IMG/VR virus record: IMGVR_UViG_3300021964_000015
Length of the DNA: 64,000 nt
Source: a virus
Reading direction: 5' to 3' (one strand)
Below the pieces are notes generated by a model. The model was not told the DNA's origin. It saw nothing but the letters and a program-made list of their open reading frames with translations, and ran no database searches. Positions 1 to 64,000 of the stretch are shown piece after piece; the stretch's first letter is position 1, and every line of letters begins with the position of its first letter. The translations under genes were made by a program, and so were the position numbers.

Positions 1-161
1 TGATCCATCTCATGCCTCTTGGATTCACGTGCAATGACATCTTTCAATAATGTCAAAGCTTGTTGAACGTAGTAGTACTCGTTCTTGACCCAGTTCACTT
101 TAAGAACTGCGTCAGAGGGAACACCAGTGGGAGGCACTTCAGGAAAGCTTTGGTTGGTCAT
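1..161 (-). CDS. hypothetical early protein (partial, runs off window)
   Basis: ATG at 161, open to the window edge (MTNQSFPEVPPTG...), same strand as neighbours. Confidence 0.6.
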   Translation of the reverse strand, partial: MTNQSFPEVPPTGVPSDAVLKVNWVKNEYYYVQQALTLLKDVIARESKRHEMD

Positions 162-191
162 GAGCTGTGTTGTGAAAGGTGTACGGTTGGT

Positions 192-240
192 ATGGGACTT
201 ATACCACAGATGAGAATAGTTCTCAATAGTGGATGCCCAT
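192..240 (-). repeat. intergenic structured repeat family B, copy 1
   Basis: atggg-acttataccac...gtggatg-cccat; near-identical to 1256-1308 and similar to 2376-2412. Confidence 0.85.
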
Positions 241-244
241 GCAT

Positions 245-472
245 TTACTCAGGCTTCTTTAAGATCCACCTGGTGTAATGCTCAGCAGTGCGATCGACTG
301 CTACCAGTTTATGCTCCTCCAGTCGTTGGATAGCAATCATGTAATACTTCAACCTACTTGGGTTTGGAAGCATCGGGACATAACATGGTTCGTCAGGACG
401 TTTCTTCATGTGATTTAAGTAATACATGTAGAGATTACGTTGATTGACAGTTAATCCAATTGGAGGTTGCAT
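245..472 (-). CDS. hypothetical, possible winged-helix protein
   Basis: 75-aa ORF; AIQRLEEHKLVAVDR resembles a wHTH wing. Confidence 0.65.
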   Translation of the reverse strand: MQPPIGLTVNQRNLYMYYLNHMKKRPDEPCYVPMLPNPSRLKYYMIAIQRLEEHKLVAVDRTAEHYTRWILKKPE

Positions 473-488
473 AAGTTCAGTTGATTAG

Positions 489-860
489 TTAGATGAGTCC
501 GAGCAACGATAGCCAGCTGTCTGGATGATCGGGTTCAACCTCATCATCACCTGGAGTAAAGCATACGCTATCCATTGTCCATTCCTCTATGTCTTCGTTG
601 CACGGGATGTCGTACCATCCTTGGAGCGCATCCTTGTCTTCTTGCGAGTAGTTGCCTCCGGTTGGTTTCCAGTAGAGGCTAAGGGTTCCTTTGGTGCGGT
701 ACACTGATCCATTCTTGGGGTAGGTGTCAAGCTTTCCGAGGACAACTCCTTTGGGATCGAAGTTGATTTCAGCTTGGTACTGCTCAAGGCATTCGTCGCC
801 TTCGAATGGTTCGTAACCAGTGATTGCTTTGGCGACTGCTTGGGTTTCTGGATGAAGCAT
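489..860 (-). CDS. hypothetical phage protein
   Basis: 123-aa ORF ending VEPDHPDSWLSLLGLI, a common phage early-gene ending. Confidence 0.75.
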   Translation of the reverse strand: MLHPETQAVAKAITGYEPFEGDECLEQYQAEINFDPKGVVLGKLDTYPKNGSVYRTKGTLSLYWKPTGGNYSQEDKDALQGWYDIPCNEDIEEWTMDSVCFTPGDDEVEPDHPDSWLSLLGLI

Positions 861-955
861 GACAGTAGTTCCGTAATGATGAGTGAAGTGATTGCAATAA
901 AAAGGATGACGATATCACCGTCATCCCAGCATTGTTTCCAAGATGATTGATTCAT
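587..955 (-). CDS. small membrane protein with overprinted C-terminal tail
   Basis: ATG at 955 overlaps the upstream stop (ATGA); TM segment IVILFIAITSLIITELL; overlaps 489-860 by 274 nt. Confidence 0.5.
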   Translation of the reverse strand: MNQSSWKQCWDDGDIVILFIAITSLIITELLSCFIQKPKQSPKQSLVTNHSKATNALSSTKLKSTSIPKELSSESLTPTPRMDQCTAPKEPLASTGNQPEATTRKKTRMRSKDGTTSRATKT

Positions 956-1227
956 TTGGTCTTCTCCCAATCTTCGCAACGCTTGGTGTAGTAGATGTCA
1001 AAGTTTGGGTGAAGCTTACGACAGATATCTTCTGCTTGTAATGCAGTATCTGCCATGTAACCCAATGCATCATTCCTCATCTGGAGTGTGTCATAACCGA
1101 CACATACCCAATGGATTTCAGTAAGCTCTGCTTCACGCATTGCTTCTTCTAGTTCGAATGCATAATCTGCCATGGTATCCATGAGATCAGCATTGCGTTG
1201 TGCATCGATGAAGGTAGGGTCCTGCAT
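952..1227 (-). CDS. hypothetical protein
   Basis: 91-aa ORF following repeat B copy 2. Confidence 0.7.
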   Translation of the reverse strand: MQDPTFIDAQRNADLMDTMADYAFELEEAMREAELTEIHWVCVGYDTLQMRNDALGYMADTALQAEDICRKLHPNFDIYYTKRCEDWEKTK

Positions 1228-1255
1228 GGTTTGAATTGAGGTAGGGTTTGGGAAG

Positions 1256-1308
1256 CACTAGGACTTACACCACAGATGAGAATAGTTCTCAATAGTGGAT
1301 GCCTAGTG
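1256..1308 (-). repeat. intergenic structured repeat family B, copy 2
   Basis: cactagg/cctagtg outer stem, same core as 192-240. Confidence 0.85.
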
Positions 1309-1375
1309 TTTGCTGAAGCATTGGCATGTATTGGCAAATCTTACGTGCCAACCAATACTTCAGATATAACAGGGT

Positions 1376-1867
1376 TTAGATCGTAATATTATTCCATGAA
1401 ATACCACGATCAATATTGGATATGGAAGTGCTTGTCACTCCATAAATCTTAGCTAGTTCTTTGAAGCCTTCATTGCGAGTTGTATACTCATTCATGAATG
1501 CTTGATCGGCTAATAGTTGTTTGATTTCACGCACCTCCTTACCTCCTAACTTGGCATTACCGTTGACATAATGCCTGGATCTAGCCATACGCTTCCTTAG
1601 GCTAATGTTTGGAGGATCTACCTTAACAGCTTTTGCCTGTGGTGTCGGCTGTTTCGGGGGTGTGGGGGAAGAGAACAAGTCGAGTAGATCAACCTTCTCA
1701 ACAGGTTGCTTACTTTGATTACCAACTGATTTCAACAGTTGGAAACCTAGGGTAACTGATTGCCCATCCTTTGTAACTGAGATGGTCACCTTGTTATCCC
1801 TGGTAATCACACTGACGTGATCTGGTTTTGAAACATCAACTTGACTGAGTGCTTCCATGGGATGCAT
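1376..1867 (-). CDS. DNA-binding protein with C-terminal HTH (homing-endonuclease-type HTH)
   Basis: NAKLGGKEVREIK...ELAKIYGVTSTSISNIDRGISW. Confidence 0.7.
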   Translation of the reverse strand: MHPMEALSQVDVSKPDHVSVITRDNKVTISVTKDGQSVTLGFQLLKSVGNQSKQPVEKVDLLDLFSSPTPPKQPTPQAKAVKVDPPNISLRKRMARSRHYVNGNAKLGGKEVREIKQLLADQAFMNEYTTRNEGFKELAKIYGVTSTSISNIDRGISWNNITI

Positions 1868-1880
1868 TAGGTGCGTTGAA

Positions 1881-1919
1881 ATAATACCTAGTACTCATCC
1901 AAAGACAAGTACTAGGTAT
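1881..1919 (-). promoter_or_regulatory. sigma70-like promoter overlapped by a perfect 12-bp inverted repeat
   Basis: minus strand TTGTCT-N16-TATTAT; IR atacctagtact (1884-1895) / agtactaggtat (1908-1919). Confidence 0.55.
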
Positions 1920-1942
1920 AGAGTCTGAGGTCAGGTCACACG

Positions 1943-2170
1943 CTACATATGTGGTGTGAACCTAGGATCAGCGAGGAGTTGTGCAATGGAACACGCATCC
2001 TCCTCTACTTCTTCCTTGGTGCATCCCTCCCATTCATCCGATTGATTCTCGATGACCTGGCAACCCAGGTCTTCGAGTTGACATGCGAACATACCAAAGC
2101 TTTGTGCTTCGCCATAGACATGCCAAATACCGGAACCGTAGTCAGAGATTAACGCTACGTGAATGCTCAT
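1943..2170 (-). CDS. hypothetical acidic protein
   Basis: likely start MSIHVAL at 2170. Confidence 0.65.
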   Translation of the reverse strand: MSIHVALISDYGSGIWHVYGEAQSFGMFACQLEDLGCQVIENQSDEWEGCTKEEVEEDACSIAQLLADPRFTPHM

Positions 2171-2357
2171 GATGACAAGAAGTGTGTTGTGGGTTGGGAT
2201 TGGTGATATCAATACCTAACAATGCAGGTACTGATAGTGCAGCAAGGATGATTGCAAGTGCTCCCACTGCAATATCATCCCATCGAGTCTTATTGGACTC
2301 GGGATAAGAATCAATGGTCACGAAGAGGTTCCTCCGCAGGCGTACGATCTGTTTCAT
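2142..2357 (-). CDS. small membrane protein
   Basis: start MKQIVRL at 2357; TM IAVGALAIILAALSVPALLGI. Confidence 0.6.
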   Translation of the reverse strand: MKQIVRLRRNLFVTIDSYPESNKTRWDDIAVGALAIILAALSVPALLGIDITNPNPQHTSCHHEHSRSVNL

Positions 2358-2375
2358 TGAGGTGATTTGGAATCC

Positions 2376-2412
2376 CTGGGACTTACACCACACATATTAT
2401 GTGGATGCCCAG
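2376..2412 (-). repeat. intergenic structured repeat family B, copy 3 (short apical loop)
   Basis: ctggg-acttacaccac...gtggatg-cccag. Confidence 0.8.
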
Positions 2413-2415
2413 TGA

Positions 2416-2778
2416 TTAGTTGATGAGGTAACGATATGCAAACAACATACCAATGTCATTCCTGATATCGTTAACTACCTTGTAATACTTCTGTCTGTTC
2501 TGGTACATGTAGATGCAACCTTCCCAGAACATCTGGATGATCAACACAATGAGTGCTACCAAGTGGATTGCTACCCACTTACAGTGTTGATGTAAATACT
2601 GACGATAGAAGCTACCAATGGCATAACCTGCCTGGTATGTCTTCTTAATCATTGAAGCAATGATGTTCAAGCACCACAGCATCGCTGTGATGCTAAAGAT
2701 TTCTCCACCTAGTGCATACAACTTACTTGCCAGTTGTACTGCTGTGTCGAGGTGGTGGATGAGAGTGAGATAATTCAT
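2416..2778 (-). CDS. hypothetical membrane protein
   Basis: 120-aa ORF with two hydrophobic segments. Confidence 0.7.
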   Translation of the reverse strand: MNYLTLIHHLDTAVQLASKLYALGGEIFSITAMLWCLNIIASMIKKTYQAGYAIGSFYRQYLHQHCKWVAIHLVALIVLIIQMFWEGCIYMYQNRQKYYKVVNDIRNDIGMLFAYRYLIN

Positions 2779-2868
2779 GGTTCTCCATGTGAATTGATTT
2801 GGTTGATGCAGGATGTGAATCCTGCAGAAAACCCACTCACTTACGTAAGTAGGGTTAAGTGCAGGAAT

Positions 2869-3132
2869 CTAGTGGATAAGAGATTGGATGTATTCCATCT
2901 CCATGATGATGCCGTAGTTGTAGTAGTCCTCCATCTCCTGGTGAAGTTCTTTGGCACCAGTAGGCAAGCCTTCCATTAATGTACGAGTGTCAACGGCTAT
3001 CCACTCGTATGGGCCATCAAAGTTAGGTGTTGCTATTAGGCACCACTTCTCGAAATGGATTTGATTCTTACTGCCGTACCATGTGACACGATACGTTTTC
3101 TCAGCCAAGGGTTGATAGATGAGGGGCTCCAT
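2869..3132 (-). CDS. hypothetical protein
   Basis: likely start MEPLIYQ at 3132, just downstream of repeat A copy 1. Confidence 0.65.
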   Translation of the reverse strand: MEPLIYQPLAEKTYRVTWYGSKNQIHFEKWCLIATPNFDGPYEWIAVDTRTLMEGLPTGAKELHQEMEDYYNYGIIMEMEYIQSLIH

Positions 3133-3146
3133 GATCTTTAGTTGAA

Positions 3147-3217
3147 TAGATGCCACGGGATTGTGGCAATAACTGGGCAGGGGATTGCACCCTGCCTCCC
3201 GCTTTAACGGATCAGTT
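3147..3217 (-). repeat. intergenic tRNA-like structured repeat family A, copy 1
   Basis: 25 bp identical to 3431-3455; minus-strand T-arm-like hairpin ggcagggTGCAATcccctgcc. Confidence 0.8.
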
Positions 3218-3418
3218 GATGAAATCTTCAGGATCCATGAGGTAAAGAAAACACATAGCTGTGTAGATCTTATGCTCATCCCAAGCTTCCGCTTCGGGAT
3301 GAAGCCTGATCACCTCCTGGAACTGGTTAACAAACCATTGAGCATCGGCACCGTACACAGGTACGGAACCAAGCTCATCGTTTGCCATAACCTTGTTAGC
3401 GATTTCGAGTAGTGTCAT
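3212..3418 (-). CDS. hypothetical protein
   Basis: likely start MTLLEIA at 3418. Confidence 0.65.
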   Translation of the reverse strand: MTLLEIANKVMANDELGSVPVYGADAQWFVNQFQEVIRLHPEAEAWDEHKIYTAMCFLYLMDPEDFIN

Positions 3419-3430
3419 GATGGTGTAAAG

Positions 3431-3500
3431 TAGATGCCACGGGATTGTGGCAATACCTGACCAGGGGATTTGATCCCCCGGCATCACGCTTGTGGTCAGA
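3431..3500 (-). repeat. intergenic tRNA-like structured repeat family A, copy 2
   Basis: minus strand ctgacc/ggtcag closing stem and ccgggggATCAAATcccctgg hairpin. Confidence 0.8.
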
Positions 3501-3642
3501 TGAAATCGTAGTTGTCTTCGTTGCCCATGTAATTAATCAGTTCATCAAATAAATACGTCAGTTGAGAATCATCAACTTCACGTACAAGATCTGCAAACTG
3601 AAGCATGAGCTGTTCCAAACGATTAGCTTGGTCGATGTTCAT
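3496..3642 (-). CDS. 48-aa acidic protein, first gene of the early array (not in ORF track)
   Basis: MNIDQANRLEQLMLQFADLVREVDDSQLTYLFDELINYMGNEDNYDFI. Confidence 0.65.
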   Translation of the reverse strand: MNIDQANRLEQLMLQFADLVREVDDSQLTYLFDELINYMGNEDNYDFI

Positions 3643-4146
3643 TGGTGAAATGCGATTGAATTGTGCTACGTTTAACGTCCAGCTCGACGTAATACCTAAC
3701 TAAAAACAGTATTAACTCTGGTATAATTCACTGCTTGTTGCAGTGATTAAACAACAAACTGTTCTTTCTGGCGAAAGGTGTAGCGCGGAGATGTCCAATA
3801 ATGAGCGCAAGTCAGGAAATGCTGACATTTCAAGGGTAAATTAACGTCAGCAGGTTACTTTCATCTAAATTCTCCTATAAACCCGCCCTCTCATTCATTA
3901 AACTAACCATTTATACTCACCACACCCTCTCTTTCTTTTTTTCTATACACATCTCGCGGCATACGGGGTATTACAGAAGCGTCAGAAAATTTTTTATCCT
4001 TTTTTGACCTATAAGGAGCCGCCGCCCGCAACAAAGGATGGGTCCCTGGAGCTACGTGACACGAATTAATAATTAAAATTGTCTAAAATACGAATTAATA
4101 ACGAAAAATTGTAGTCATACCAAGGGATTTGCCCAACTTAATAGAC

Positions 4147-4177
4147 AAAAAAGCCGGGGTCTTTTTCCCCGGCCTTT
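4147..4177 (-). terminator. intrinsic terminator
   Basis: gccgggg/ccccggc stem with an A6 tract on the plus strand, downstream of 4210-4419. Confidence 0.75.
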
Positions 4178-4209
4178 AACTAAGTTTTAATTAAGTTCTA
4201 ATTAAACTC

Positions 4210-4419
4210 TCATCTACGGGAATCTTTTGATTTTTTTGCAGCAACAGCTGCTTCAAAATAAGATTCTTTATCAGGACGTTGCCTTACTAGCTCTTCGCGT
4301 GCGCCAGAGATAAAATTACGTACATCAATCTCATCACCACCGCTATCTGCAAGCTTTTTCGCTTCATTTTCAATTGCTTCTAACGCAATAATGCGCTCAG
4401 CCCGGTTCTTTGGGTTCAT
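4210..4419 (-). CDS. hypothetical protein
   Basis: 69-aa ORF followed by a terminator. Confidence 0.7.
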   Translation of the reverse strand: MNPKNRAERIIALEAIENEAKKLADSGGDEIDVRNFISGAREELVRQRPDKESYFEAAVAAKKSKDSRR

Positions 4420-4531
4420 CGTAACGCAATCTACGGATATTTCTTGTGTTATTACTACTTTACCGCATATCTTTTTGCGTTATTGCCTTAAAATACAAAT
4501 ATCAGGTTAATCGATAGCAAATAATCTACTC

Positions 4532-6676
4532 ATGGCCCTATCTCCTGCTGATTTTGCTGCATATAGTCGTGCTACTGGTGCTCCATACCCAGAATCACCG
4601 CAGGAACGGGCCGAATTAGCTCCTGAGGTACTTGCATTCCGTCGTGGGCAACTTACACAACCCGAACAACAGTCAAATCTTCCTGCAATTCTTGGCGGTA
4701 CGGTATTAGGCCTTGGTGCATTAGGTGCTGCACTCGCAGGAACAAGAAGATTTGCCCGTGGTACCAAGACCCAAAGTACACCTCAACGTGATTTAGGTAT
4801 CGTTCGTCAGGCGGCCACTGGTCGGACTTCTGGTACTACTGCGCCTAGGACACCTGCGCCGCCCACCCCCGGCACCCCACCCTCTAGTGAGGGCGTAGCG
4901 CCTTCAAAAGTAACTGCAATCCCACAAGCAACGGTTGATTTAACTGACCTTACTCAAACTGATAGACCGCTTCCCTTTGGTGATCCATGGACTGGAGAAG
5001 CTGGCCCCCCTACTCCACTTATTCAAGGACCTATCTCTGCCCAGCAAAATCTTCAAAACTTTCTTGGTGAACCAACGCTGCCTTATAAAAGGACTGACTT
5101 ATCAGTAGCACGAACCCCTGGATCTTTCCTAGATTTTAGTAAAACTGCTAGCGGTGAAGCCGCTGTCGAAAATTTAATTAACGACGTAGAGCTTAAAAAA
5201 CTTGTATCTCAACAACGCCGTCAAGAGGGCGCTGAACTAGGCCGTGAAGCACAACGTCAAATGCGTATTGCTTCTGCTATTGAAACAGAAGCTGATGAAT
5301 ATCTCGCGCAATTACGTCAAGAATCCCTTTCTCAACAGGCATTTGGTGCCTTGCAATCTGGTGAAGATCAGATGATAGGTCGCACGATGCGTGGCGTTCA
5401 ACGCAATGAAGATCTTGATTCTTCTCAAGTAAATAGCGTTGTTCGTCAACTTGGCAGTGCAGATGCAGCTACATCTATCACTGCAGATGGTATTCCTGTC
5501 GATCAAACAGAAGGCTTCCGTGAGTTTAGCCAACGTGCAACTCAAAGAAAAAATCTTTTAGATGCACAATCTCAAATGTGGGCATTTGAAGAAGAGCTAG
5601 AAAATCAAGGACAAAAAGCACAAGCTTGGCTTAGAAAAATACAACAAAAACGGGAACCTCTTTTAGATATTGACTATCAAGTATATGATTTAATTGGTAG
5701 CGCTGCTGAAAAAGGAGTTCAACTTGAGCCCTCGCGTGCTCTTTCTTTACTAAAAGATCCGACAATTGAATTAACAGGCACAGAACAACGTCTGTTTGGT
5801 GTTGATCCTTTAATCGGTAAATTCGCTCTTAAAGGACAGACATTTGAGCCAAGGCAACAACAAACAGGTGCCTTTCTTGGTGTTCAGGGAGAATCTTTAA
5901 AATCGATTCAAAACGTAGGAGAAACACCTGGGTCCGGCGTAAGTCAAGCAGCTTCTGGTACCAGTATCCGAGGTCGTTCACGCATACCAAATGTGCCTGA
6001 TGACTCAAGGCCAAGATTAAGTTCTCTTGGGGCTCCTGTAACAGAAGATGTTGTTTTTATTGATGAAGGAGGAACTGTAACAGTTTCTCCTGGCGAAGAA
6101 CTTACCGAAATAGTTTTTGAATCAAAAGAACCTACTTATACGCGTTTTATTCGAGATCCTCAAGCCTCTCAACCACGACCTAAATTTTTTGCCCCCGGCC
6201 TTGCAAGTGCCGAACAGTTAAAACAAGGTTTAAAAGAAGAGTATGCTCCGAAAGGAATGCGAGCAGTTCAAACAGCAGAAGGAGGAACTTACTTTGTACC
6301 GATTGGAGACCCAGGGGGCATCGGTATATATGGAGAAGAACGAAGTTTTGCGTCTGGTCCAATCGTGAAATTTGATGATCCAGAACAAGAAAGAGTTGCC
6401 GGTGCATATACAAAAACTGCAATGCGTGCACCTACTGAGATGCCTTTCAAACAAAAACAAAAGGGAGGCGCTAATTTTAATGAGCTTTCTTCTCAGCAAT
6501 TACAATCTTTTATTGAAAAAGCACCGCAAGGTACAATGCGCGTTGCTGGACAAAAAGAACAAGCACGGCGCGAAAGAGTAAAACAATCTTTACTGGCTTC
6601 TGAGTTATCTCGTAGGGCTACAATTGAAGGAAGAGATCCGCAAATGATTTTACGCGAACGCGGTTTTAATGTTTAA
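4532..6676 (+). CDS. large low-complexity protein, putative internal virion protein
   Basis: 714 aa; N-terminal hydrophobic segment ILGGTVLGLGALGAALAG; Q/E/P-rich. Confidence 0.7.
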   Translation: MALSPADFAAYSRATGAPYPESPQERAELAPEVLAFRRGQLTQPEQQSNLPAILGGTVLGLGALGAALAGTRRFARGTKTQSTPQRDLGIVRQAATGRTSGTTAPRTPAPPTPGTPPSSEGVAPSKVTAIPQATVDLTDLTQTDRPLPFGDPWTGEAGPPTPLIQGPISAQQNLQNFLGEPTLPYKRTDLSVARTPGSFLDFSKTASGEAAVENLINDVELKKLVSQQRRQEGAELGREAQRQMRIASAIETEADEYLAQLRQESLSQQAFGALQSGEDQMIGRTMRGVQRNEDLDSSQVNSVVRQLGSADAATSITADGIPVDQTEGFREFSQRATQRKNLLDAQSQMWAFEEELENQGQKAQAWLRKIQQKREPLLDIDYQVYDLIGSAAEKGVQLEPSRALSLLKDPTIELTGTEQRLFGVDPLIGKFALKGQTFEPRQQQTGAFLGVQGESLKSIQNVGETPGSGVSQAASGTSIRGRSRIPNVPDDSRPRLSSLGAPVTEDVVFIDEGGTVTVSPGEELTEIVFESKEPTYTRFIRDPQASQPRPKFFAPGLASAEQLKQGLKEEYAPKGMRAVQTAEGGTYFVPIGDPGGIGIYGEERSFASGPIVKFDDPEQERVAGAYTKTAMRAPTEMPFKQKQKGGANFNELSSQQLQSFIEKAPQGTMRVAGQKEQARRERVKQSLLASELSRRATIEGRDPQMILRERGFNV

Positions 6677-6678
6677 TC

Positions 6679-6906
6679 ATGGCTGATAAAAAGAAAAAGA
6701 AAGATAAAAAGTGGATTCAAGGCATGGAGATGAAGGAAGGTGCCTTCACTGCTAAAGCCAAACGTAAAGGGATTACCACTGCCCAGTTACAAGAAAATGT
6801 ACTATCAAATCCTGATAAGTACGATGATAAAACTGTGAAACAAGCACGGCTACGCAAAACACTGGTAGGGTTAAAGCAACGCAAGAAAGCTAAAGACAAT
6901 GGCTAA
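6679..6906 (+). CDS. small Lys-rich protein
   Basis: KKWIQ...KEGAFTAKAK...QARLRKTL, common phage small basic protein. Confidence 0.75.
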   Translation: MADKKKKKDKKWIQGMEMKEGAFTAKAKRKGITTAQLQENVLSNPDKYDDKTVKQARLRKTLVGLKQRKKAKDNG

Positions 6907-7459
6907 AGATCATCGGCTTGCATTAGATCGTTACATTGATTTCACTAAGGATCCTTTTGTCAAAAAAAGGAACGTTAATTTCAATGACTCCTTTGCAGTT
7001 AAAGCATCCACTGGTGCACCACCCTGGGTACCAAGCCGATTTGAACAATCTGATTTATTAAATCGTTTACAAACACGTAAGTTAAAACATAACCCCTCCC
7101 TTCAATTCGTTGGTGATGTACCAGAGGAGTATGAGGCTTTTGCTAATATCGGTCGCTTTGTTCGTAAGGAAAGCTATGACTTTAACGAAGGACGTGCATT
7201 AACTCCTTTACGTCCAGAGGATCAACCTGGTTTCTCTCCCGTTTGGGTGGAAGCATATCGCATTAGTCCGACCGTAGCTCCTGATAAGAGAAGTTCAAGT
7301 CCTATGCCACGTATGCGTAATCCTGATCCTAAGGGTTACATGATGGCTGCAGCAGAGAAGCGTGCATTAAACGAAGCAGAGGGTAATCAATCTGTTGCTT
7401 CTCTTCTTAGTGAAGAACCAAAAGATGGTGAAGACATCAAAAAAGATGAGGAAGCCTAA
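6899..7459 (+). CDS. hypothetical protein
   Basis: 186-aa ORF coupled to the previous gene. Confidence 0.75.
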   Translation: MAKDHRLALDRYIDFTKDPFVKKRNVNFNDSFAVKASTGAPPWVPSRFEQSDLLNRLQTRKLKHNPSLQFVGDVPEEYEAFANIGRFVRKESYDFNEGRALTPLRPEDQPGFSPVWVEAYRISPTVAPDKRSSSPMPRMRNPDPKGYMMAAAEKRALNEAEGNQSVASLLSEEPKDGEDIKKDEEA

Positions 7460-7490
7460 CGGCTTATAATACTAATAAAAGATAAATATC

Positions 7491-8069
7491 ATGGGTAAAG
7501 GTAAGTTATTTTCTAGTTTACTTAATGCGGCAAAAAGTTCTGCAGGACCTGCTTTGACCAGTGGTGCCCTTACGGGTGGACTTTCTTTATTAACAGGATC
7601 TAGTCCGCTAGCTGCTTTAGGTTATGGCTTGGCCGATACCCTTGCTTCCGGTGCCTCTGTTGCTGGAGTCAGAGCATTACGCCCTGGTTCTTATTCATCT
7701 AAAAAAGTAAGAAATCTAGATACTGGCAAGATTGAAACGATTAATAAAACTAGTCGTGCAGAAACGCCCGTCAACATCCTTGCTTCGATTGGCACTGGCG
7801 CACTGGTATCAAATGTATTAGAACCTTCTCAAAGCCTACAAATTGCGCAACAGGTTGAACAGCGTTCTTTAATGAACAGGCTTCCGTTGTATGACCAAGA
7901 GATGATGTTATCTCCTGGTACGCAATACCAGATGGCTGGGTTACCTACACAAGAAAGTTTTCAGCAATTATTGAATGACCAGTTGTCAAGTGCAATGTCA
8001 CCTAATACCAGCTGGATGGATTATTTAAATCCACAAGATCGTCAGTTAATTCAACAAGCACTTGGGTGA
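7491..8069 (+). CDS. putative internal virion/membrane protein
   Basis: Gly/Ala-rich hydrophobic stretches; TATAAT upstream. Confidence 0.7.
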   Translation: MGKGKLFSSLLNAAKSSAGPALTSGALTGGLSLLTGSSPLAALGYGLADTLASGASVAGVRALRPGSYSSKKVRNLDTGKIETINKTSRAETPVNILASIGTGALVSNVLEPSQSLQIAQQVEQRSLMNRLPLYDQEMMLSPGTQYQMAGLPTQESFQQLLNDQLSSAMSPNTSWMDYLNPQDRQLIQQALG

Positions 8070-9001
8070 TCGACATGTTTCAACAATTTCAAAACTTATT
8101 AACTGACCTAAAAACTGGCGCACGTAAAAGCGCAGAAGCAAGTAAAGCTGCGTATCAAAAAGGCGAGTACTATCCAAGCGTCTTAAAGATGCGTGGGTTG
8201 TATCAAGATGAATTAAATAAACTTGGTGTCAGCTTAAAAGAAACGCCAGTACAAGCAGTTGGCGCTGCTGGTGCAAGATTACTTACCGACTTAACAAACG
8301 ATGGAACGCGTGGTATCTATTGGCGTTATAACCATCCCCTAGCAATTCTTGGTGCAGGTGCTGAACTTGCTATTGGTAAAGAAGCTTATAGAGAACTTGG
8401 CCCCACTAAAACTGGATTAATTGGCGCAGCAATCTCTGTACCGGCAACTGCATTGGCTGGTGCATATGACATCACTAATCCAGGTGAAATGTTTAGGCCA
8501 AAGGGTTATGCGCAGAGTTATGCTGAACCTGGATCAGAAGATCGCAGGGAAACAACTCAACCTGTGCCAGAGTTATTTGAGCGTTTCTTCCTGGGACGTA
8601 CTGGTAGACCCTTGAAGTATGAAACGGCAAAACAAGATATCCCTTCTTTGACGCCTGAGCGTTACGGTAACTACCTAAGAAACTATTATCAAGATAAAGG
8701 TATTCTTGCTGGTTTAGTTAAAGGAACATCTGAAAACTTAGAAGGTGTACCAGAGGCAAGGGTCGTTGGCTATCCTGTAACTATTCCTTCTGTTACTACA
8801 GCGGTTGGTGGTATTGCTGGCGCAGCTGCAGGTATACGTAGTGCACCAATACTTAAGCAATCATTCCGTCGTGGTTTAGCAGGCGCTGTACTTGGTGGTG
8901 GTGCAGGTGTAATTGCAGGTAATATTGCAAATGCAACGCTAGCAGCTAAACCAGTTGAGCAAAAGTTACCAACAACTGCTCAATATGAAATGATGCAATG
9001 A
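8066..9001 (+). CDS. putative internal virion/membrane protein
   Basis: 311 aa with glycine-zipper-like segments. Confidence 0.7.
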   Translation: MIDMFQQFQNLLTDLKTGARKSAEASKAAYQKGEYYPSVLKMRGLYQDELNKLGVSLKETPVQAVGAAGARLLTDLTNDGTRGIYWRYNHPLAILGAGAELAIGKEAYRELGPTKTGLIGAAISVPATALAGAYDITNPGEMFRPKGYAQSYAEPGSEDRRETTQPVPELFERFFLGRTGRPLKYETAKQDIPSLTPERYGNYLRNYYQDKGILAGLVKGTSENLEGVPEARVVGYPVTIPSVTTAVGGIAGAAAGIRSAPILKQSFRRGLAGAVLGGGAGVIAGNIANATLAAKPVEQKLPTTAQYEMMQ

Positions 9002-9032
9002 TAGAATTTATTTTATAGAAAGTTAGAATGTA

Positions 9033-9854
9033 ATGGCACGTGAACGTATCCCGCAAGGCGGACAATTAGCTGTATGGGATCCTTTGACGGCAGGTTTTGC
9101 TACCTTGCGGGATCCACGTGCTGCAGCTTCGTATTACGAACAACCTTTACAAAGAGCAAGAGTAGGAGCACAAGATTTCTTAAATAAATATGGCCGAGGC
9201 GCTTTAATTGCCGGTGCCGCCTTACCAGCTGTAGGTACTTCACTTGAAGAGCTGCAAGAAGGTCGCCCCCTGGGCGCAGTAGCTGCACTTGCACCAGCTG
9301 GTCTATCTGCACTTGGTACTGGCATGATTGGCCGTACGGGTCAGGCCATGATCGGCAAAGGAGGTGTTGCTGGCACTGCAGTTGGTTTAGGTTTGATGGG
9401 ATTAGGCGCTATCCTTCCCGGTGCTGCTGCCAAGGGCGCAGAAGCTGTACGCCAAAAGGTCACAGGTGAACCAACAACTGGTGGCGAAAGTTTAAGTACG
9501 GAACTTGCAAGAGCACGTAAACGTGCACAGTTTGAAAATGAGCTTGCGCAAGAGCGCATGGGTGTTAACCTTAGCGGAACGACTGATCTTCTGGCAGCAA
9601 TAAGCAATCAACAGTTTACTGATCTCCAAAGGAATATTCCCTTAATTAATAAACTTAACGATGCAGCGCTTGTTCGTCAGCAAGCTTTACTTAATACACA
9701 AAATCAAGGTTATCTCCAGCAGGGCATGCTTGCAAATGCAGGCGCACTTGCCCGTGGAGCCCAAGCCGAAACAGGTGCAACTGTACGGACTGCTTTAACT
9801 AGTAACCCGTACTCAAATGTTGTAATGCAAGCTCCTCAAATTAGGTTTGGTTGA
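9033..9854 (+). CDS. putative internal virion (ejection/pilot-like) protein
   Basis: Gly/Ala TM segments followed by a Q/N-rich helical tail. Confidence 0.7.
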   Translation: MARERIPQGGQLAVWDPLTAGFATLRDPRAAASYYEQPLQRARVGAQDFLNKYGRGALIAGAALPAVGTSLEELQEGRPLGAVAALAPAGLSALGTGMIGRTGQAMIGKGGVAGTAVGLGLMGLGAILPGAAAKGAEAVRQKVTGEPTTGGESLSTELARARKRAQFENELAQERMGVNLSGTTDLLAAISNQQFTDLQRNIPLINKLNDAALVRQQALLNTQNQGYLQQGMLANAGALARGAQAETGATVRTALTSNPYSNVVMQAPQIRFG

Positions 9855-9856
9855 TT

Positions 9857-10396
9857 ATGGCAGGATTAGTTTCTCAAGGCCCGCTTATCCGGGAGCAAGT
9901 ATTTAGAAATCCCTATCTCAATAGGGGCGTTTCTTTTGGTGAATTAGTGGACTTTCCATCTTTTCCACAAACGCGTACACCTGGCATTTTACCTGAACAA
10001 GGCACTTTGGCAGGTAGTTACATGGACGTACTGGCCAAGTATGGCCTAGAAGATGACACCGAAGCCAAACGTGATTTACTTAATATTTCTCTCTTTGGTG
10101 ATTTAATGAAAAATCAAAAACAAAGTCCAGAAGAAATTAAAGAAATATTAGGGGCAGTTAGCGACTTCCGCAGGGCAGAAGGTGCAGAATTAGCAAAAGC
10201 TGCGGTTGGTCAAAACTTGGCCGCTCAGGGTATTGCCTCCCTTGGTAAAATGGGGGAAGCTGTAAATAGATTTAGAGAGATTCCTTTATTAGCGCTTGCG
10301 GGTCAAACACAACAGCTGCCAACAACTTTTGGTAATTACGGCAGCCAGCGCCCAGCGTTTGGTTCTAGTATTCGTACAAGATTAGGGAGGGCTTGA
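9857..10396 (+). CDS. hypothetical virion protein
   Basis: in tight operon, start MAGLVSQ. Confidence 0.7.
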   Translation: MAGLVSQGPLIREQVFRNPYLNRGVSFGELVDFPSFPQTRTPGILPEQGTLAGSYMDVLAKYGLEDDTEAKRDLLNISLFGDLMKNQKQSPEEIKEILGAVSDFRRAEGAELAKAAVGQNLAAQGIASLGKMGEAVNRFREIPLLALAGQTQQLPTTFGNYGSQRPAFGSSIRTRLGRA

Positions 10397-10398
10397 TC

Positions 10399-10845
10399 AT
10401 GGCGGCACCATTAGCGGCTGCAAGTTTTTTAGCGCCAACTACAAATGCTTTTGCCTTAGGTACCGGTGCAGCCGCAGGTGCTACAGGTGCAGCAGGTGGC
10501 CTAGCTGGTTTAGGCGCAGCTTTAGGTGGTCCAATTGGCTGGGCAGGATTAGGTTTAACCGCCCTTGGTACTGCAGGGCAATTATTTGGTGGTTCTCGTG
10601 CTGCTAGTGCAGCCCGTGAACAAATGGAGAAAGATAGGGAATATGCATTTGGTAGCCAGCTTTTTGCTCAGGAGTTTCCTCGTTATCTTGATTTCAAAGA
10701 CACTAAGCGTGAAATTGCTTTAATGAATTCTCCTGCTTACAAACAAGCAAGAGGTTTTGAAGGAAGGATGGATACGTTTGACAAGATGGCAGGTAAATAC
10801 GGCCCTGCAATGGCACGACTTACTTCTGGTTCTTTCTACGGGTAA
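10399..10845 (+). CDS. pilot-protein-like Gly/Ala-rich protein
   Basis: long GA-rich N-terminus (GAALGGPIGWAGLG) then a charged helix. Confidence 0.7.
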   Translation: MAAPLAAASFLAPTTNAFALGTGAAAGATGAAGGLAGLGAALGGPIGWAGLGLTALGTAGQLFGGSRAASAAREQMEKDREYAFGSQLFAQEFPRYLDFKDTKREIALMNSPAYKQARGFEGRMDTFDKMAGKYGPAMARLTSGSFYG

Positions 10846-10850
10846 TTAAA

Positions 10851-11420
10851 ATGTACGGTGATGAATCTATTATTGAAGGTATCTTAGGTCGTTATCAAGG
10901 CGGCAGAAAGAGGCCTTTTATTAAAGGTTACAAACAAGCTATCAAATTAGGCCAAGAATCTCCTGAATCTGCAGCTGCTTCTTTCCTTGCTGAAGCGGAT
11001 GTATATGGCTGGAAATCAGGTAAGGCACAAAAAGCGGCACGTAAACTTGCAGGCAAAAAAGTTCGTGGAGTTAAACCAGGACGCTATCGCTCTCTTGATC
11101 CTTTAATTGAAAGCGGCTACGAAACGCTCTTAGGCCGTACACCAACCTTTGATGAGATTGAAAGCTTTAAAGGTCTTGCTGGAGCACGCCGCATTAGTCC
11201 TAGTGATCCAGGTGCATTTTCTGCATTCCTTAGTGATACTCTTATGGCATCACCGGAAGGCATGGGTAAAATTAAAACAGAGCAAGATTACTTGTTTGAA
11301 TCAATGTATGGACCCATGGGGCGCGATGAAGAGGGTTATCTCAAGCGTGGCACCTTTAAGTTTGACACTGGCGCCATGACTCAAATTGCAAATGCAATGA
11401 ATGCTGCAATAGGTAATTAA
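10851..11420 (+). CDS. hypothetical protein with DUF4214-like motif
   Basis: YETLLGRTPTFDE resembles the YxxLLGRxPDxxG motif. Confidence 0.65.
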   Translation: MYGDESIIEGILGRYQGGRKRPFIKGYKQAIKLGQESPESAAASFLAEADVYGWKSGKAQKAARKLAGKKVRGVKPGRYRSLDPLIESGYETLLGRTPTFDEIESFKGLAGARRISPSDPGAFSAFLSDTLMASPEGMGKIKTEQDYLFESMYGPMGRDEEGYLKRGTFKFDTGAMTQIANAMNAAIGN

Positions 11421-11450
11421 CCTAGAATAGTTTAATTAACAGGAGTAGAA

Positions 11451-11984
11451 ATGGCCGGAAGAGGTATTGGTAAAGCCTTAAGAGGCGTAGGCAAGCAGCT
11501 TGGTGCCGCAGAAATCAATCGTATTGCAAAAGATTTAGGCGTTCCGATTTCTGATGTTTATGACAAAGCAGTAAGCCAAAATATAAATCTTTCACGAAAA
11601 GTTGAACAGAATGCGGCAGCTGATAGATACGTACCAACTCCAGTAGAGCCTATTCAGGATACATCTTCTACTACAGGAGGAGGTGGAGGTGGCAGTAACT
11701 TTGGAGGAGTCAATGCCCCTGGAGTAGATGCAACTGGACCTACATTGGATGCTGCCGAGACTGTTGCAGAGTGGACATCGCGTAAAGCAATTGCAAAATT
11801 ACAGGAAGATAGTGCAACCGAACGTTTAAAGTACGAAGTTGACAACCGTATCCCTTTAACAGAAGCTGAATACAAGGGAAAAATTGACTTACAGAAGATT
11901 GTTAACGCGGGTAATAGAAGAGTTGCTAACATCCAACGTGGTTCCCAAATGTTTGCAAGCATGATGGGTGCATTTAATTTCTAA
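11451..11984 (+). CDS. hypothetical virion protein
   Basis: AGGAG RBS; C-terminus MMGAFNF similar to MMGNF of 12511-12792. Confidence 0.75.
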   Translation: MAGRGIGKALRGVGKQLGAAEINRIAKDLGVPISDVYDKAVSQNINLSRKVEQNAAADRYVPTPVEPIQDTSSTTGGGGGGSNFGGVNAPGVDATGPTLDAAETVAEWTSRKAIAKLQEDSATERLKYEVDNRIPLTEAEYKGKIDLQKIVNAGNRRVANIQRGSQMFASMMGAFNF

Positions 11985-12014
11985 CGTTAAAATATAAATA
12001 GTTGTTTTAGGCTA

Positions 12015-12464
12015 ATGCGTATTAATCCGTTTGCATCTTCGCAAGCTAGTTCTGTGTGGGACAGGGGCAGCAACGTTAGAGGTGGCCGCAGGCCTCCCTC
12101 TAGTGTATCTTCAGGCGGTGGTCGTGGTTCTATGACTGCCGCTGATTTACAAAATGTACGTGGTCCCATTGTGGATGATCGCGGTCCTATGGGAGGAGGT
12201 GCTTATACGGGTGGTCGTGGTTCTATGACCGCAGCCGACTTACAAAATGTACGTGGTCCCATTGTGGATGACCGTGGTCCTGTGGGTGGTCGTGGTTCTA
12301 TGACTGCCGCTGATTTACAAAATGTACGTGGTCCCATTGTGGATGACCGTGGTCCTATGGGAGGCCGTGGCCGTGGTGGCTCCAAGCCTAGAAACCGTGC
12401 AAACAGGAGCCGCGATTTAAAAAGTCGTCGTTTCCAAGAGTTTCTAACATCTTTTTATAGGTGA
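12015..12464 (+). CDS. RG/RGG-rich repeat protein
   Basis: 3x GGRGSMTAADLQNVRGPIVDDRGP with synonymous differences between copies. Confidence 0.75.
   Translation: MRINPFASSQASSVWDRGSNVRGGRRPPSSVSSGGGRGSMTAADLQNVRGPIVDDRGPMGGGAYTGGRGSMTAADLQNVRGPIVDDRGPVGGRGSMTAADLQNVRGPIVDDRGPMGGRGRGGSKPRNRANRSRDLKSRRFQEFLTSFYR
12117..12365 (+). repeat. coding tandem repeat, about 72-bp unit x3
   Basis: copies start at 12117, 12210 and 12285. Confidence 0.9.
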
Positions 12465-12510
12465 ATTAAAAATAGTGCATTAAAATTAATCTGTAGAGCT
12501 TGTAATTTTT

Positions 12511-12792
12511 ATGTCTTACTCTATTAACCTTCCTCAGGCAGCCAATCGCAAACGTGCTTCCTTTGGGCAACTTCGTGCACAGGGCCTGGACGAAGCAGAG
12601 GCAAAACAACTTCTTGGCCAACAGGCAGAGCGTGAATACGGCGGTGGTATGAGCCGTGCCGAACTGCAGGATTTTGAAACTCTCCTTGGCCGCCTGGAAG
12701 GTTCTAAAATGCGTCAGGCTGCTCAATCGAACCGTGCACGTCAGCGCGACACCTTTGCCGCAGGTCTTGCTGGCATGATGGGCAATTTCTGA
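12511..12792 (+). CDS. hypothetical virion protein
   Basis: 93 aa with codon usage like the capsid gene. Confidence 0.75.
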   Translation: MSYSINLPQAANRKRASFGQLRAQGLDEAEAKQLLGQQAEREYGGGMSRAELQDFETLLGRLEGSKMRQAAQSNRARQRDTFAAGLAGMMGNF

Positions 12793-12823
12793 TCTAAAAT
12801 AAATCAATAGCTCTACGTAGATA

Positions 12824-13009
12824 ATGCCAGTAGACAATAAAGATTCAGGTGCAGAATTTGATCTAAATCGTTATCGGCAAGCAGCTGATGTTGCTTACCG
12901 TTACGCTAAGGATAAGATTAACCGTGAACGATCTACTGGCACTACGGACAGCAAAGATCCTTTTGGTGAAGAACCCAAAAAGAAAACAGATAAACAGAAG
13001 GAAAATTAA
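12824..13009 (+). CDS. small charged protein
   Basis: FDLNRYRQAADVAYRYAK. Confidence 0.7.
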   Translation: MPVDNKDSGAEFDLNRYRQAADVAYRYAKDKINRERSTGTTDSKDPFGEEPKKKTDKQKEN

Positions 13010-13011
13010 CC

Positions 13012-13296
13012 ATGCAAGAAGAGCCGTTTTATTTTGAAAGCGCGGAAAATCCTGATCCGTATGATTTATTCTTCGATGAGGATAAAGCGCGTAAAGCTGC
13101 TTCAGCTGTTAAGATCTTCCAAGATGTATCTGTTGGCTCATCTAAAGAAAAGATGAGGGAAGCTGGTACCCAAGAAAGGGAAACTATTGGTAAATCAGGT
13201 GAAGAACAAAGAAAGTCTGCAGAGCAATCACAGCGTTTCGGCGAAAGCGACGAAGCCCGTGACTACGGCCAAGCACAACGAGCATATCGATATTGA
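13012..13296 (+). CDS. hypothetical protein
   Basis: 94-aa ORF in operon. Confidence 0.7.
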   Translation: MQEEPFYFESAENPDPYDLFFDEDKARKAASAVKIFQDVSVGSSKEKMREAGTQERETIGKSGEEQRKSAEQSQRFGESDEARDYGQAQRAYRY

Positions 13297-13783
13297 GATA
13301 TTCGATCGTTGGCTAGACAATTTAGATTCACCAACTGAAGAAGCATTTAAATCTTTTTGCGCAGAGAACTTTTCTGTAATTGAATGTTATCTTTATGCCA
13401 GGTTTTTGCGTTACAACGGAAGCATCACTGGTTGTGACCACTGGTTAAATAAAAATTATCCAAAACCTGACCATAGGAAGGTTTTGTTGTATGAAATTGA
13501 TGAGATGCAAGAAGACATCCGTAAGCTAAGGCAGGATGTTGATAATGGTCTTGTCAAACGTGATGCTGGTGTAGCACGTATTGCATCAATGCAAAAAGAA
13601 TTACGTGGCACTATTGCTCAAGTTGAGCTTTCTACTTCTATCAAGGATAGAAAAGGTTTATTGATGGCGGGTGCTGATCGTGCCATCCGTGAACTAATTA
13701 CTATCTTCAAAGATGATCCAATTGAAATTCCACTGGAAGAAGCATCAATGAGTGTTTGGTCCCATATGCAGCTAGAAGAATAA
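13187..13783 (+). CDS. helical protein, possible terminase small subunit (start uncertain)
   Basis: coiled-coil C-terminal half, upstream of TerL. Confidence 0.55.
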   Translation: MVNQVKNKESLQSNHSVSAKATKPVTTAKHNEHIDIEIFDRWLDNLDSPTEEAFKSFCAENFSVIECYLYARFLRYNGSITGCDHWLNKNYPKPDHRKVLLYEIDEMQEDIRKLRQDVDNGLVKRDAGVARIASMQKELRGTIAQVELSTSIKDRKGLLMAGADRAIRELITIFKDDPIEIPLEEASMSVWSHMQLEE

Positions 13784-13801
13784 TTCACGTAGACTGGTAA
13801 C

Positions 13802-14179
13802 ATGAGAAAACCACCTCCGCAACCTCCAGAATATGGAGAAAATATTGCCGGACGTTTATTCGAAGTTGTTCGTCAATTAAATAAAAACCGCGAACAATCT
13901 GCTGGTATCAAGAAACCTACTCCTCTTGATCCCAAGGTTTCTCGTGGTCAAGAGGTAATGAATGCCTTATTAGATAACAAAGAAAATGAGCAAGAACAAA
14001 ATGCCGCCTCAGCTTCTGGAGTACTTCAAGAAGAAGGAGGCCAAGAAAGAGGACGGCAGCGAGATGTCGGACAAGGAGAAGCGGAAGGCCGCTTTAGAGA
14101 AAGCGAAGAAGTACAAGGAGCAGAAGAAGAATCGCAAGGGCAAGGACGAGAAAGAGGACGAGGACGACGAATGAGTTAG
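13802..14179 (+). CDS. hypothetical protein with overprinted C-terminus
   Basis: ATG start; 3' half contains 13986-14174 in another frame. Confidence 0.55.
   Translation: MRKPPPQPPEYGENIAGRLFEVVRQLNKNREQSAGIKKPTPLDPKVSRGQEVMNALLDNKENEQEQNAASASGVLQEEGGQERGRQRDVGQGEAEGRFRESEEVQGAEEESQGQGRERGRGRRMS
13986..14174 (+). CDS. small Lys-rich protein
   Basis: MSKNKMPPQLLEYFKKKEAKK, typical cyanophage small basic protein. Confidence 0.65.
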   Translation: MSKNKMPPQLLEYFKKKEAKKEDGSEMSDKEKRKAALEKAKKYKEQKKNRKGKDEKEDEDDE

Positions 14180-14208
14180 TATTTATTTATAACGAATGAA
14201 TACTAACT

Positions 14209-15735
14209 GTGCCTGCTTATCAACATCTTGCTTATAGACGTAATGCACAAGCTGCTGCACGCAGGCAACAAATTAGAGTTCCACGAAACCTTGAATCCCT
14301 GGAAAAAGCAAGGGATGATTTTGGTTTCTTTTGTGAGTATGTAGCAGATAAACCACCTGCCGAACATCATAAAGAATGGCATCGGCACTTTGTAACGCAA
14401 GAAGATAGTAGTTGTTTAGTAAAGATTGCTGGACCCAATATTGATCTATTGGCTCCACGAGGTTCAGCTAAATCAACCATCCTTGGATTATTTACTGCAT
14501 GGGCCATTGGTGTACACACCATGGCAAAGAAACCACTACAAATTCTTTACCTTTCTTATACGGTTGATATTGCTCGTTCCAAGTCAGCAACCATCAAACG
14601 AATCATTGAAAGCAAAAGATATCAAGAAGTTTTCCCCAAAGTACGCCTTCTCAAAAACGTAACCAGTAACGAGTACTGGTCTATTGACCATAAGTTTGCT
14701 GGTATTGATACCACAGGTGAAGAGCAATTTACTTTATGCGCAGCGGGCCTCAAAGGTTCGGTGACATCAAAACGTTCTCACCTGGTAATCATTGATGACG
14801 CAATTAAATCAGCAGCTGATATTGCTAATCCAGATATCCGTAAACAGATGCAGGATAACTGGAATGCAGTGATTGCACCAACCATGTTTGAAGGAGCACG
14901 TGCCATCTGCCTTGGTACACGCTTCCGACATGACGATATTCATTCAACTACTTTTAACCCACAAAACAATTGGATGCAGATCGTGTTATCTGCAATCCTT
15001 ACTGATCCCAAAACAGGGGATGAAGTTTCATACTGGCCAGATATGTGGTCGTTGGATTATTTAAAGGAAAAGAAACGACAAGCACCTATTGCTTTTTCTT
15101 TCCAGTACATGAATCAAATCGTCAGGCAGAATGAATTGTCGCTGGCGCCAGAACTTATTGTTAAAGCTGAGATCTCTACGGAGTTTGACACGCTTGCTGT
15201 AGGGGTTGACCTATCTGCTGGTACGAAAGAGAAAAATGATTATACCGTTATGGTTCTGGGTGGTCGCATCGAGGATCGCATTCACGTTATTGATTACCGC
15301 AGATTGCGAGTAATGGGTAACCTTGAAAAACTTGATGCCCTCAAGGAACTACTTAATGATTGGTCCATCCTTGGACGCGATGAACAAGGTAATTACTTTC
15401 CTACTTATTCCACCTGTGATATTTACTCGGAAGCTGTGCAGTACCAGGCATCACTGGAGGCCGACTTCAAACGCGTTTGTTTAAACAATGAAAATCTTTA
15501 TAACTTAAATTGGCATCCTGTCAAAGGATTCCGTGCAGATAAGTTGGCACGTTTCCGTGGTTGCATGGGGTTGTTTGAAGATCGCAAGATTATCTTCAAT
15601 CGTTACCGCAACTTCACTGCAATGTTTGAAGAGCTTACCAACTTTGGTGTTAGCAGTCATGATGACTGTGTTGATGCGTTGGTTTGGATGATTAACGGAT
15701 TAATGCGGAAAGGTAAGCTTCAGGTTGATTACTAA
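14209..15735 (+). CDS. terL: terminase large subunit
   Basis: Walker A APRGSAKST, Walker B LVIIDD, GTRF coupling motif, RNase H nuclease GVDLS...NDYT...HDDCVDA. Confidence 0.95.
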   Translation: MPAYQHLAYRRNAQAAARRQQIRVPRNLESLEKARDDFGFFCEYVADKPPAEHHKEWHRHFVTQEDSSCLVKIAGPNIDLLAPRGSAKSTILGLFTAWAIGVHTMAKKPLQILYLSYTVDIARSKSATIKRIIESKRYQEVFPKVRLLKNVTSNEYWSIDHKFAGIDTTGEEQFTLCAAGLKGSVTSKRSHLVIIDDAIKSAADIANPDIRKQMQDNWNAVIAPTMFEGARAICLGTRFRHDDIHSTTFNPQNNWMQIVLSAILTDPKTGDEVSYWPDMWSLDYLKEKKRQAPIAFSFQYMNQIVRQNELSLAPELIVKAEISTEFDTLAVGVDLSAGTKEKNDYTVMVLGGRIEDRIHVIDYRRLRVMGNLEKLDALKELLNDWSILGRDEQGNYFPTYSTCDIYSEAVQYQASLEADFKRVCLNNENLYNLNWHPVKGFRADKLARFRGCMGLFEDRKIIFNRYRNFTAMFEELTNFGVSSHDDCVDALVWMINGLMRKGKLQVDY

Positions 15736-15767
15736 CTTTTAGAATAGAAAAAAATACCAATATTATT

Positions 15768-16064
15768 GTGGGACCTGAATATATTGCAATCGGCATTACA
15801 GCTGTTGTTTCTGCTGTAACTGGCGGTGGATGGATGGCAACTAAAATACTTGGCCGTCAATCAGAACAGATCCAACAAGTATTTAATTATGTTGGCTCGC
15901 AAAAAAGAAGGATTGACATTTTGGAAAATGACGTGAAGCGTATGCCCCTGGAATACGTATTAAAAGTTGATTTTCTTAGAGAAATCCAACAGATGCATGA
16001 CAATCTTAGTCAAATCAACACAAAGCTTGATAAACTAATTGAAAAACTACTGGAAGTAAAATGA
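15768..16064 (+). CDS. single-TM coiled-coil protein (holin-like)
   Basis: N-terminal TM then coiled coil ending INTKLDKLIEKLL. Confidence 0.65.
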   Translation: MGPEYIAIGITAVVSAVTGGGWMATKILGRQSEQIQQVFNYVGSQKRRIDILENDVKRMPLEYVLKVDFLREIQQMHDNLSQINTKLDKLIEKLLEVK

Positions 16065-16243
16065 CTTACGTCATCGAAGTACAAGAAGATGATAACGGTG
16101 ATTGTTTCATCACGCTTCCCGATGAGGTATTAGAAGACCTTGGCTGGCAAGAAGGCGATGTTTTAAATTATGATTTTCGTGGTGAAGGCATTGTCATTAC
16201 TAAATTGAATGACATCAATGCATATGAAGTTATAGAGGATTAG
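16061..16243 (+). CDS. AbrB/MazE/SpoVT-like DNA-binding protein
   Basis: GDCFITLPDEVLEDLGWQEGDVL. Confidence 0.8.
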   Translation: MTYVIEVQEDDNGDCFITLPDEVLEDLGWQEGDVLNYDFRGEGIVITKLNDINAYEVIED

Positions 16244-16269
16244 AATAAAAAAATTGGAGATGATTAAAA

Positions 16270-16614
16270 ATGCGTTTTAGTGGATATCAAAATGTGCCGG
16301 GTGCTCCAGGCCAAGTAGCATACCCTGGCATGAACCCAATGATGATGGCTGGTAACCCTAGCTTTGATATCAACCGTGGCGCAGGTGCCCTTGGTGGACG
16401 CTCTGGTGAGCAGCTGAAAAGATTATATGAAGGCGGCACACAACAGAATCAACAACTAAATGAAGAACTACGTCGCCGTGGAATCATGCCCGGTGGACCG
16501 CAACTTCCTTTAGCTTTTGGCATGGGGGGCATGGCACCTATGGGCAACGCTGGTTCGATGACCATGCCAATGACACAAATGCCGATGGGATTCCAGAATA
16601 AAACTGTCTCCTGA
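16270..16614 (+). CDS. Met/Gly/Pro-rich hypothetical protein
   Basis: 114-aa ORF with GGAG RBS and TAGAAT upstream. Confidence 0.7.
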   Translation: MRFSGYQNVPGAPGQVAYPGMNPMMMAGNPSFDINRGAGALGGRSGEQLKRLYEGGTQQNQQLNEELRRRGIMPGGPQLPLAFGMGGMAPMGNAGSMTMPMTQMPMGFQNKTVS

Positions 16615-16646
16615 AACTGCTACTATTTAAAAAAGGAGAATAATTA

Positions 16647-18923
16647 ATGGCGGACGCTAGAGCCCGGCTTCAAGAAATTATCAATGCCTATCTGGATAAA
16701 GATAGCAACATTGTTGTTGATACGGGCATTGTTGCGTCCCACGTAGCACAAATGAAACTTTTTGGCATTCGCCAAGGAGTTGAATTCTTTGCAGGCCAGG
16801 ATAACTTTGGTGCCCAACGAAAGGACTTTATCGATCGCGTACTAAAGTACAACAAGCTTGATACCCGTTTGGATTCCATCTGGGAATACTTTTTATGTGA
16901 TGGAAAAGGTCTTTTTTACATTCGGCCAACCAAACAGAACTATCGGCTTTACTATTTTCGTGATCACGAATATCGTGCCTATTACAACGTTGATGGCGAA
17001 CTTGATGAGGTTGTAATCATCTATAGCTATAAGGTACGTAAAGGCAACGGTTTCGGCGAAGCAATTAATACGACGAGTATTTCAGGTACACAAAGTACTT
17101 ATAGCCCTGGAGCAAAACGCTATATTCGTTTATCCATTAAAGGAAGAGAAATTGAAGAAACTCATTCTGATGCAGAGTTAAATTTTGATATGCCCACTTA
17201 TGCCCTAACGGGCAATACAAAGAAGTTAAAAAATAGTCTTGGTTTTATTCCATGCGTTGAGATCATCAACAATGCCCAAGGCTTCTCCAATGAAGGGGTG
17301 GGTGAATTTGACCACATGGCAAATCACATCTGCACCCATGATGATTTAATGCGCACGATGCGCAAGAACATTACCTTCTTTGGTAATCCAACATTGCTTT
17401 CTTCTCGGCCTAAAACCGATTTGATGGAAGCAGGTGGTGATATGTCCGTTCAACGGCCCTCTATTGCTGCTAACTCAGGTTTCATGAGCCCTTCGCCCAT
17501 GAGCCGTTCCATGTTTAAAGCTGATCCAGTCAGCCGTGGCATGGATGGTCAGATCAGGGTTCCAAGAGTTATTGCAAACCTGGAACCAAACGATCGTGTT
17601 GGTTATATTGTTCCAGATGCTATTACAGGTGATCAAAACGCATTTGCCCGTCAGTATCGGGAAGAGATCCGTACCGCTCTTGGTGGCGTGGATGAGTTGT
17701 CAATTTCTGCAGGTGTTACTGCAACTGAATACAAATCATTGTTTGGCCGCGTTGCCGCCACATCAAAGAAGAAAGCAAACGCCATTTACACCCACGGTAT
17801 TTGTCGTTGTCTAGAACTTATTATTTATCAAGAAGAGCAACTGTTTAAAACAACACTTGCGGCTGCTGCTGGTATGGAGAAACCAGTTGAATTACCTGAT
17901 GATGCACCACCTGAACAACAGGCTGCATACGAAGATGCATTAAGTCAATATAACGAACAATTGAAGAAACTTATGTTAGCTTGTGTGGAAACTCAACAAA
18001 TACCACCAAGTGTTGTTGGGTTAATTCCTGATGGGGATCTAACTGTTTTATGGCGTTGGCTTGGTCCCGTCTATGAAGATTCCACGCAAGATATTCTTAA
18101 CAACTCTATTGTTGTAAGAAACCTTCAGGAATTAGGTGTTGATAGCATTGAAGCACTGAAGTACCTCTTCCCTTCTAAAACGGATGAGGAAAGAGCCGAG
18201 ATGCTATCTGGGTTCCCATTCAGGATGGTGAACGAATTGCAGGGTGCTTACTCTCAATTTGCTCGTCTAGTGGGGGGAATGATGCAGACTCCTCACCCGC
18301 AAGCACCGGATCTACCGATGGCTGCGGATCCCAGATTGGATCTAACACCATATCTGTATCGAACATTAGAAGCCTTACAAAAGGAGATGAGTTATGCAGG
18401 ACGCTACCGTCCAATCGATCCCACAGACGAGCCAAGTTCCGGCAGCGGTGGCTCCGAGCAGCTACGTGGCTCCGGCTCCGGCGCAAGCTCCAGTGGCAGC
18501 ACCAGTCCAGTATCAGGTGGGTACCAGTTACCCTCAGGCGGTACCACAGGCAGCCCCCAGCTACCAATCAGCCCCTACGCAGTACGCCCCCCAATCCCAA
18601 CCGGAAGCCCAGGGCAACCCATGGGAATCGGCGTTCAACAAGGTGGTGAATCTGCTGAGCGCACCAGTTCAATCCCCGTTCCAGGGTCAACCGTCTCAGA
18701 CGACGCAATACAGTCCAGCCAACTACGGCCAGCTGCCCAGCAACCTGGGTACGCAACAATCGGCTCCGCAGACCTCATTACCCAACCAGGCCTACTCGCC
18801 CAACTCTTCCCAAACTTCCTCGATTCAATCATTGGAGGACGTAGCGGATCTCCTGGATTGGAGCCCGGAAAGCCGGAACGTGGTAAGCGCGTACGGAACA
18901 GAAGCTCCCGCAATTCTAAATAA
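16647..18923 (+). CDS. portal protein with low-complexity overprinted C-terminal extension
   Basis: size and position between TerL and capsid; portal-like pattern (LGFIPCVEI...GEFD...ITFFGNPTL...EIRTALGG); AAGGAG RBS. Confidence 0.75.
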   Translation: MADARARLQEIINAYLDKDSNIVVDTGIVASHVAQMKLFGIRQGVEFFAGQDNFGAQRKDFIDRVLKYNKLDTRLDSIWEYFLCDGKGLFYIRPTKQNYRLYYFRDHEYRAYYNVDGELDEVVIIYSYKVRKGNGFGEAINTTSISGTQSTYSPGAKRYIRLSIKGREIEETHSDAELNFDMPTYALTGNTKKLKNSLGFIPCVEIINNAQGFSNEGVGEFDHMANHICTHDDLMRTMRKNITFFGNPTLLSSRPKTDLMEAGGDMSVQRPSIAANSGFMSPSPMSRSMFKADPVSRGMDGQIRVPRVIANLEPNDRVGYIVPDAITGDQNAFARQYREEIRTALGGVDELSISAGVTATEYKSLFGRVAATSKKKANAIYTHGICRCLELIIYQEEQLFKTTLAAAAGMEKPVELPDDAPPEQQAAYEDALSQYNEQLKKLMLACVETQQIPPSVVGLIPDGDLTVLWRWLGPVYEDSTQDILNNSIVVRNLQELGVDSIEALKYLFPSKTDEERAEMLSGFPFRMVNELQGAYSQFARLVGGMMQTPHPQAPDLPMAADPRLDLTPYLYRTLEALQKEMSYAGRYRPIDPTDEPSSGSGGSEQLRGSGSGASSSGSTSPVSGGYQLPSGGTTGSPQLPISPYAVRPPIPTGSPGQPMGIGVQQGGESAERTSSIPVPGSTVSDDAIQSSQLRPAAQQPGYATIGSADLITQPGLLAQLFPNFLDSIIGGRSGSPGLEPGKPERGKRVRNRSSRNSK

Positions 18924-19347
18924 TTATGCTCTCCAGCTGGAAGATATGCTGGATAGTGCTGTTGCCTGGGGTGGCAAAGCACAAGAACTGCTGAATGGCT
19001 ATGCCGAATTCAGTGTTAATGAGCACCAGGAGAACCTGGCATATAACGAGATCCTGACCAATCCCGATGTACTTAGCGATTACACGCTGAAGTTCTTTGG
19101 TCCTGAAGGTCCCTATCCTGTGTATGAGGATGAGGCACAATTGGAAACCCGTGGTTATCCAACCGCACCGATTGATTCTGCCCTGGGTCAATTCCCTGCT
19201 CCTCCTACTGCAGCAGCTCCTCAGCAACCTGAAAACTTCTGGGGCAGCTTTAAGCAACAAATGGATGTGGATCCCAGCCAGGCATGGCGTCTCCTGAATA
19301 ACGCTCAGCCTCAAGTGGTTTCCAACAAACTGTTTGTAATGGAGTGA
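18394..19347 (+). CDS. putative capsid scaffolding protein
   Basis: Q/P-rich N-terminus, acidic helical core, AAGGAG RBS upstream, lies between portal and capsid. Confidence 0.65.
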   Translation: MQDATVQSIPQTSQVPAAVAPSSYVAPAPAQAPVAAPVQYQVGTSYPQAVPQAAPSYQSAPTQYAPQSQPEAQGNPWESAFNKVVNLLSAPVQSPFQGQPSQTTQYSPANYGQLPSNLGTQQSAPQTSLPNQAYSPNSSQTSSIQSLEDVADLLDWSPESRNVVSAYGTEAPAILNNYALQLEDMLDSAVAWGGKAQELLNGYAEFSVNEHQENLAYNEILTNPDVLSDYTLKFFGPEGPYPVYEDEAQLETRGYPTAPIDSALGQFPAPPTAAAPQQPENFWGSFKQQMDVDPSQAWRLLNNAQPQVVSNKLFVME

Positions 19348-19351
19348 TGCC

Positions 19352-19807
19352 ATGATTCCCGCCCTTTTAGGTGGGCTGGGTGCATTAGGAGGTGGCGTAG
19401 GCGGCTTTAAGCTTGCTGGCCGCTACCTCCAGGATGTACCAGCTCAATTAACAAAAGCAGGTAAAAAAGGCACTCAAAAATTATCAGATGCACTGCTTAG
19501 TGGCGCAGCAGGATTAGATCGCTATGAAGGGCCAGGTGCTGTTGGTACTATGGCAGGAGATCTTCAGAATGTCTTGCTTAAAGGTGCAGATGCAGCTGCA
19601 AACATTCCTGTAGAGCAAATTGCTAAAGGAGCAACCAAAGTTGGTCAAGTCGGCTTAGGAGCCCTTGGTGGAATTGGTGCAGGTCAAGGCTTATATAGCA
19701 TTGGTAATGCATTAATGCCGCAACAACAAGCACTTGATCCTGAATCCTACGGGTCTAGCAACTCCCCTGGTGCACGCTATAAAGCACCTACTATGCAGTA
19801 TATGTAA
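19352..19807 (+). CDS. Gly/Ala-rich virion-associated protein
   Basis: 151 aa; C-terminal DPESYGSSNSPGARY. Confidence 0.7.
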   Translation: MIPALLGGLGALGGGVGGFKLAGRYLQDVPAQLTKAGKKGTQKLSDALLSGAAGLDRYEGPGAVGTMAGDLQNVLLKGADAAANIPVEQIAKGATKVGQVGLGALGGIGAGQGLYSIGNALMPQQQALDPESYGSSNSPGARYKAPTMQYM

Positions 19808-19840
19808 GCTTAAAGCTTATTACCTGCTAGAATTTGTTTT

Positions 19841-19865
19841 AGATAAGACACATGTGTCTTTATCT
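19841..19865 (+). promoter_or_regulatory. 5' leader hairpin after capsid promoter (TGnTAGAAT, -10 at 19828-19833)
   Basis: agataagacacatgtgtctttatct palindrome; GGAGG RBS at 19891. Confidence 0.55.
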
Positions 19866-19905
19866 TTCACCCGATAAAAACACTGACACTGGAGGATAAA
19901 CTAAA

Positions 19906-21895
19906 GTGTTCATTGATAGCTAGTTCAGATCCTGGTAGGTATGTCCCTTCAAGATTTGGTAAATAGCTCCGTGATTACAGTTAAATTTTTCAGCAATTTT
20001 TCTATAAGAAAGACCTGCTTCTTTTAAAGATTTAATTTGTTTCACGTCATCCGAAGAAAATTTTCTCAAAGATTTCTTCGGCTTTCCTTTACTGGCAAAA
20101 CCATTGTTTTTGTAACAACCGTTTTCCCAGGCTCTTGTTAAATTTTCTTGTTTGGTAACGATCTCAAGATTAGCAAGTTGATTATTTCTCTTGTTGTTAT
20201 CTTTGTGATCAATCTGTAGGGAAAAGTTACTGGTTCCATGAGAACGCAGATCTAATCCTAAAAAAGCAATTGCCATCAAGACGTGAAGATGAAATCTTTT
20301 TCTCTTTCCATCTACAAGAACTGAAATACGGTCGTAAACACTGGTGGAACTAATAGGAATCTCTAGAAAATATTCTTGATTATCGGGATCAAGTTGTTTT
20401 TCAAAAGCTTTCCCTTCTTCCGTTAAGTAAAGATTACCAAATCCTGGAACAAGTTTTGGATTCATGTTGTTTATAAACAGGTTTCCAGACTGTAGCACGC
20501 CTCAACTGAACGCTCAACGTTGTCACCTCACCAAGCAATTGATGAGTGCAAACCGGATGAATTCAGGGAAGCCCTAACGTAAAGACGAGGGTAATCCTGA
20601 GCCAAGCCAATCAAGAACGTGATTGGAAGGTGCAGAGACTACTGGGGGTAACACGATCTTGTTACGTAATACCAGATTCAGCGTCCGGCATCCCACAGGG
20701 ATGAAGAGATAGTCCACCCCTCTAAGAAACTAGAGACCAGGAGAACGATTTTCCAAAGATTTTAGGTGCGGAACTTTATCGTCCTCACCCTGCTTATGTC
20801 ACCGAAATGGCTGTGGAGCCCGTGGTTGTCCACGACTTCACTCGTCAGCCCGGTCAAACTGTTCAGTTAGATCGCTATAAGTTCTGGGGTACCCCTGGTA
20901 CGAAGGATAGCCGCGAGCGTATCTCTGACCAGACCATTGGTACTGCCAACAGCCGCAACATCACCAAGGAAAAGGTGCTTGTTGTGCTGAAAGAATACAC
21001 CGGCCCTGCTGATCCGGGTGATCCCACTCAGCCCAGCACCTTCAAAATTGCTCGTGAAACCCTGATTACCGCCCAGCGTCTGCTGCTGGATACCGGTAAC
21101 CTGAACATGTTCCACCAGAGCATTGGTTCGCTGACCCTGCTCGATGATTATCGCCGGTGGCGTGATCGTGTGTTCATTGATGAACTTGCCAAAGCAGAAG
21201 CAAACGGTGCTGCCTCCACCACACAAGGCGGTTACTACTTCGCTGGTGCCAAGGAAAAGAATGCTTCCGGTCAAATCACCTATAGCGTTGCTGAGTACCA
21301 AAGCCAAACTCAGCAGTTCCAGGTGCGTACTGACCTTCTGACCGTTGTTAAGGATCTGCGTAAGCGTAACGTTCCTACCTTCGCTGATGGTCTGTATCGT
21401 TGCATTTGCGATCCCGTCTTCATGATGCATCTGCGTCGTGATCCTGACTTCCGTGAGATCGCTCGTTACGCTGGTACCCCTGGCCAAGGCATGTACATGG
21501 GTAATCCCATGATGCCTAACAACGCCAGCTTCTACATGGGTCCCCAGGCTGGTCAAGGTTACTTCCTTGCCGGTGAGCCGGTGATGCCTACTGGTGTTCA
21601 GTTTGAAGGTGTGAAGTTCTTCGAATCGACCAACTTCCCCATCAAGAACGTCAACGCTTCGTTCGATGCTGGTTCCACCTACACTTCCCAGGAAGTTGCC
21701 CAAGGTTACTTCTTTGGTCCTCAGTCGATTGGTGTTGGTATCGGCGGCCCGAACGCTCAGGTGCTCATCAACAACAACGACGACTTCAGCCGCTTCATCA
21801 TCCTGATCTGGCAACTGTATGCTGGTTTTGAAATCCTGAACAAGGACTTCGTTACCACCGCGTTCAGCTTCATCCAAGACGATGGTACCGTCTGA
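19906..21895 (+). CDS. major capsid protein, spliced: exon 1 19906-19917, exon 2 20744-21895
   Basis: GGAGG then GTG TTC ATT GAT joins in frame to AAC GAT TTT..., giving MFIDNDFPKILGAELYRPHPAYVTEMAVEP...; strongest high-expression codon bias in the window; follows portal and scaffold. Confidence 0.88.
19920..20465 (-). mobile_element. intron-encoded HNH homing endonuclease (antisense)
   Basis: HLHVLMA...IDHKDNNKRNNQLANLE HNH motif plus C-terminal HTH; probable start MNPKL at 20465. Confidence 0.9.
20489..20517 (-). promoter_or_regulatory. sigma70-like promoter for the intron HNH
   Basis: TTGAGC-N17-TACAGT with extended TG. Confidence 0.6.
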
Positions 21896-21932
21896 TAATT
21901 AATCCATACATTTAAATTACTGGAAAAGATAA

Positions 21933-22727
21933 ATGACCTATTTGTCCGCTAAGAAAATCTACCCAGGTAACTGGGCAGAGCCCCTCAACGGTTGGTACAA
22001 GAACATTGATACCAACGATGACGGCAGCAACAATAACTCCAAGGGTGGCCCCACTTGCGTGCTGGCAACTCCTGGCTACCGTTACTTCCAGCAGCGTGGT
22101 TACGTTCCTGTCACCAACACTTCTGGTGGCGGTGCTATCTCCTCCGGCAGTGTTATCGTTCCTTCCCCTTATCGGAATGACGATACCCGCACTGACATCA
22201 CCGGTATGGTGATCTCCGGCAGCAGCACCCTTCCTGCCTATGTGTATCGCGCAACTGTTTCCGTTGCTTCTGGCTGGGGTGATGGCCGTGTTGCTTCTGG
22301 TGTGTATGCCGCAACCGGTAACATCATTACCTTCGGTCCTGGCCTGGAATCCAACGCAGGTGTTGGCGCAGCTGTTTCCCAAGCAAACCTGCAGTCCACC
22401 ACCTCTGGCAGCCAGCCCGGTGAGATTTATTTCGCTGGTGGTTCCGCTGCTTACAGCGCTGTTCCTCTCCTGACTGCTACCGGTGCTGCTGGTAATAGCG
22501 CAGGTAAGGTTTACCGCGAAGTGACTGCCGCTACTACTTACAACGTTCAGTCCCGTACTACCCTGACCGGCACCACTGCAGGCGGCGGTTGGTACATCTC
22601 CAGCGCTGATTCCACTGCTGGTCGCACTGGTTATCTGATCGTTGAAGTGTGCTACATCCAACCTGATGTTGCTCCTGGTTACGAAGACATCGACGGCTAC
22701 CTGCTTGGCCGTGTTGTCTCCCCGTAA
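21933..22727 (+). CDS. abundant structural protein (minor capsid/decoration or tail component)
   Basis: immediately after the capsid gene with the same codon bias; G/S/T-rich beta composition. Confidence 0.75.
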   Translation: MTYLSAKKIYPGNWAEPLNGWYKNIDTNDDGSNNNSKGGPTCVLATPGYRYFQQRGYVPVTNTSGGGAISSGSVIVPSPYRNDDTRTDITGMVISGSSTLPAYVYRATVSVASGWGDGRVASGVYAATGNIITFGPGLESNAGVGAAVSQANLQSTTSGSQPGEIYFAGGSAAYSAVPLLTATGAAGNSAGKVYREVTAATTYNVQSRTTLTGTTAGGGWYISSADSTAGRTGYLIVEVCYIQPDVAPGYEDIDGYLLGRVVSP

Positions 22728-22770
22728 TTAAAGAGATAAGTTAAACTAAGACCAGTAAATTACTGGTCTT

Positions 22771-23199
22771 ATGACAACTACTCCTTCGATGCTTTATCAG
22801 CACAAAAAAACAGGTGCACGTGTCAAGGTTGTAAGCGAATGGGATAATGGCGATTGGTTTATGGTCGAAGATCAGGATGGTCGCCTTTTCACTGCTTATA
22901 AAACTGAAATTACACCTGACGAGGCTGCAACAAAAACTGTTAAAACTCTTCAGGTAAAAGATAAAGCAGCAAAAGAAGAACCTCGCACTTTTCCCCCTGA
23001 TAATCGGTTAAACATTAATGGTGCAACACCTCAAATGATCGCTGATCATATTAAAGGTATTGGACTTAAAACAGCTAGAGAGATTAAAGATCTTCAGATG
23101 TCCTTATCGGGTGAAAGGTTTAATAATCTCGAACAGTTAAAACAGATTAAAAGGGTTGATTGGGACGCAGTTCTTGCAGCTGATTTAATCAGAGTTTGA
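22771..23199 (+). CDS. helix-hairpin-helix (ComEA-like) DNA-binding protein
   Basis: RLNINGAT...IKGIGLKTAREI...FNNLEQL. Confidence 0.8.
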   Translation: MTTTPSMLYQHKKTGARVKVVSEWDNGDWFMVEDQDGRLFTAYKTEITPDEAATKTVKTLQVKDKAAKEEPRTFPPDNRLNINGATPQMIADHIKGIGLKTAREIKDLQMSLSGERFNNLEQLKQIKRVDWDAVLAADLIRV

Positions 23200-23207
23200 G
23201 GATATTA

Positions 23208-23232
23208 ATCCCCTGGGCAACCAGGGGTTTTA
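23208..23232 (+). terminator. intrinsic terminator
   Basis: cccctgg-GCAA-ccagggg followed by TTTT. Confidence 0.85.
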
Positions 23233-23289
23233 TCTTGCAAATTCTTTTAATTCAGTGCATTTATAATAAAAAACAAACGGAAATAAACG

Positions 23290-23751
23290 GTGCAGCTATC
23301 TGATTTTGATAAGAGTAGAGTCCGGTATCACCTGGGCTACTTCACGGTTTCTGTTCCAGCAGGTGATTATGCCAGGCTGGAAGAAGCAATGAATACAATT
23401 CCTGATTCGTATTTTTACGATAAGGTAGCTATTCAAATTGGTCGTTGTGATACGGCTGAAAAGAAAACAGAAGTTGCAACCTCACCTTCCACCCGTTTGG
23501 AAAGTATTGCTGGTGACGTTGATCGTACGATTAGATCTAGCAATGCAAAGGAAGCTTTAAAGGTTTGGGACGAGATCTATCTCTACGAAACCAATCGTTT
23601 GGCACAAATTCTTTACGTACCAAACTACAAAGATCCGTTCCAAGCCAGATATCGTTATGAAAGATCTGGTGCTGAATTTATCCAGGCATTACCTGGTCCT
23701 GCCGACACCGCCGTTGGCTCCCGCATGTATTTAATGGAGAATTGGAGGTAA
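23290..23751 (+). CDS. putative head-tail adaptor/neck protein
   Basis: LSDFDKSRVRYHLGY N-terminus, helical, downstream of capsid. Confidence 0.6.
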   Translation: MQLSDFDKSRVRYHLGYFTVSVPAGDYARLEEAMNTIPDSYFYDKVAIQIGRCDTAEKKTEVATSPSTRLESIAGDVDRTIRSSNAKEALKVWDEIYLYETNRLAQILYVPNYKDPFQARYRYERSGAEFIQALPGPADTAVGSRMYLMENWR

Positions 23752-23753
23752 TC

Positions 23754-24617
23754 ATGCCTAGTTTTACTGGTGCACGTGAATTAGCAGGCCTGTTTGGTTT
23801 GGGGGGAAATTTAGCCACGGGCGCGGGTTTATTTGCAGGTCCTCAACTTTTCATGCAAGGTCAATCCGGTTCGTTATTAGATCGTAGTGTTCAAAACTTA
23901 CCTGGAATTATCCCAGACCAACGGAATGATCTAGGAAGGAAAACTGGAAATGCAATTAGCAATGAACTTCAATACATTACCAATCAACTAGGCCAGGGCT
24001 CCATGCCTTACGGCGGAGGCCTTGGTATCAACATGCCCAGGGGAAAAGGCAAAGGTGGACAAGGCCGAGGGTTGCGTTTCAATAGAGGCCAGTCATCACC
24101 TGATGTAGCAGCACCAGGTAGTGCACAAGAAACCGGCATGTATGGTCGTTACATCCCAGGTAGTGCACAAGATCGTGCGTACATGCAAGAAGCATCACGT
24201 GTTGCTCAGTTGACCGCACAGGATCCTGAACTAAAGCGTTACGCTGATAAACGTCAACTTGCTGTTGCACCTGGCGCAACACCTGCACAAATTCAATCTG
24301 CAGAAGATATCGGGATGGCAATCTGGGCTCAAAAGTATGGTCAACCTGGTGGTCTTGCACGTGCTGTAAAACCTGGTCAGGCAGGATATGATGTCATTCA
24401 ACAAACCTTGATTGGCCAAGATGCAGGTAATGCAGCACGTCAAGGAATGGGTTATCAAGCACAATCACAAATGATTCCAACCCCACCTCCTGGTTTAGGT
24501 GGTCCGCAAGGCCTTCCTTCTGTCAACATGCAGCCTACTTACGGTGCAGGCGGGCTAGAAGTTGATCCAGAAAGATTGAAAAAATTCCAGGCATTAATTA
24601 ATCAAGCAAAAGAATAA
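23754..24617 (+). CDS. Gly/Gln-rich hypothetical virion protein
   Basis: GGAGG RBS before MPSFTG. Confidence 0.7.
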   Translation: MPSFTGARELAGLFGLGGNLATGAGLFAGPQLFMQGQSGSLLDRSVQNLPGIIPDQRNDLGRKTGNAISNELQYITNQLGQGSMPYGGGLGINMPRGKGKGGQGRGLRFNRGQSSPDVAAPGSAQETGMYGRYIPGSAQDRAYMQEASRVAQLTAQDPELKRYADKRQLAVAPGATPAQIQSAEDIGMAIWAQKYGQPGGLARAVKPGQAGYDVIQQTLIGQDAGNAARQGMGYQAQSQMIPTPPPGLGGPQGLPSVNMQPTYGAGGLEVDPERLKKFQALINQAKE

Positions 24618-24621
24618 TATC

Positions 24622-24684
24622 TTGGCATTGCGTAGCATGTAAGACCAGCCTGCTGGACAAGAATCTTTGATTCACGGGAGCCAG
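24622..24684 (+). ncRNA. candidate multi-stem structured leader RNA
   Basis: tggc/gcca closing stem enclosing hairpins ttgcgt/atgtaa, ccagc/gctgg and gaatc/gattc. Confidence 0.4.
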
Positions 24685-24702
24685 TGTTGTTGCTTTATCA
24701 CA

Positions 24703-24819
24703 ATGATTCTCTGCCCTAATTTTGTTAAACGCTTAGCAGCCACTGTATCCCTGGTTGCAATTACGCAAACAGTATTTACACCTGGTCTCAAAGCACAGTC
24801 AAATTGGGTAGCTGAATGA
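24703..24819 (+). CDS. 38-aa peptide with signal-peptide-like character (not in ORF track)
   Basis: MILCPNFVKRLAATVSLVAITQTVFTPGLKAQSNWVAE. Confidence 0.5.
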   Translation: MILCPNFVKRLAATVSLVAITQTVFTPGLKAQSNWVAE

Positions 24820-24829
24820 GGCAATAAAA

Positions 24830-25558
24830 ATGACAGAACGCGAATTACTACAAAGCTACGTTTCAAGACCTGCCATCCAGAACGCATTGCGAGTTATTCG
24901 TTTTGCGGAAGGTACTGAACGTGGCGGACCCGATTCCTATCGCGTCATGTTTGGCGGTGGCTTGGCACCTGATCTAAAGCGGCATCCAGACAAAGTTATT
25001 GATGGAGGACGCTATAAAAGTGCAGCTGCTGGTGCATACCAATTCATGCCCTTTACCTGGGAGCGACAAGCAAAAGCACTAGGCTTATCTGATTTTGGTC
25101 CACAGAATCAAGATCTTGCTGCTACACGTTTGTTGCGTAATCGCTTGATGCCTATCGGTGGTTTATCAACCCTTGAAAAAGAAGGTTTTAGCCAGCGTGT
25201 ATCCTCTGCACTAGCACCAGAATGGGCTTCTCTTCCCACCGAAAGTGGTGAGAGTTTCTACGGCCAACCTGTTAAAAAACTTGCTGATCTCCAGAAAGTT
25301 TTTGGTCAGCCACAAGAAACACAAACGTTTGGGGCCACAACTCAACTTACAAAAAAACAAGAAAGAAAATTAAAGAAACAGCTTCAAAATCCCCTGGGTT
25401 TACCTGTCAGTATCAACATTAATTTATCTGGTGAAGAAGAGGCAAAACCTGAAGCCCGTTCTTTTCTTGATACAATGAAAGGACAAGTGATGCAATCACT
25501 ATTCCAGCAACGTCAACCGTTTGGCCTACAAGAAGTATTAGGCTTGCTTGGTCAATAA
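24830..25558 (+). CDS. lambda-R-like (GH104) lytic transglycosylase, probably virion-associated
   Basis: IRFAEGT...Y.VMFGG...HP...SAAAGAYQF...TW...QDLAA...EWASLP...YGQP. Confidence 0.9.
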   Translation: MTERELLQSYVSRPAIQNALRVIRFAEGTERGGPDSYRVMFGGGLAPDLKRHPDKVIDGGRYKSAAAGAYQFMPFTWERQAKALGLSDFGPQNQDLAATRLLRNRLMPIGGLSTLEKEGFSQRVSSALAPEWASLPTESGESFYGQPVKKLADLQKVFGQPQETQTFGATTQLTKKQERKLKKQLQNPLGLPVSININLSGEEEAKPEARSFLDTMKGQVMQSLFQQRQPFGLQEVLGLLGQ

Positions 25559-25621
25559 CCTTTATAATGTCTATAAAAAGGAAGTAGAACATTGTCTTCA
25601 AGTTCTCTTGTATTTTTTGTT

Positions 25622-26212
25622 TTATTTGGGTTTTACGTGGCTACCTCCTTTGCCATCATGCCGTTCTTTTGAAAATGCTTTGTCAAGGGGCCATTCATTA
25701 TTAAGGCGTTTTTGCATTGATTGAGGAGATATTCCAACTTCTTTAGCCCAGTCGGCAATGCACATTGTCTTACCTTCAAAGGTATAAAGTCTAGTAGCAC
25801 GCTTCCCTCCTCGGTTGCGTGTCTGCTCTTTTCTTGTAGCCCATCGACAATTTTCTTTGCAGTAGTTTTTATCGTTTTCAATACGCTCTAGTTCCATCTT
25901 GGGATCTGGTTTTTTACCCATGTCTGCTAGGAACACCGTAAAGTCTTCCCAAGAAGGGTCGTAGGTTATACCACGGGCGCCATAACGTTCATAATGGGTT
26001 GTGCCAATACAATTGCAACGGTTTTTCATTGCGCACCATGAACCGTATTCTGGTGTTTTATCTCTGTTCCCACCATGTTTGAAGGAAGCGCAGTTTTTTG
26101 AGCAATAGACATACCCTCTATCTCGCAAACGCTTACGATGCCAAGCTGCGGTATTCCCTTGGCGCTCATAAAACTTGCCACAGCAAGCGCACTGAAAAAT
26201 TGTTTGTGCCAT
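25622..26212 (-). mobile_element. free-standing HNH-type homing endonuclease
   Basis: YGSWCAMKNRC...YGARGI...FLADMG...LERIENDKNYCKENCRWAT, with N-terminal Zn-finger CxxC...YCSKNC. Confidence 0.88.
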
Positions 26213-26261
26213 TAGAATAAGAGAAGTTTTCGGAGGCCCCTGTCAAATTAGCAGAGACAGG

Positions 26262-27053
26262 GTGTTTAGTCAAATATCCAGTACTAGCACGAACAAGCAA
26301 CCGCTCCTGGTTGATAGGCCGCTTTTTGATTCGGTTCGTGTAACCACTCAAACTGTTGGTAGTTCTACTGCCAATACACTTTTTGTGCAAGGTGGACAAG
26401 CACCCTCTATCCTCGTGGATATGGATGCTGCACTACAAGAAGATAACAACAGTGGTGGCGTGGTTGATTCAATTACCATTACTCGTAATGACTTCTATCG
26501 TCCTGCTGATTACACCGTAAATACAGTCACATCTGGCAGTGTAATTTCTCTTGTTAGCGGTCAAGTTGTTTTTGTTGCTGAAACAGGTGTTGTTACTCCA
26601 GCTCCTGCAAGTGGCTACGGCTATTACACCTATACAGGTGCAACTACCCTGACAGGTGTTAATACATCTTTTGAGTACTCAGGCGGATCTTCTTCAGGTT
26701 TCCTCTATAACGGTGTAGCCTGGGGAGATCAACCCAACGTTACCTTTGTCTTCTACCACACCCGTGGTACGACAACACCTATCCCTGCATCGGGTGACTA
26801 CCGTGTACTCTTTGCAAAAACAGTGCCAGCAGGTAGTGGTACTGTTGATTGCTCTGATCTCCTTCCTCAGCTTGCAACACCTGTTGTTGGCGCAGGTAAC
26901 ACAAATGGCCTTGGTCCCACTGCGCCTCTACGCAACAAAGGCATCTACCTGGAGCGTGGTGATCGCATTTACGTTGGTGTGTTCCCTGATGGTTTGAATA
27001 TTTCTGGTTACACACCAGGTGCTCACGTAACCGCACAAGGCGGATTCTTCTGA
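26262..27053 (+). CDS. structural protein (tail/nozzle-like, beta-rich); start uncertain
   Basis: T/G/V-rich 263 aa ending GIYLERGDRIYVG...AQGGFF. Confidence 0.7.
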   Translation: MFSQISSTSTNKQPLLVDRPLFDSVRVTTQTVGSSTANTLFVQGGQAPSILVDMDAALQEDNNSGGVVDSITITRNDFYRPADYTVNTVTSGSVISLVSGQVVFVAETGVVTPAPASGYGYYTYTGATTLTGVNTSFEYSGGSSSGFLYNGVAWGDQPNVTFVFYHTRGTTTPIPASGDYRVLFAKTVPAGSGTVDCSDLLPQLATPVVGAGNTNGLGPTAPLRNKGIYLERGDRIYVGVFPDGLNISGYTPGAHVTAQGGFF

Positions 27054-28603
27054 TGCCAAAGAAGAGTGGAAGCTCTTTTGGTAATTTTGACCGGGCGAAG
27101 AAATTTGATCCTCGTCCGGTTAAACCTATTACGACAGAATTTTCCAGAGGATCAGTACCTGATTCACTCTATGCAGTAAATAGAGAATCGGCCTGGTCTC
27201 GTTGGCGTAGAGGATATGAACTTGCTACGGCAACTTTTTATAATAACGACTATACATATCGTTTTCGTTACGAAATACCTAACACCATATCCAGTGGCAA
27301 CCCTGCGACTACAATCTCAGGCGCTTTCGTTGGTTATCCCACAAGCAACAAAGAGCTTGGGATGCAGTGGGCTATTTGGAGATTCGCTGGCTCTATTCGT
27401 ACCGATCAACTTACTGATCCAGTAAGTAGTCAAAACTTATTCATTGAATCAGTTACAGAAGATGCAAACTTCTGGTATGTAAAGCTAGCGGGCACCTGGA
27501 GCGCATCTAATCCATTACCTTCTCCTTTTTACATTCCTGTTGCAGGAGAACCCAATGGATTAAAACCAGCTAATACAGAAATCTTTGAAGACCGTATTCT
27601 TACGGTTAGTGGTGAAATTATTGATCAAGATACAATCAACCCAGCCACACAAACGCGCTACGGCTACGTACAAGCCGTTGTAGTGGCCATTAACCAGGAC
27701 ACAGGTATCCTTACCTTCAAGAAGGCTGGATCCGTGCAGGTAAGCCCTGACGGGGCTTTTATAACACCTTCTCCAATCGGCTTTACTCCAGGGAGATTTC
27801 TTAATTCTGGTTCGCGTTACTCTTGCACCTGCCAAGATTTCACACGTAGGGAATATGCATATCTAAGTTCAAAAGGTGATTCAAATAGGCGGCAGTTTCC
27901 ACGCACAAGTTTGTCCACCCTGAAACCAGGACGTTTTGAAATAACCAAACGTGATGGAATTATTGATAACTCCAGCATGACTAAATCAAATCAAAATAGA
28001 TCCTTGGAAGTTACATCGCCTGATAACTTTGGTTTGAACTATGAAGTAACGGATAATGCTCCTACCGATCGAAGGTCAACAAGAGATAATCCAGGGGTAT
28101 ATGCAGATTTTGGTGCAACGTATGTAAGAAGCACAAGCAATATTTCTATCCGTGGATCAACTCCAGAAGGTTTACCTGTTTTTGAAGATTACGCATCAGT
28201 CACGCAAACAACTGACGCAAACTCTATTGAACAAATTACGGTTACAGCAGTTAACGACACCTGGACCCCACTCCTAGATGAGTTGCGTTACTGCAAACAT
28301 ATCTATGCATTGAAATTTAGAGATAATGTATTCCCACCTGAACCATCCGATTTCCCAGTAGGGATTGAAAGCATGGCTGAATGGGAGCAAAAGTTAGTTT
28401 CAAAATCAGAGAAGGAACAGGAAAGCATTAAAGATTTCATGCAGACCAGGAATGCTTTATCAAAAATGGATGTTCCTCCTTATAACTGTCAATCGCCAAT
28501 GATTTTTCCGATGATACAAAGGTTGTTTAACTTTGCAACCGATCGTATCTTGCTTGAAAACTTCGTTATGTTTGACAAGAACGGAAATGAATATTCACCT
28601 TAA
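27053..28603 (+). CDS. protein with split SWIM-type zinc finger
   Basis: YSCTCQDF ... YCKHIYAL. Confidence 0.7.
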   Translation: MPKKSGSSFGNFDRAKKFDPRPVKPITTEFSRGSVPDSLYAVNRESAWSRWRRGYELATATFYNNDYTYRFRYEIPNTISSGNPATTISGAFVGYPTSNKELGMQWAIWRFAGSIRTDQLTDPVSSQNLFIESVTEDANFWYVKLAGTWSASNPLPSPFYIPVAGEPNGLKPANTEIFEDRILTVSGEIIDQDTINPATQTRYGYVQAVVVAINQDTGILTFKKAGSVQVSPDGAFITPSPIGFTPGRFLNSGSRYSCTCQDFTRREYAYLSSKGDSNRRQFPRTSLSTLKPGRFEITKRDGIIDNSSMTKSNQNRSLEVTSPDNFGLNYEVTDNAPTDRRSTRDNPGVYADFGATYVRSTSNISIRGSTPEGLPVFEDYASVTQTTDANSIEQITVTAVNDTWTPLLDELRYCKHIYALKFRDNVFPPEPSDFPVGIESMAEWEQKLVSKSEKEQESIKDFMQTRNALSKMDVPPYNCQSPMIFPMIQRLFNFATDRILLENFVMFDKNGNEYSP

Positions 28604-28713
28604 TTAATAATGTATACTTATATTAAGTCCCTCTGGACTTATTAAGCTTTTATTTAACCCTTGCGAGTTGGTCCCACCATTGGATATGGTTCGGTTACTC
28701 AGCTCATTTGGAC

Positions 28714-29136
28714 ATGACCTATCAACCGCCCCTGGATCAGCGGATTGTAGATGAGTACTTCCGTTTAGCATCCACGAAAAAAACAAAAGATGTTGCTTGG
28801 CTCTATGGCATGGTTGCTGCCTATGGCCTTAAGCCTGAACAACTGAAAAATCTTACATGGAATCAAGATTACTCAATATCATTACCATCCAAAAAACGAT
28901 CGATTAAACCAGTCCATCCTCAGTGGGCTTTTCTTTTTTCCCTAAAAGAAAAACAGCCCTGTGACCTACAGAGCTGCCTTGGTTCCCTTTGTTTGTCCCT
29001 TTATGAAGCAATGGCTTTTCAGAATGTTGAATTAAACATTACTGACTTGCTTCTTGCTCACAATCTCCGTAAGAAGCACTATAGGCAAGTTAAGCGGCCA
29101 GCGGCATCATACCCTGCTTTTGCAGGTGTTTCCTGA
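28714..29136 (+). CDS. degenerate tyrosine-recombinase-like domain
   Basis: WLYGMVAAYGLKPEQL resembles box I (YGLRPxEL) with R to K; HxxR and Tyr motifs eroded. Confidence 0.6.
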   Translation: MTYQPPLDQRIVDEYFRLASTKKTKDVAWLYGMVAAYGLKPEQLKNLTWNQDYSISLPSKKRSIKPVHPQWAFLFSLKEKQPCDLQSCLGSLCLSLYEAMAFQNVELNITDLLLAHNLRKKHYRQVKRPAASYPAFAGVS

Positions 29137-29308
29137 CTGCTGTTACATTCCAACGAAAGCTGTCCCTGGAACGGGTTTCAGAGAACGCTGCATAATGAGG
29201 ACCAAGCTTTAGCGTGCCGTTGTCACGATAGCGATGGAGCGTTTTGCGGTCGATGCCCAAAAGTTTTTCGGCTTGTTGACCTGAAACCCAGCCCGGATGC
29301 TTAGCCAT
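29090..29308 (-). CDS. excisionase/MerR-like HTH protein
   Basis: WVSGQQAEKLLGIDRKTLHRYRDNGTLKLGPHY. Confidence 0.8.
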   Translation of the reverse strand: MAKHPGWVSGQQAEKLLGIDRKTLHRYRDNGTLKLGPHYAAFSETRSRDSFRWNVTAVRKHLQKQGMMPLAA

Positions 29309-29450
29309 TGATGCGGTAATGAGGCTTTGAGTACAGGCACAAATTAACCTGGCACAGCAGTGTGTCAAGCAATTTAAGCAAAGCTTTATCTGTTTATCTT
29401 GTTACCTTACATATGTGGGCAAACTAAAATAAATTAACAGCAAGAAAAGT

Positions 29451-29807
29451 ATGTTTTGCAACCAGCATGAGCCGCTTGCCCTGCTAGTTGAATTAACACC
29501 TAAACTTGCCAAAAAACGTTTCCGACAAAGTATATACCAAGCTTGGGATAATAAGTGTGGGTATTGTGAAGGAGTTGCTACAAGCCTTGATCATATTATT
29601 CCTCGCTTTAAATCTGGTTGTTCTAACCGGAACAACCTTGTTCCTGCTTGTTGCCGATGCAATGCTAACAAGGCATCAGCCGACATGGAAACCTGGTACA
29701 AACAACAAGATTTCTTTAGTGAAGAAAAGTTGAATAGAATAAAAACCTGGATGAAACCAGATGAGTTTAGCCTCGTCGATTTTAACGCATATAGAAAAGC
29801 ATCATGA
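29451..29807 (+). CDS. HNH endonuclease (short, Zn-binding)
   Basis: CGYC...SLDHIIPRFKSG...NLVPACCRCN. Confidence 0.9.
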   Translation: MFCNQHEPLALLVELTPKLAKKRFRQSIYQAWDNKCGYCEGVATSLDHIIPRFKSGCSNRNNLVPACCRCNANKASADMETWYKQQDFFSEEKLNRIKTWMKPDEFSLVDFNAYRKAS

Positions 29808-32032
29808 TCCGGTTTAACGTAAAGGCTGGTGTACTTACTCCTGTATTACCAGCTGACGCAACAGAAGATGAGAAGGCTGTTGCTGGTCAGATTGCGCAGC
29901 GTTTTAATGGAATACAAGCTGGAGATACAAACTACAAGCAGTTGATGGAATCCCTGGATCAATCGCTCCAGGGTAATTATACAAATCCAAATGATTACAT
30001 TGATCAGCAAACAGTACAGGAACTAGAAAATTTTTACGCTACTGCTTCAGGCATTTCCCAGTGGGATCCGACTAAACAAGGCGCTGATCTATCTAACTTT
30101 GATGCCAAGTTTTATTCAAAGCAAGTACCAGATGAAGTTGCTAGCTGGAATAACGCATCAACTTCTGTTTCTTTTGGTGGACAAAAAATTGCTGACGTTG
30201 ATATTACAAAGAAGTACGCTGATTTAGATTCTTTTTTGCATGCAAATTACACCCTGGTTGGTGCACCAAGTGGCAGGCTAGGTAAACCAAGAGATCTTGA
30301 AGTGTATACAGAAGTTGGTAGAGCACCTACCGATAGAGAGCGTCAGATCTTAAGGGAAACAATCACTGGTACAAGCGAAGCAAGGCCGGATTCACTTGCA
30401 GCGCTTGCCACCCAAAGCCTTGTTGATAAACAAGGTGAACAAGCATTTGGCGCCTTATCAGCAGACGTATTAAAACAAACTCTTAATGAGTACAGTAAGG
30501 CATTAAAGAAAGAACAAATGGCTAATATTTTCCAGGGAATGGGAATGCCATCTGTTAATTCTTTAAAACAAGATATTAAAAATTCAATATTAGGCGATTC
30601 AGGATTTGGTGGTTTTCTTGGGTTCAATGCTGGTTCTGATGTTGAAAAAGGATTATCTGCGACGTTAGACAGAAGCCTTGGTATTGGATCTTCTGTTGCT
30701 TACAACTGGCAAGATTGGTTTGACAAAACATTAACAGAAAGATATCGCAACATGAGCGAGATCACCAACCCAGAAGATGCAAATATTAAATACAAACTGG
30801 AACAAGAATTTGTCAATAGTTTCATCAATGATTATTTAAAACCGCGTTTTGATACTTCTAAATCTATTTCTGAATTTGTTAGTTATATTGACGTTACAAA
30901 AGATGAGCAAAACGCCCTGCAGACACAGCTTGCGTCTAGCGCGTTAAAAGATTACGCTAATAAACAAGCAAATACATATATTGATAGCCTTGGTTCAAAC
31001 CAGGTTACACGTGGCTTTGATGCCAATTTTTACTTTAATCCTGAAACAATTACAGGCACTGATGTAACTGCAAAACAAGCAACCTACGCTGAACAAAAAA
31101 CAGCTGTTGATGCAGCCTGGAACGCACGCAACAGTGACGCTGCTATTGTTGATGGTAAATCCTGGAGTCAACTAGCTTATGAATATGGTTTAGATCTAGA
31201 AAACAAAGCTGATTTTGCTCGCCTTCATTACGAAGTTATTGGTAAAGGCAAAGGATATGATCCTGCCCCTGATACTTACACCAGGCAAGATCTTGCAAAA
31301 TACATTCAAGGTGACCTTGCGACCGCGTTGGAGGCGCAAAAAGCTTCTTTGCCAAGTCCTGTATTTGCTGATTTTGTATCAGCAGAAGCTAAGGCAGCTG
31401 ATTTAGTAGATAAGTTAAATATTGCAGCTTTACCTGCTGAGTTACAAGATCGCTTGCGAGTACTTGGTGTTAATGAAAAGACAGATCCAGCTGGAGAAGT
31501 AAAAGATGCCTTGGCTCAGATCTTACGTACAGATCCTGCTTTACAAATTCGAGAAGACATTAGACAGCTAAACGAACAAAAGGTTAAGCCAACGCAAGAA
31601 CAACTTGGTTATGGTTACATTCAAAGAGATACTGATGAACAAGTAGCTGCTCCAGCTGGTGGCAGTGCATTGTATAAAGTATTTAAGAACGCAGGATTTG
31701 GCGGCAGTGAAGCAGATTTTTATAAAGAATTTCTTCCTGATGCAACGGAAGAAGATAAAAGTTTGAGTGCAATTGACGTTGGGCAGGCTACTTCTTCCAA
31801 AGGATTAACTGGTTTATTAGGATTTGAATTACCTGATTTCTCTGATCCTTTTGCTGCAATGTCATCGATTGATCGAGCACTTGGTTCAGATACGGACGTA
31901 CCAGAACTTGGTAAAACACCCAGTCAACTTAAATTAAAATACTTTGATATGTTTGGTGATGAGAAAGATGAAAATGCACCTTCCTATTTTAATATGAGTA
32001 GAGGCGGTGGATTTGGTTCGCTATTCGGTTAA
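29804..32032 (+). CDS. large putative internal virion protein
   Basis: 742 aa helical protein with repeated FDAxFY motifs. Confidence 0.7.
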   Translation: MIRFNVKAGVLTPVLPADATEDEKAVAGQIAQRFNGIQAGDTNYKQLMESLDQSLQGNYTNPNDYIDQQTVQELENFYATASGISQWDPTKQGADLSNFDAKFYSKQVPDEVASWNNASTSVSFGGQKIADVDITKKYADLDSFLHANYTLVGAPSGRLGKPRDLEVYTEVGRAPTDRERQILRETITGTSEARPDSLAALATQSLVDKQGEQAFGALSADVLKQTLNEYSKALKKEQMANIFQGMGMPSVNSLKQDIKNSILGDSGFGGFLGFNAGSDVEKGLSATLDRSLGIGSSVAYNWQDWFDKTLTERYRNMSEITNPEDANIKYKLEQEFVNSFINDYLKPRFDTSKSISEFVSYIDVTKDEQNALQTQLASSALKDYANKQANTYIDSLGSNQVTRGFDANFYFNPETITGTDVTAKQATYAEQKTAVDAAWNARNSDAAIVDGKSWSQLAYEYGLDLENKADFARLHYEVIGKGKGYDPAPDTYTRQDLAKYIQGDLATALEAQKASLPSPVFADFVSAEAKAADLVDKLNIAALPAELQDRLRVLGVNEKTDPAGEVKDALAQILRTDPALQIREDIRQLNEQKVKPTQEQLGYGYIQRDTDEQVAAPAGGSALYKVFKNAGFGGSEADFYKEFLPDATEEDKSLSAIDVGQATSSKGLTGLLGFELPDFSDPFAAMSSIDRALGSDTDVPELGKTPSQLKLKYFDMFGDEKDENAPSYFNMSRGGGFGSLFG

Positions 32033-32037
32033 TACTT

Positions 32038-32337
32038 ATGTCAGATAAAAGGAAGAAAGCAGCTAAAGCTGCAAAATTAGCCAAGGATTCAATGCCTTGT
32101 AATAAACCAAAACGTACCCCTGGACATGCTACCAAGAGCCATGTGGTTAAAGCGTGTGAAGGAGGTAAGGAAAAGATTGTACGCTTTGGTCAACAAGGCG
32201 TAGAAGGCGCTGGTAAAAACCCAAAGAGTGAAAAAGATAAAGCAAGAAAGAAGTCGTATTACGCTAGACACAATGCCCAGGATCCTAATCCTGATAAAAT
32301 GTCAGCACGTTACTGGAGTCATCGCGTTAAGTGGTGA
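32038..32337 (+). CDS. conserved small basic phage protein
   Basis: KSHVVKAC...KIVRFGQQG...SYYARH...SARYWSH. Confidence 0.8.
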   Translation: MSDKRKKAAKAAKLAKDSMPCNKPKRTPGHATKSHVVKACEGGKEKIVRFGQQGVEGAGKNPKSEKDKARKKSYYARHNAQDPNPDKMSARYWSHRVKW

Positions 32338-32388
32338 GTAAAGTAACGGTTAAATGCGTTAAGCTTTAGAAGCTACTCATTTGACACG

Positions 32389-32511
32389 ATGGCTAAGCCC
32401 AAGTCCAATGCCCTGTTGATTGTTTCTAAGCCCAAGAAAACTAAGCAAGGTAACGGCCAGCATTCCAAGGCAAGTCATGGACGTAAGTTGCGTCGAGGGC
32501 AAGGTAAATAA
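32389..32511 (+). CDS. 40-aa basic peptide ending RGQGK (not in ORF track)
   Basis: MAKPKSNALLIVSKPKKTKQGNGQHSKASHGRKLRRGQGK. Confidence 0.7.
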   Translation: MAKPKSNALLIVSKPKKTKQGNGQHSKASHGRKLRRGQGK

Positions 32512-32546
32512 ATTGTGTATGATTGGAAGTAATAGTAGTTACTTCC

Positions 32547-33212
32547 ATGGCGGATCTTTCGCATGCCGTTAATCTAATTCGTAAATACGAAGGGTTTAAC
32601 GAAAAGGCATACCCTGATCCCCATACAGGTGGTGAACCTTATACCATCGGGTATGGGACACAGTTCTATCCCGATGGTTCTCCCGTCAAAAAAGGCCAGT
32701 GCTGTACAAAAGAAAAAGCACTGGAATACCTTTTCCATGAATTATCAGTCATTGAAAATCAACTGTTAAAACTCAACCTTGGTCTTGATGGATCCATGCA
32801 TCAAGCCCTGGTATCATTTGTCCATTCCGTAGGCTGGGACGCTTTTCTGTACAGCAGTGTGATTGATTGCATTGAAGCAGAAGATTTCTCTGGTGCTACA
32901 GAGGAAATAGGTAAATGGATCTTTGATGAATACCACAAAGTAATTGGTGGACTCCTGGATCGCAGAAGGGAAGAAATCAACTTGTTCCTACAAGAAGTTG
33001 AAGCAAACCCCTGGTCATCAACGGAAATCTTATTGAAAGCATTCCGTAATTACTGCGCATCTCCGCATCAGGTCAGAGCAATACGCAATCTTGAAGAAAA
33101 GTTAAATCCTTATTTACTTTCTGAATTTGCCAACGATTTTTGCATTGATGAGGATCCCTGGCTTGACTTTTGTGATTCCGCCCTGGATTCTATCTTTAAC
33201 AGCTACGATTAG
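32547..33212 (+). CDS. GH24 (T4-like) lysozyme with acidic C-terminal extension
   Basis: LIRKYEGF..KAYPDP...PYTIGYG catalytic E-D-T triad; GLLDRRREE. Confidence 0.9.
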   Translation: MADLSHAVNLIRKYEGFNEKAYPDPHTGGEPYTIGYGTQFYPDGSPVKKGQCCTKEKALEYLFHELSVIENQLLKLNLGLDGSMHQALVSFVHSVGWDAFLYSSVIDCIEAEDFSGATEEIGKWIFDEYHKVIGGLLDRRREEINLFLQEVEANPWSSTEILLKAFRNYCASPHQVRAIRNLEEKLNPYLLSEFANDFCIDEDPWLDFCDSALDSIFNSYD

Positions 33213-33230
33213 AATAATTTCATCAAAAGC

Positions 33231-33530
33231 ATGAAGACCGGAATGGAGCATTCAGTAGAACCACGGGAGTTCGCACTGCCCCTGGAACTTCAATTTGCAA
33301 TGCGCAAAGCTGAGGTGGAGTCCCAGGAAATGACGTGGGAAGAGTTACGGTGTGCACTTCTTAATCTGTACCATCAACGAATGATGGAATGGCACGCCAT
33401 TAAAAACATCATGGCAGAAGAAGAAATTGAAATTGATTGGGATCATCCAACTGATATTGAATTAGCAGAACTCGCCGCCGCCTGTTTGCAAGACGACGAC
33501 GACGAAGATGATGATCTACAACCTTTCTAG
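33231..33530 (+). CDS. nblA: NblA-like phycobilisome degradation protein
   Basis: LPLELQFAMRK...QEMTWEELRCALLNLYHQRMM fits the NblA pattern LSLEQQF...QMSREQ...LY.Q.M. Confidence 0.7.
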   Translation: MKTGMEHSVEPREFALPLELQFAMRKAEVESQEMTWEELRCALLNLYHQRMMEWHAIKNIMAEEEIEIDWDHPTDIELAELAAACLQDDDDEDDDLQPF

Positions 33531-34075
33531 TCCTTATCGAATCCAATAAGGCGTTCTAAATACCAGGACGCTTTCCTAAGGGATTCAGTACCACCTTTAT
33601 GTTTCTCACGCCAAACATACTTGGCAATATTACCTTTTAGATAACCACGATATTCCTCTGGTGTAAGTTGGGCTTCAATTGCTTCAATGCATTCAAGCCC
33701 GCCTTCTGTGTAATGAGGAGGATGGTTTACGTAATCGGTGTCAGCAAGTTTTTTAATTGTATTTTCTTCAGGGAAGTTTGAATCCCGATCACTGGACAAA
33801 AACTCTGAACTTGAAAGGAGTTCTTTTGCTTTAGCCCAGGGGACAGGACACACACCATCCTTACATTCCATACTTTCATCTACCGCAGCAAACCACGTCT
33901 TTTGGCTGACAGCATCATCTCCTTCTCGTCCGGCTCCTCCAGCTCCATTACCAGCGTCTTGGACTTCGGTGATGCTCCCATTTCCATCCCCTCCTCCATC
34001 GTTGGAATGTAACCCGTCGTTCCCAGGCGTGCTCCCTCTAAGTTCAATTGTTTCCGTTCCAAGCCACTCTCGCAT
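33527..34075 (-). CDS. DUF3310 (SaV / T7 gp1.7-like) protein; start uncertain
   Basis: VNHPPHYTEGGLECIEAI...GYLKGNIAKYVWR..HKGG..SLRKASWYL. Confidence 0.85.
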   Translation of the reverse strand: MREWLGTETIELRGSTPGNDGLHSNDGGGDGNGSITEVQDAGNGAGGAGREGDDAVSQKTWFAAVDESMECKDGVCPVPWAKAKELLSSSEFLSSDRDSNFPEENTIKKLADTDYVNHPPHYTEGGLECIEAIEAQLTPEEYRGYLKGNIAKYVWREKHKGGTESLRKASWYLERLIGFDKD

Positions 34076-34221
34076 GCCACTAAACCTCGATTGTACATGT
34101 CATACAATGGTACGTCATTTTCTTCATTGGCGAGAGGTTGACCGAATGTTTCATCAGTCAAACAACGGCAACTAACTTCATCTTTGACAAAGTTATCCAG
34201 AAAGCTTGCAGCAGAATGCAT
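33880..34221 (-). CDS. hypothetical protein
   Basis: about 113-aa ORF overlapping the N-terminal part of the DUF3310 ORF. Confidence 0.6.
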   Translation of the reverse strand: MHSAASFLDNFVKDEVSCRCLTDETFGQPLANEENDVPLYDMYNRGLVACESGLERKQLNLEGARLGTTGYIPTMEEGMEMGASPKSKTLVMELEEPDEKEMMLSAKRRGLLR

Positions 34222-34260
34222 CACAGCAATTAGTTGATTTACTTCTTTTACAATAATAAG

Positions 34261-34635
34261 ATGGCAAACATATTAAGACCTACATACGATCCTCGTCAGG
34301 ATTCAGGTACTTCTGGAGCTGAAGTATCTGACCTACGGCCTGAACAGGCATATGACACTGATCTAAGAAGGCTGGATGAAGATAAAAGAGATGCGGCTGA
34401 ATCGGTTAATCGTAAACAAAATCGTGTAGCTAAATTTTTCAAAGCGGCACGCACTGCTGGTAGATATCGCCAACGTGCTGGCATTGCAGAGCCCACAATC
34501 GATGGAGAGACACCACGCTCACGTTTGGAGATCGATGGTGTGGAATTACCTTCTCTTGGGGACTCAGGCGGGCGTGCCGGTGGTATGAGCTACGCCCGTA
34601 AGCCTTCGATTCAATTCGGCAAACCCTTTGGTTAA
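34261..34635 (+). CDS. hypothetical protein
   Basis: start MANILRP after a TACAAT box. Confidence 0.7.
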   Translation: MANILRPTYDPRQDSGTSGAEVSDLRPEQAYDTDLRRLDEDKRDAAESVNRKQNRVAKFFKAARTAGRYRQRAGIAEPTIDGETPRSRLEIDGVELPSLGDSGGRAGGMSYARKPSIQFGKPFG

Positions 34636-35219
34636 ACCTGAGAGAACACTACGTTATTAGGTTGATCTTGATACTTACCTTTTCGATCCTGGTAAGTAGT
34701 GTGGCAAGGATTACCACGATAGAAAAGTAATTGAGTAATCCCTTCATTCGCATAGATGCGATTGAACAAACCAGTGCAATTACTAATTTCAAGCGTCAGA
34801 TAACCTTCCCAACCACTTTCCGCTGGCGTAATGTTTACCAAGATACCAGAGCGTGCATAGGTAGATTTACCTACAGCAACAACAGTAACGTCACGAGGTA
34901 ACTTCAAACGTTCTTGTGCAACGCCAAGGCAATAGCCATATGGAGGCAACAAGAAGTACTTACCGCGTTCATCCTCCAGGAGATCAGCGGGCTTTAAAAT
35001 GTCGGGATCAAAATCTTTTGGATCACAATCACCAGCTTGTACCTTACCGAAGATCAAGCATTGTTTTGGGGAAAGGCGGATATCGTAACCATAAGAGCTA
35101 AGGCCATAGCTAAGTAACTTACGGTCATCCTCACGACTGATCAGATGATCAACAAAAGGTTGAATCATCTCCTCTTCTTCAGCGAGTTTTTTGATTTCCC
35201 AGTCGGCAAGGACGCTCAT
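34632..35219 (-). CDS. dcd: dCTP deaminase
   Basis: SYGLSSYGYDIRL...GKSTYARSG...GWEGYLTLEISN...YANEGI.Q..F...KGKYQ. Confidence 0.95.
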   Translation of the reverse strand: MSVLADWEIKKLAEEEEMIQPFVDHLISREDDRKLLSYGLSSYGYDIRLSPKQCLIFGKVQAGDCDPKDFDPDILKPADLLEDERGKYFLLPPYGYCLGVAQERLKLPRDVTVVAVGKSTYARSGILVNITPAESGWEGYLTLEISNCTGLFNRIYANEGITQLLFYRGNPCHTTYQDRKGKYQDQPNNVVFSQV

Positions 35220-35251
35220 AAATCCCTGTAATCGCTCTTTAGTATACTAAA

Positions 35252-35848
35252 TCAAACAAGGAGATGGCCACGTTCTCCATACACTTTGACGAACGTATCC
35301 ACAGCATCAGTGGAAGCATCCTGTGGCGGCAAGTATACAAGGAATGAGGTGCACGTTTGTTTTCTTTTTACCTCTCCATCTTTATTGCACAATAGATAAG
35401 GTGCAGTTCGCAAGATGCACATTGGAAACTTGAAGATTTTTGGCTCGTAACGAATCATGTCAGGACAGTTGGAGAAATACAAACCTTGTTTAATCTCTCT
35501 CGCTAACCACGCATGGTACATCCGACGAAACCACACTGCATGAGATGAAGTCAATGAAATAGAAGATGCCCTTGTCATCTTCCAACGTTCATTCTTTTTA
35601 TCCCAGAAGTATGCACCCGCTGGCGGAAACAGGTAAGCACTTCCGTACCACTGTTGGCTATTCAAACCATCATCCGATGGTGTGTAATATTCTGTAGCTT
35701 GTACATATTCGTTAGCAACTTTTGAACTTGCAACATCAAGATCAATGCCACCCATTAGTTCATTTGCAGCCATTACAAGGTCAGATGACGTGATAAGTTC
35801 AGCGCCTTCATTACGTGCTGTTACGCTACGTACCTTATGTTCACTCAT
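35252..35848 (-). CDS. phage Dam-like N6-adenine methyltransferase homolog with altered catalytic motif
   Basis: GGIDLDVASS..AN...YYT..DDGL..QWYGSAYLFPPAG (FPPA where NPPY is expected). Confidence 0.7.
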   Translation of the reverse strand: MSEHKVRSVTARNEGAELITSSDLVMAANELMGGIDLDVASSKVANEYVQATEYYTPSDDGLNSQQWYGSAYLFPPAGAYFWDKKNERWKMTRASSISLTSSHAVWFRRMYHAWLAREIKQGLYFSNCPDMIRYEPKIFKFPMCILRTAPYLLCNKDGEVKRKQTCTSFLVYLPPQDASTDAVDTFVKVYGERGHLLV

Positions 35849-36231
35849 TTGTCAGACACCTGGTTGTAGTCAATTTCAAGGTAACGCAAGCCCTCATTAT
35901 CGTTGATTACATAACCAGCTTTTTCCGTTGGATCAATCTTCTGTGCAGCTGCCAGGATTCGACGGAATGTTTCTGCTAGATCACCTTCGTTGCTACGTTC
36001 ACAATCTTCTTGTGCAGCATGCAGTTCTTTTAGCGTCCAAAAAAACATCGAACGTTCTTTGTTCTTTGGTTGGAAAACCATCACACCTGGACCTTCCAGC
36101 TCCCACATCTTGCAGTATTGCTGGCCCATATCACCTAGCACCAACTTGATTGTTGCATCAAGCATCTTTGCTTTTGTTTCGTCCATCTCTGGACCAATAA
36201 CAGAAGCAATTAATTTTTCTCGGCGGTCCAT
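35845..36231 (-). CDS. hypothetical protein
   Basis: 128-aa ORF in operon. Confidence 0.75.
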   Translation of the reverse strand: MDRREKLIASVIGPEMDETKAKMLDATIKLVLGDMGQQYCKMWELEGPGVMVFQPKNKERSMFFWTLKELHAAQEDCERSNEGDLAETFRRILAAAQKIDPTEKAGYVINDNEGLRYLEIDYNQVSDK

Positions 36232-36686
36232 TCTTCTAATAATCCTTGTTTATGAAGTGATTCTATAAGTTTTTGTGTTGGTTGGTATAGTACAACCAAT
36301 TTGCCTAACACTCCTCTTTTCTTAAGAAGTTTTCCGTTTTCATCCCTTACTTTATTAAATTCCCCCGAACGTATCAGATACTCTGCAACGCAACGCAACC
36401 TTCTTTTTAAAGGCAATTCAGCCTGGGGGAATTTACCACAAATTGTATCGGGTTTTAAATCTAAGAAAGCAAGACGCAATCTATTGGCAAGTGTCATGCC
36501 AGAGTTAGCATCCTCTTCTTCGTAGCTTTTTAAATTTTGCAGGTACCTCCTAAGGCACCCATCATCAAATGAGCCTTCCGGCGGCAAGAACATTTCAATC
36601 TGGAGCACCAAAGATTCAGGTAATTCCTGCACATGGTTTTTGATTGTGATTGAATCTATATCGATCCCTTTAAAGCGATGTGCCAT
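36210..36686 (-). CDS. hypothetical protein
   Basis: 158-aa ORF in operon. Confidence 0.75.
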   Translation of the reverse strand: MAHRFKGIDIDSITIKNHVQELPESLVLQIEMFLPPEGSFDDGCLRRYLQNLKSYEEEDANSGMTLANRLRLAFLDLKPDTICGKFPQAELPLKRRLRCVAEYLIRSGEFNKVRDENGKLLKKRGVLGKLVVLYQPTQKLIESLHKQGLLEEWTAEKN

Positions 36687-37096
36687 TACTTAAGAAATTC
36701 TTTGTCTGGTTTGTATAAGTTGTATGTACCTCTTAAGTTCTTCTCATCTGTTTTTTCATTACGTGCAAATGATTGGACAAGGTAGTTCCAGGGGACACGT
36801 ATAACTGCTTTTCGTTTTACGTCAGGTGATACGTTGACGTAATGGATTCCTTCGGTCCACCCTTTTGACGGATCTTTTCTTCCAATTGAAATCCAGTTAC
36901 GTATCGTTTGATCAGATACGCCAAGCCTTTTGCCACACTCTTCTGTAGAGATGTATTCATCAGCAAAAGCCTGTGGATTCAATCCATCAGTTTCTCCTGA
37001 TGCATAGCGGCTTTGCCACATGGAAGAAAGGACATTCCTGATACCTTTCAACTCATGCGCAATTTCGGACAGGCTTTTTCTTAAACCGTACTGCAT
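36686..37096 (-). CDS. excisionase-like HTH protein
   Basis: YISTEECGKRLGVSDQTIRNWI...EGIHY. Confidence 0.8.
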   Translation of the reverse strand: MQYGLRKSLSEIAHELKGIRNVLSSMWQSRYASGETDGLNPQAFADEYISTEECGKRLGVSDQTIRNWISIGRKDPSKGWTEGIHYVNVSPDVKRKAVIRVPWNYLVQSFARNEKTDEKNLRGTYNLYKPDKEFLK

Positions 37097-37147
37097 AATT
37101 TCAACAACCTCTTTTAGGTGCTAATCTGTGAAAAACCAACCTGGAAC

Positions 37148-37456
37148 ATGGAAGAACAAATTCCCCCTAGTCAACCACCTGCTCCCCAGCAATCACAACC
37201 GCCAATTACTCCAGAGATGCTGGAGATGCTGAAAGCCAGGGCACGTCAGGCAGCAGTACAACAAACACTGGGTCAAAGAGAAGGGGGTGCATCTATTCCT
37301 CCTCAACCGCAACGTGTTGTTTACGTTCGACGTAATTTAACGGTTGCAGAAATCCTCATTGTTATTTTGCTTTCTTGCGGAATTGTAACAGGAATTCAAT
37401 GGACTTGGAACTTTGCAACCAATGTGTTGCCACGTATTGAAATTAAGGTAAACTAA
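37148..37456 (+). CDS. single-TM protein
   Basis: start MEEQIPP; TM ILIVILLSCGIVTGI. Confidence 0.7.
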   Translation: MEEQIPPSQPPAPQQSQPPITPEMLEMLKARARQAAVQQTLGQREGGASIPPQPQRVVYVRRNLTVAEILIVILLSCGIVTGIQWTWNFATNVLPRIEIKVN

Positions 37457-37500
37457 ATAATCAGCTCTATAATAAAAAGAGAATAGTTAGCAGTGGATAG

Positions 37501-37836
37501 GTGTCAAATCGACGTATTACCGATTTTCCATCAATTAATGGGGCCGACATTCAAGAACTAGACCTTTTAACTTTGGTCTCAGTTTTTGAAGTTGACCCCA
37601 CACTGCGCAACAAAAAAATTACCTTTACCGAATTCAAGCAATATTTAAGCAGTTTTTATGCCAGCCTTCTTCCTTCTTCTTATCTGTTTAGCGAGTTGCC
37701 TGTAGGCACGCTAGGTACACAAGTAATTGTTACGGATGCAAACTCTCCATCTGTTGGTAACCCTGTAACAGGAGGAGGTAGCGCAAAAGCTTTGTGCTGG
37801 TACAACGGAACTACATGGACTGTTATTGGTATTTAA
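37501..37836 (+). CDS. short tail-fibre-type protein
   Basis: N-terminal RRITDFP anchor-like motif; C-terminal WYNGTTW. Confidence 0.7.
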   Translation: MSNRRITDFPSINGADIQELDLLTLVSVFEVDPTLRNKKITFTEFKQYLSSFYASLLPSSYLFSELPVGTLGTQVIVTDANSPSVGNPVTGGGSAKALCWYNGTTWTVIGI

Positions 37837-37850
37837 TTTAGGAAAATACA

Positions 37851-40800
37851 ATGCCCTACGGACGTATTAAAATTGATACCGTTACTTTTACAGATGGCGG
37901 TGCAGACAGAACAATTGCATTGTCTGGTCTGGTTAATTTAGTATCTGGAACAATTAGTGCAACAGGCGCACTAAATATTGATTCTGTTACTGCAAATACA
38001 ATCTCGGGCACTGATATATCTGGTACGTCTTTAACAGTTGTCACAGCAACTGCTACAACGGGTAATTTTACTTCGCAAGTTTCCAGTGCATTGGTCACTG
38101 GTACAACAATTCAGACAACATCCCTTACTGGTGTGTCTGGTACATTTGCAACAGTATCCAGTAATTTTGTTAATGCTGGAACAGGTACTTTTAGGCGGAT
38201 CAATGTACCATCCGGTACTGTCCAAGCACAAACACTTGAATCAACCAATCAAATCACGGGTTTAGTAGTAAATTCTAATAATGGTAATTTTACAGGCACA
38301 CTTACTGCCGCTACTTTTGAAGCAACAATAATTCAAAATACAAATAAAATCACGGCAGAAACAGGCGTTTTTACTGCAAATTTATCGGGAACATTAATTA
38401 CAGGCAATAAAGTACAAGCAACGACAGGTCATTTTAGTACAGCAACTGTTGATGGCCCTTCTACTTTTAACTCTGAATTAACTGTTACTGAAAAACTTAC
38501 CAGTGCAACTGGTGTATTTACTGCTGTTCTATCAGGACAAACTGTTACTGGAACAACTGCTAAGTTTACGTCAGTAACTGGTCAAAATGGTTATTACACA
38601 AATACATTATTTGGCCAAACTGTTACCGGCGCCCAGGGTAGATTTAATACCTTAACTGGGAATGTTATCAGTGGTGGGACGGGTGTATTTAATCAGATTA
38701 CCGGTCAGACCATCCAAGTTCCTTCTCTGGACTTAGCTTCTGGTAACTTTACAAATTTATCAGGCGGAACGATCACTGGTAATGCAGGTCAATTTACTAC
38801 GTTGACTGGCAAAACAGTTAATGTAACTAGTGGATTTTTTAATTATATTTCTGGGACAACTCTTGACATTCCTTCTTTTACTGTTAATAGTGGTACTTTT
38901 ACAAACCTGTCAGGACAAACAATCACAGGTGATGTATTAAATGTAACTAGTGGGAATTTTAACACCATCACTGTTGATGCCCCGTCAACATTTAATACCA
39001 CAATCACAGTTAATCAGAAGGCAACAATTCAAACAGGTGTTTTCCCGCAGCTATTATCTGGTGCTGTAGTAACTGGAAATGCAGGCAGGTTTACTAATTT
39101 AACAGGCGTTAACGGTAATTTCACTACACAAGTATTCGGCACAACCGTTAGTGGTACAACAGGTAAATTTAATACGGTAACTGGAAATCGAGTAGAAGCG
39201 ACAACCGGCATTTTTGGAACCATTTCAGGAACAACTTTACAACTTCCTTCTATTACCACTGATAGTGGTATTTATAATTATCTGTCAGGTCAAATAATCA
39301 CAGGAGATGCCGGACAATTTAACACTTTTACAGGAAGAGTTGTAAGCGCAACCAGTGGTTTATTTAGTTATATTTCAGGCACTACTATTGATTTTCCTTC
39401 GTTAACAAATGCTTCCGGAACATTTACATTTCTTTCTGGTGGCACAATTACAGGTGATCTGTTAAACGTAACTAGTGGGCAGTTTAATACAATTACCGTA
39501 GACGCCCCTTCTACTTTTAATACTCAACTTACTGTTAATCAAAGAGTAACTGCGGTAACGGGTTCTTTTACAACCGCGACTGGTGTAAATCTTAGCTTTA
39601 CAAATATTACTGGTACAACAGGAACATTCACCCAGGCAGTTTCTGGTTTAGTGGTAACAGGAAATGCGGGCAGGTTTACTGTAGTTACAGGTCAAACAGT
39701 CACAGGTGTAAGTGGTAAATTTAGTACTGTTTTAGGTAATACAGTTACCGGCAACACTGTACAAGGCACTTCCGGTGTATATACAAATCTTTCTGGCCAG
39801 ACAATTACAGGTAATACCTTAAATGTAACCAGTGGTACCTTTGACCGTATTGTTATTAATAATGCATTTAATACGGTAACTTCTGCAACTGGTATATTTA
39901 CTTCTTTATTATCAGGGCAATTAATTACAGGGCATACAGTTAATACAGTTAGCGGTATTTTTGAAGCAGTTAGCGTTGGAGCACCTTCTACATTTAATAC
40001 CAATTTAACTGTCAATCAAACACTAACAGCGGCAACTGGTCAATTTACTTCTTTGACCGGTACTTTTATTTCAGGTGAAAAAATAACAGCAAGATCAGGT
40101 GTATTTGGTTTTTTTGTTGAAGGTGGTGTTGTTAAATCGCGTCTTCCAGGGGGTGCTGCGAGCCCTGCTTTTGATATAGGAAATAAGCCAATTGGGCAAA
40201 AACTTGGTTTTGCTGAAAATTTTACAAATAAATTAGACGTTATTGCATCTGGAGATACTGTTGCACGTTTTGAAAATGTTAATGGAGCAAAACTTAGTAT
40301 TGGTACAGGAAATGCAAGTGATTACAATCCAAACGCTAACAATTTAATTATTGACGGGGGAGGCTCACAAGAAGGCATTGGTATAATTTCTTCTTCAAGT
40401 GCGAACATTTGGTATGGTGCAAACCAATCAAACCTTGGCGTTGGTCAAATTAACTATAGTACTTTTGCAAATTTATTTTCAATCATACCTTTAAATACTT
40501 CTGGTATAACGGTTCAATTATCAGCTCCTAGTACAGTAGTAAACAATAATTTAATTGTTTCGGGAGATGCTACAGTATCTGGAACACTTACAGTAGGAAG
40601 CACTCCTTTTGTACCACAGACATTTACTTCTGGAACATCAAGTAAAACTTTAGCTAATGGAGAGTATTATTTATACACTCCTAGTCCTCCGGTTATTCCT
40701 AGTTCTGTAAATATTACTTTGCCATCTTCTCCTCCTATAGGCGCCCATGTCGGTTTTTTACTGGATCCTGTAAATTTACAAGAAGATTTATTTGTTGGAA

Positions 40801-40958
40801 CAACTAGCTTTAGAGATCCTTTTTTCATTACTATTAGTAGAAACGGTGAAAATATTATGGGAATAGCAGACAATTTAATTGCTTTTGTTCCTCATTTACT
40901 AAATAGACAAATAAAATTAACATACATTAACAGCACTTTTGGATGGAGGGTTGACTAA
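37851..40958 (+). CDS. long Thr/Gly-rich repeat fibre/spike protein
   Basis: 1035 aa with many SGxTITGxxGxFxx repeats; C-terminal ITLPSSP...ITISRNGENI...LTYINSTFGW fibre-tip motif. Confidence 0.8.
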   Translation: MPYGRIKIDTVTFTDGGADRTIALSGLVNLVSGTISATGALNIDSVTANTISGTDISGTSLTVVTATATTGNFTSQVSSALVTGTTIQTTSLTGVSGTFATVSSNFVNAGTGTFRRINVPSGTVQAQTLESTNQITGLVVNSNNGNFTGTLTAATFEATIIQNTNKITAETGVFTANLSGTLITGNKVQATTGHFSTATVDGPSTFNSELTVTEKLTSATGVFTAVLSGQTVTGTTAKFTSVTGQNGYYTNTLFGQTVTGAQGRFNTLTGNVISGGTGVFNQITGQTIQVPSLDLASGNFTNLSGGTITGNAGQFTTLTGKTVNVTSGFFNYISGTTLDIPSFTVNSGTFTNLSGQTITGDVLNVTSGNFNTITVDAPSTFNTTITVNQKATIQTGVFPQLLSGAVVTGNAGRFTNLTGVNGNFTTQVFGTTVSGTTGKFNTVTGNRVEATTGIFGTISGTTLQLPSITTDSGIYNYLSGQIITGDAGQFNTFTGRVVSATSGLFSYISGTTIDFPSLTNASGTFTFLSGGTITGDLLNVTSGQFNTITVDAPSTFNTQLTVNQRVTAVTGSFTTATGVNLSFTNITGTTGTFTQAVSGLVVTGNAGRFTVVTGQTVTGVSGKFSTVLGNTVTGNTVQGTSGVYTNLSGQTITGNTLNVTSGTFDRIVINNAFNTVTSATGIFTSLLSGQLITGHTVNTVSGIFEAVSVGAPSTFNTNLTVNQTLTAATGQFTSLTGTFISGEKITARSGVFGFFVEGGVVKSRLPGGAASPAFDIGNKPIGQKLGFAENFTNKLDVIASGDTVARFENVNGAKLSIGTGNASDYNPNANNLIIDGGGSQEGIGIISSSSANIWYGANQSNLGVGQINYSTFANLFSIIPLNTSGITVQLSAPSTVVNNNLIVSGDATVSGTLTVGSTPFVPQTFTSGTSSKTLANGEYYLYTPSPPVIPSSVNITLPSSPPIGAHVGFLLDPVNLQEDLFVGTTSFRDPFFITISRNGENIMGIADNLIAFVPHLLNRQIKLTYINSTFGWRVD

Positions 40959-41512
40959 TGCCTACACCTTTATTTACTTACACTAAAACTCCTTACGTTC
41001 TATTAGAAGCCCAGAAAATTATTAACACTAATGAAATTACTTTAACTCCAGCGTCTCTTTTTAATTATGATTTTACTAATTTTAGAGAGTTAAAATTTCA
41101 AGTAAAATGGATAACATCATCTCAAAATACATTTACTTTTCGAGCAGGTAATTTAGGTAGTCTTGGCAATATCAATACAGATGCATCTAGTACTGCTTTG
41201 CAAGATCCTACGCTGAATACATTATCCACTATTGTTGCAAACATGTTTTACAACACAACCAGTGGGATTGTTGATGCCGAAATTATTATTAACTGCCCTG
41301 ATTTTGGGACAAATTCAACTGAAGTTCAATTTAGATCTACTACAACTACTAGCACGGGAGTCGTATTAAACAAATTAAACAATAGTCTTGGTGCTATTGA
41401 AAGAGAAGGTCATTTTGCAGCAAAAAGCACAAACGGTCTTCCTTTTGATGTTTTTCGTTTTAGCGGACCCACTGCTGCAACTGGTACTATTTATATGTAC
41501 GGGTTGAGGTAA
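40958..41512 (+). CDS. fibre-associated protein
   Basis: beta-rich, ends GTIYMYGLR. Confidence 0.7.
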   Translation: MPTPLFTYTKTPYVLLEAQKIINTNEITLTPASLFNYDFTNFRELKFQVKWITSSQNTFTFRAGNLGSLGNINTDASSTALQDPTLNTLSTIVANMFYNTTSGIVDAEIIINCPDFGTNSTEVQFRSTTTTSTGVVLNKLNNSLGAIEREGHFAAKSTNGLPFDVFRFSGPTAATGTIYMYGLR

Positions 41513-41515
41513 AAA

Positions 41516-42517
41516 GTGACAATTAAACTTAGAGATGCTGCAAAATACTTTCAAAACGAGCAGCATCAAATCGAAGCATGGGATTGGCTTGAATTACAAG
41601 TTGATCCCAATGTTTTAAATGCATTTGCAGAAAAATATCGAAATAAAAAACAAGAAGATTTAAATAACTGGGACGGCGTACTGACAACTGCAAAGAAAGC
41701 TGGTGCCAAGTTCCCAGAATGCGTAGCTGCTCAATGGCACCTGGAATCAGCAGGTGGCAGACATACGTCAGGTAAAAATAACTTCTTTGGTCTTAAGGGG
41801 CCAGGTACTTCAGCAACAACACAGGAATTTATTAACGGAAAGTGGGTAACTATTAAAGATGGATTCCTTGATTTTCCTGATATTGAAACATGTGTTCATT
41901 ACCTTGTAGATCGCTGGTACAAGGACTTTGGTAGATATGAAGGAGTTAATAGAGCAAACAGCAGGAATGAATGTGCAGAGCTTTTATATAAAGAGGGCTA
42001 CGCTACAGATCCAGCCTATGCTTCTAAATTAATTCAAATAATGGATGGCAAGCTTGGTACTATTGGAAGAGCTGATGATCCAAATCCATATAACAATGAT
42101 TTCAAACCTAATAGTCCTCTTGACTTTAAAGTAACTCCTAATATTACTTACGGTGAATTAATCCTTCAACAGAAGGAACGTAAATTTAAACAGAAGCATC
42201 AATGTGATACTGCAAAACAACTGTGTTTATTTTTGGAAAAAGTAAGATCAGCTTTTGGTAATAAGCCAATTATCATTACAAGTGGTTCCAGGCCAGAGCC
42301 CATCAATACTCAGGTGGGCGGTGCGCCAGGTAGTGAGCACACTTACAGCGAGCCCTCTAAAGGAGCAATTGACTTCTACATCCAGGGGGCAGATACACAT
42401 GCTGTTCAGTCCTGGTGCGATGCCCATTGGCCTTACTCCCTAGGCTATGGTGCTTCCAAGGGCTTTGTACACGTGGGTATCCGCAGTAGTAAGATACGGG
42501 TGCGTTGGAATTACTAA
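41516..42517 (+). CDS. endolysin: GH73 glucosaminidase plus M15A peptidase
   Basis: AAQWHLES...NNFFGLKG...GYATDPAY; IIITSGSRP...SEH...AIDF...FVHVG. Confidence 0.9.
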   Translation: MTIKLRDAAKYFQNEQHQIEAWDWLELQVDPNVLNAFAEKYRNKKQEDLNNWDGVLTTAKKAGAKFPECVAAQWHLESAGGRHTSGKNNFFGLKGPGTSATTQEFINGKWVTIKDGFLDFPDIETCVHYLVDRWYKDFGRYEGVNRANSRNECAELLYKEGYATDPAYASKLIQIMDGKLGTIGRADDPNPYNNDFKPNSPLDFKVTPNITYGELILQQKERKFKQKHQCDTAKQLCLFLEKVRSAFGNKPIIITSGSRPEPINTQVGGAPGSEHTYSEPSKGAIDFYIQGADTHAVQSWCDAHWPYSLGYGASKGFVHVGIRSSKIRVRWNY

Positions 42518-42518
42518 G

Positions 42519-42680
42519 GTGAAAAAATATAAAGAACCCTACATAAGGGTTAACATTTGCTGGGAAGTTGGAGAAGAAAAAAAATGCGTAACACTTCCAA
42601 AAGAAGAAGCGTACGCAACTAGGGATTGGGTAGAAGCAAATAATGGATGCGTCTTTTGGTTCCAGGCATTACCTGATTAA
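42519..42680 (+). CDS. small hypothetical protein
   Basis: GTG 2 nt after the endolysin stop; 53 aa. Confidence 0.6.
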   Translation: MKKYKEPYIRVNICWEVGEEKKCVTLPKEEAYATRDWVEANNGCVFWFQALPD

Positions 42681-42841
42681 CGCTCTTTGGCACGTCCAAT
42701 ATTAAGTGCAAGAAACTCAATTACCTTGTAGAGATAACCAAGGATGGTGTCATCTTTCTTGGTAGGAGTCAAAGCACAAATAGCAGAAGCTGCTGCGTGT
42801 ACAGCAAATGCAACTTCAATGTACTGATTAAGATGTAGCAT
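42677..42841 (-). CDS. small holin-like membrane protein (not in ORF track)
   Basis: MLHLNQYIEVAFAVHAAASAICALTPTKKDDTILGYLYKVIEFLALNIGRAKER; LTPTxKDD motif. Confidence 0.7.
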   Translation of the reverse strand: MLHLNQYIEVAFAVHAAASAICALTPTKKDDTILGYLYKVIEFLALNIGRAKER

Positions 42842-42872
42842 TAGTTTGCCTCATTTCTTTTATTCTAATTTG

Positions 42873-42989
42873 TCACCTATCAAATAGATACCTTAAATCT
42901 TCTTGTACTTCAAAGAAGTCAGCCCAATCTTTTTCAGTGGCTTCTGAGATGTTTGACTGTTCTTCTTTTGTTTCTTTTTCTTTTTCCAT
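42873..42989 (-). CDS. 38-aa acidic peptide (not in ORF track)
   Basis: MEKEKETKEEQSNISEATEKDWADFFEVQEDLRYLFDR, abuts the upstream stop. Confidence 0.55.
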   Translation of the reverse strand: MEKEKETKEEQSNISEATEKDWADFFEVQEDLRYLFDR

Positions 42990-43112
42990 TTATAAATCGT
43001 AAATACGACAGCAAGGAGCACTTGGATTTTTTTTACAATAACGCAACCAACGTTCTGTTGTAGTACCAGGTGTTACCTTTTGGAACAGAAAAGAAAGAAG
43101 TTGTTTAATCAT
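42990..43112 (-). CDS. CP12 C-terminal-motif mini protein (not in ORF track)
   Basis: 40 aa ending YCKKNPSAPCCRIYDL, like CP12 YCxxNPxxxECxxYD; ATGA-coupled to the upstream gene. Confidence 0.65.
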   Translation of the reverse strand: MIKQLLSFLFQKVTPGTTTERWLRYCKKNPSAPCCRIYDL

Positions 43113-44008
43113 CCTCGGTTAGTCAAAACTACAAATAGTTCAGGGAAGCGATTGTCTTGTTGATGCTCTCGATTCCAGGCGGCTTTCCATTCTGATAATG
43201 AATGATCATGAATTGTTTGGAAGTAAGCAGGATCACCAGGCTCTAAAATAACACCAAATAAGGCAAGGTCTGCCTCTGGAATTCGATCGCCAATTAACCA
43301 TTCAGCTGATGCTTCTACTGTAACAGTTACTCCTGGATTAATAATGCATTCTTCTTCTGTAAAAGCATCAAGTGGAATTGAAATACTTGTAGTAACTGGA
43401 CTTTCAACCTCAGCGGAATTAACAGAAGTCTCTTGCGACAGAATACTTCCGTCATTATCTTCTAATGCAAATAAACCTTCTGTTTCAGGGAATTCAATTA
43501 TAATTCCCAGCGAATAATCTAAAGGTTCATTGCGTGTACTAGAAACACAGATAAGATAGCTCCCTGCTTCCAGTGGGAAATACTGATCATCGCCACGATC
43601 TAAACGCAACCTTTCATAGGTATTGTATAAATCAGAACCCGCCGATATTACTTGACCAAGATAAGGATAGTAATTTCCTGTCGCAATAGAATCTGCATCA
43701 AAAATTCCTTTACTTGTTAAAGGTATCTTATTTAAATTGTAAGCAGACACTTGGATATACTTGGGTCTTGGCGGACCTTTGGCAATGATAATCCAGGCAG
43801 GAGAGGTAATGTTTATTTGAAACCAGTTATTGTAGGTACCTCCACCAATGCCTCCGTTTGAAATTTGACCGGTATCTGCTTTACCAATTGGACGGTATTT
43901 TGGACCAAAAGATCCTGTTAGATAACGTAGAGATGTTTGGCTGAAAGTACCCAAAACCAAGGGGTCATCCTGACTCCTCCTTACTTGACTTGTGGTATTT
44001 CTTCGCAT
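43109..44008 (-). CDS. beta-sandwich (PPC-like) hypothetical protein; start uncertain
   Basis: NWFQINI...LEAGSYLICVSS...LDYSLGI. Confidence 0.65.
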   Translation of the reverse strand: MRRNTTSQVRRSQDDPLVLGTFSQTSLRYLTGSFGPKYRPIGKADTGQISNGGIGGGTYNNWFQINITSPAWIIIAKGPPRPKYIQVSAYNLNKIPLTSKGIFDADSIATGNYYPYLGQVISAGSDLYNTYERLRLDRGDDQYFPLEAGSYLICVSSTRNEPLDYSLGIIIEFPETEGLFALEDNDGSILSQETSVNSAEVESPVTTSISIPLDAFTEEECIINPGVTVTVEASAEWLIGDRIPEADLALFGVILEPGDPAYFQTIHDHSLSEWKAAWNREHQQDNRFPELFVVLTNRG

Positions 44009-44705
44009 ATAAACCGTAATACATTTCCTTCTCCTCATCATAATCGGGGGTATTTTTATTCACTAACGGATGTTGGATTGTGTTTTTGTACTCTGCTTCC
44101 AGGAGTTGTTTAGGTTTTTCTTGCATGTTATTCCTTGCAAAGTACATTAATTTTTGAGGATCAAATTCAGGGCAGAAAGGATGCATGGTCTCAGGTGGAA
44201 ACACACGATTCCAACTAGATACCATATGCAAAGGATTCATGCATCTTTTATTTTTACAAGTACGTGTTACAAATAAACTTCCGACATCACCCCAGGCGCA
44301 GTGGTAAATCACTTTATGAACGTTGATATTATCGGTAACTCTTGGTTTATTTAACGAACGGTAAGAAGGTATGTTCACACGTGGTGTTGTAAGCGTATGT
44401 GAATCCCAACATTCGTCTGGTTCACCAATGGTGATACGTTCCCACAAGGAAAGAAGTTTTATCTTGTATTGACCGTGCATGTAATTGATATCAAAACCAC
44501 AATTATTGTTCATTATTTTTCTGACGCATTCATAACACCAGTGCTTATCTTTATTACGGATGTAATGACCGTGCGGACAAACAAAACCACGGTAATAACC
44601 GTGGGCATCTAACTGTTCATCAGACAAAGAATTAATGTCATGGACAAAAACAAAATCTGAGAAGGCATCCACGTGCCGTTGGTAGCCACTAACGAAATTT
44701 GCCAT
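43965..44705 (-). CDS. divergent His-Cys/HNH-like Zn-loop protein
   Basis: CPHGH...CYEC; ECW...HKVIY...TRTCKNKRCMNPLH. Confidence 0.65.
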   Translation of the reverse strand: MANFVSGYQRHVDAFSDFVFVHDINSLSDEQLDAHGYYRGFVCPHGHYIRNKDKHWCYECVRKIMNNNCGFDINYMHGQYKIKLLSLWERITIGEPDECWDSHTLTTPRVNIPSYRSLNKPRVTDNINVHKVIYHCAWGDVGSLFVTRTCKNKRCMNPLHMVSSWNRVFPPETMHPFCPEFDPQKLMYFARNNMQEKPKQLLEAEYKNTIQHPLVNKNTPDYDEEKEMYYGLYAKKYHKSSKEESG

Positions 44706-45083
44706 TTAGTTCACCAGGGTTGTTTGTAGTTCTTTTGGGTTGCGGTTGCGTCTGTACTTGGGGATGCGTGCAGGTTTTCTTTGTTTGAGGATGAGTTCTT
44801 TCCTGTTGTCCCGCTCAGGATTATCAGGAAGATGTAGTACATCTGCATTACCAGGATCAATGCCTGTGCGGAGGTAATAAACCAGGCGATGGGCAGTGAA
44901 TTTCACATTTGCAAGAGATACGTAAAAGAATTTGCCGTTCTGATGCAGGATCCCTGCCGAGTCCCCAGGTTCGTGGAAGCGATTCTTCGTACGCCACGCC
45001 AGCCCTGTTGGATACCTGTCGGTTAATTCCAGCTGCTCCTCCACCCACCAGAGCGGCATCATCGGGGTGTAATTACGGGGCAT
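44706..45083 (-). CDS. degenerate HNH endonuclease-like protein
   Basis: GLAW...GDSAG...AHRLVYYL.TGIDPG..DVLH; canonical asparagines displaced. Confidence 0.65.
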   Translation of the reverse strand: MPRNYTPMMPLWWVEEQLELTDRYPTGLAWRTKNRFHEPGDSAGILHQNGKFFYVSLANVKFTAHRLVYYLRTGIDPGNADVLHLPDNPERDNRKELILKQRKPARIPKYRRNRNPKELQTTLVN

Positions 45084-45112
45084 TGGGATCCAGAGGGTGC
45101 TAGATGCAAAAG

Positions 45113-45395
45113 ATAGCAGGTATACGACGTGAGTGCAACGCTTTTTTGCAGGGTATACCCTCTATCTATCTTTATATACAGAAATGTGACACTTTAGAAG
45201 TGAAATGTCACATGCAACGACACTTTGCTCAGAAGTGTCACATGCCCTCCCCCAGGTATCGTTGGGACTTAGGTTGATACCGACACTTTACTTTTGAAGT
45301 GTCACATTTTTACCTATAAAGATAGATAGGCGGTATACCCTGCACAAACAAGCAGGTATACGACGCCAACTGCATGGGATAGCAGGTATACCCTG
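45113..45395. repeat. candidate replication origin: 63-bp inverted repeat with nested iteron-like motifs
   Basis: arms 45147-45209 and 45282-45344; 3x gacacttt-N-aaRtgtcaca; 5x ggtatac, three of them as agcaggtatac. Confidence 0.75.
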
Positions 45396-45417
45396 TTCCT
45401 TTACGTCATATACCCAC

Positions 45418-45444
45418 AAAAAAGCCCCTGCCGAAGCAGAGGCC
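45418..45444 (-). terminator. intrinsic terminator with UUCG loop
   Basis: minus strand gcctctgc-TTCG-gcaggggc-TTTTTT after the GT4 gene. Confidence 0.85.
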
Positions 45445-45464
45445 TGGTACCCACAGTCACCGGA

Positions 45465-46742
45465 TTACTTTACTGCTCCTACCGCTTCACGACGGTTTCC
45501 TTTGCTTTTCTTACGTTTCCGACCGGTGTTCTTGGCCTCCAGTGAGACAGCATGATCCACCTGGTTCAACACGTCCTCAAATACGCCACCAAACTGAGAT
45601 GCCACCGTATCCCAGTGGAATTGGGGATCCGTTACCCGTGTGTAGCAGTCATCAGCGACACGTTGGCGGCGGTCAGGGGAGTGGTACAGATCGTTCAGGA
45701 TCTCTGTTAGGTGCTCAGAGGAGGGGCAGGGCATCTCACGGCTGTAGTTGGTATCTACATCAACGTGGTCGCAACGGATCAGCTCACCGCAGCCCTCAAA
45801 GATTTCTTTGCAAGAGGTGTGGTTCGGCACCACCTGGGGCACACGACAGGCAGCGTGTTCAAAGTTGACAAGACCCCAGCCTTCTCCTTTGCAGGTGTTG
45901 ACGCCCACATCAACAGCGTTGTAGATGACGTTGAGCATTTCAAAAGGTACGTTCGGCGGCTGGTCCCCCTGGCTGGTCATGACCAAACGATTGTTGGGAT
46001 CCAGGCCCACCTTGGCCATTTCCTTGGCGAAGGTATTCATAATTTCCCAGCCCTGATCTTTCATGCCCATGTGCAGGTAGAGCTGTGCTTCTGGTTTATC
46101 TACGGCAAACTGAGCAAATGCCTGGATCGTAATGTCAATGCGTTTACGGAACTGATTACGGTTGCCATTAAAAACAATGAATGACTCTGGCTTCAACCCC
46201 AGTTGCTTACGGCATTCTTGTTTATCCATGGGATAGAACTGCCCTGGTGTGACACCATGCGGAATGACGGCAATGGGCTTGGTGATACCACCTTTTACAA
46301 ATTCGTATGCACCAAATTCTGTGTAGGAAACAATTGCATCCCAGTTGTTGGCAGTATCTGCAATACAACCAGTCCAACCATAAGAATCCATGGGCGCATA
46401 ACCCACGAATTTAAATTTCTTTTGTTGGTGCAGGTCTTGAATTTGACGGTATTGCTCATTAATGATCCACATGTCATTAATGCTAAATACCACGTCAGGT
46501 TCTTCTCGTTCAACGATTTCCCTGATGCGTTGCTCACCGAAAGGAGCAGTTTGGAATCGATTTGACGAAGGATACATTTTGAAATCGTTCTGTTGATCAC
46601 ATGGATCACCCCACCAGTTATTGCCTAGTACAACGATTTCAAAGTGATCCTTAAGGCGGTAGATTACATTTTCAGTTACACGGGCAAAACCCGTCATTGC
46701 AACAACGTCGCCACACCAAAGCACCTTAGGTTTTGTAGCCAT
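45465..46742 (-). CDS. GT-B (family 4-like) glycosyltransferase
   Basis: TGFARV, IPHGV, NRNQFRKRID, GEGWGLVNFEHAAC (EX7E). Confidence 0.9.
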   Translation of the reverse strand: MATKPKVLWCGDVVAMTGFARVTENVIYRLKDHFEIVVLGNNWWGDPCDQQNDFKMYPSSNRFQTAPFGEQRIREIVEREEPDVVFSINDMWIINEQYRQIQDLHQQKKFKFVGYAPMDSYGWTGCIADTANNWDAIVSYTEFGAYEFVKGGITKPIAVIPHGVTPGQFYPMDKQECRKQLGLKPESFIVFNGNRNQFRKRIDITIQAFAQFAVDKPEAQLYLHMGMKDQGWEIMNTFAKEMAKVGLDPNNRLVMTSQGDQPPNVPFEMLNVIYNAVDVGVNTCKGEGWGLVNFEHAACRVPQVVPNHTSCKEIFEGCGELIRCDHVDVDTNYSREMPCPSSEHLTEILNDLYHSPDRRQRVADDCYTRVTDPQFHWDTVASQFGGVFEDVLNQVDHAVSLEAKNTGRKRKKSKGNRREAVGAVK

Positions 46743-46790
46743 TAAGATTTAATTCTCTTTGGCTACTATACATAATTAATAGATGAGATG

Positions 46791-49406
46791 TTATTCGTCT
46801 TTAGTATTGTTACCCGAAGGGTTCATACCATAAAGCTCAAAGTACTTTTCGGGATTAGCTGATACCTCAACAACAGAAGGGTAGTGCTCATACTTGGTTG
46901 GATTTGAGTCACGGAGTGCAGCATTAATCACCTTGATGCCACGCCCTTCGTTTTTACCAAAGATATTGAGCTTCAGCTGGTGCTTACAGATATCAAAGAA
47001 GAGTACTTCAAAGCGGCTGCGTCCCACAAAACCTACATTACAACTCCTGCAAAACTCGGCATAACTCGGGTACATCCACCTGGTGTGCTTGTCATAGAAG
47101 TTACTACCACCTTGTCCTGCTTTACAGGTACCGATAACTGCAGCAACACCTGGATCAAATACCACATGCTTATCCATCCAGTCAAGAAGTGGGTTGGAAC
47201 GAAGGCTTTGTTCCTTTTCATATTTCTGGAAGAAGTCAACGTGCTTTGCGGTTTCCATTAAGTAGGAACGCATTTCATCTTCTGACATATCCAGTACCCA
47301 GTTAACGAGTCCTGGCAGAAGAGCAGCAAACATTCCTTGTGGATTGCCTTTGCTATCGAACTTAATTAGTTCCTTTTGTTCAGCTTGTGTACCTTCAAAT
47401 GGTCGATCGAATGGGATTGTAAGGCGCCGACGCGCCAAACCAGATGTGTAATCAGTGGATTGAATGGCTTCATTGGCAGTAATAACTACCATGCCTTGGT
47501 ATTGAAAAGGATCTAGTGCTTCGCCCTGATACTTACGTTCGCTACGAATCCAGTCATTACCAGTGATTGCTTTCAGCTTGGAGACAGAACCACCCCAACG
47601 ATCAGCATCCTGGAATAGGAGTAGTTTTTTACCCATATAAGCAGCTGCTTCAAAGCGATTCTTCTCCATGTTTTCAAAATCAGTGGAGTAGGTATTGCTT
47701 TTACCAACGAGTGCTACTGCAAGATTTGCGTAGGTTGATTTACCAGATTTACCAGGACCAACGATTTCAAGAAACTTTTGGATTTCAGAGCGCCCCAGGA
47801 GGGTTGCTCGTAACCATGCACGCAATACTTGTGCGCGATGCCAGGAACCATGTTGCGTGTGCTTCAACCATTTAATGATTGGTTCACAGGTTGCATGCTC
47901 ATCGTATTGATAGGGCATCTGTTGGGTCAGGTAAAGCTCCCTGTTGAATGGCAGTAGCTTCTTTGATTCAACGTCAAGGACACCATTTGTAAATAGAAGG
48001 TGATCAGTACCTTCATACCAATCGTTAAAAGGAAGTAACGCCTGGAGCTGTTTATAGACATCTTCAATTAGCCGTTGATTGAAGCCGCGGGGCAACCACT
48101 CGGTATGAGTAAGGATGTGTAATTTCTCACGGATAGAACCATAAGTTTCAATTTTGGTTTGTTTCTCCCATACACCCCTGGTAATGTCATAGGCAAAGAA
48201 CTGGTTGTGCGGTTGACTGAAGAGCAAATTTCCGCTATACATACCAAGCACTTCATCGGTGATTTTGTTCGATGGTTGATTGTGCTGCTGCTTTTCTTTT
48301 GATTTCTGTTTCTTATCAGACTTGTTTACCGGCTGAGGCGCCTGGCTTTGAGTTTGTGAACCTAAGTTTTCCTGCGCAAGAATTTCCATGTGAATATAAG
48401 AATCCTCTTCAATTTGAGGAAGTAGTTTTTCCGAATCAGCTAGTGTCTCATCATCGACACTCAGCGCCTTATGGTCCTGAGGAGGAGTCCAACCATTCTC
48501 ACTAGCGATGTGAATAAGGGAACCGAGGCCACGGCCTGCACCTTTAGTAAAGGACAGCCAGCGTTTATGGCATTCGCCTTCCCTGTATTTATCTGATTGT
48601 TTGGACCATTCATCCCAAACGTCAAGAAGGCTTTCATCCAAGTTATGAAGCACTTGTCCAACAGTGATCCAGATGTCGTAATCATCTGCTGCCCCTGGGG
48701 CCATACCCCAAGTTGCTTCAATAGCTTGTTTGATATTGCGTTCTAATGAGATATGCGTTTGGACAACGAAATTACTACCAACCATTCGGCTGGTTTCCTG
48801 TGCCGGTTTCCCTAGCTTGGCATTTTTGGTGATGATGCCGTTCAGGATCCAGTCCGGTAGTTCAGGCAGTTTATCTGCCCATTCAAAACCCAAGCCATCA
48901 GCTGTGAAGTAACCTTCAGTTTCTGGGTGCAAACCCATTAACACGCCCTGGTGTTTCTTCCACAAGATTTCAAGACGTTCCTTGTTTTCTTGTGCGTGCC
49001 AGGTGTATTTGTTGCGCAGGAAGTGCTTGTGTTTGTTGCGATCTAGTTTGTATAGCCTGCGTTCTCTGCCCACTTTACCGCTGAGGATGGTAAGGGTGGG
49101 AGGCAATGCATCTTGTAATGGAATATTGCTGATTTCTTCGATGAGTTGATAAACGCTAGGTCCATCAACATCAACCCAGACCAAGCCAAAAGGATGGTTA
49201 TAGGCAGGGCCGCCAAGTACGCCAATTGCTTTACATTCTCCCGTTGTGAGTTCTTTTTCAATTTCGTCTACGCTAAACGGAGTTTTCTGCCAACCCTGGA
49301 TGTAAGGATCTTTATTTGCCCCAAGGGGGGTGAGAGGCCAATCGATAGGGATGTAGTCGAGACGAATTTCTCCTGCTTTAAGAGATTTGTAATTCGTGCT
49401 CGTCAT
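46791..49406 (-). CDS. primase-helicase (Prim-Pol + PriCT-2 + D5-like SF3 helicase)
   Basis: VDVDG prim-pol, DYDIWITVG...WDEWS...KY...C...W.SF PriCT-2, FTNGVLD D5_N, Walker A GPGKSGKST. Confidence 0.93.
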   Translation of the reverse strand: MTSTNYKSLKAGEIRLDYIPIDWPLTPLGANKDPYIQGWQKTPFSVDEIEKELTTGECKAIGVLGGPAYNHPFGLVWVDVDGPSVYQLIEEISNIPLQDALPPTLTILSGKVGRERRLYKLDRNKHKHFLRNKYTWHAQENKERLEILWKKHQGVLMGLHPETEGYFTADGLGFEWADKLPELPDWILNGIITKNAKLGKPAQETSRMVGSNFVVQTHISLERNIKQAIEATWGMAPGAADDYDIWITVGQVLHNLDESLLDVWDEWSKQSDKYREGECHKRWLSFTKGAGRGLGSLIHIASENGWTPPQDHKALSVDDETLADSEKLLPQIEEDSYIHMEILAQENLGSQTQSQAPQPVNKSDKKQKSKEKQQHNQPSNKITDEVLGMYSGNLLFSQPHNQFFAYDITRGVWEKQTKIETYGSIREKLHILTHTEWLPRGFNQRLIEDVYKQLQALLPFNDWYEGTDHLLFTNGVLDVESKKLLPFNRELYLTQQMPYQYDEHATCEPIIKWLKHTQHGSWHRAQVLRAWLRATLLGRSEIQKFLEIVGPGKSGKSTYANLAVALVGKSNTYSTDFENMEKNRFEAAAYMGKKLLLFQDADRWGGSVSKLKAITGNDWIRSERKYQGEALDPFQYQGMVVITANEAIQSTDYTSGLARRRLTIPFDRPFEGTQAEQKELIKFDSKGNPQGMFAALLPGLVNWVLDMSEDEMRSYLMETAKHVDFFQKYEKEQSLRSNPLLDWMDKHVVFDPGVAAVIGTCKAGQGGSNFYDKHTRWMYPSYAEFCRSCNVGFVGRSRFEVLFFDICKHQLKLNIFGKNEGRGIKVINAALRDSNPTKYEHYPSVVEVSANPEKYFELYGMNPSGNNTKDE

Positions 49407-49587
49407 GTGCCTTGGTGGGTGTGAGTTCTACTCTAAAGTGTTTATGTGGAAATGCGCCTTCCTTTAGGATTGTGTAGGCATGTAGATGCATGAGGGTGGG
49501 CAGATAAAAAGAGTCCCCATCCATCGCATCTTGCATGCGACTCATGAGACTATTCATCCACTCACCCATGCCGACATAGATGTCCAT
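49378..49587 (-). CDS. hypothetical protein
   Basis: 69-aa ORF overlapping the primase start. Confidence 0.6.
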   Translation of the reverse strand: MDIYVGMGEWMNSLMSRMQDAMDGDSFYLPTLMHLHAYTILKEGAFPHKHFRVELTPTKAHDEHELQIS

Positions 49588-49661
49588 GGGGAGCGCCTGG
49601 TTTGTGTTCTTTTATCCTACGTGCACCAAATCACATGAGCGCCAATGTTAATTTAAAATAA

Positions 49662-49841
49662 TCAAGACTTATTGGACTCAGTTTCTTTATATTTATTACG
49701 TTTATCTGTTGCTTCCATTTCTTTCATCATCTTTTCGTATAGCAGAACGGCATCTTCCTTGGTGACAACAGCACGTTCACATGCGATCGTCCAAGCCAGA
49801 CGCTTGCGTGCTTCCATGGGAGTGTGGGGGTTGTAGGCCAT
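49662..49841 (-). CDS. 59-aa hypothetical protein (not in ORF track)
   Basis: MAYNPHTPMEARKRLAWTIACERAVVTKEDAVLLYEKMM... Confidence 0.55.
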   Translation of the reverse strand: MAYNPHTPMEARKRLAWTIACERAVVTKEDAVLLYEKMMKEMEATDKRNKYKETESNKS

Positions 49842-50088
49842 CAGTATACCAAGGTGCAGTAAGTTGGATCATCCCACCAAGTTTTTGAGACTCACCGGTC
49901 TGTAGTTCAGAATCAATTGGGTGTTCTTTGTAGATTGGTTGATTAGCTTTCTCTAGTTCTAGTTCAGCTTGAATCCTATTGTTAATTTCAATGGTATCAA
50001 GCGTTGCTTTTAGCTTTGCTTCAAACCATGTTTTATGCCACCATTTAATAATGGCTTTAACAATATCTTTAAATAAGGTCAGGATCAT
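49777..50088 (-). CDS. hypothetical protein
   Basis: 103-aa ORF coupled to the exonuclease. Confidence 0.6.
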   Translation of the reverse strand: MILTLFKDIVKAIIKWWHKTWFEAKLKATLDTIEINNRIQAELELEKANQPIYKEHPIDSELQTGESQKLGGMIQLTAPWYTDGLQPPHSHGSTQASGLDDRM

Positions 50089-50905
50089 ATACGTTACAGT
50101 TTTCTACCTGTGTGTAGTATTCTTCTACAATTTTGTACCAATCTTGGTGCAGCATATCCAAGAAACGTCTAGATATTTTAAAGATCTGGGTACGCGCTGG
50201 AGTTGATACCAGGATTGCAGCCTGTTGCACTTTAATGTTTAGCGTTTGCTGAATAGCAATATCATATGCAGCAAGTTGTTTACATGTTTTTTTAAATTTC
50301 ATATGACCACCCAACAGATCTCTCCACTCCTGGGAACCTTTTTCTACATCTTTAGGCCACTTACGGCTGTAAGGTTTGACGCTGGTCTTTAGGTCAGCAA
50401 GAGTTAACTTATTATTAGCAACAGCGATAATGTCAGGAGCACCAGCCCAAGCCCTGCCTTCGTCATCACAACCCCAGACACGAGCGACATCATCAGCACC
50501 AATAGTGAAATCAAACTTATCCAGAACAGGAGACTCAGCCCAAAGAACCTCCTGGAACTGATCCAGAATCGGTGGCATACCCGACCAAAAATCAGCGTAT
50601 TCTTCTTTAATGTCCGGGGTTTTATTACCTTTGAGGTACTGTTCCATGCCGTAGTGAATGGCAGTACCACGCTCTGCAGCAGCTTCTTTAACACCTGGAT
50701 TAGCTTTAGACCACATTTCAAGCTTCCGTTTGTTTGCTTCGGAAGCTGTTTCGCTAATGATAGTAGTTACAGACGGCGCAGGTCCAGTAGGTAACGGTGT
50801 AACGTAATGTCTACGTCCTTTTATTGCTATCCTGGCAGGACCTTTATTCAATTCCGTTAGGGTTTGGGACCATTGTTTTTTGGATTCTTCCCAAATGCAG
50901 GTCAT
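50069..50905 (-). CDS. PD-(D/E)XK exonuclease
   Basis: PSVTTII, RGTAIH, AGAPD...ADLKTS, QLAAY. Confidence 0.88.
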   Translation of the reverse strand: MTCIWEESKKQWSQTLTELNKGPARIAIKGRRHYVTPLPTGPAPSVTTIISETASEANKRKLEMWSKANPGVKEAAAERGTAIHYGMEQYLKGNKTPDIKEEYADFWSGMPPILDQFQEVLWAESPVLDKFDFTIGADDVARVWGCDDEGRAWAGAPDIIAVANNKLTLADLKTSVKPYSRKWPKDVEKGSQEWRDLLGGHMKFKKTCKQLAAYDIAIQQTLNIKVQQAAILVSTPARTQIFKISRRFLDMLHQDWYKIVEEYYTQVENCNVYDPDLI

Positions 50906-50939
50906 TACGGCCTAGTGTATTGATTTTATTCTATCAAAA

Positions 50940-51464
50940 ATGAAAACCAAAAAGCCTTTGATTTCCTACGAAAAAGCATTTTATTATTTCCAAGAATGTT
51001 CCAGTTCAAAAAGCGGACTCGTTTGGAAAAATCCAACTTCTTTGCGATTTAAGCCAGGCGATCCGGCTGGTTCTTTAAAACCTCATGGTTATTGGGTAGT
51101 TCGCATAAACAAGAAAGATTATTACGTACACAGAATATTGTATTTGCTTAGAAATAAAAAAGACCCAGGTAATTTTGAAGTCGATCACACCATTAATGAT
51201 GGTGATAAAAACAACAAAAAAGATTTAAGACTTGCCAATAGATCTCAAAATGCAGCAAATGGAAAAAAGAAAAAATATAAAACAGAGCCGCAAAGCAGAT
51301 GGAAAGGTGTGTATAAAAAACGAAACAAATGGGCCGCACAAGCATGGTTAAATAATAAAAAATATCATCTAGGCTGTTTTGATAAGGAAGAACAAGCAGC
51401 ATTGGCTTACAATGTTTTTGCGCAGAAACATTTTGGTGTTTATGCCGTTTTAAACATTATTTAA
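50940..51464 (+). mobile_element. HNH-AP2 homing endonuclease
   Basis: YVHRILY...EVDH...DLRLANRSQN; SRWKGV...WAAQ...HLGCF..EEQAALAYN. Confidence 0.9.
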
Positions 51465-51474
51465 CTCTTAAAAA

Positions 51475-52028
51475 ATGAAAGAGTTTTACTACGGAATTGC
51501 CGCAGTACTGGGCGCCATGTTGGTAGTGATCAGTATTGATGCGTACATTTTCTTTAGTGAGGTTGCCTCCCGGTGAAGGAGGAGAGCAGAGAAGAAAGGA
51601 TTCAGTGTGCGATGCAGCAATTGGCACTTATCTTGATGGGCAAACAAAGCAGGGCCGAATTAATTAAATCGGTAAAATACATTAAAGAAACCTTGCACTT
51701 CCTGCGATGAACAAGTTTTTCCTTGGTATACGGGGATACATCTCTTGTTTTAAGTGGGCCTTTTCTGCGCTATGGAGAGCTGCCTTTGATCAGTTCTTTA
51801 GTTTTGATCGTGACGTTAGGATTGCATTAGTGATTACATCTGTTTTATTTGGCGTGTGCTTTGGTTATGTCTTCTAACTTAACTAGGTTTTACTTTGATT
51901 TTGATGACGAACGACGAACTGGTTGCTTTAATAATTTGTCGTTTGAAGATGTAGAAACAATTGAAGCTGATGAGTACGAAGATCGTTTAAAATCTGATGA
52001 CATTCCGTACACACGTATTGATCTATGA
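51475..52028 (+). other. four coupled micro-ORFs of 33-56 aa (starts about 51475, 51573, 51707, 51868), two hydrophobic
   Basis: MKEFYYGIAAVLG..., MKEESREERIQ..., MNKFFLGIRG..., MSSNLTRFYFD..., with overlapping start/stop junctions. Confidence 0.55.
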
Positions 52029-52873
52029 AGAAGCAAAAGATTGTTGCCATCCTTTCCCTTTGGCGCAATAGTGCAAGTTATATTGAACGCTCACTTGCTC
52101 AGTTTGAAGCTCTAGAAAAAGAACTGAAAGAACATCAGATTGGCTGTGTGTATTCTTTTTTTGAAAATGATTCGGTAGATGACACGCCACAAATTCTGCT
52201 TTCGTGGCTCCGAGGCAGAAAGGGTTTGCTTACTAGTGAATGCATTGATGCACCAAAGTGGGGTAGTGTTGCATCGTTAGATCGTGTGACGTATCAAGCA
52301 CGGTATCGAAACCTTGCTTTGGCACCTTTAAACAATTACTACAACTACGATTATCTCCTTGTCGTTGATAGTGATGTTTATTGGGAGCCCAGGCTTATCA
52401 CGGAGATGGTTGAAAAGCTAGAAACAAATCGAAGCTGGGGAATGATTTCTCCTAATACAACGCAGAACGTACGTGATTACGTAGAAGATACTGATCGTCC
52501 CTCTTATTACGACAGCTGGTCACTCGTTGATTGTTTTGGCCAGCAATGCCTTACGTTCGCTGCAAATCCATTCCTCACCAAAGAAGATCGAGAAGCCTGG
52601 GACAACGGTGAGCCTGTTAGCTGCAACAGTGCGTTTGGTTCAATTGCATTGGTACGTGAAGATGCAATTAACGGAGAGGAGTACGCTGAGTGGGCAGTGA
52701 TTGATGGTGTTGAGCACTGGGAATTCTGCCGAGGGGTTCGCGCTAATGGCTATGAAGTAATTGCAGATCCTGATTTGAAAGCTGAAATTAAACACAAGGA
52801 GGAGGTATTACCCCACCCCCTTGTGATTGAAAATAATCAACGTCGTCTAGCGGAAGCATGCGCTAAGTCGTAA
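52025..52873 (+). CDS. GT-A glycosyltransferase (CAP59/Anp1-like)
   Basis: FENDSVDDT, ARYRNLAL, VDSDV (DxD), YDSWS, SAFGS, VEHWEF. Confidence 0.8.
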   Translation: MKKQKIVAILSLWRNSASYIERSLAQFEALEKELKEHQIGCVYSFFENDSVDDTPQILLSWLRGRKGLLTSECIDAPKWGSVASLDRVTYQARYRNLALAPLNNYYNYDYLLVVDSDVYWEPRLITEMVEKLETNRSWGMISPNTTQNVRDYVEDTDRPSYYDSWSLVDCFGQQCLTFAANPFLTKEDREAWDNGEPVSCNSAFGSIALVREDAINGEEYAEWAVIDGVEHWEFCRGVRANGYEVIADPDLKAEIKHKEEVLPHPLVIENNQRRLAEACAKS

Positions 52874-53874
52874 GCAATCATTTCTTGAATGAGTTGTTCT
52901 AGGGTGGATTGAATTTTCCATCCTAGTTTTTCTTTTGCGTAAGTTGAATCACCAAGTAGAGAATCTACTTCTGCTGGTCGATAGTACTCAGGATTAATTC
53001 TGATTACGACTTGATCCATCTTTTTGCAGTAACCAACCTCACCCAAGCCTTCACCTTCCCAGGTAATTGGAAGACCTGCGGTTTCAAATGCAATTTCACA
53101 GAACTGCCTAACACTTGTTTGCTTACCCGTTGAAATCACATAGTCATCAGCCTGGTCCTGCTGGAGCATGAGATACATTGCTTCTACGTAATCCCGTGCA
53201 TGCCCCCAATCCCTCTTGGAATCAAGGTTACCTAGTTCAACGTACTCTTGTTTACCGTTCCAGATTCTCCCAATTGCTTTGGTGATTTTACGTGTTACGA
53301 ACTCTTCACCACGCAGGGGAGATTCATGGTTGAAGAGGATGCCATTACATCCGAAAAGGTCGTAGCTTTCACGATAGTTAATTGTTAGCCAGTAACCAAA
53401 AAGCTTGGCAACACCATATGGACTCCTGGGATAGAAGGGAGTTGATTCGGTTTGCGGTACTTGTTGGACTTTACCAAACATCTCAGACGTAGCCGCCTGA
53501 TAGAACTTTGGTTTTGCATTTGCATTACGACATGCTTCTAGGATATTGAGTACACCAATTGCATTTGTGTAGGAGGTACTGCCAGGCGATTTAAAGCTAA
53601 CGCCTACATGGCTTTGGGCAGCAAGGTTGTATACCTCATCAGGAGCAAAGTTATTTACGGCACGATGCACCGAGGTTGCATCGGTCATATCAGAGAACTC
53701 AAATGAGACTTCAGGTGGGATGTAATCATGGAAGATCCAATTCAGCTTATCTTTATTACCGGAGTTTGCATTGTTGCGGACAAGGCCAAGCACTTGGTAC
53801 CCCTTGTCGATTAGGTTACGTGTGAGGTAGGCACCATCTTGGCCAGTAATTCCTGTAATCAGTGCTTTTTTCAT
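52837..53874 (-). CDS. gmd: GDP-mannose 4,6-dehydratase
   Basis: ALITGITGQDGAYL, YNLAAQSHV, PFYPRSPYGVAK, NHESPLRGEEFVTRKI, RDWGHARDYV. Confidence 0.97.
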   Translation of the reverse strand: MKKALITGITGQDGAYLTRNLIDKGYQVLGLVRNNANSGNKDKLNWIFHDYIPPEVSFEFSDMTDATSVHRAVNNFAPDEVYNLAAQSHVGVSFKSPGSTSYTNAIGVLNILEACRNANAKPKFYQAATSEMFGKVQQVPQTESTPFYPRSPYGVAKLFGYWLTINYRESYDLFGCNGILFNHESPLRGEEFVTRKITKAIGRIWNGKQEYVELGNLDSKRDWGHARDYVEAMYLMLQQDQADDYVISTGKQTSVRQFCEIAFETAGLPITWEGEGLGEVGYCKKMDQVVIRINPEYYRPAEVDSLLGDSTYAKEKLGWKIQSTLEQLIQEMIAYDLAHASARRR

Positions 53875-53924
53875 CGGAACTTTTGTTTATACTCGTAACT
53901 ATAACCAAGATTTAAGCGTTAGAA

Positions 53925-55097
53925 ATGTCGAAATTTGATTGGCCACTACAAAAGAATGCCATTGGTTTCTCTGAGAAGTTTGAGCTAATCAAATTTATTT
54001 TGACCAATGATCGTTTTACGAATGGTCCCAGGTGCCGTGCGTTTGAAACCGAGTGGTCAAAGTGGCAAGGTCGTAAGTATTCCCTCTTCGTTAGCAGTGG
54101 TACGACAGCAAATACACTGCTACTGGATGCAGTAAGGGAATTGTATTTTTCAAAGGAAAAGAAGTTAAAGATTTTTTGCCCTGCTGTGAATTGGGCAACA
54201 AACATCTCAACGTTTAAACAACAAGGGCACGATTTATTTTTCTACGACATTGAGTATGGATCCTACTCTCCTACCTTTGAATCGTTAAAGCGCTTCAAAG
54301 AAGTAGGCATTACACCAGATGTGGTGTATGTAACGCATATCATGGGGTTTGCAAATGAATTGCAACAAATTAAGGAGTATTGGCCCGATGCAATTTTCCT
54401 TGAGGATTGCTGTGAATCCCATGGAGCAGTCGATACAGAAGGCGTGAAGGTTGGTAATAAAGGCCTGGGCTCTACCTTTTCTTTTTACTTTGGACACCAT
54501 ATGACCACTATTGAAGGTGGCATGGTGTGTACAAACAATAAAGATTTGTATAACCTAATGCGTGCAAAACGATCTCATGGTATGTCACGTGAGATGGACA
54601 AAGAAGAACGCCTTAAGTACGAAGCAGAAAACATTGATATTGATCCAGCTTTCTTGTTTCCAACCGAAGGTTATAACTTCCGCAATAACGAACTTGGCGC
54701 TGTATTGGGCAGTGTGCAGCTAAAAAAACTAGATGACTTTATCCGAAAACGTCAAGATAATTATTACGATTTTTACATGGCAATGGTTGATCACCCCTGG
54801 ATCAAACATTTACCAAACCCTTATGGGAACAGCGCAATGACATTACCTTTTCATTGTGATACCGCTAGTCATCGCAATGAGTTGATCAGAGTACTGCGTG
54901 CCCTGGGCGTAGAGACCCGTCCATTTCTTGTTGGTAACTTACTACGTCAGCCCTTCATGAAGGACTACAAAAAAACACCTTACTTACCTAATAGTGAGGA
55001 AATCCACACAAATGCTTTCTACATTGGCAACAACCATTTTATAACTAAAGAGAACGTATTTGACCTGTCAAAGGAGTTGTACAAATGCGCTGCTTGA
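53925..55097 (+). CDS. ColD-like PLP-dependent 3-dehydratase (DegT/DnrJ family)
   Basis: SSGTTAN, EDCCESHGA, SFYFGHHMTTIEGG with His at the Schiff-base Lys position. Confidence 0.85.
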   Translation: MSKFDWPLQKNAIGFSEKFELIKFILTNDRFTNGPRCRAFETEWSKWQGRKYSLFVSSGTTANTLLLDAVRELYFSKEKKLKIFCPAVNWATNISTFKQQGHDLFFYDIEYGSYSPTFESLKRFKEVGITPDVVYVTHIMGFANELQQIKEYWPDAIFLEDCCESHGAVDTEGVKVGNKGLGSTFSFYFGHHMTTIEGGMVCTNNKDLYNLMRAKRSHGMSREMDKEERLKYEAENIDIDPAFLFPTEGYNFRNNELGAVLGSVQLKKLDDFIRKRQDNYYDFYMAMVDHPWIKHLPNPYGNSAMTLPFHCDTASHRNELIRVLRALGVETRPFLVGNLLRQPFMKDYKKTPYLPNSEEIHTNAFYIGNNHFITKENVFDLSKELYKCAA

Positions 55098-55819
55098 TTT
55101 CAACCATCATTAGAAACCGCGAACCGCACGTTGCTCGTTGGTCTGCACAGCTGCAGCGTTTGGTTACATGCAATCCAGATATTACATTTGATCTTGTTGT
55201 ACTAGAAAATGATTCAGTTGATGGTACAAAAGAAATACTAGAACAAGAGATTTCTTTGCTTGAAACAGTATTTAATGACGTAATCTGTAAAAGCGTTGAC
55301 TACGGTTGGCCATACTTTGGTTCAATCAAAGCAGAAGAACGTGTTAAATACCTTGCTTTAGCAAGGAATGAAACTTTGGAATTAGCTGATTTAAAAAATA
55401 AGCTATCTACATACGATAAGATCGTATGCGTTGAACCAGATATTGTTTATGATCCTGTTCTTGTCAGGGCTTTATTTGATACTTCTTACGACATTGCTTC
55501 TGGGTATAGTGTATTGCCTATTGGCATGGGTGTTCCTGATTGGATTTATGACAGTTGGGCAACGCGAATGGATACCAAAGATTTGGAATACACTGGGCCA
55601 AAGGTATCAAAACTTCCTTCGCGGCTAAATTTGGCATCTACATTTAATTGTTTCTGTGTATACAATGCAGAACCAATTGCTGATGGCGTTAGGTTTTCGG
55701 AAATCAACCCATTAAATGGCAAATGGGATTGTGATACCACTACCATTTGCTTTGAATTTTTACAAAGAGGTTATGACAGGATATATATGTGCAGAATTCC
55801 TATCCTTCACAAACCATGA
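55085..55819 (+). CDS. GT-A glycosyltransferase, paralog of 52025-52873
   Basis: LENDSVDGT, LALARN, EPDI, YDSWA, STFNCF. Confidence 0.8.
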   Translation: MRCLISTIIRNREPHVARWSAQLQRLVTCNPDITFDLVVLENDSVDGTKEILEQEISLLETVFNDVICKSVDYGWPYFGSIKAEERVKYLALARNETLELADLKNKLSTYDKIVCVEPDIVYDPVLVRALFDTSYDIASGYSVLPIGMGVPDWIYDSWATRMDTKDLEYTGPKVSKLPSRLNLASTFNCFCVYNAEPIADGVRFSEINPLNGKWDCDTTTICFEFLQRGYDRIYMCRIPILHKP

Positions 55820-55863
55820 GATTACTTTTTTCACCTATACTTAGAACACCGAAGAAATCTGAA

Positions 55864-56079
55864 ATGTCCCTTTCTACCCAAGTAAAAGAATCCATTGATC
55901 AAGCTGCTGAGTACATGCGTGATGCATTGGCATTTGCTGCACGTACCGAGCATCCAATTACGATTACAACCATTTCAGATTTGTTGTGCCGTCTTGAATC
56001 CTTGGAGCAGATGGATGATTTAATGCAGCAATTTGCAAGTAAATCAGATGGAGATCAAACGCCCCAAAACCGAGGCTGA
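55864..56079 (+). CDS. conserved cyanophage hypothetical protein
   Basis: MSLSTQVKESIDQAAEYMRDALAFAARTEHP. Confidence 0.7.
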   Translation: MSLSTQVKESIDQAAEYMRDALAFAARTEHPITITTISDLLCRLESLEQMDDLMQQFASKSDGDQTPQNRG

Positions 56080-56218
56080 ACGCCTCGAAGAATACTTTAG
56101 GCAACTCCAGTATTTAATACCACATCCGCCACGTGATTGGCAGAAGAAAACAAAGAAATGTAAGTGGGCTAAAATATTAAAAGAGCAAAAAAATAATCCT
56201 GATGTCTCAGGAGAATAG
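56048..56218 (+). CDS. small hypothetical protein
   Basis: start MEIKRPK. Confidence 0.55.
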   Translation: MEIKRPKTEAERLEEYFRQLQYLIPHPPRDWQKKTKKCKWAKILKEQKNNPDVSGE

Positions 56219-56486
56219 TAAGTATACAAAACCAGGGTTACGTGAACGGATTAAAGATCGCGTAATGGCTGGTACTAAAGGCGGCAAGGCGGGCCAGTGG
56301 AGTGCACGTAAAGCTCAGATTGTTGCGCGTGAATACGAAGAAGCAGGTGGTGGATATAAAGGAGGTAAGGGTAAAAAACAAAAGTCCCTGGAGAAATGGG
56401 GCAAAGAAAAGTGGATGACAAAAGATCAATATGAAAAAGGAAAGAAAGCTAAAGCTGCTGCCAAAAGATATAAGGATAGTAAGTGA
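56202..56486 (+). CDS. basic protein, N-terminal half of a DUF5872-like family
   Basis: YTKPGLRERIK...GGKAGQWSARKAQ...GGGY...QKSLEKW. Confidence 0.75.
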   Translation: MSQENSKYTKPGLRERIKDRVMAGTKGGKAGQWSARKAQIVAREYEEAGGGYKGGKGKKQKSLEKWGKEKWMTKDQYEKGKKAKAAAKRYKDSK

Positions 56487-56722
56487 TGAAATTAGCTGGT
56501 AAGTACGCAACGGGTTATACGCCTGATGCTTTTCCCGATCAAAAGCTTATGCAAGAGATTGCAAAACAAAGTGCCAATAATCCTGAAGTAAGAGAAGCAG
56601 CGTTAACGTATCAGTATCCTTTTAGGTTATCTGAACTTGTAAATAGTAATTATTCTCAAAGAACAAAGGAAATAATTATGAATGCGCTTGAGTTTAAAGT
56701 TCCCCAATGGCCACCAAAATGA
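56483..56722 (+). CDS. hypothetical protein starting MKLAGKY
   Basis: 79 aa, overlapping junctions at both ends. Confidence 0.6.
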   Translation: MMKLAGKYATGYTPDAFPDQKLMQEIAKQSANNPEVREAALTYQYPFRLSELVNSNYSQRTKEIIMNALEFKVPQWPPK

Positions 56723-56922
56723 CTGATAAAGCAATTCAAAAGGGATATACCAAACGTTACTTACCAGAGAAGGCGTGGGCTTCTTTATCAAAAGAAGAAC
56801 GTGAGGAGACGGATCAAAAGAAAAGAGCTGGTAGCAAAAAAGGTAAACAATTTATTCCGAATACAGAAAAGGCAAAGAAAGCTGGTAGGGCAGCAAGACG
56901 TTACAAGCAGCAAAAGTCATGA
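56719..56922 (+). CDS. basic protein, C-terminal half of a DUF5872-like family
   Basis: TKRYLPEKAWASLSKEEREETDQKKR...GKQFIPNT. Confidence 0.75.
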   Translation: MTDKAIQKGYTKRYLPEKAWASLSKEEREETDQKKRAGSKKGKQFIPNTEKAKKAGRAARRYKQQKS

Positions 56923-57022
56923 TATCCTAACCGGTGGAGCAATACCGCTCTAAGGGAAATAGTCGAATCCCTTCCACCTTTCGTGTAACTGCTCAAGGCA
57001 ACAGCTAGCGTAGAAGGAAGTT

Positions 57023-57271
57023 ATGATCCCAGTAATACTGGGATTTTTTATGTGGCGTTTGTGGTGCTTGGCACTAGGAGAAAAAGCATCTAACAAAAAC
57101 AAAGAAGCAGATGCAGTTGCTTTAATCAGAACGTTTATTTTTATTTCGTACCTTACGACAAATTTGTTTATAGTAAGTGGAGTTATACGTCACTGGAATA
57201 AGTGCTCACAAGAAAACGTGAACGCATCAAGCGTAATCGAGAAAAATTTATTGAGTACAAAAAGACGTTAA
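57023..57271 (+). CDS. small membrane protein
   Basis: WRLWCLALGEKA...ADAVALIRT...N.FIVSGVIRHW, common in cyanophages. Confidence 0.7.
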   Translation: MIPVILGFFMWRLWCLALGEKASNKNKEADAVALIRTFIFISYLTTNLFIVSGVIRHWNKCSQENVNASSVIEKNLLSTKRR

Positions 57272-57525
57272 GTTGTGAGCACTGCGGCCTGGATGATTAT
57301 CGTTTACTTGATTTTCATCATGTTGGCGACAAAAAACATGCTGTGTCAAGGATGATAGGTGATGGCTGGAGTTGGGAAAAGATAGCAGATGAAATTGCCA
57401 AATGTATTCCACTGTGTTCTAACTGTCACAGGCTAGAGCATTATAAACTAGTAACAAAAGAAGAAGACAATGCTTTCAACCAATACCAGGCTACGGGTTC
57501 AATTCTTGTGCGACTGCATTGGTAA
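57202..57525 (+). CDS. HNH endonuclease (short)
   Basis: CEHCG...LDFHH...EIAKCIPLCSNCHRLEH. Confidence 0.85.
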   Translation: MLTRKRERIKRNREKFIEYKKTLSCEHCGLDDYRLLDFHHVGDKKHAVSRMIGDGWSWEKIADEIAKCIPLCSNCHRLEHYKLVTKEEDNAFNQYQATGSILVRLHW

Positions 57526-57787
57526 GGGGGCACCAGTTGAATTAAAGGATATGGCATGGCTACAGAAGTTAGCCGATCGCAATCCAACTGTTAATACATG
57601 GATTCGTCAAGCACGTCGCAAAGCTATCCAGGGTGATGAACCTGCAAATGAATTGGATGAGTTTTGTAATGCCATGGATCTTGGTGAACCAGATCCTAGT
57701 GATCACCTGGTAGGACCACAGGATCCAGTTACGTTAGCCGAATGGTTTATGGGACGACAGAAGTGGTTCCGCGGACAGGTTGATTAA
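57470..57787 (+). CDS. conserved cyanophage hypothetical protein
   Basis: MLSTNTRLRVQFLCDCI...DMAWLQKLA...LDEFCNAMDLG. Confidence 0.75.
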   Translation: MLSTNTRLRVQFLCDCIGKGAPVELKDMAWLQKLADRNPTVNTWIRQARRKAIQGDEPANELDEFCNAMDLGEPDPSDHLVGPQDPVTLAEWFMGRQKWFRGQVD

Positions 57788-58329
57788 TTATTCCTCAACG
57801 TAGCTTTAATAAACCAAGCAGCTTTAAATGATTGGCCAACAATATCAGCCATGTAATTTTGGATGTCAACAGCACCAATTTTGGCTGCAGCTTTTTCTAG
57901 TTTTTTAGCTTTGTTAGCTAATTCTTCTAGATTTTTGTAGTAGGTAGAGAGTTGATCGGTACCTTTGTAGCTTGTTACATGTTTCATACCAGGACCAGCA
58001 TCAGCTAGTCCGTTGGCACACATGGGAAGAAGGTAGTCCATGCTGCGGATGTATTCACCAAGCGTATCAAATTGCGCCAGGTGAGACTCATATTGATCTT
58101 TAAGGAATGCATGGACACCTAAGAAATTGGCACCTTCATAGTTCAGGTGGATGAGATGGGATTGCGTCTCCAGATCTTTGATATAAGAACAAAGTGAAAT
58201 GCACTGCTGGATAAAACCACCCACGTCACCAGCCTTTGATTTAGCTGCAACTTTTTTTGGTACAGCTTTTAGTTCAGTTTGTTGCAACTGAACAGGTGTT
58301 ACCTCTGGCTGAGATGTAGGAGTATACAT
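57784..58329 (-). CDS. dps: Dps/ferritin-like protein
   Basis: HLIHLNYEGANFLGVHAFLKDQY...DTLGEYIR and KAAWFIKA, the Dps ferroxidase pattern. Confidence 0.85.
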   Translation of the reverse strand: MYTPTSQPEVTPVQLQQTELKAVPKKVAAKSKAGDVGGFIQQCISLCSYIKDLETQSHLIHLNYEGANFLGVHAFLKDQYESHLAQFDTLGEYIRSMDYLLPMCANGLADAGPGMKHVTSYKGTDQLSTYYKNLEELANKAKKLEKAAAKIGAVDIQNYMADIVGQSFKAAWFIKATLRNN

Positions 58330-58333
58330 AGGT

Positions 58334-59611
58334 TTACATTGCTTCAATCCATTTTAATCCAAATAACACATTAGTATTGTTCGAAATAGGAGTTACAGCA
58401 AGAGTAAGTACATCACTTACACCAGCAATTGTTCTACCCAATTGATATGTAAAATCAGTTGGACCACCAACTTGACTTTCTCCATGGAGATTAATGTAGG
58501 CACTGTTGATTACGGTGCCTCCACTTAGTGCACTTGCCGAGGTGTCGTATTGTACATTGTTGTTTGAATGGGTTGCATAACTTGCTCCCGTTAGTGTTGC
58601 ATTTTTGATTAATGTCCACTTACATCCGTTATTGCTTGTGATGATACCATAGATTTCAGAAAGAATAACAACAGCATCCAAACGACTTGAGTTTAAACGA
58701 ATTGATATTACTGGATATGTTGCACCGCCAGTAGCAAGTGTGATGGGTGTGGCGCCACGATCGATTGCATACGTTTGACCGGCAGCTGTGTAACCACCTT
58801 CTGATACAACGGAAGCACAGATTTGTTGCGCAAAAGTACCAGATGCAATGGTATTTGTGTTTTCAATTTCTTGCCGCAAGGGTAGTGCAGCGGTTGTCAT
58901 GTAAGTGGAGTCTGTTGCATTTGCATTTTTAAATGTATGACAAACAATTAACTGTCCATTGATAATAAAGCCGCACCTTACATCACCAGCACCAAGCCAT
59001 TCAATATCAGTCCAGAAGATATTTCCTTTTGTTGGATTAAGCGTTAAACCAGAAAGACCAAGGCCATTTAATTTATCTCCATTCCACTCGCCTTGCGGAA
59101 TACGTGTATTAACAACAGATCCAGACACCCTGGATCTAAGCACCATATATAAGGTTGCATTGTCTTGTTCAAAGTAGATGCCATTATCAGTACCAAAATA
59201 ACCAACGCGTTGACGTAGGTTTGTTTGTGCTGCCGCAAAAACAAACGAATTATTAATCAACAAAGATTTCCCTGGCTGATAAGGGAAAACACGTTTGGTT
59301 TCACGGTAAATGTAATCACCAGAAGCAGTGGTTACATTAAGGTCAACAGCACTTTTATTTACTTGATATGTGGTTGATCCAGAGTTACCACTTGCTGTAG
59401 ACCATTTATCGTTCTCTTGATAGCGATGCTGGCTATCAAATATGGCTAATGGATTTGATGTACGTAATCTACCAAAGGCATCAGAACCTGCCGGGCCATT
59501 TGGTTGTGTTGTGATTGATTGCCCAGAAATTGTTTGGACATATAGGTTTTGATATTCGATATAGCCAGAGTGGCCATTACCTAAATCGTTTACGAAACGA
59601 ATTCTATACAT
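58334..59611 (-). CDS. conserved virion-type beta protein
   Basis: DAFGRLRTSNP...YQPGKS...WNGDKL...EWLGAGDVRCGF...LPLRQEI. Confidence 0.75.
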   Translation of the reverse strand: MYRIRFVNDLGNGHSGYIEYQNLYVQTISGQSITTQPNGPAGSDAFGRLRTSNPLAIFDSQHRYQENDKWSTASGNSGSTTYQVNKSAVDLNVTTASGDYIYRETKRVFPYQPGKSLLINNSFVFAAAQTNLRQRVGYFGTDNGIYFEQDNATLYMVLRSRVSGSVVNTRIPQGEWNGDKLNGLGLSGLTLNPTKGNIFWTDIEWLGAGDVRCGFIINGQLIVCHTFKNANATDSTYMTTAALPLRQEIENTNTIASGTFAQQICASVVSEGGYTAAGQTYAIDRGATPITLATGGATYPVISIRLNSSRLDAVVILSEIYGIITSNNGCKWTLIKNATLTGASYATHSNNNVQYDTSASALSGGTVINSAYINLHGESQVGGPTDFTYQLGRTIAGVSDVLTLAVTPISNNTNVLFGLKWIEAM

Positions 59612-59691
59612 GGTATTTTTTCTTTATTCTACTGTGATTTGTTGAGTTAAAACTGTTAGAATTAAAAAATAAAAGATGCCCTTAAAAGGAA

Positions 59692-59988
59692 ATGATAAAT
59701 CAAGGGTGGAAGGTACAGATTACAAATAGTACCGCCATGCCCGTTAGCGGAGTTATGACCGTTACGGGAGGTACGATTGCAATTACAGGTGGTACTGTTT
59801 CAGTTACGGGAGATGTTGATGTACTGCAGGGATTAGCAATTCCTCAGCATGATTATATTTCTTTAACGTATAGCGGTAGCTCATTGACGGGTGTGGTTTA
59901 TAAAAGTGGAGGAGCGGGTGGCAGTACGGTTGCTAACTTGGCATTAACGTATAGCGGTAGTAATCTTACTAGTGTGACAAAGAGTTGA
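59692..59988 (+). CDS. small tail-associated protein
   Basis: IPQHDYISLTY...YKSGG..G.TVA.L.LTY. Confidence 0.7.
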   Translation: MINQGWKVQITNSTAMPVSGVMTVTGGTIAITGGTVSVTGDVDVLQGLAIPQHDYISLTYSGSSLTGVVYKSGGAGGSTVANLALTYSGSNLTSVTKS

Positions 59989-59991
59989 GCC

Positions 59992-61503
59992 ATGCCATAT
60001 GTATTTAATCCCTTTACAGGGAACTTCGATATTGTTGATACTAATACAGCAGCTGGTTCAGATACCCAGGTGCAGTTTAATGATGGCGGTACGTTAGCAG
60101 GAGATACAGCATTAACCTGGAACAAAACCAGTGATCAACTTACGGTCGGCGGCGACATCAACCTCGACAGTGGCGGCAATTTTTCTACGACCATTCAATC
60201 GGTCACCCCAACCGCCAACCGCACCATCAGCTTCCCAGACCAAACCGGCACCGTCGGCCTCGTCTCTGGAGCAACCGGAAACATCCAGTACAACAACGCC
60301 GGACAACTGGCAGGCACTGCAGATTTAAATGTCAGTCTTGACTGGACAAATGCTGCTATTGCATACACCGGCTTAAAGGTTAATGTAACTGATACTGCTA
60401 GTGCTGCTGGTAGTAAGCTTTTTGATCTTCAAAGCAATGGCACTAGCCAAGTATCAGTTGATTCCTCTGGTTCTCTAGAGGTAGCTTCCGAACTGGTAAA
60501 CAGCATCACCGTTGGTCGGGGCGCAGGCGCGATTAGCTCCAATACAGCAGTCGGCAGCGGTGCGCTTCAGGCGAATACCACTGGCATCAACAACACTGCC
60601 AACGGAGTCAGCGCCCTTTCCTCCAATACCACTGGTAACAGCAGCACTGCTACCGGATACCAAGCCCTCCGCTCCAACACCACTGGTAACAACAACACTG
60701 CTAACGGATACCAATCCCTTTTATCCAACACCACTGGTAACAACAACACTGCAAACGGATATCAAGCCCTCGTTTTCAACACCACTGGCTCCAGTAACAC
60801 TGCTAACGGACTCCAATCTCTCTACTCCAATACCATTGGTGCTGCCAACACTGCAAACGGATTCCAATCTCTCTACTCCAACACCACTGGTAACAACAAC
60901 ACTGCTAACGGACTCCAATCTCTCTACAACAACACCACTGGTAACAACAACACTGCTAACGGAAGCAGCGCCCTCTACTCCAACACCACTGGCAACAGCA
61001 ACACTGCTAACGGACGCGAAGCCCTCTACAACAACACCACTGGCGCAGGCAACGTTTGCCTCGGCAGTCTGAACAACGCCGGTACATACGCGCCAGTCTT
61101 CGACTGCACCACCGAAAACAACCGCGTGGTAGTTGGCAGCACTGCTGTTACCAATGCTTACATCCAAGTTGCATGGACGGTTGTTTCAGACGAACGAGAT
61201 AAGACCAACTTTGATCTTGTCCCCCACGGGCTTGATTTCGTCAAGCAGCTCAACCCTGTCGCGTTCCAGTTCAAGGAATCTCGCGATTCGGATATTCCTC
61301 ACGGTCCAGTGCGCTATGGCTTCAAAGCGCAGGACATCCTGGCACTGGAGGGTGACGACAACGCTGTCATTATTGACAATGAAAATCCAGATAAACTGCG
61401 CTATAACGGCGAAGCACTGGTGCCTGTTCTTGTTAATGCCATCAAGGAGCTTGCAGCCGAGAACGCTGCACTGAAAGCACGCCTGGATGCCGCTGGCATT
61501 TGA
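59992..61503 (+). CDS. tail fibre with 14-aa repeats and C-terminal S74 intramolecular chaperone
   Basis: NTTGNNNTANGxxAL repeats; SDERDKTN cleavage motif; GFKAQD...LVNAIKEL. Confidence 0.9.
   Translation: MPYVFNPFTGNFDIVDTNTAAGSDTQVQFNDGGTLAGDTALTWNKTSDQLTVGGDINLDSGGNFSTTIQSVTPTANRTISFPDQTGTVGLVSGATGNIQYNNAGQLAGTADLNVSLDWTNAAIAYTGLKVNVTDTASAAGSKLFDLQSNGTSQVSVDSSGSLEVASELVNSITVGRGAGAISSNTAVGSGALQANTTGINNTANGVSALSSNTTGNSSTATGYQALRSNTTGNNNTANGYQSLLSNTTGNNNTANGYQALVFNTTGSSNTANGLQSLYSNTIGAANTANGFQSLYSNTTGNNNTANGLQSLYNNTTGNNNTANGSSALYSNTTGNSNTANGREALYNNTTGAGNVCLGSLNNAGTYAPVFDCTTENNRVVVGSTAVTNAYIQVAWTVVSDERDKTNFDLVPHGLDFVKQLNPVAFQFKESRDSDIPHGPVRYGFKAQDILALEGDDNAVIIDNENPDKLRYNGEALVPVLVNAIKELAAENAALKARLDAAGI
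60535..61060 (+). repeat. 42-bp coding tandem repeat (about 12 units)
   Basis: aacaccactggtaacaacaacactgctaacgga units. Confidence 0.85.
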
Positions 61504-61529
61504 TCCTTTCATTTTTGAAGCTCTAAACC

Positions 61530-62141
61530 ATGGACACACTCACCGTTACGATCACCAACACCCGCACCATTGACGGCCTGATTTTTGCCGCCAATAGCGC
61601 CAAGCTTTCGCCCGAGGATTACGCCACCTGGCTCCTCACGCAAGACGGCAAACGTTACGCCGACGCCAACAGCTACGGCATTGTGACCAGCGCTGGTTTC
61701 TTCGCACGCTTCACTCCCACTGAATACGCCAACATCTTGGCCGCAGCAGAAGATACCACCGTGGTGCCTGATCCAATTGGTGGCATTCCTACTGCAGCAG
61801 AACAACAGGCATACGACGACGCCGTTGCTAAGTTTGCAGCAATCCCGGATCCTACGCCTGAGGATATTGCCGAGTACGAAGCAGCAGTTGCCGCTTACAA
61901 GGCAGCTTGCAAGCCTGATAACGAAGCCGAGATTGAAGCAGCTGAAAAGCAGAATGCTGATGCTGCTGAGATTAAAGCGTTGATTGATGAGCTTACTGCA
62001 GCAGAACGTGTGGCACTTGATGACCAGCGCGTGACTGATGCATTGGCTCTCTTGGTACAACGCAATTTACTTGCTCCTGATCGTCCTGCAGAGATCGTGA
62101 AGTATGACCGCCCGTTTCCTGAAGTGAATGGAGATGCGTGA
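61530..62141 (+). CDS. tail fibre assembly-like protein
   Basis: FFARFTPTEY...DDQRVTDALALLV..NLL...R..EI. Confidence 0.65.
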   Translation: MDTLTVTITNTRTIDGLIFAANSAKLSPEDYATWLLTQDGKRYADANSYGIVTSAGFFARFTPTEYANILAAAEDTTVVPDPIGGIPTAAEQQAYDDAVAKFAAIPDPTPEDIAEYEAAVAAYKAACKPDNEAEIEAAEKQNADAAEIKALIDELTAAERVALDDQRVTDALALLVQRNLLAPDRPAEIVKYDRPFPEVNGDA

Positions 62142-63646
62142 TGAGTTTGGTCTGGAGCCCTGATTACGCACCAGTAGACGGCGATTTTGCTGATGTGTCC
62201 TTGCTTCTAAAGGGTGAGGGCACCAATGGCAGCACGACCATTTTGGATAGTAGTAGCAATAATTTGAGTGTTACTGCAAATGGTGACGCTCAGATTAGTA
62301 CAGCGGTGAATACACCGTTCGGCACTGGTGATGGCGTGCTGGCGTTTGATGGGACGGGTGATTACCTGCAAGCTGCTGAAAGTAATTCAAATTTAACTTT
62401 TGATACTGGTGATTTTACGGTAGAATTTTTTATCTACTACAACAGTACAAATACTGACGATTTGCTTTTAGATTGGAGAAACTCGGTAGGCGGACAAGAT
62501 CGAATTGTTTTATTTCAGACTGGAGGTAATTTAACCCTATTTAATCCCAACAACACCACCACTACTATTTTTACACCCAGTACAAATATATGGTATCATG
62601 TATCTTTGTGCAGAAGCAGCGGAACTTTAAGGGCTTATGTTGATGGTATTCAGGTTTTTAGTGTTGCAAATGCTGTAAATTATTTACCTCCCGGATCCAC
62701 GAATGGCATATACATAGGCGGTATTGCATTTGCTTCCGGATATGACTTTGATGGATACCTCTCCAACCTCCGCATCACCAAAGGCGTAGCACGTTACACC
62801 GAGAACTTCGACGTTCCCACCGCACCGTTCCCGATCCTTTCTCCTAGCGGTCGCATTACCATTGCTGACGACAGCTTAGATGCTGATGCCCGTCAGTACA
62901 TCATTAACGTAGAAGAACAGGACGGAGAAGAGCTAGAAGCTGGTGTACGCACTGCAATCAACGACTTCGTGGTTGGCTGCAAGAACGATGGCATCTGGAA
63001 CGCTATTAAGGCAAGCTGCCTGTTGTGTGGCGCTCGTACTTTGGAGGGCGCGTTGGTGTCGTTGAAAGGCAGTGCTCCTACTAATAATGGCCCGTTTACT
63101 GCATCAGATTACAACAGAAGAACTGGCCTGCTTGGCAATGGGAGCACAAAGTATTTAGACACCAATCGGGCCAACAACGCTGATCCGCAAAACAGCAAAC
63201 ACGTCTCAGTTTATATCACAGAAGCGGACCCAGTTAATACTCGCATGGTATTTGGCTCAGATAGTTTTGGTACTTCTGGTGGTACATCAGTCCTCATTGC
63301 GCCAGCTACTCCTAGGGTAATACCTAGGGCAAACTGCGGTGGATCTGGTGGAATTGTTAACGGTTTGACTGCGGATAACTCCTTTGTTGCAGTTGACAGG
63401 AGCGTTTCAAATCTTTTTGTTTTTAGACACAATCAAACTAGCTCTGATGTTAACTACACATCCCAGACCCCAACAAGCAATAACATCCTAATTTTTGCTA
63501 GGCCCGGCCCCTCGAATGTTTCATCTGACCGGATTGCTTTTTATTCAATTGGTGAAACCCTACCCAACGATCTGGTTAGCTCCGGGCTAGAGCTTCTCGA
63601 CGCCCGTATTTCTGCCTTTATCACCGCCATTGGAGCTGCTATCTAA
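62138..63646 (+). CDS. LamG/concanavalin-A-domain receptor-binding protein
   Basis: VSLLL.GEGTNGST...FDGTGDYL...GDFTVEF...WYHV...GYLSNLRITKGVARY. Confidence 0.85.
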   Translation: MMSLVWSPDYAPVDGDFADVSLLLKGEGTNGSTTILDSSSNNLSVTANGDAQISTAVNTPFGTGDGVLAFDGTGDYLQAAESNSNLTFDTGDFTVEFFIYYNSTNTDDLLLDWRNSVGGQDRIVLFQTGGNLTLFNPNNTTTTIFTPSTNIWYHVSLCRSSGTLRAYVDGIQVFSVANAVNYLPPGSTNGIYIGGIAFASGYDFDGYLSNLRITKGVARYTENFDVPTAPFPILSPSGRITIADDSLDADARQYIINVEEQDGEELEAGVRTAINDFVVGCKNDGIWNAIKASCLLCGARTLEGALVSLKGSAPTNNGPFTASDYNRRTGLLGNGSTKYLDTNRANNADPQNSKHVSVYITEADPVNTRMVFGSDSFGTSGGTSVLIAPATPRVIPRANCGGSGGIVNGLTADNSFVAVDRSVSNLFVFRHNQTSSDVNYTSQTPTSNNILIFARPGPSNVSSDRIAFYSIGETLPNDLVSSGLELLDARISAFITAIGAAI

Positions 63647-64000
63647 TGACATTAACAGCTGGCAACCTGGTTCTTGATTCAACGCCTGATCCGTTTTATG
63701 ACGGAAATCAGCAACCTAGCCTAGATCTGCGGTTTGCTGAAAGCAAAACGCTAAACGATTATGTGACCGCTACGCCGCTTGTGGATCACCAGCGGAACAT
63801 GAATAGTTCTGTCTTTAGTCCTGGTACTTTTGTCAATAGTAGTGGGCTGGTTGAAACGGCCAAGGTTAACTTACTTCCTTACAGCAAAGACAATCTGGGT
63901 TGGTCAACTCAGGATATGAACAACGATGGTGCTGTTGAAGGTCCGCCAGGCGAGGGGCGAGCAACACGTTTTACAAGCGTTGGCGGTACTGTTGCTTCTC
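63646..64000 (+). CDS. fibre/spike protein (partial)
   Basis: PSLDLRFAESKTL...GTFVNSSGLVET...NLLPYS, open to the window end. Confidence 0.7.
   Translation, partial: MTLTAGNLVLDSTPDPFYDGNQQPSLDLRFAESKTLNDYVTATPLVDHQRNMNSSVFSPGTFVNSSGLVETAKVNLLPYSKDNLGWSTQDMNNDGAVEGPPGEGRATRFTSVGGTVAS

Follow-up and report, generated by a model that had tools for sequence, protein, structure and literature searches.

The major capsid gene in the window analysed here, the whole 64,000-nucleotide stretch of IMG/VR virus record IMGVR_UViG_3300021964_000015, is interrupted after four codons by an 826-nt insert. At a probability we place at roughly nine in ten, this insert is a mobile group I intron that splices itself; the phage is an S-EIV1-like freshwater cyanophage. 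The insert occupies positions 19918-20743 of the + strand, lies between codon 4 (GAT) and codon 5 (AAC), and ends in omega-G20743. Its boundaries, its covarying ribozyme fold, selection on the endonuclease gene that it carries, coding constraint on the leader of exon 2, and a patchy distribution among relatives are established; the splicing chemistry, the activity and target of the endonuclease, and the promoter of its gene are predicted from anatomy. A sequence-only reading of this DNA had placed a group I intron of the same length after a four-codon exon of the capsid gene; coordinates and sequence are as it claimed, and it is borne out in nearly every detail.

The capsid gene and its short first exon

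The interrupted gene is the HK97-fold major capsid gene of the phage. The product of exon 2 matched the PHROGs family phrog_1357 (major head protein, 2.6e-16); Pfam gave no match to the capsid protein, even at E 1, and identity was therefore settled through PHROGs and a fold search. The AlphaFold model has the HK97 fold (pLDDT 78.6), and its top PDB matches in Foldseek are cyanophage capsids (E down to 2.5e-12, probability 1.00); the matches listed are nearly all phage capsid proteins, together with two encapsulins and one GTA capsid. In GenBank, the capsid ORF of the type phage, S-EIV1, is without annotation.

Exon 1 comprises only GTG TTC ATT GAT (M F I D; 19906-19917, + strand), the last U of which forms the 5′ splice site, and follows a Shine-Dalgarno sequence, GGAGGA (19891-19896, +), that was read from the sequence and is conserved in intronless and intron-bearing relatives. 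Exon 2 (20744-21895, +) opens with AAC GAT TTT CCA and supplies codons 5-387 and the stop, and in relatives without the intron GTGTTCATTGAT runs straight into AACGAT. Further upstream lies a conserved, intergenic, terminator-like hairpin (19854-19883), which is not part of the element, because intronless S-EIV1 has the same hairpin. Directly after exon 1, AGC is followed by TAG (19921-19923), such that translation of unspliced RNA ends after MFIDS, in agreement with the stop at codon 6 noted earlier. This TAG belongs to a CTAG (19920-19923) that was read as a stop codon on both strands, its CTA (19920-19922) forming, when complemented, the stop of an antisense HNH gene. Exon 2 is in frame with an ATG at 20807, and the open reading frame track is consequently short by 25 N-terminal residues, 4 from exon 1 and 21 from exon 2 upstream of that ATG, exactly as the sequence-only reading had it.

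This ATG invites a simpler account, in which splicing is lost or unneeded, the capsid protein starts at MAVEP, 25 residues shorter, and the insert is an endonuclease cassette with a ribozyme relic. ATG 20807 is indeed the first common in-frame start codon and is the one chosen by gene callers (P0058). However, of the 20 codons compared upstream of it in 24 intron-bearing alleles, 15 vary only synonymously. It follows that these leader codons are translated, although only joining to exon 1 provides them with a start codon. In addition, no Shine-Dalgarno sequence was found upstream of ATG 20807, and all 18 complete intron-bearing copies still have exon 1 with its ribosome-binding site. The N-terminal segment at issue is modelled as an N-terminal helix of the HK97 fold and is conserved down to 28% identity: the start of distant homologs (28-53% identity) is displaced from MFID by no more than 1-3 residues, with L15 invariant and Y22 nearly so. 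Nor is the ribozyme a plausible relic, being far more conserved than neutral sites and showing compensatory changes; among alleles its identity is 95%, while synonymous sites of the endonuclease gene differ by ~36%. We consider a MAVEP start very improbable.

The start predicted from the window alone, MFIDNDFPK in intronless homologs, was found in the 57 intronless alleles and in the protein databases, which hold almost only 387-residue forms beginning in this way. The converse outcome, homologs starting at MAVEP, was found nowhere among the capsid homolog family. Forms of 362 and 377 residues do occur in the databases and look like gene-caller truncations, since they begin at MAVEP or shortly before, and the longest contig of one such form (P0052; 23,078) is the same as that of the intron-bearing allele L018. 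On apparently intron-bearing contigs of this lineage, which is widespread among freshwater cyanophages, gene callers thus appear to cut the capsid protein back to 362 or 377 residues. That full-length capsid protein would require a spliced mRNA is strongly supported.

Ribozyme fold and predicted splicing

The group I covariance model of Rfam (RF00028) scores 91.2 bits at positions 20465-20736 (E 4.4e-22), where the gathering score is 50 and the match takes in model positions 1-253 of 253. This check, proposed in the sequence-only reading, thus gave a score above the gathering threshold over the full length of the model, and it is the sole Rfam match within the 64-kb window; an intron allele lacking the endonuclease ORF (L007) scored 90.5 bits. 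With coordinates mapped from alignment A1, the ribozyme core extends over 20527-20735 (+) and consists of P2 with a GCAA loop (20527-20546), P3 (20553-20559/20682-20688), P4 (20563-20568/20595-20600), P5 (20571-20592), P6 (20601-20633), P7 (20637-20641/20710-20714), an extra P7.1-like hairpin between P7 and P3′ that contains four compensatory pairs (20642-20675), P8 (20689-20703), and P9 with a GAAA-type loop (20720-20735). All of the helices named earlier, namely P2 with its GCAA loop, P3, P7 with an extra stem, P8 and P9, are accordingly present. Group I introns of subgroup IA, exemplified by T4 td and Twort-like phage introns, carry the extra helices P7.1 and P7.2 between P7 and P3′; the ribozyme may follow an IA-type layout, a single extended hairpin having been seen after P7.

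The two strands of P1 lie ~600 nt apart. Its 5′ strand (19914-19920, +), made of UGAU from exon 1 and AGC from the intron, pairs with 20519-20525, and the helix is prolonged by an extension in which GUUCAG (19923-19928, +) pairs with CUGAAC (20506-20511), leaving the endonuclease gene in the loop. The introns examined, full-length and ORF-less alike, retain both strands of this extension, alignment A1 shows no variation in CTGAAC, and in ORF-less introns the extension helix is capped by a short covarying hairpin. The internal guide sequence (20518-20525, +) is composed of CGUU for P10 and GUCA for P1 and is invariant in 15 aligned introns. Its GTCA pairs with the UGAU of exon 1, including U19917·G20522, and its CGTT pairs with the AACG of exon 2, a P10 helix that RNAalifold found unprompted. 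The earlier assignment of cgttgtca as a guide to both exons, with its U-G wobble and the terminal G20743, is confirmed. In a divergent intron (L111), an exon CGAT occurs with a guide GTCG, which constitutes a compensatory change in P1.

A covariation test of the core covered 68 pairs, 99.1% of cells being paired, and found 10 compensatory pairs; shuffles gave 2.5, none of 500 reaching 10, and slid controls gave no more than 2. P4, P7 and P9 are invariant and hence uninformative, and because the alleles are at least 90% alike, part of this covariation, as well as of the association of the intron with the P1/P10 site TGAT|AACG (18 of 18 intron-bearing alleles versus 39 of 57 intronless), is phylogenetically non-independent. 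Counted against splicing were the four exon bases in P1, the four in P10, and the closure of P1 over a 580-nt loop.

In the mechanism that we propose, the pre-mRNA would present the ribosome-binding site, the GTG start, four codons and then the intron. P1 would form between UGAU of exon 1 (with AGC of the intron) and the guide sequence ~600 nt downstream, and exogenous guanosine would attack after U19917. P10, formed by AACG of exon 2 and CGUU of the guide, would position the 3′ exon, with release of omega-G20743. GAU would thereby be joined to AAC, giving an expected ligated junction of ...ATTGAT joined to AACGATTTT and a 387-residue HK97-fold capsid protein starting MFIDNDFPK. On RNA left unspliced, ribosomes would halt at the TAG after five codons. 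The 12-nt exon 1 makes this an extreme case of a 5′-proximal intron, in the most highly expressed late gene.

The antisense endonuclease gene and intron mobility

The loop of P1 holds a homing endonuclease gene (HEG) of 181 codons and a stop (19920-20465, - strand), which lies antisense to the capsid gene and takes up ~550 nt of the intron. The sequence-only reading made no mention of this gene. Its product is I-HmuI-like, with an HNH (beta-beta-alpha-metal) motif that includes the catalytic His and Asn and with a C-terminal helix-turn-helix: Pfam returned HNH_3 above its cut-off of 24.8, at 35.3 bits, and HTH_38 below its cut-off of 27, at 24.0 bits; PHROGs returned phrog_59 (3e-26); and a match to I-HmuI (PDB 1U3E; E 1e-6) took in both of these modules, with DHKDNNKRNN...N here aligned to DHKDGNKDNN...N in I-HmuI. 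All 17 full-length alleles tested have kept the 543-nt ORF intact; it has a pN/pS of 0.16 and is under purifying selection.

The gene probably has its own extended -10 promoter. The candidate (20489-20517, - strand) consists of a -35 element TTGAGC (20517-20512), a 17-nt spacer and TGc TACAGT (20497-20489), and comparison of alleles, the one basis of the assignment, shows that 55 of 67 HEG-bearing alleles preserve TTGAGY-17 nt-TAnnnT, the inner three bases of which occur in 11 variants; in 53 of these alleles the extended TGn accompanies it. A generic promoter and terminator scan of 19300-22000 yielded promoter counts no higher than in shuffles and called none upstream of the endonuclease gene.

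Comparison of 81 capsid-gene alleles found 57 without the intron, namely S-EIV1 (82% nucleotide identity) and 56 IMG/VR relatives. In these, GTG TTC ATT GAT is followed directly by A(A/C)(C/T) GAY TTY, and the frame reads MFIDNDF.... In one relative (L004), the capsid protein is 99% identical to that of the window and the upstream sequence is the same, with the intron precisely missing. Assembly artefact or chimerism of one metagenome contig, as the source of the insert, has a negligible probability and is refuted by independent contigs, no fewer than 119 IMG/VR contigs having the same intron at the same capsid site, in varying alleles. IMG/VR contains all three states of the site: empty, occupied by the HEG-bearing intron (79 copies) and occupied by the ORF-less intron (14 copies; 276 nt long in L007, at 1824-2099). 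Intronless alleles share environments with intron-bearing ones, the contigs of which came from lakes. All intron copies found with a 19-nt core probe sit at the capsid site and none is ectopic, the probe demanding an exact match that diverged copies elsewhere would escape.

On the capsid tree, intron presence is scattered and implies at least 15 gains or losses, 11 of which are forced by well-supported branches. Divergence of intron and exon is only loosely coupled (Spearman 0.52), the intron being more diverged than the capsid gene in some allele pairs and far less so in others. Such scatter would be expected of an active homing element, and recombination among alleles by itself could be an alternative source of it. 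In the homing cycle that we envisage, the HNH endonuclease would likely nick or cut intronless capsid alleles during co-infection, and repair of the cut allele would copy the intron in. The coexistence of empty, HEG-bearing and ORF-less states at one site in one abundant uncultured lineage constitutes a natural data set on the homing cycle, and one that serves equally for co-conversion and gene flow among co-infecting cyanophages.

The position of the intron raises the question of whether it has been co-opted as a regulator of late genes, with capsid synthesis timed by splicing and an antisense transcript that could cover both the ribosome-binding site and the splice site. P1 occupies nt +9 to +15 of the coding sequence, and with the 5′ splice site 12 nt from the start codon, an initiating ribosome and P1 cannot share the RNA; moreover, transcription from the conserved promoter-like element would run towards these two sites. 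A three-way switch on the timing or amount of capsid protein might then arise from splicing, antisense transcription and translation initiation, and this, if true, would make the intron a regulatory device and not a neutral passenger. Both co-option and such a switch seem unlikely to us. Intronless alleles make up 57 of the 81, some of them from genomes in which the capsid gene is 99% identical, and ORF-less introns without the antisense gene also persist; the element is thus dispensable, which fits a selfish homing cycle. The suggestion in the sequence-only reading that splicing provides a checkpoint on the virion protein is without support for the same reason, near-identical genomes being among those that do without the intron. 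Overall, a mobile, self-splicing intron is the reading that we favour.

Comparison with known introns

The kind of element is not new, and the view that introns in structural genes are unusual passes over capsid-gene introns already described. According to the 2013 report on mycobacteriophage LittleE (Pope et al. 2013, PMC3706429), an 819-bp intron interrupts the major capsid gene, and its splicing was shown by RT-PCR and N-terminal protein sequencing; the endonuclease ORF runs antisense to the capsid gene, on the bottom strand, and close relatives of the phage are intronless. Both introns, of ~0.8 kb, thus share a host gene, an exon 1 ending in U and a terminal G. They differ in that LittleE is an actinobacteriophage and a siphovirus whereas the present phage is a cyanophage, and in the site, which in LittleE is near the N-terminal processing site and here is 12 nt after the start codon; the same report calls the LittleE intron group I only tentatively, and likens its ORF to a LAGLIDADG enzyme in the text and to HNH in a figure legend. 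Group I introns in major capsid genes also occur in other phage lineages, namely in lactococcal phage Tuc2009, as cited in the LittleE report (PMC3706429), and, sometimes several to a gene, in crAss-like phages of the Delta/Zeta groups (PMC7886860). These introns were compared with the present one by description. In the two reviews or databases of bacterial group I introns consulted, there is no mention of capsid genes or of antisense endonuclease genes.

With respect to the endonuclease, a close parallel is the intron of Bacillus phages SPO1 and SP82, likewise a phage group I intron encoding an HNH endonuclease. Its enzyme, I-HmuI, is a nicking enzyme that drives homing and is encoded on the sense strand. 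The SPO1/SP82 host gene is a DNA polymerase gene, in contrast to the capsid gene here, and identity of the HNH protein to phage HNH genes in general is ~30% or less. Among cyanophages, the psbA intron of S-CBWM1 is 72% identical over 116 nt of the core, and the DNA polymerase IA2 intron of Pf-WMP3 encodes I-PfoP3I, an HNH nicking endonuclease (PMC3428280). Unlike the capsid intron, the psbA introns (S-PM2, S-CBWM1) and the Pf-WMP3 intron split photosynthesis or replication genes, and their endonuclease genes are on the sense strand or free-standing. No cyanophage structural-gene intron was found in the literature searched, within which the present case appears to be the first.

The sequence-only reading likened P4-P6 to the cyanobacterial tRNA-Leu intron (tRNA-Leu(UAA), IC3), a putative kinship; within the phage collection, the ribozymes nearest to this one belong to other phage introns. 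The closest examined is an unannotated intron that Klebsiella jumbo phages (Alcyoneusvirus; phiKp_21 is one example) carry in a tRNA(CAU)-like gene; the split tRNA was not called by ARAGORN with intron search, and the tRNA reading was made by eye. Although the Klebsiella intron sits in a tRNA anticodon loop, is without an endonuclease gene and has a different P1 and P2, it is ~77% identical over 184-201 nt and has in common with the capsid intron the extra hairpin between P7 and P3′, the ACGAUCUUG loop and the GUAAUAC tail.

Intron boundaries and the interrupted gene

The capsid gene of the window is preceded by a Shine-Dalgarno sequence (GGAGGA, 19891-19896, plus strand) and opens with a four-codon first exon (GTG TTC ATT GAT, 19906-19917, plus strand), after which the unspliced frame continues AGC TAG. 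Direct reading of the sequence agrees with the borders proposed in the sequence-only reading, namely an 826-nt intron (19918-20743, plus strand; last base G20743) followed by exon 2 (AAC GAT TTT CCA AAG..., plus strand, from 20744). Exon 2 is in frame with ATG 20807, the start of a 362-aa ORF in the window's ORF list; its reading frame opens no earlier than 20726, and ATG, GTG and TTG are absent between there and 20807. The group I identity was confirmed by an Rfam search, in which the group I model RF00028 matched 20465-20736 over its full length with 91.2 bits (E 4.4e-22; gathering score 50), and no other Rfam family was found in the whole 64 kb. The proposed intron is real and well supported, and it had been read correctly.

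The interrupted gene is the major capsid gene. A Pfam search with the protein returned no match; PHROGs placed it in phrog_1357, major head protein (E 2.6e-16), and an AlphaFold2 model for which 21 homologs were aligned (pLDDT 78.6, pTM 0.79) retrieved solved HK97-fold capsids in Foldseek with probability 1.00, the top matches being cyanophages P-SCSP1u (E 2.5e-12) and Pan3 (E 7e-12). This model predicts an N-terminal helix for residues 2-14, a segment that includes the splice junction. Upstream lies a 758-aa ORF that matches a virion structural protein family and, weakly, portal proteins; this portal-like ORF (16647-18923) and the next (18394-19347) overlap by 530 nt (18394-18923) in different frames, and the annotated neighbouring genes at that position in Synechococcus phage S-EIV1 do not overlap.

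S-EIV1 is the nearest phage record (KJ410740, 82% nucleotide identity), with matches to both flanks of the insert and none to the insert; its clear capsid homolog is an uninterrupted, GTG-initiated ORF of 383 aa (2593-3744 of KJ410740.1) beginning MFIDTDFPKILGAELYRPHPAY.... The GenBank record has no capsid gene annotation at 2518-3744, where it shows instead two CDSs labelled 'hypothetical protein', one of 762 nt on the minus strand and one of 471 nt on the plus strand. Scanning IMG/VR with the capsid protein yielded 80 relatives at 90-100% identity; 56 of these, together with S-EIV1, read GGAGGATAA...GTG TTC ATT GAT AAC GAT TTT CCA AAG without interruption, that is, the MFIDNDFPK start that had been predicted for intronless homologs. 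In one relative (L004), whose capsid protein is 99% identical and whose upstream sequence is that of the window, precisely 19918-20743 is missing.

Entries in the protein database are almost only 387-aa forms beginning MFIDNDFPK; the few 362- and 377-aa forms that begin at MAVEP (the residues read from ATG 20807) or slightly upstream, including entry P0052, tentatively matched to the intron-bearing record L018, look like gene-caller truncations. Full-length homologs at 28-53% identity all start 1-3 residues from MFID and conserve an F-P-x-L-L-G...L-x-R-P-x-P-x-Y segment. None of them starts at the MAVEP position, and therefore the capsid starts that were expected to tell against the intron do not occur among these homologs. 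Of 20 codons compared in the stretch from the 3' splice site to ATG 20807, 15 vary only synonymously among 24 intron-bearing alleles and two show a conservative residue change; these leader codons are evidently under coding constraint despite having no start codon of their own.

Ribozyme fold and the antisense endonuclease gene

Across 15 intron alleles, the last 250 nt retain a mean column identity of 95%, versus an average difference of ~36% at synonymous sites of the antisense homing endonuclease gene (HEG) inside the same introns; the RNA is therefore strongly constrained. RNAalifold recovered P2, P3, P4, P5, P6, an extra hairpin between P7 and P3', P8 and P9, as well as P10, in which CGUU of the internal guide sequence (CGUU-GUCA, 20518-20525) pairs with exon-2 AACG; P7 was added as a pseudoknot before pairs were counted. 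Standard pairs made up 99.1% of alignment cells, and 10 pairs changed on both sides, compared with 2.5 ± 1.1 in shuffles (0/500) and 0-2 with partners slid. The compensatory changes are located in P2, P6, the extra hairpin and P8; P3, P4, P7 and P9 are nearly invariant and hence uninformative on covariation.

P1 is formed by UGAU-AGC (19914-19920; the hyphen marks the splice site) and GUUGUCA (20519-20525), including U19917·G20522. In one compared record (L111), exon 1 ends CGAT and the guide reads GTCG, a compensatory exon-guide change relative to the window. This record (IMGVR_UViG_3300025671_008479, minus strand; intron at ~2470-2830 of the reverse complement) has a more divergent, ATG-initiated capsid gene with a different, ORF-less group I intron of ~350 nt at the same codon-4/5 site, characterized by an enlarged P5 region, a compact P1 and a guide that covaries with the exon. 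The P1/P10 exon bases TGAT-AACG occur in 18 of 18 complete intron-bearing alleles versus 39 of 57 intronless ones, counts that are not phylogenetically independent; the remaining intronless alleles read AATG, ACCG, CGAT or AGAC.

The 580 nt separating the 5' splice site from the guide are filled by a minus-strand ORF that the sequence-only reading did not mention, the HEG, with 181 codons from a conserved ATG at 20465 to a stop at 19920. Its product contains an HNH_3 domain (35.3 bits; Pfam cut-off 24.8) and a C-terminal helix-turn-helix (HTH_38, 24.0 bits, slightly under the cut-off of 27), and matches phrog_59 (3e-26) and the solved intron endonuclease I-HmuI from phage SPO1 (1U3E; E 1e-6), the match extending to the DHKDxNKxNN motif; its nearest phage relatives share only ~30% identity. 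The 543-nt ORF was intact in all 17 full-length alleles first examined, with a mean pN of 0.058 and pS of 0.364 (ratio 0.16); the protein, too, is constrained, and by these measures of its sequence the HEG is a working gene. It lies inside the loop of a P1 extension, GUUCAG (19923-19928) paired with CUGAAC (20506-20511), and its last codons are the complement of this helix. The palindrome CTAG (19920-19923) serves two reading frames: one of its strands holds the HEG stop codon, and the opposite strand holds the TAG of unspliced capsid RNA, which would halt ribosomes there.

Upstream of the HEG ATG on the minus strand, the arrangement TTGAGY, 17 nt, TAnnnT is kept in 55 of 67 alleles, 53 of them with an extended TGn, and the inner three bases occur in 11 variants. 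Such a pattern would be expected of a functional extended -10 promoter, and allele comparison points to a candidate promoter at TTGAGC (20517-20512) and TGc TACAGT (20497-20489, both minus strand), with the caveat that the candidate -35 falls within conserved ribozyme sequence; the candidate promoter was not among the calls of a generic promoter scan. Another endonuclease-like ORF, unrelated to the HEG (25622-26212, minus strand; 196 aa, Cys-rich N-terminus) is flanked by plus-strand ORFs in the virion gene region; Rfam places no group I intron around it and finds one intron in the whole window.

Distribution, probable homing and the proposed splicing checkpoint

A 19-nt core probe matched at least 119 IMG/VR contigs, and among the matches listed every placeable intron copy sits at this capsid site. 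The 93 complete introns among the matches listed comprise 79 of 821-827 nt with the HEG and 14 of 271-281 nt that are ORF-less, most of the latter with a short covarying hairpin capping the P1 extension (AAACAAA/TTTGTTT, AAGCAAT/ATTGCTT or AGGCAA/TTGCCT). One ORF-less intron of 281 nt (IMG/VR record L137) keeps both ends of the HEG-bearing form (GGTAGGTGTGTCC... and ...AACATGCCTCAACTGAAC) and appears to be a recent, clean HEG deletion; the 13 other ORF-less copies, unlike it, have a structured cap hairpin.

The intron is patchily distributed: when 81 capsid exon-2 sequences are placed on a maximum-likelihood tree, its presence requires no fewer than 15 changes (shuffled mean 20.7), and well-supported branches force 11 of these. 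Within the window's clade (six rows, whose capsid sequences differ pairwise by a few percent at most), it is found in four alleles and missing from two. Divergence in the intron is only loosely coupled to that in the capsid gene (Spearman 0.52), the window differing from L005 by 3.5% in the capsid gene and 7.9% in the intron, and from L057 by 17.7% and 7.6%, respectively. Distribution and divergence fit what would be expected of a classical homing cycle of invasion, HEG loss, intron loss and exchange among co-infecting phages; part of the scatter could also be generated by recombination alone. Overall, we give a probability of roughly nine in ten to ordinary group I self-splicing, which would join the exons and restore a 387-codon capsid mRNA, with homing into intronless capsid alleles that would be driven by the HEG product.

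The sequence-only reading had gone further in proposing a checkpoint, with capsid synthesis controlled through splicing. The geometry is suggestive, insofar as the splice site lies within the footprint of the initiating ribosome and the candidate antisense promoter is directed at it; however, the intron is absent from 57 of 81 sampled alleles, near-identical phages included, and introns without the ORF persist as well, which makes the element dispensable. A checkpoint is not supported.

Relation to known introns

Within the phage collection, the ribozymes nearest in sequence belong to other phage introns. The best match examined comes from Klebsiella jumbo phages, where an intron that lacks annotation lies in a tRNA(CAU)-like gene; it shares the window intron's extra hairpin after P7. 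In Klebsiella phage phiKp_21 (LC768485.1, 1400-1790), an unannotated group I intron within a tRNA cluster scores 103.7 bits with RF00028, and its flanks read as tRNA halves with anticodon CAU (GGCCCCT...CTCAT, intron, AATCGTT...AGGGGCCACCA); ARAGORN did not call the split tRNA in this record.

Cyanophage introns are known from psbA and from the DNA polymerase gene of Pf-WMP3, the latter with an HNH nicking enzyme (PMC3428280); in the open-access papers searched, we found no intron described from S-EIV1-like phages or from a structural gene of any cyanophage. The value of the present intron lies in the corrected annotation of an abundant phage lineage, in a rich set of natural data for the study of intron homing, and in an unusually 5'-proximal insertion. 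Capsid-gene group I introns occur in the Delta and Zeta groups of crAss-like phages (PMC7886860), and PMC3706429 cites a capsid-gene intron of lactococcal phage Tuc2009. Mycobacteriophage LittleE has an 819-bp intron in its major capsid gene, the splicing of which Pope et al. 2013 (PMC3706429) documented with RT-PCR as well as N-terminal sequencing, and its endonuclease ORF, like that of the window, is on the bottom strand; a capsid intron with an antisense endonuclease is thus of a kind already on record rather than a new kind.

Follow-up and report, generated by a model that had tools for sequence, protein, structure and literature searches.

The major capsid gene of a freshwater S-EIVl-like cyanophage is split by a group I intron with an I-HmuI-like endonuclease gene lying backwards in its P1 loop

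The DNA considered here is a window of 64,000 nucleotides (IMG/VR virus record IMGVR_UViG_3300021964_000015). It belongs to an S-EIVl-like freshwater cyanophage, and an intron splits its major capsid gene. Read directly on the plus strand, this gene opens with a ribosome-binding site, GGAGGA (19891-96), and a GTG start codon at 19906, followed by a first exon of 12 nt in all, GTG TTC ATT GAT, which ends at 19917. The start and the first four codons (MFID) are common to S-EIVl and to 49 intronless relatives. The second exon, AAC GAT TTT and onwards, extends on the same strand from 20744 to 21895 and is 86% identical to the capsid ORF of S-EIVl. Once spliced, the ORF encodes a major capsid protein of 387 residues, which matches PHROG 1357 ('major head protein', 1.9e-16). 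The same locus is present at 99% identity in the nearest record, G001. As an aside on annotation, the record of S-EIVl displays a spurious antisense ORF across its own capsid gene.

The intervening sequence, inserted between capsid codons 4 and 5, is a group I intron of 826 nt (19918-20743, plus strand), identified both through Rfam family RF00028 and through comparison with intronless alleles. The RF00028 covariance match covers positions 20465-20736 of the plus strand with 91.2 bits, to be compared with a gathering score of 50, and the introns of relatives L006, L008, L081 and L083 reach 90-94 bits. The intron carries P7.1/P7.2 insertions of the IA type. The intronless capsid site is GTGTTCATTGAT^AACGATTTTCC, where the caret marks the point of insertion, and relatives such as L005 and L007 display GTG TTC ATT GAT^AAC GAT TTT at the junction. 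Because this GAT^AAC junction is found in 49 intronless alleles, the limits of the intron can be set at 19918-20743: exon 1 ends with U19917, directly before the 5' splice site, and G20743 closes the intron. Removal of this segment restores the capsid frame, GAT^AAC then being equal to the intronless alleles base for base, and the product, MFID-NDFPKIL, has the same length as its S-EIVl counterpart, MFID-TDFPKIL. Left in place, the intron presents an in-frame TAG on the plus strand two codons inside its 5' end.

Contigs from the RNA libraries of two metatranscriptome studies contain the joint between 19917 and 20744, skipping exactly 826 nt. The joints speak for splicing of the intron, although these contigs carry no information on strand or molecule and intronless strains with near-identical flanks (L005 is an example) could have supplied them. 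In RNA runs X2 and X4 the endonuclease region is covered and the ribozyme core is without cover, as read from contigs of RNA runs only, and contigs from three RNA studies end at 20501-20513. We give no weight to such holes and ends, because assembly graphs break where conserved sequence meets variable sequence.

The RNA structure can be followed in much finer detail. When 78 proposed pairs were scored across 23 intron variants, compensatory double changes appeared in 21 of them; covariation was witnessed in P1, P1a, P2, P3, P6a, P8 and P9, with P4, P5 and P7 invariant over the same 23 variants. The ribozyme core occupies 20527-20743 of the plus strand, as delineated by the Rfam alignment, the fold of L008 and the pair counts. 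It begins with P2 (20527-34 with 20539-46, closed by a GCAA loop; compensatory changes in five of seven pairs) and continues with P3 (20553-59 with 20682-88; two of seven), P4 (20563-68 with 20595-600), P5 and P5a (20571-92), P6a (20607-13 with 20620-26; two of seven), P7 (20637-41 with 20710-14), P7.1 and P7.2 (20642-75), P8 (20689-94 with 20698-703; two of six) and P9 (20720-24 with 20731-35; two of five). Upstream of this core, the internal guide sequence (20518-20525) provides GUUGUCA (20519-25), which forms P1 with the 5' strand UGAU^AGC (19914-19920), including a U19917-G20522 wobble at the splice site. All seven pairs of P1 are standard in 23/23 variants, and pair 19914-20525 switches from U-A to C-G. 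The guide bases CGUU (20518-21) can further pair with AACG of exon 2 (20744-47) to make P10, again with standard pairs in every one of the 23 variants.

A reading of this DNA from its sequence only had proposed that the flanks of the endonuclease gene, GTTCAG and CTGAAC, pair with each other and loop out about 570 nt. This proposal has withstood comparison. The helix, P1a, joins GUUCAG (19923-19928) to CUGAAC (20506-20511) on the plus strand and closes a loop of 577 nt; three of its six pairs display compensatory double changes, and standard pairs are kept in 23/23 variants, the arms being found as GTTCAG with CTGAAC, ACTCAG with CTGAGT, GCTCAG with CTGAGC, or GCTTAG with CTAAGC. The minimum-energy fold of L008, a natural intron of 276 nt devoid of the ORF, forms P1 and P1a likewise. 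An extension of the helix through AGC and GCT (20512-14) had also been put forward. It is possible in this particular DNA and is not conserved, relatives reading GGT, AGT or ACT instead of GCT, and we rejected it as a conserved helix: AGC belongs to P1, where it pairs with GUU of the guide 20519-25, as in the L008 fold.

The loop closed by P1a contains the gene of an I-HmuI-like HNH-HTH homing endonuclease, encoded on the minus strand from 20465 down to 19920 (181 codons and a TAG stop, 19922 to 19920). The whole minus-strand ORF spans 19920-20498; the start codon that is conserved is the ATG at 20465 rather than the GTG found at 20498. An HNH ORF had been announced on the minus strand between the 5' splice site and the guide, with its stop within 5 nt of the splice site, and this is what we find: the gene occupies 19920-20465, the guide 20518-20525, and, as the splice site follows U19917, the stop sits 2 nt away from it. 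The stop codon overlaps P1, and the complement of the P1a 5' arm encodes the last codons of the enzyme (Leu-Asn). Upstream of the ATG there is no clear Shine-Dalgarno sequence, and no convincing terminator was seen for the gene. A consensus scan does report a terminator-like hairpin on the minus strand (19854-19883), 3' of the endonuclease stop and within the 5' leader of the capsid gene. The 11-bp stem is free of mismatches in no flank haplotype but the one linked to the intron, the U-tract is weak, and the role of the hairpin is uncertain.

The protein matches Pfam HNH_3 (9e-9, 35 bits for a cut-off of 24.8), as well as HTH_38, and PHROG 59 ('HNH endonuclease', 3e-26), its best sequence match being I-HmuI (PDB 1U3E, E 8.6e-7). 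The AlphaFold model (pLDDT 86.6) places strands at residues 12-59, the HNH region at 83-114 and three helices at 138-172, and in a fold search of this model I-HmuI (1U3E) was the only significant match (E 1.6e-7, probability 1.00, TM-score 0.5). The aligned sequences all have H87, N94, N95 and N99, and the motif DH(K/I)D...NN...NLE is kept in 31/31 variants. These 31 distinct ORFs, all of them intact, fall into two deep clades whose proteins are about 37% different in sequence, and their dN/dS of 0.10-0.12 indicates that the gene is under purifying selection. We infer from the likeness to I-HmuI that the protein would be an active nuclease, that it would recognise the capsid gene and that it would act by nicking.

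It is likely that the endonuclease gene has a promoter of its own, predicted at 20489-20517 of the minus strand. The sequence-only reading had seen TTGAGC and TACAGT, separated by 17 nt, built into the pairing arm. They are indeed on the minus strand, as a -35 box (TTGAGC, 20517 to 20512) and an extended -10 motif (TGcTACAGT, 20497 to 20489), with the 3' arm of P1a inside the spacer, and transcription would start near 20482 if the predicted elements are used. The hexamers are the weak part of the claim: they agree with the consensus at eight positions out of 12, below the scan cut-off of 9, and a consensus scan of the region found promoter-like sites not in excess over shuffles. The presence of the hexamers taken alone, being no better than chance, was therefore rejected as promoter evidence, and the case for a promoter rests on conservation. 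What supports it is the extended -10 motif, TGnTAnnnT, kept at a constant position, 23-26 nt from the endonuclease start codon, in 24 of the 27 distinct variants (the three others are without TG), with the three inner positions of the hexamer varying freely. The spacer measures 17 nt, or 15 nt in one subclade. Conservation of the -35 box says little, because this box overlaps sequence conserved for the function of the intron. TGnTAnnnT is matched twice within the window, for 4.15 matches expected by chance, and the second match is found upstream, at a distance of 33 nt, of the one further HNH gene that runs backwards in the structural module.

The same observations have to be weighed against a quite different view, according to which the backwards gene is promoterless, silent or expressed from stray read-through, a decaying passenger where TGnTAnnnT would reflect a need of RNA structure or recent descent. 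The weak hexamers would agree with this view, as would RNA-library contig X1 (20437-20646), which spans the putative promoter and thus witnesses some RNA or DNA that was not started there. We nevertheless consider it highly improbable: T, G, T, A and T of the motif stay constant amid varying neighbours, the same motif stands before the other antisense HNH gene, a dN/dS of 0.10-0.12 over 31 intact ORFs from two deep clades speaks against decay, and the patchy distribution of the intron requires either an active nuclease or very frequent loss.

This distribution is best appreciated at the 66 loci where the capsid gene could be sampled: 49 are intronless, one has an ORF-less intron and 16 have an intron bearing the endonuclease gene. 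Presence of the intron does not track the tree of the host gene and is optional among close relatives. On the tree of capsid exon 2 the intron state changes at least 13 times, at least nine of these changes being forced by well-supported branches, and sister capsid alleles that are 0.5-1% apart differ in intron state. Such a pattern, which calls for an active nuclease or else for very frequent loss, fits active homing. Alleles with an intron, whether or not it has the ORF, have in common a haplotype of about 70 nt upstream of the insertion, and most intronless alleles have a different one; this linkage, seen by comparing alleles rather than in a cross, is compatible with co-conversion. A second clade, of 23 loci, shares the same intron design with its backwards endonuclease. 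[quoted passage not shown]

One may wonder whether selection maintains the endonuclease above all as a weapon that would damage the capsid gene of co-infecting intronless relatives, spread of the intron being a by-product. The case of phage PhiPA3, where an endonuclease encoded in an intron hampers another phage infecting the same cell (PMC11620839), speaks in favour of the idea. So does the nature of the target, an essential and highly conserved site in a lineage whose members co-occur in many metagenomes, and so does the proportion of capsid-sampled alleles that bear the endonuclease intron, 16 of 66 or about a quarter. Sequence data cannot separate a weapon from plain homing, and both may hold together; as the main reason for the upkeep of the gene, we see the weapon as a possible but somewhat doubtful explanation.

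We think it rather probable that the whole arrangement is that of a mobile group I intron lodged in the capsid gene, with its endonuclease gene inserted backwards in the P1 loop. The late capsid pre-mRNA, made from the plus strand, would carry the intron, and P1 would join the bases on either side of the 5' exon-intron border to a guide located some 600 nt downstream. The 6-bp clamp P1a would seal the 577-nt loop, leaving the ribozyme free to fold, splice and rejoin GAT^AAC, and ribosomes starting on RNA not yet spliced would be halted by the TAG two codons into the intron. On the minus strand, the RNA polymerase of the host would initiate at the extended -10 promoter, in the loop beside the P1a 3' arm and the guide, yielding a transcript for the 181-residue I-HmuI-like HNH-HTH enzyme, the final codons and stop of which are complementary to P1a and P1. 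In a mixed infection this enzyme would nick or cut intronless capsid alleles near GAT^AAC, and repair would copy in the intron along with some 70 nt of upstream flank. As for the reason for the backwards orientation, it would most likely uncouple expression of the endonuclease from the very strong late transcription and translation of the capsid gene, and it would also, most likely, keep ribosomes out of the ribozyme.

The sequence-only reading had proposed that the minus-strand transcript, presumed to be early, is also antisense to the capsid pre-mRNA and could delay splicing or translation. As a regulatory antisense RNA it would pair with the loop of P1, with the 5' splice site and perhaps with the capsid ribosome-binding site, and the delay would last until the endonuclease promoter falls silent. 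The geometry allows this, the gene stopping 2 nt short of the splice site, and as there is no good terminator before the capsid start and ribosome-binding site (19891-19908), the transcript would complement P1, P1a and probably the start of translation. In cyanophage S-PM2, according to the title of a paper cited in PMC3428280, an antisense RNA links psbA to a homing endonuclease gene. A simple passenger gene, however, accounts for all that is conserved, the ORF, the promoter, P1 and P1a, and the ORF-less L008 together with the 49 intronless alleles shows that expression of the capsid can do without such control, which makes this function very unlikely. Even less of our confidence goes to a more elaborate version, where the endonuclease cassette would be a switch based on convergent transcription or antisense, built into P1 and restraining capsid synthesis. 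Were it true, the 5' splice site, P1a and the start of capsid translation would be masked by endonuclease RNA or by polymerase traffic, shut-off of the promoter would let P1 form and the capsid mRNA mature, and the same logic would hold for the second backwards HNH gene of the late operon.

Coming back to the mobile intron with its backwards gene, the closest known layout is that of mycobacteriophage LittleE, where the leftward gene 14 is found inside a capsid intron (Pope et al. 2013, PMC3706429; GenBank JF937101), splicing of which was reported by RT-PCR (PMC3706429). Here too we have a major capsid gene, an intron of the group I type and a homing endonuclease gene on the opposite strand; in record JF937101 the capsid CDS is joined, with gene 14 on the minus strand within. 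In LittleE, by contrast, the ribozyme core comes first (a weak Rfam match, L201 3859-4062) and gene 14 follows (4065-4598), hence in a 3' peripheral position instead of the loop of P1; LittleE also differs in host lineage and in its endonuclease, its intron does not lie four codons into the gene, and the paper (PMC3706429) is without discussion of a promoter or of an overlap with P1. Among eukaryotes, nuclear introns carry antisense endonuclease genes in P1 among other loops (PMC3073962, PMC3679873), and in Dir.S956-2 of Didymium iridis the I-DirII gene is antisense to the ribozyme and has its own promoter (Johansen et al. 2006, covered by the reviews PMC3073962 and PMC3679873). That intron differs in residing in nuclear rDNA, where I-DirII is endowed with a Pol II promoter, a spliceosomal intron and a poly(A) tail. 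Its host gene being that of an rRNA, translation of the host transcript is no issue there, and I-DirII belongs to an endonuclease family other than that of the cyanophage enzyme.

I-HmuI itself is encoded on the sense strand. This SPO1 enzyme (PDB 1U3E), with its HNH region and C-terminal HTH, is the closest solved relative and is likewise encoded in a phage group I intron, which interrupts a Bacillus phage's DNA polymerase gene; protein identity is 22%, and strand-specific nicking as performed by I-HmuI would be expected of the cyanophage enzyme by analogy. The td, nrdB and nrdD introns of T4 (I-TevI to I-TevIII) share the IA type, endonuclease genes looped out from a peripheral helix, promoters of their own and ORFs that extend into the ribozyme structure, the so-called 'core creep' (PMC2988022, PMC3073962). 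Their genes, by contrast, are oriented in the sense direction in P6a or a similar loop, with late promoters and hairpins masking the ribosome-binding sites, whereas in the cyanophage intron the overlap between ORF and structure falls on the opposite strand. The sequence-only reading had invoked I-TslI as an inverted precedent. The sources on this HNH endonuclease, encoded in the DNA-polymerase intron (601 nt) that the T7-like phages PhiI and W31 carry, give no statement of inversion (PMC1995217, PMC3428280), and I-TslI is not supported as a precedent for it. What can be retained is the likeness of an HNH endonuclease within a phage group I intron. The I-TslI ORF reportedly sits in P6a, according to an abstract of 2004. 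Our literature search had no direct match for a capsid intron in S-EIV1-like cyanophages, nor had a search on antisense endonuclease genes in phage group I introns, and a survey of Bastillevirinae introns published in 2025 does not mention the orientation.

We can therefore understand the capsid intron with its backwards endonuclease gene as a real layout, common in this cyanophage lineage and of a kind already reported once, in LittleE. That brief report is the one published mention of backwards homing endonucleases in phage introns, and no mechanistic study of such enzymes is known. The consequences begin with annotation, as gene callers start the capsid gene too late, at an ATG inside it, and list the endonuclease as an isolated hypothetical gene. 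They extend to experiment: nature provides an allelic series with three states, intronless, with a 276-nt ORF-less intron and with an 826-nt intron that carries the gene, in a lineage that is widespread and has a cultured relative, S-EIVl, grown on Synechococcus PCCC-A2c and itself intronless. At the heart of this locus, a single stretch of DNA is at once P1 and P1a of a ribozyme and the last codons and stop of a protein, with a predicted promoter adjoining.

The stretch around the intron is related to the Synechococcus phage S-EIVl (KJ410740), with 83% DNA identity across the capsid region and 86% identity in the capsid protein, and its genes lie almost throughout on the plus strand from 4532 to about 33200. 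The plus-strand major head protein (PHROG 1357) is encoded downstream of two small proteins, which follow a portal-size protein (16647-18923). In S-EIVl the capsid gene runs without interruption from its start, GTG TTC ATT GAT ACC GAC TTT CCT; the window has the corresponding GTG at 19906, then TTC ATT GAT, after which a TAG at 19921-23 closes the frame, which picks up again from 20744 with AAC GAT TTT CCA. Only one group I intron is recognized by Rfam over the whole window (plus strand, 20465-20736; 91 bits for a threshold of 50). When viral contigs were searched with the capsid protein, 80 loci were retrieved, and GAT/AAC is uninterrupted in 49 of them. Because the intronless alleles read in this way, including one locus (L005) with 99-100% identity to the window on either side of the junction, comparison of alleles places the intron at 19918-20743, 826 nt long, with U19917 as last exon base and G20743 as last intron base. 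Metatranscriptome contigs from two studies join 19917 to 20744, skipping exactly 826 nt; this is the expected product of splicing, not proof of it, since intronless strains exist and could give the same joint.

Two points of annotation may be recorded here. The S-EIVl record (L001, KJ410740; 3018-4244) presents its intronless capsid gene in split form: a 'hypothetical protein' (60784-61545) spans the first part on the minus strand, and the plus-strand CDS is limited to the last 471 nt; one 383-codon ORF (L001 3093-4244) matches the capsid. The window's 758-codon portal-size ORF (16647-19347 region) overlaps the next ORF (18394-19347) by about 530 nt in a different frame, and the true start of that downstream gene is probably later.

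The ribozyme has P2, P3, P4, P5/P5a, P6a, P7, P7.1/7.2, P8 and P9 in the usual IA-type order. On the plus strand, P1 pairs UGAU AGC (19914-20) with GUUGUCA (20519-25), with the splice-site wobble U19917-G20522, and a possible P10 pairs CGUU (20518-21) with AACG, the first bases of exon 2. After two unpaired bases P1 is extended by a stem, P1a (GUUCAG 19923-28 with CUGAAC 20506-11), which closes a loop of 577 nt. The minimum-free-energy fold of a natural 276-nt form of the intron that has no ORF (L008, 1824-2099) gives exactly the same P1 and P1a. When every proposed pair was checked across two clades, represented by 23 distinct intron variants, the 13 pairs of P1 and P1a were all standard in each variant, four of them with both-sided changes: the P1a arms read GTTCAG/CTGAAC, ACTCAG/CTGAGT, GCTCAG/CTGAGC or GCTTAG/CTAAGC, and in P1 the exon base is U or C opposite a guide base A or G. 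Compensatory changes also occur in P2, P3, P6a, P8 and P9. The second pairing proposed by the sequence-only reading, AGC with GCT (20512-14), is not conserved, relatives reading GGT, AGT or ACT, and was discarded, AGC being part of P1 proper. In a close relative, L006 (2116-2937), identity to the window is 95-100% in the flanks and the endonuclease gene and only 87% in the ribozyme core, a disparity which suggests recombination within that intron.

That an HNH endonuclease gene lies antisense in the P1 loop of this capsid intron, the anatomy first read from the sequence, is borne out. The loop closed by P1a contains a minus-strand ORF of 181 codons, from a conserved ATG at 20465 to a TAG (19922 to 19920) that ends 2 nt from the splice site and overlaps P1. 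It matches Pfam HNH_3, a helix-turn-helix and PHROG 59; its closest solved relative by sequence is I-HmuI (PDB 1U3E, E 8.6e-7), which is also the sole significant fold match of its AlphaFold model (pLDDT 86.6; E 1.6e-7). The ORF is intact in 31 of 31 distinct variants, with the same TAG end in all and a dN/dS of 0.10-0.12. The C-terminal codons (Y Q D L N/S stop) are complementary to P1a and P1, which puts this stretch under a double constraint: the change of GTTCAG to ACTCAG in P1a is an Asn-to-Ser change at the end of the protein. The palindrome CTAG (19920-23) is a stop on both strands, and the ORF-less intron reads CTGG instead; there the P1a loop is a 28-nt hairpin, and the complement of the last endonuclease codons (YQDLN) is retained with CAG in place of the TAG stop. 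That intron may be either ancestral or a deletion derivative. Another small palindrome, TTGTTTATAAACAA (20466-20481, both strands), lies immediately 5' of the endonuclease ATG and is kept in both clades as TGTT...AACA or GTTGT...ACAAC; its role could be to hide the start codon of the endonuclease mRNA, by analogy with the hairpins of T4 intron endonucleases, or it could belong to a loop of the ribozyme RNA.

The promoter attributed to this gene, TTGAGC-17-TACAGT, is indeed present on the minus strand (20517 to 20489), and a TG two bases upstream makes its second hexamer an extended -10 (TGcTACAGT). TGnTAnnnT is kept in 24 of 27 distinct upstream sequences, with its five specified positions fixed and the three inner hexamer positions each varying over all four bases; the motif stands a constant 23-26 nt from the start codon. 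The hexamers match consensus at only 8 of 12 positions, and a promoter scan of the region, in which promoter-like sites were not in excess, did not list the site. TTGA-N14-17-TGNTANNNT occurs twice in 64 kb (4.15 expected by chance), and the second occurrence (26273 to 26245) lies 33 nt 5' of the only other minus-strand gene of the structural module, which also encodes an HNH endonuclease (25622-26212, 196 codons; PHROG 3377, 1.7e-43). Against a promoter, the -35 overlaps sequence that the ribozyme needs anyway, and the spacer is 15 nt in one subclade; nor was a clear Shine-Dalgarno sequence seen before the endonuclease start. Because the extended -10 is conserved, the motif precedes the second HNH gene and the -35 of the second capsid clade (TTGACC or TTGACT) is nearer consensus, we consider it fairly probable that the gene has the predicted promoter of its own. 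The second HNH gene is free-standing: a lysin-like gene (24830-25558) lies on one side of it and the next plus-strand gene on the other. Its ATG is preceded, at 33 nt, by TTGACT-17-TAATTT with a TG extension, and its stop is followed by a hairpin and a U-run; the two endonuclease genes of the structural module both run counter to it. It had further been proposed that the endonuclease transcript, antisense to the capsid RNA, delays its splicing or translation: the geometry permits this, but such control seems improbable.

The search with the capsid protein gives a sample unbiased toward the intron: 49 loci have none, one has the ORF-less intron and 16 an endonuclease-bearing one. Relatives of the endonuclease (59-66% identity) led to a second capsid clade, in which 23 loci share the window's insertion site, its promoter-like motif and the same gene, again backwards and here 176 codons long. 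An exon-2 tree built without the 60 nt adjoining the insertion site requires at least 13 changes of intron state, at least 9 of them forced by starred branches, and the state differs between sister alleles that diverge by 0.5-1% (L006/L007, L034/L035, window/L005). The intron-bearing alleles, the ORF-less one included, have in common a haplotype spanning about 70 nt upstream, which most intronless alleles lack; co-conversion during homing would produce such a haplotype. This patchy state, the near-identical sisters and the linked haplotype fit an actively homing element, while frequent loss or recombination of the capsid gene could contribute. A weapon-like role in co-infection, as for the PhiPA3 intron endonuclease, which interferes with a co-infecting phage (PMC11620839), is compatible with these observations but inseparable from homing with the present data. 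The capsid 5' leader (window 19840-19905, compared over L001-L082) has two haplotypes: the intron-bearing one contains GACACATGTGTCTTTATC and misses about 7 nt (TTCCTGC), most of the intronless alleles read GACATATCAATGTCTGAATC. The intron-linked leader has more perfect hairpins on both strands, including a minus-strand terminator-like stem (19883 to 19854), and could be a co-conversion tract or the 3' end signal of the endonuclease transcript. On its contig (ENA ERZ21989563) a more distant endonuclease relative, P0101, 55% identical, likewise faces against a capsid-size gene across a 630-nt gap, and is followed by a LAGLIDADG_2-like ORF in the same direction; the locus may represent an intron that carries two endonuclease genes.

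The precedent invoked by the sequence-only reading, I-TslI, is wrong or unverified: PMC1995217 and PMC3428280 do not call it inverted. In nuclear rDNA group I introns, homing endonuclease genes that lie antisense and have promoters of their own are documented, for example I-DirII (PMC3073962, PMC3679873). The capsid intron of mycobacteriophage LittleE also carries an opposite-strand endonuclease gene and splices efficiently (Pope et al., 2013; PMC3706429), and its GenBank record (JF937101) agrees; there, however, the gene follows the ribozyme core, whereas in the window it lies in the P1 loop. No account of a capsid intron in S-EIV1-like cyanophages turned up in the literature searched. We can understand the present intron as a well-populated new case of a rarely described, already known layout. 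The plus strand carries the ribozyme and the capsid gene, and the minus strand an endonuclease cassette, most likely under its own host-type promoter, while P1a would clamp the large loop shut at its base. As the intron begins only 12 nt past the capsid start codon, a ribosome on unspliced RNA would occupy the exon side of P1, and the in-frame TAG at 19921 would restrict translation of that RNA to a 5-residue peptide. The backwards orientation, we infer, would exclude the endonuclease from the late capsid transcript, which is very abundant, and spare the ribozyme from ribosomes.

Follow-up and report, generated by a model that had tools for sequence, protein, structure and literature searches.

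The seg and mob endonuclease cassettes of phage T4 displaced host promoters and carry replacements for them, which favors the retention of these cassettes (PMC2988022). In the cases of segG (located before gene 32), segA, segE, mobB, and mobC, the cassette replaces the displaced signals of an essential neighboring gene, which then depends on the cassette (PMC2988022). The cyanophage locus described here appears to follow the same principle, with several differences in the arrangement. In T4, the replacement promoters are situated within the endonuclease ORF, which has the same orientation as the neighboring gene, whereas here the endonuclease gene is antisense and the replacement module lies outside its ORF, so that the ORF can decay while the module is kept. 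Further, not only the promoter box but also the ribosome-binding site, the start codon, and the first codons are replaced here, and the native start position has mutated to ATA. In its orientation the cassette resembles T4 segD, which is antisense to the late structural genes and lies between capsid genes 23 and 24 (PMC2988022). However, segD is intergenic and has no identified promoter of its own, whereas the present cassette contains a promoter-like pair and is inserted inside the first codons of a gene.

Two other described systems are relevant to this locus. In Aeromonas phage Aeh1, mobE splits nrdA into two genes, and the insertion is tolerated with no splicing involved because new translation signals flank it (PMC3045599). 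Both nrdA fragments are needed and assemble, whereas at the present locus the upstream piece consists of three codons and is dispensable. In T4 genes 38 and 25, a hairpin between the Shine-Dalgarno (SD) sequence and the AUG brings the two closer together: a distance of 22 nt becomes 5 nt in gene 38, and one of 27 nt becomes 11 nt in gene 25 (PMC3014915).

The window, that is, the whole 64,000-nt stretch of DNA analyzed here (IMG/VR record IMGVR_UViG_3300021964_000015), is cyanophage DNA related to Synechococcus phage S-EIVl. A lysozyme-like gene (positions 24830-25558) is followed by a minus-strand ORF (25622-26212) for a putative HNH-like free-standing homing endonuclease of 196 aa, and then by a conserved plus-strand ORF of 263 codons (26262-27053), which is the invaded gene. 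All genes 5' of the insertion site are on the same strand as the invaded gene. The invaded gene, a member of the virion/lysis module with 510 relatives found in IMG/VR, encodes a conserved beta-rich protein that is 69% identical to AHV82236 of S-EIVl and yields a poor AF2 model (pLDDT 51). This protein has no family match in Pfam, PHROG, or NCBIfam; the term "structural", used for the gene in a preliminary description of the locus, reflects its place in the virion/lysis module and not a family assignment. Very probably, an antisense HNH-like cassette has entered the first codons of this gene, which survives because the insert itself brings a new promoter box, a new ribosome-binding site, and a new start codon, rather than by looping or splicing of RNA. 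The boundaries of the insertion, the dispensability of the relic start and of the flank pairing, the conservation of the new GTG codon, and the covariation of the new hairpin are all evident from comparison with related sequences.

The insertion site was compared in 80 IMG/VR relatives of the invaded gene. The endonuclease gene or its remnants occupy the same site in 15 of them, and the site is intact in the other 65. In these endonuclease-free relatives the gene starts with TTG, GTG, or ATG at the position aligned with ATA 26274, and in most of them a TATAAT or TAGAAT box is situated ~23-25 nt upstream. In S-EIVl, the orthologous protein starts with M-S-S-T-S-T-G-K-Q-P-L-L, and its ATG again aligns with ATA 26274. 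The closest endonuclease-free relative, L004 (97% amino acid identity; flanks 91% identical at the nucleotide level, colinear and gapless), carries TATAAT, AGGAAG, and TTG TCT TCA at the site, directly followed by ACT AGT ACA AAC. The window matches L004 through TCA-A (25601), diverges, and rejoins it at ACT AGC ACG AAC (26283). This alignment places the inserted cassette at 25602-26282, that is, ~682 nt inserted after codon 3, with the ends ambiguous by one A; 591 of the 682 nt are antisense coding sequence. Starting at 26274, the region around the right junction reads ATA TCC AGT ACT AGC ACG AAC and shares the frame of GTG 26262, and precise excision of 25602-26282 would give back the conserved M-S-S-T-S-T-N reading. 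The view that the upstream start is the native one and that the insert lies within the first codons is thus borne out by L004, by S-EIVl, and by the other endonuclease-free relatives. Relatives that are otherwise colinear either carry the cassette at this single site or lack it, and the site is outside any intron or intein.

The native signals are still seen upstream of the cassette. They include a -10 box TATAAT (25563-25568, plus strand), found in an identical context in L004 and as similar boxes in most endonuclease-free relatives; a ribosome-binding site AGGAAG (25579-25584, plus strand), which precedes the TTG by 7 nt, as it does in L004 and other endonuclease-free alleles; and the TTG start with two Ser codons (25592-25600), seen in its intact form in L004. 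This start opens a 26-codon plus-strand ORF (25592-25672) whose first codons are TTG TCT TCA AGT TCT and which runs antisense into the 3' end of the endonuclease gene. In a survey of the start region in 35 distinct endonuclease-bearing contexts, the native -10 relic was found to survive in six and to be absent in 29; in the contexts lacking it, the endonuclease stop codon adjoins the preceding gene. Where present, the relic Ser codons match the local endonuclease-free alleles. The relic ends after TCN-A in three backgrounds and is shorter in two others; the left junction shared after TCN-A at most hints at a cut site. According to the proposed mechanism, the native signals would persist only where the left recombination endpoint spared them, and the retained signals would drive a by-product, the 26-codon ORF, together with antisense transcription of the endonuclease gene.

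Two variants, L002 and L003, were recovered from separate metagenomes and are near-isogenic with the window, both flanks being 97.5-98.7% identical at the nucleotide level. They lack the old ribosome-binding site, the old start, the left pairing arm discussed below, and all but ~5 codons of the endonuclease gene (190 codons lost), and retain the segment from TAGAAT through GTG and a full-length invaded gene. L010, L013, L037, and L071 represent further stages of decay with the same module retained; in L071 the endonuclease ATG itself is lost. Judging from these relatives, the upstream start is a dispensable leftover. The fallback reading of the preliminary description, in which the old start is a relic and translation begins at GTG 26262, finds support in the deletion variants and in the conservation of the GTG.

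The endonuclease matches the PHROG HNH-endonuclease families with E-values from 1.7e-43 (phrog_3377, the best) to 1e-23; no Pfam or NCBIfam family was found at threshold, and a PDB sequence search produced no match. In its layout, a Cys4 cluster at the N-terminus is followed by a nuclease-like domain in the middle and by a helix-turn-helix-like domain at the C-terminus. When a model made by AF2 from 29 relatives (pLDDT 73) was compared with known structures by VIA-align, the best match was the HNH enzyme PacI for residues 47-135, with a modest Z of 6.4 that is below the tool's clear level, and residues 136-177 showed a modest similarity (Z 3.2) to the DNA-binding domain of I-TevI. A Foldseek comparison of the model with PDB gave nothing below E 0.28. 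Given the PHROG families, the model, and the presence, absence, and decay of the gene at one fixed site, the product is a likely HNH-like protein and a candidate homing endonuclease. In a search with the endonuclease, homologs with identity down to 63% were found divergently upstream of the same gene, at a distance of 58-66 nt, in at least 45 loci. A promoter-like pair for the endonuclease, TTGACT-17-TAATTT (26245-26273, minus strand), overlaps new codons 3-4 of the invaded gene and the loop of the hairpin described below. This pair, read earlier as the endonuclease promoter, is located where it was placed, but only eight of its 12 positions agree with the consensus and it falls below the threshold of the sigma-70 scan, which detected no promoter at threshold in 25400-26400. 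The six nucleotides just before the endonuclease start codon are the other strand of the TAGAAT hexamer at 26213-26218, and this position could contribute to the conservation of the hexamer.

On the plus strand, this TAGAAT hexamer is a candidate -10 box of the downstream gene. It adjoins the endonuclease start codon, occurs in 33 of the 35 contexts, and is kept where the endonuclease gene is deleted or its ATG is lost, including L002, L037, and L071. Many genes of this phage have the motif TAGAATA ~22 nt upstream; overall, TAGAAT is not enriched in the window. From its conservation and position, TAGAAT is probably an active promoter box for the invaded gene, and in the proposed mechanism the cassette would supply it as a match to the phage's own TAGAATA motif. 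The next element of the module is the SD-like GGAGG (26232-26236, plus strand), which is retained by every module in which ATA or ACG has replaced the native start codon; the cassette would supply it along with a hairpin that brings GGAGG beside the start.

This hairpin (26238-26262, plus strand) has a 7-bp stem, formed by 26238-26244 and 26256-26262, and an 11-nt loop, and is present in the centroid fold as well. In 25 distinct modules, 97.7% of the cells are paired, compared with 27-55% in slid-partner controls. Two of the pairs covary: a G-C pair is replaced by A-U in six sequences, and a U-A pair is replaced by C-G in two and by U-G in four. The CCCTGTC/GACAGGG hairpin noticed earlier in the window alone is conserved and covarying in 25 relatives.

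The loop also contains, on the other strand, the -10-like hexamer of the endonuclease, and the hairpin and the flanks could instead serve the endonuclease as its promoter or 5' UTR, with the invaded gene translated from read-through of the upstream operon and TAGAAT being no promoter. The overlap of the -35-like and -10-like hexamers with the hairpin and its loop agrees with this explanation, as does the retention in relatives of the T, A, and TT positions of the -10-like hexamer within the loop, and read-through is plausible, since the upstream genes are all on the same strand. The base changes point both ways: in L112, a C-A mismatch would be G-U on the minus strand, whereas the U-G wobbles of the four sequences mentioned above correspond to C-A mismatches in a minus-strand RNA and favor a role in the plus-strand leader. 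However, the hairpin, GGAGG, and TAGAAT persist in L002, L037, and L071, where the endonuclease gene is deleted or deprived of its ATG, and the TAGAATA motifs found ~22 nt ahead of many phage genes are in line with a promoter function. Thus we consider a role of these elements in the expression of the endonuclease, with read-through supplying the invaded gene, to be unlikely.

The native start position is occupied by ATA in 17 of the 35 contexts, by ACG in one, by ATG in eight, by TTG in six, and by GTG in two, and is ambiguous in one. In all 18 contexts with ATA or ACG, an in-frame GTG is kept 12 nt before this position, while in some TTG-type modules, which have a start of their own, the GTG is lost or out of frame. 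The residues encoded by the four codons between GTG and ATA change freely, which is what one would expect of an N-terminal extension that the protein tolerates. In the window, the in-frame stop at 26193 is followed by no canonical start before GTG 26262. This GTG begins a plus-strand stretch (26262-26282) encoding M-F-S-Q-I-S-S, that is, the replacement start and six cassette codons, in frame with codon 4 of the gene. By its conservation, GTG 26262 is probably the start codon used, and the protein would begin with M-F-S-Q-I-S-S-T-S-T-N in place of the native M-S-S-T-S-T-N. The cassette would supply this in-frame GTG, and six of its codons would be joined to codon 4 of the gene.

Alternatively, the module could operate as proposed, with initiation occurring not at GTG 26262 but at ATA 26274 or another non-canonical codon. 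ATA is situated exactly at the start position of the relatives; with the hairpin closed, it is ~12 unpaired nucleotides away from GGAGG, and TTG-type cassettes start 11-13 nt after their hairpin. Further, the first G of the GTG would be buried in the stem. On the other hand, ATA is a very poor initiator in bacteria, and in L101 and L102 it is replaced by ACG while the GTG is kept, in line with the invariance of the GTG in the 18 contexts. We regard initiation at ATA as decidedly unlikely and retain GTG 26262 as the candidate start.

GGAGG is separated from GTG 26262 by 25 nt, and the stem starts 1 nt after GGAGG. By sequence, this is a split arrangement, with the SD far from the start and a conserved hairpin in the gap, and it is similar to T4 genes 38 and 25 in that a conserved, covarying hairpin fills the 25-nt distance. 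Unlike in the T4 genes, the closed stem leaves only ~1 unpaired nucleotide between GGAGG and GTG and includes the first GTG base. The hairpin would shorten the distance from the SD to the start and thereby aid initiation. At the same time, given this tight spacing, the pairing of the first G, and the pairing of a part of the SD in the MFE fold, it could instead inhibit or time initiation. In the ATG-type cassettes the SD follows a different hairpin, so that bridging between the SD and the start does not apply to these spacers in general.

The preliminary description proposed that the insert, while lacking a ribozyme, is looped out by pairing of its flanks. The complementary flanks, a left arm at 25600-25609 and a right arm at 26219-26228, were evaluated by an inverted-repeat search and by duplex energy, and the pairing is nominally significant in the window only. 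It comprises 10 nt at 90%, which ranks 21 among the 29 inverted repeats in 900 nt; the best flank duplex has an energy of -17.2 kcal/mol (p 0.0075 versus shuffles and 0.034 versus equally spaced genomic windows). Three relatives in which the relic is present, L008, L014, and L005, have a different left arm, and their duplex is at the chance level (p ~0.45-0.5). Most cassette-bearing relatives have no left arm, and in L002 and L003 both the arm and the old start are deleted, so that the pairing is neither conserved nor required, and the looping proposal fails, in agreement with the scenario that the preliminary description itself named as refuting it. The bridged ribosome-binding site, bypass, and trans-assisted splicing offered along with it are not supported either, as the old start and the left arm are missing in most carriers of an intact gene; bypass and trans-splicing are rejected since the upstream start is dispensable in relatives. 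The suggested AACAT/GTGTT closure is only 5 bp long, and its left half is the native start context, found in endonuclease-free alleles as well. All the sequence elements listed in the preliminary description were found in the window where it placed them.

The absence of a ribozyme was confirmed: Rfam searches of 25400-26500, at the gathering threshold and at E up to 10, gave no intron model or other RNA family, and the positive control, the group I intron in the capsid-gene region of the same phage (20465-20736), was found with 91 bits. That intron likewise brings an antisense endonuclease into a late gene, a few codons from the start, and its excision would restore the frame; unlike it, the present insert has no detectable ribozyme core, its 5' "exon" is dispensable, and its endonuclease is unrelated. 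Several specific candidates were considered and rejected. A group I intron at the present site is contradicted by the lack of a catalytic core (P3-P9) by covariance model and by the 5' "exon", which is absent in 29 of the 35 contexts and deleted in L002 and L003. Programmed bypass of the T4 gene 60 type would have to cross a gap of 682 nt from a take-off region that is absent in most carriers; the gene 60 bypass spans 50 nt, and we know of no precedent for a translational hop of 682 nt. The endonuclease is not a second copy of the capsid-intron endonuclease, as no sequence relationship exists between the two, the antisense ORF of the intron encoding a Pfam HNH_3 protein that is unrelated to the 25622-26212 product. 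Thus, neutralization at the RNA level, with the paired flanks looping out the endonuclease and the start at 25592 joined to codon 4 by splicing, trans-splicing, bypass, or a bridged ribosome-binding site, is highly improbable: the M-S-S-T-S-T-N reading restored by removal of 25602-26282, the nominally above-chance duplex in the window, and the true group I intron with its antisense endonuclease in the same genome are outweighed by the absence of an intron model, by the antisense coding content of the insert, by the chance-level duplexes and the low local rank of the pairing, and by the intact genes of L002/L003, L010, L037, L071, and the 29 contexts without the start or the left arm.

The comparison of carriers also contains a signature of homing. 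Among cassette carriers, identity in the initial 30 nt of the invaded gene is 80-93%, compared with 47-80% in endonuclease-free loci. The rest of the gene is 57-88% identical among carriers, and the similarity of the first 30 nt holds whatever this divergence is. For instance, the window is 73% identical to L004 in the first 30 nt and then 100%, 95%, and 95% identical in the three bins that follow, up to nt 240. From these alignments, a short right-hand tract travels with the cassette, as in co-conversion, and it also alters the sequence beside the insertion point. The predicted endonuclease would presumably cut the empty site, and the cassette would spread when an intact start region is cut and then repaired with a carrier as the template.

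A more far-reaching interpretation, which we find doubtful, is that the cassette is an evolved self-patching element whose portable module lets it colonize the start of an essential gene, with the host keeping the module after the endonuclease has decayed. Under this interpretation, the end of the relic after TCN-A would mark the cleavage point, and the flank pairing of the window, which includes GGAGG, would make the new ribosome-binding site inaccessible in read-through transcripts, so that translation would occur only from those initiated at TAGAAT, similar to the timing known for T4 I-TevI and gene e.

The replacement of expression signals by the cassette has consequences for annotation: the start of the invaded gene should be placed at GTG 26262 and not at 25592, and exon-like duplicated starts beside endonucleases need not mean splicing. 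Compared with known free-standing endonucleases, the distinguishing features of this case are that the promoter box, the SD, the start, and the first codons are replaced together, that the native start is inactivated, and that the module outlives the ORF. The relatives form a natural series, from the empty site to the full cassette with the relic, then to the cassette without the relic, and finally to the decayed endonuclease with the module retained. This series addresses the question of how a homing endonuclease occupies an essential gene with neither a ribozyme nor an intein, namely, by substitute signals and dependence of the host. In the same genome, the group I intron solution in the capsid-gene region and the replacement-module solution described here can be compared side by side.

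The predicted homing endonuclease encoded on the minus strand of the cassette (25622-26212) belongs to a family with four invariant N-terminal cysteines (C8, C11, C37, and C41) and an invariant motif around residues L108, R110, N113, N121, and N133. The usual first histidine of HNH is missing from the latter motif, and therefore the catalytic chemistry of the predicted enzyme may be atypical. This endonuclease is unrelated to the one adjoining the group I intron of the capsid region (20465-20736, plus strand; Rfam RF00028, 91 bits), which is encoded by an antisense ORF at 19920-20498 and matches Pfam HNH_3 and an HTH domain.

The displaced native TTG start opens a hydrophobic 26-codon ORF (25592-25672), antisense to the C-terminus of the endonuclease. 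The native -10 box and ribosome-binding site upstream of it are both still intact, and a similar ORF is present in loci of the L008 type; it is probably a by-product. Throughout the window, TAGAATA or TATAATA boxes lie approximately 15-27 nt ahead of ORF starts, at 7465, 9002, 11423, 15740, 16241, 23262, 33210, and 37468 on the plus strand and at 50933 and 59631 on the minus strand. They resemble a phage-specific, -10-only promoter motif, with which TAGAATAAG of the cassette agrees.

A different leader was found in the cassettes having ATG at the native start position of the invaded gene (spacers of loci L104, L108, L114, L116, L124, L125, and L127). Its hairpin has covarying stems that enclose an A-rich loop, itself conserved; GGAAG or GAGGAG comes next, and the native start position is occupied by a proper ATG. 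In L127, the gap that separates the endonuclease stop from the previous gene holds, just past that stop, a G+C-rich hairpin with runs of A and T on its two sides, resembling a two-way intrinsic terminator. Among the TTG-type cassettes, the GTG at the hairpin foot in L112, L115, and L118 starts a five-codon mini-ORF, absent from L035 and L109, whose TGA stop shares bases with the gene's own TTG start (TTGA), in an apparent coupling arrangement.

Finally, in L103, L120, and L130 the same endonuclease and leader precede homologues that have diverged much further from the invaded gene (37-41% identity across the first 67-75 residues). The homologue in L103 retains I-S-S-T-S-T-N as its first codons, which suggests transfer between distant phages.
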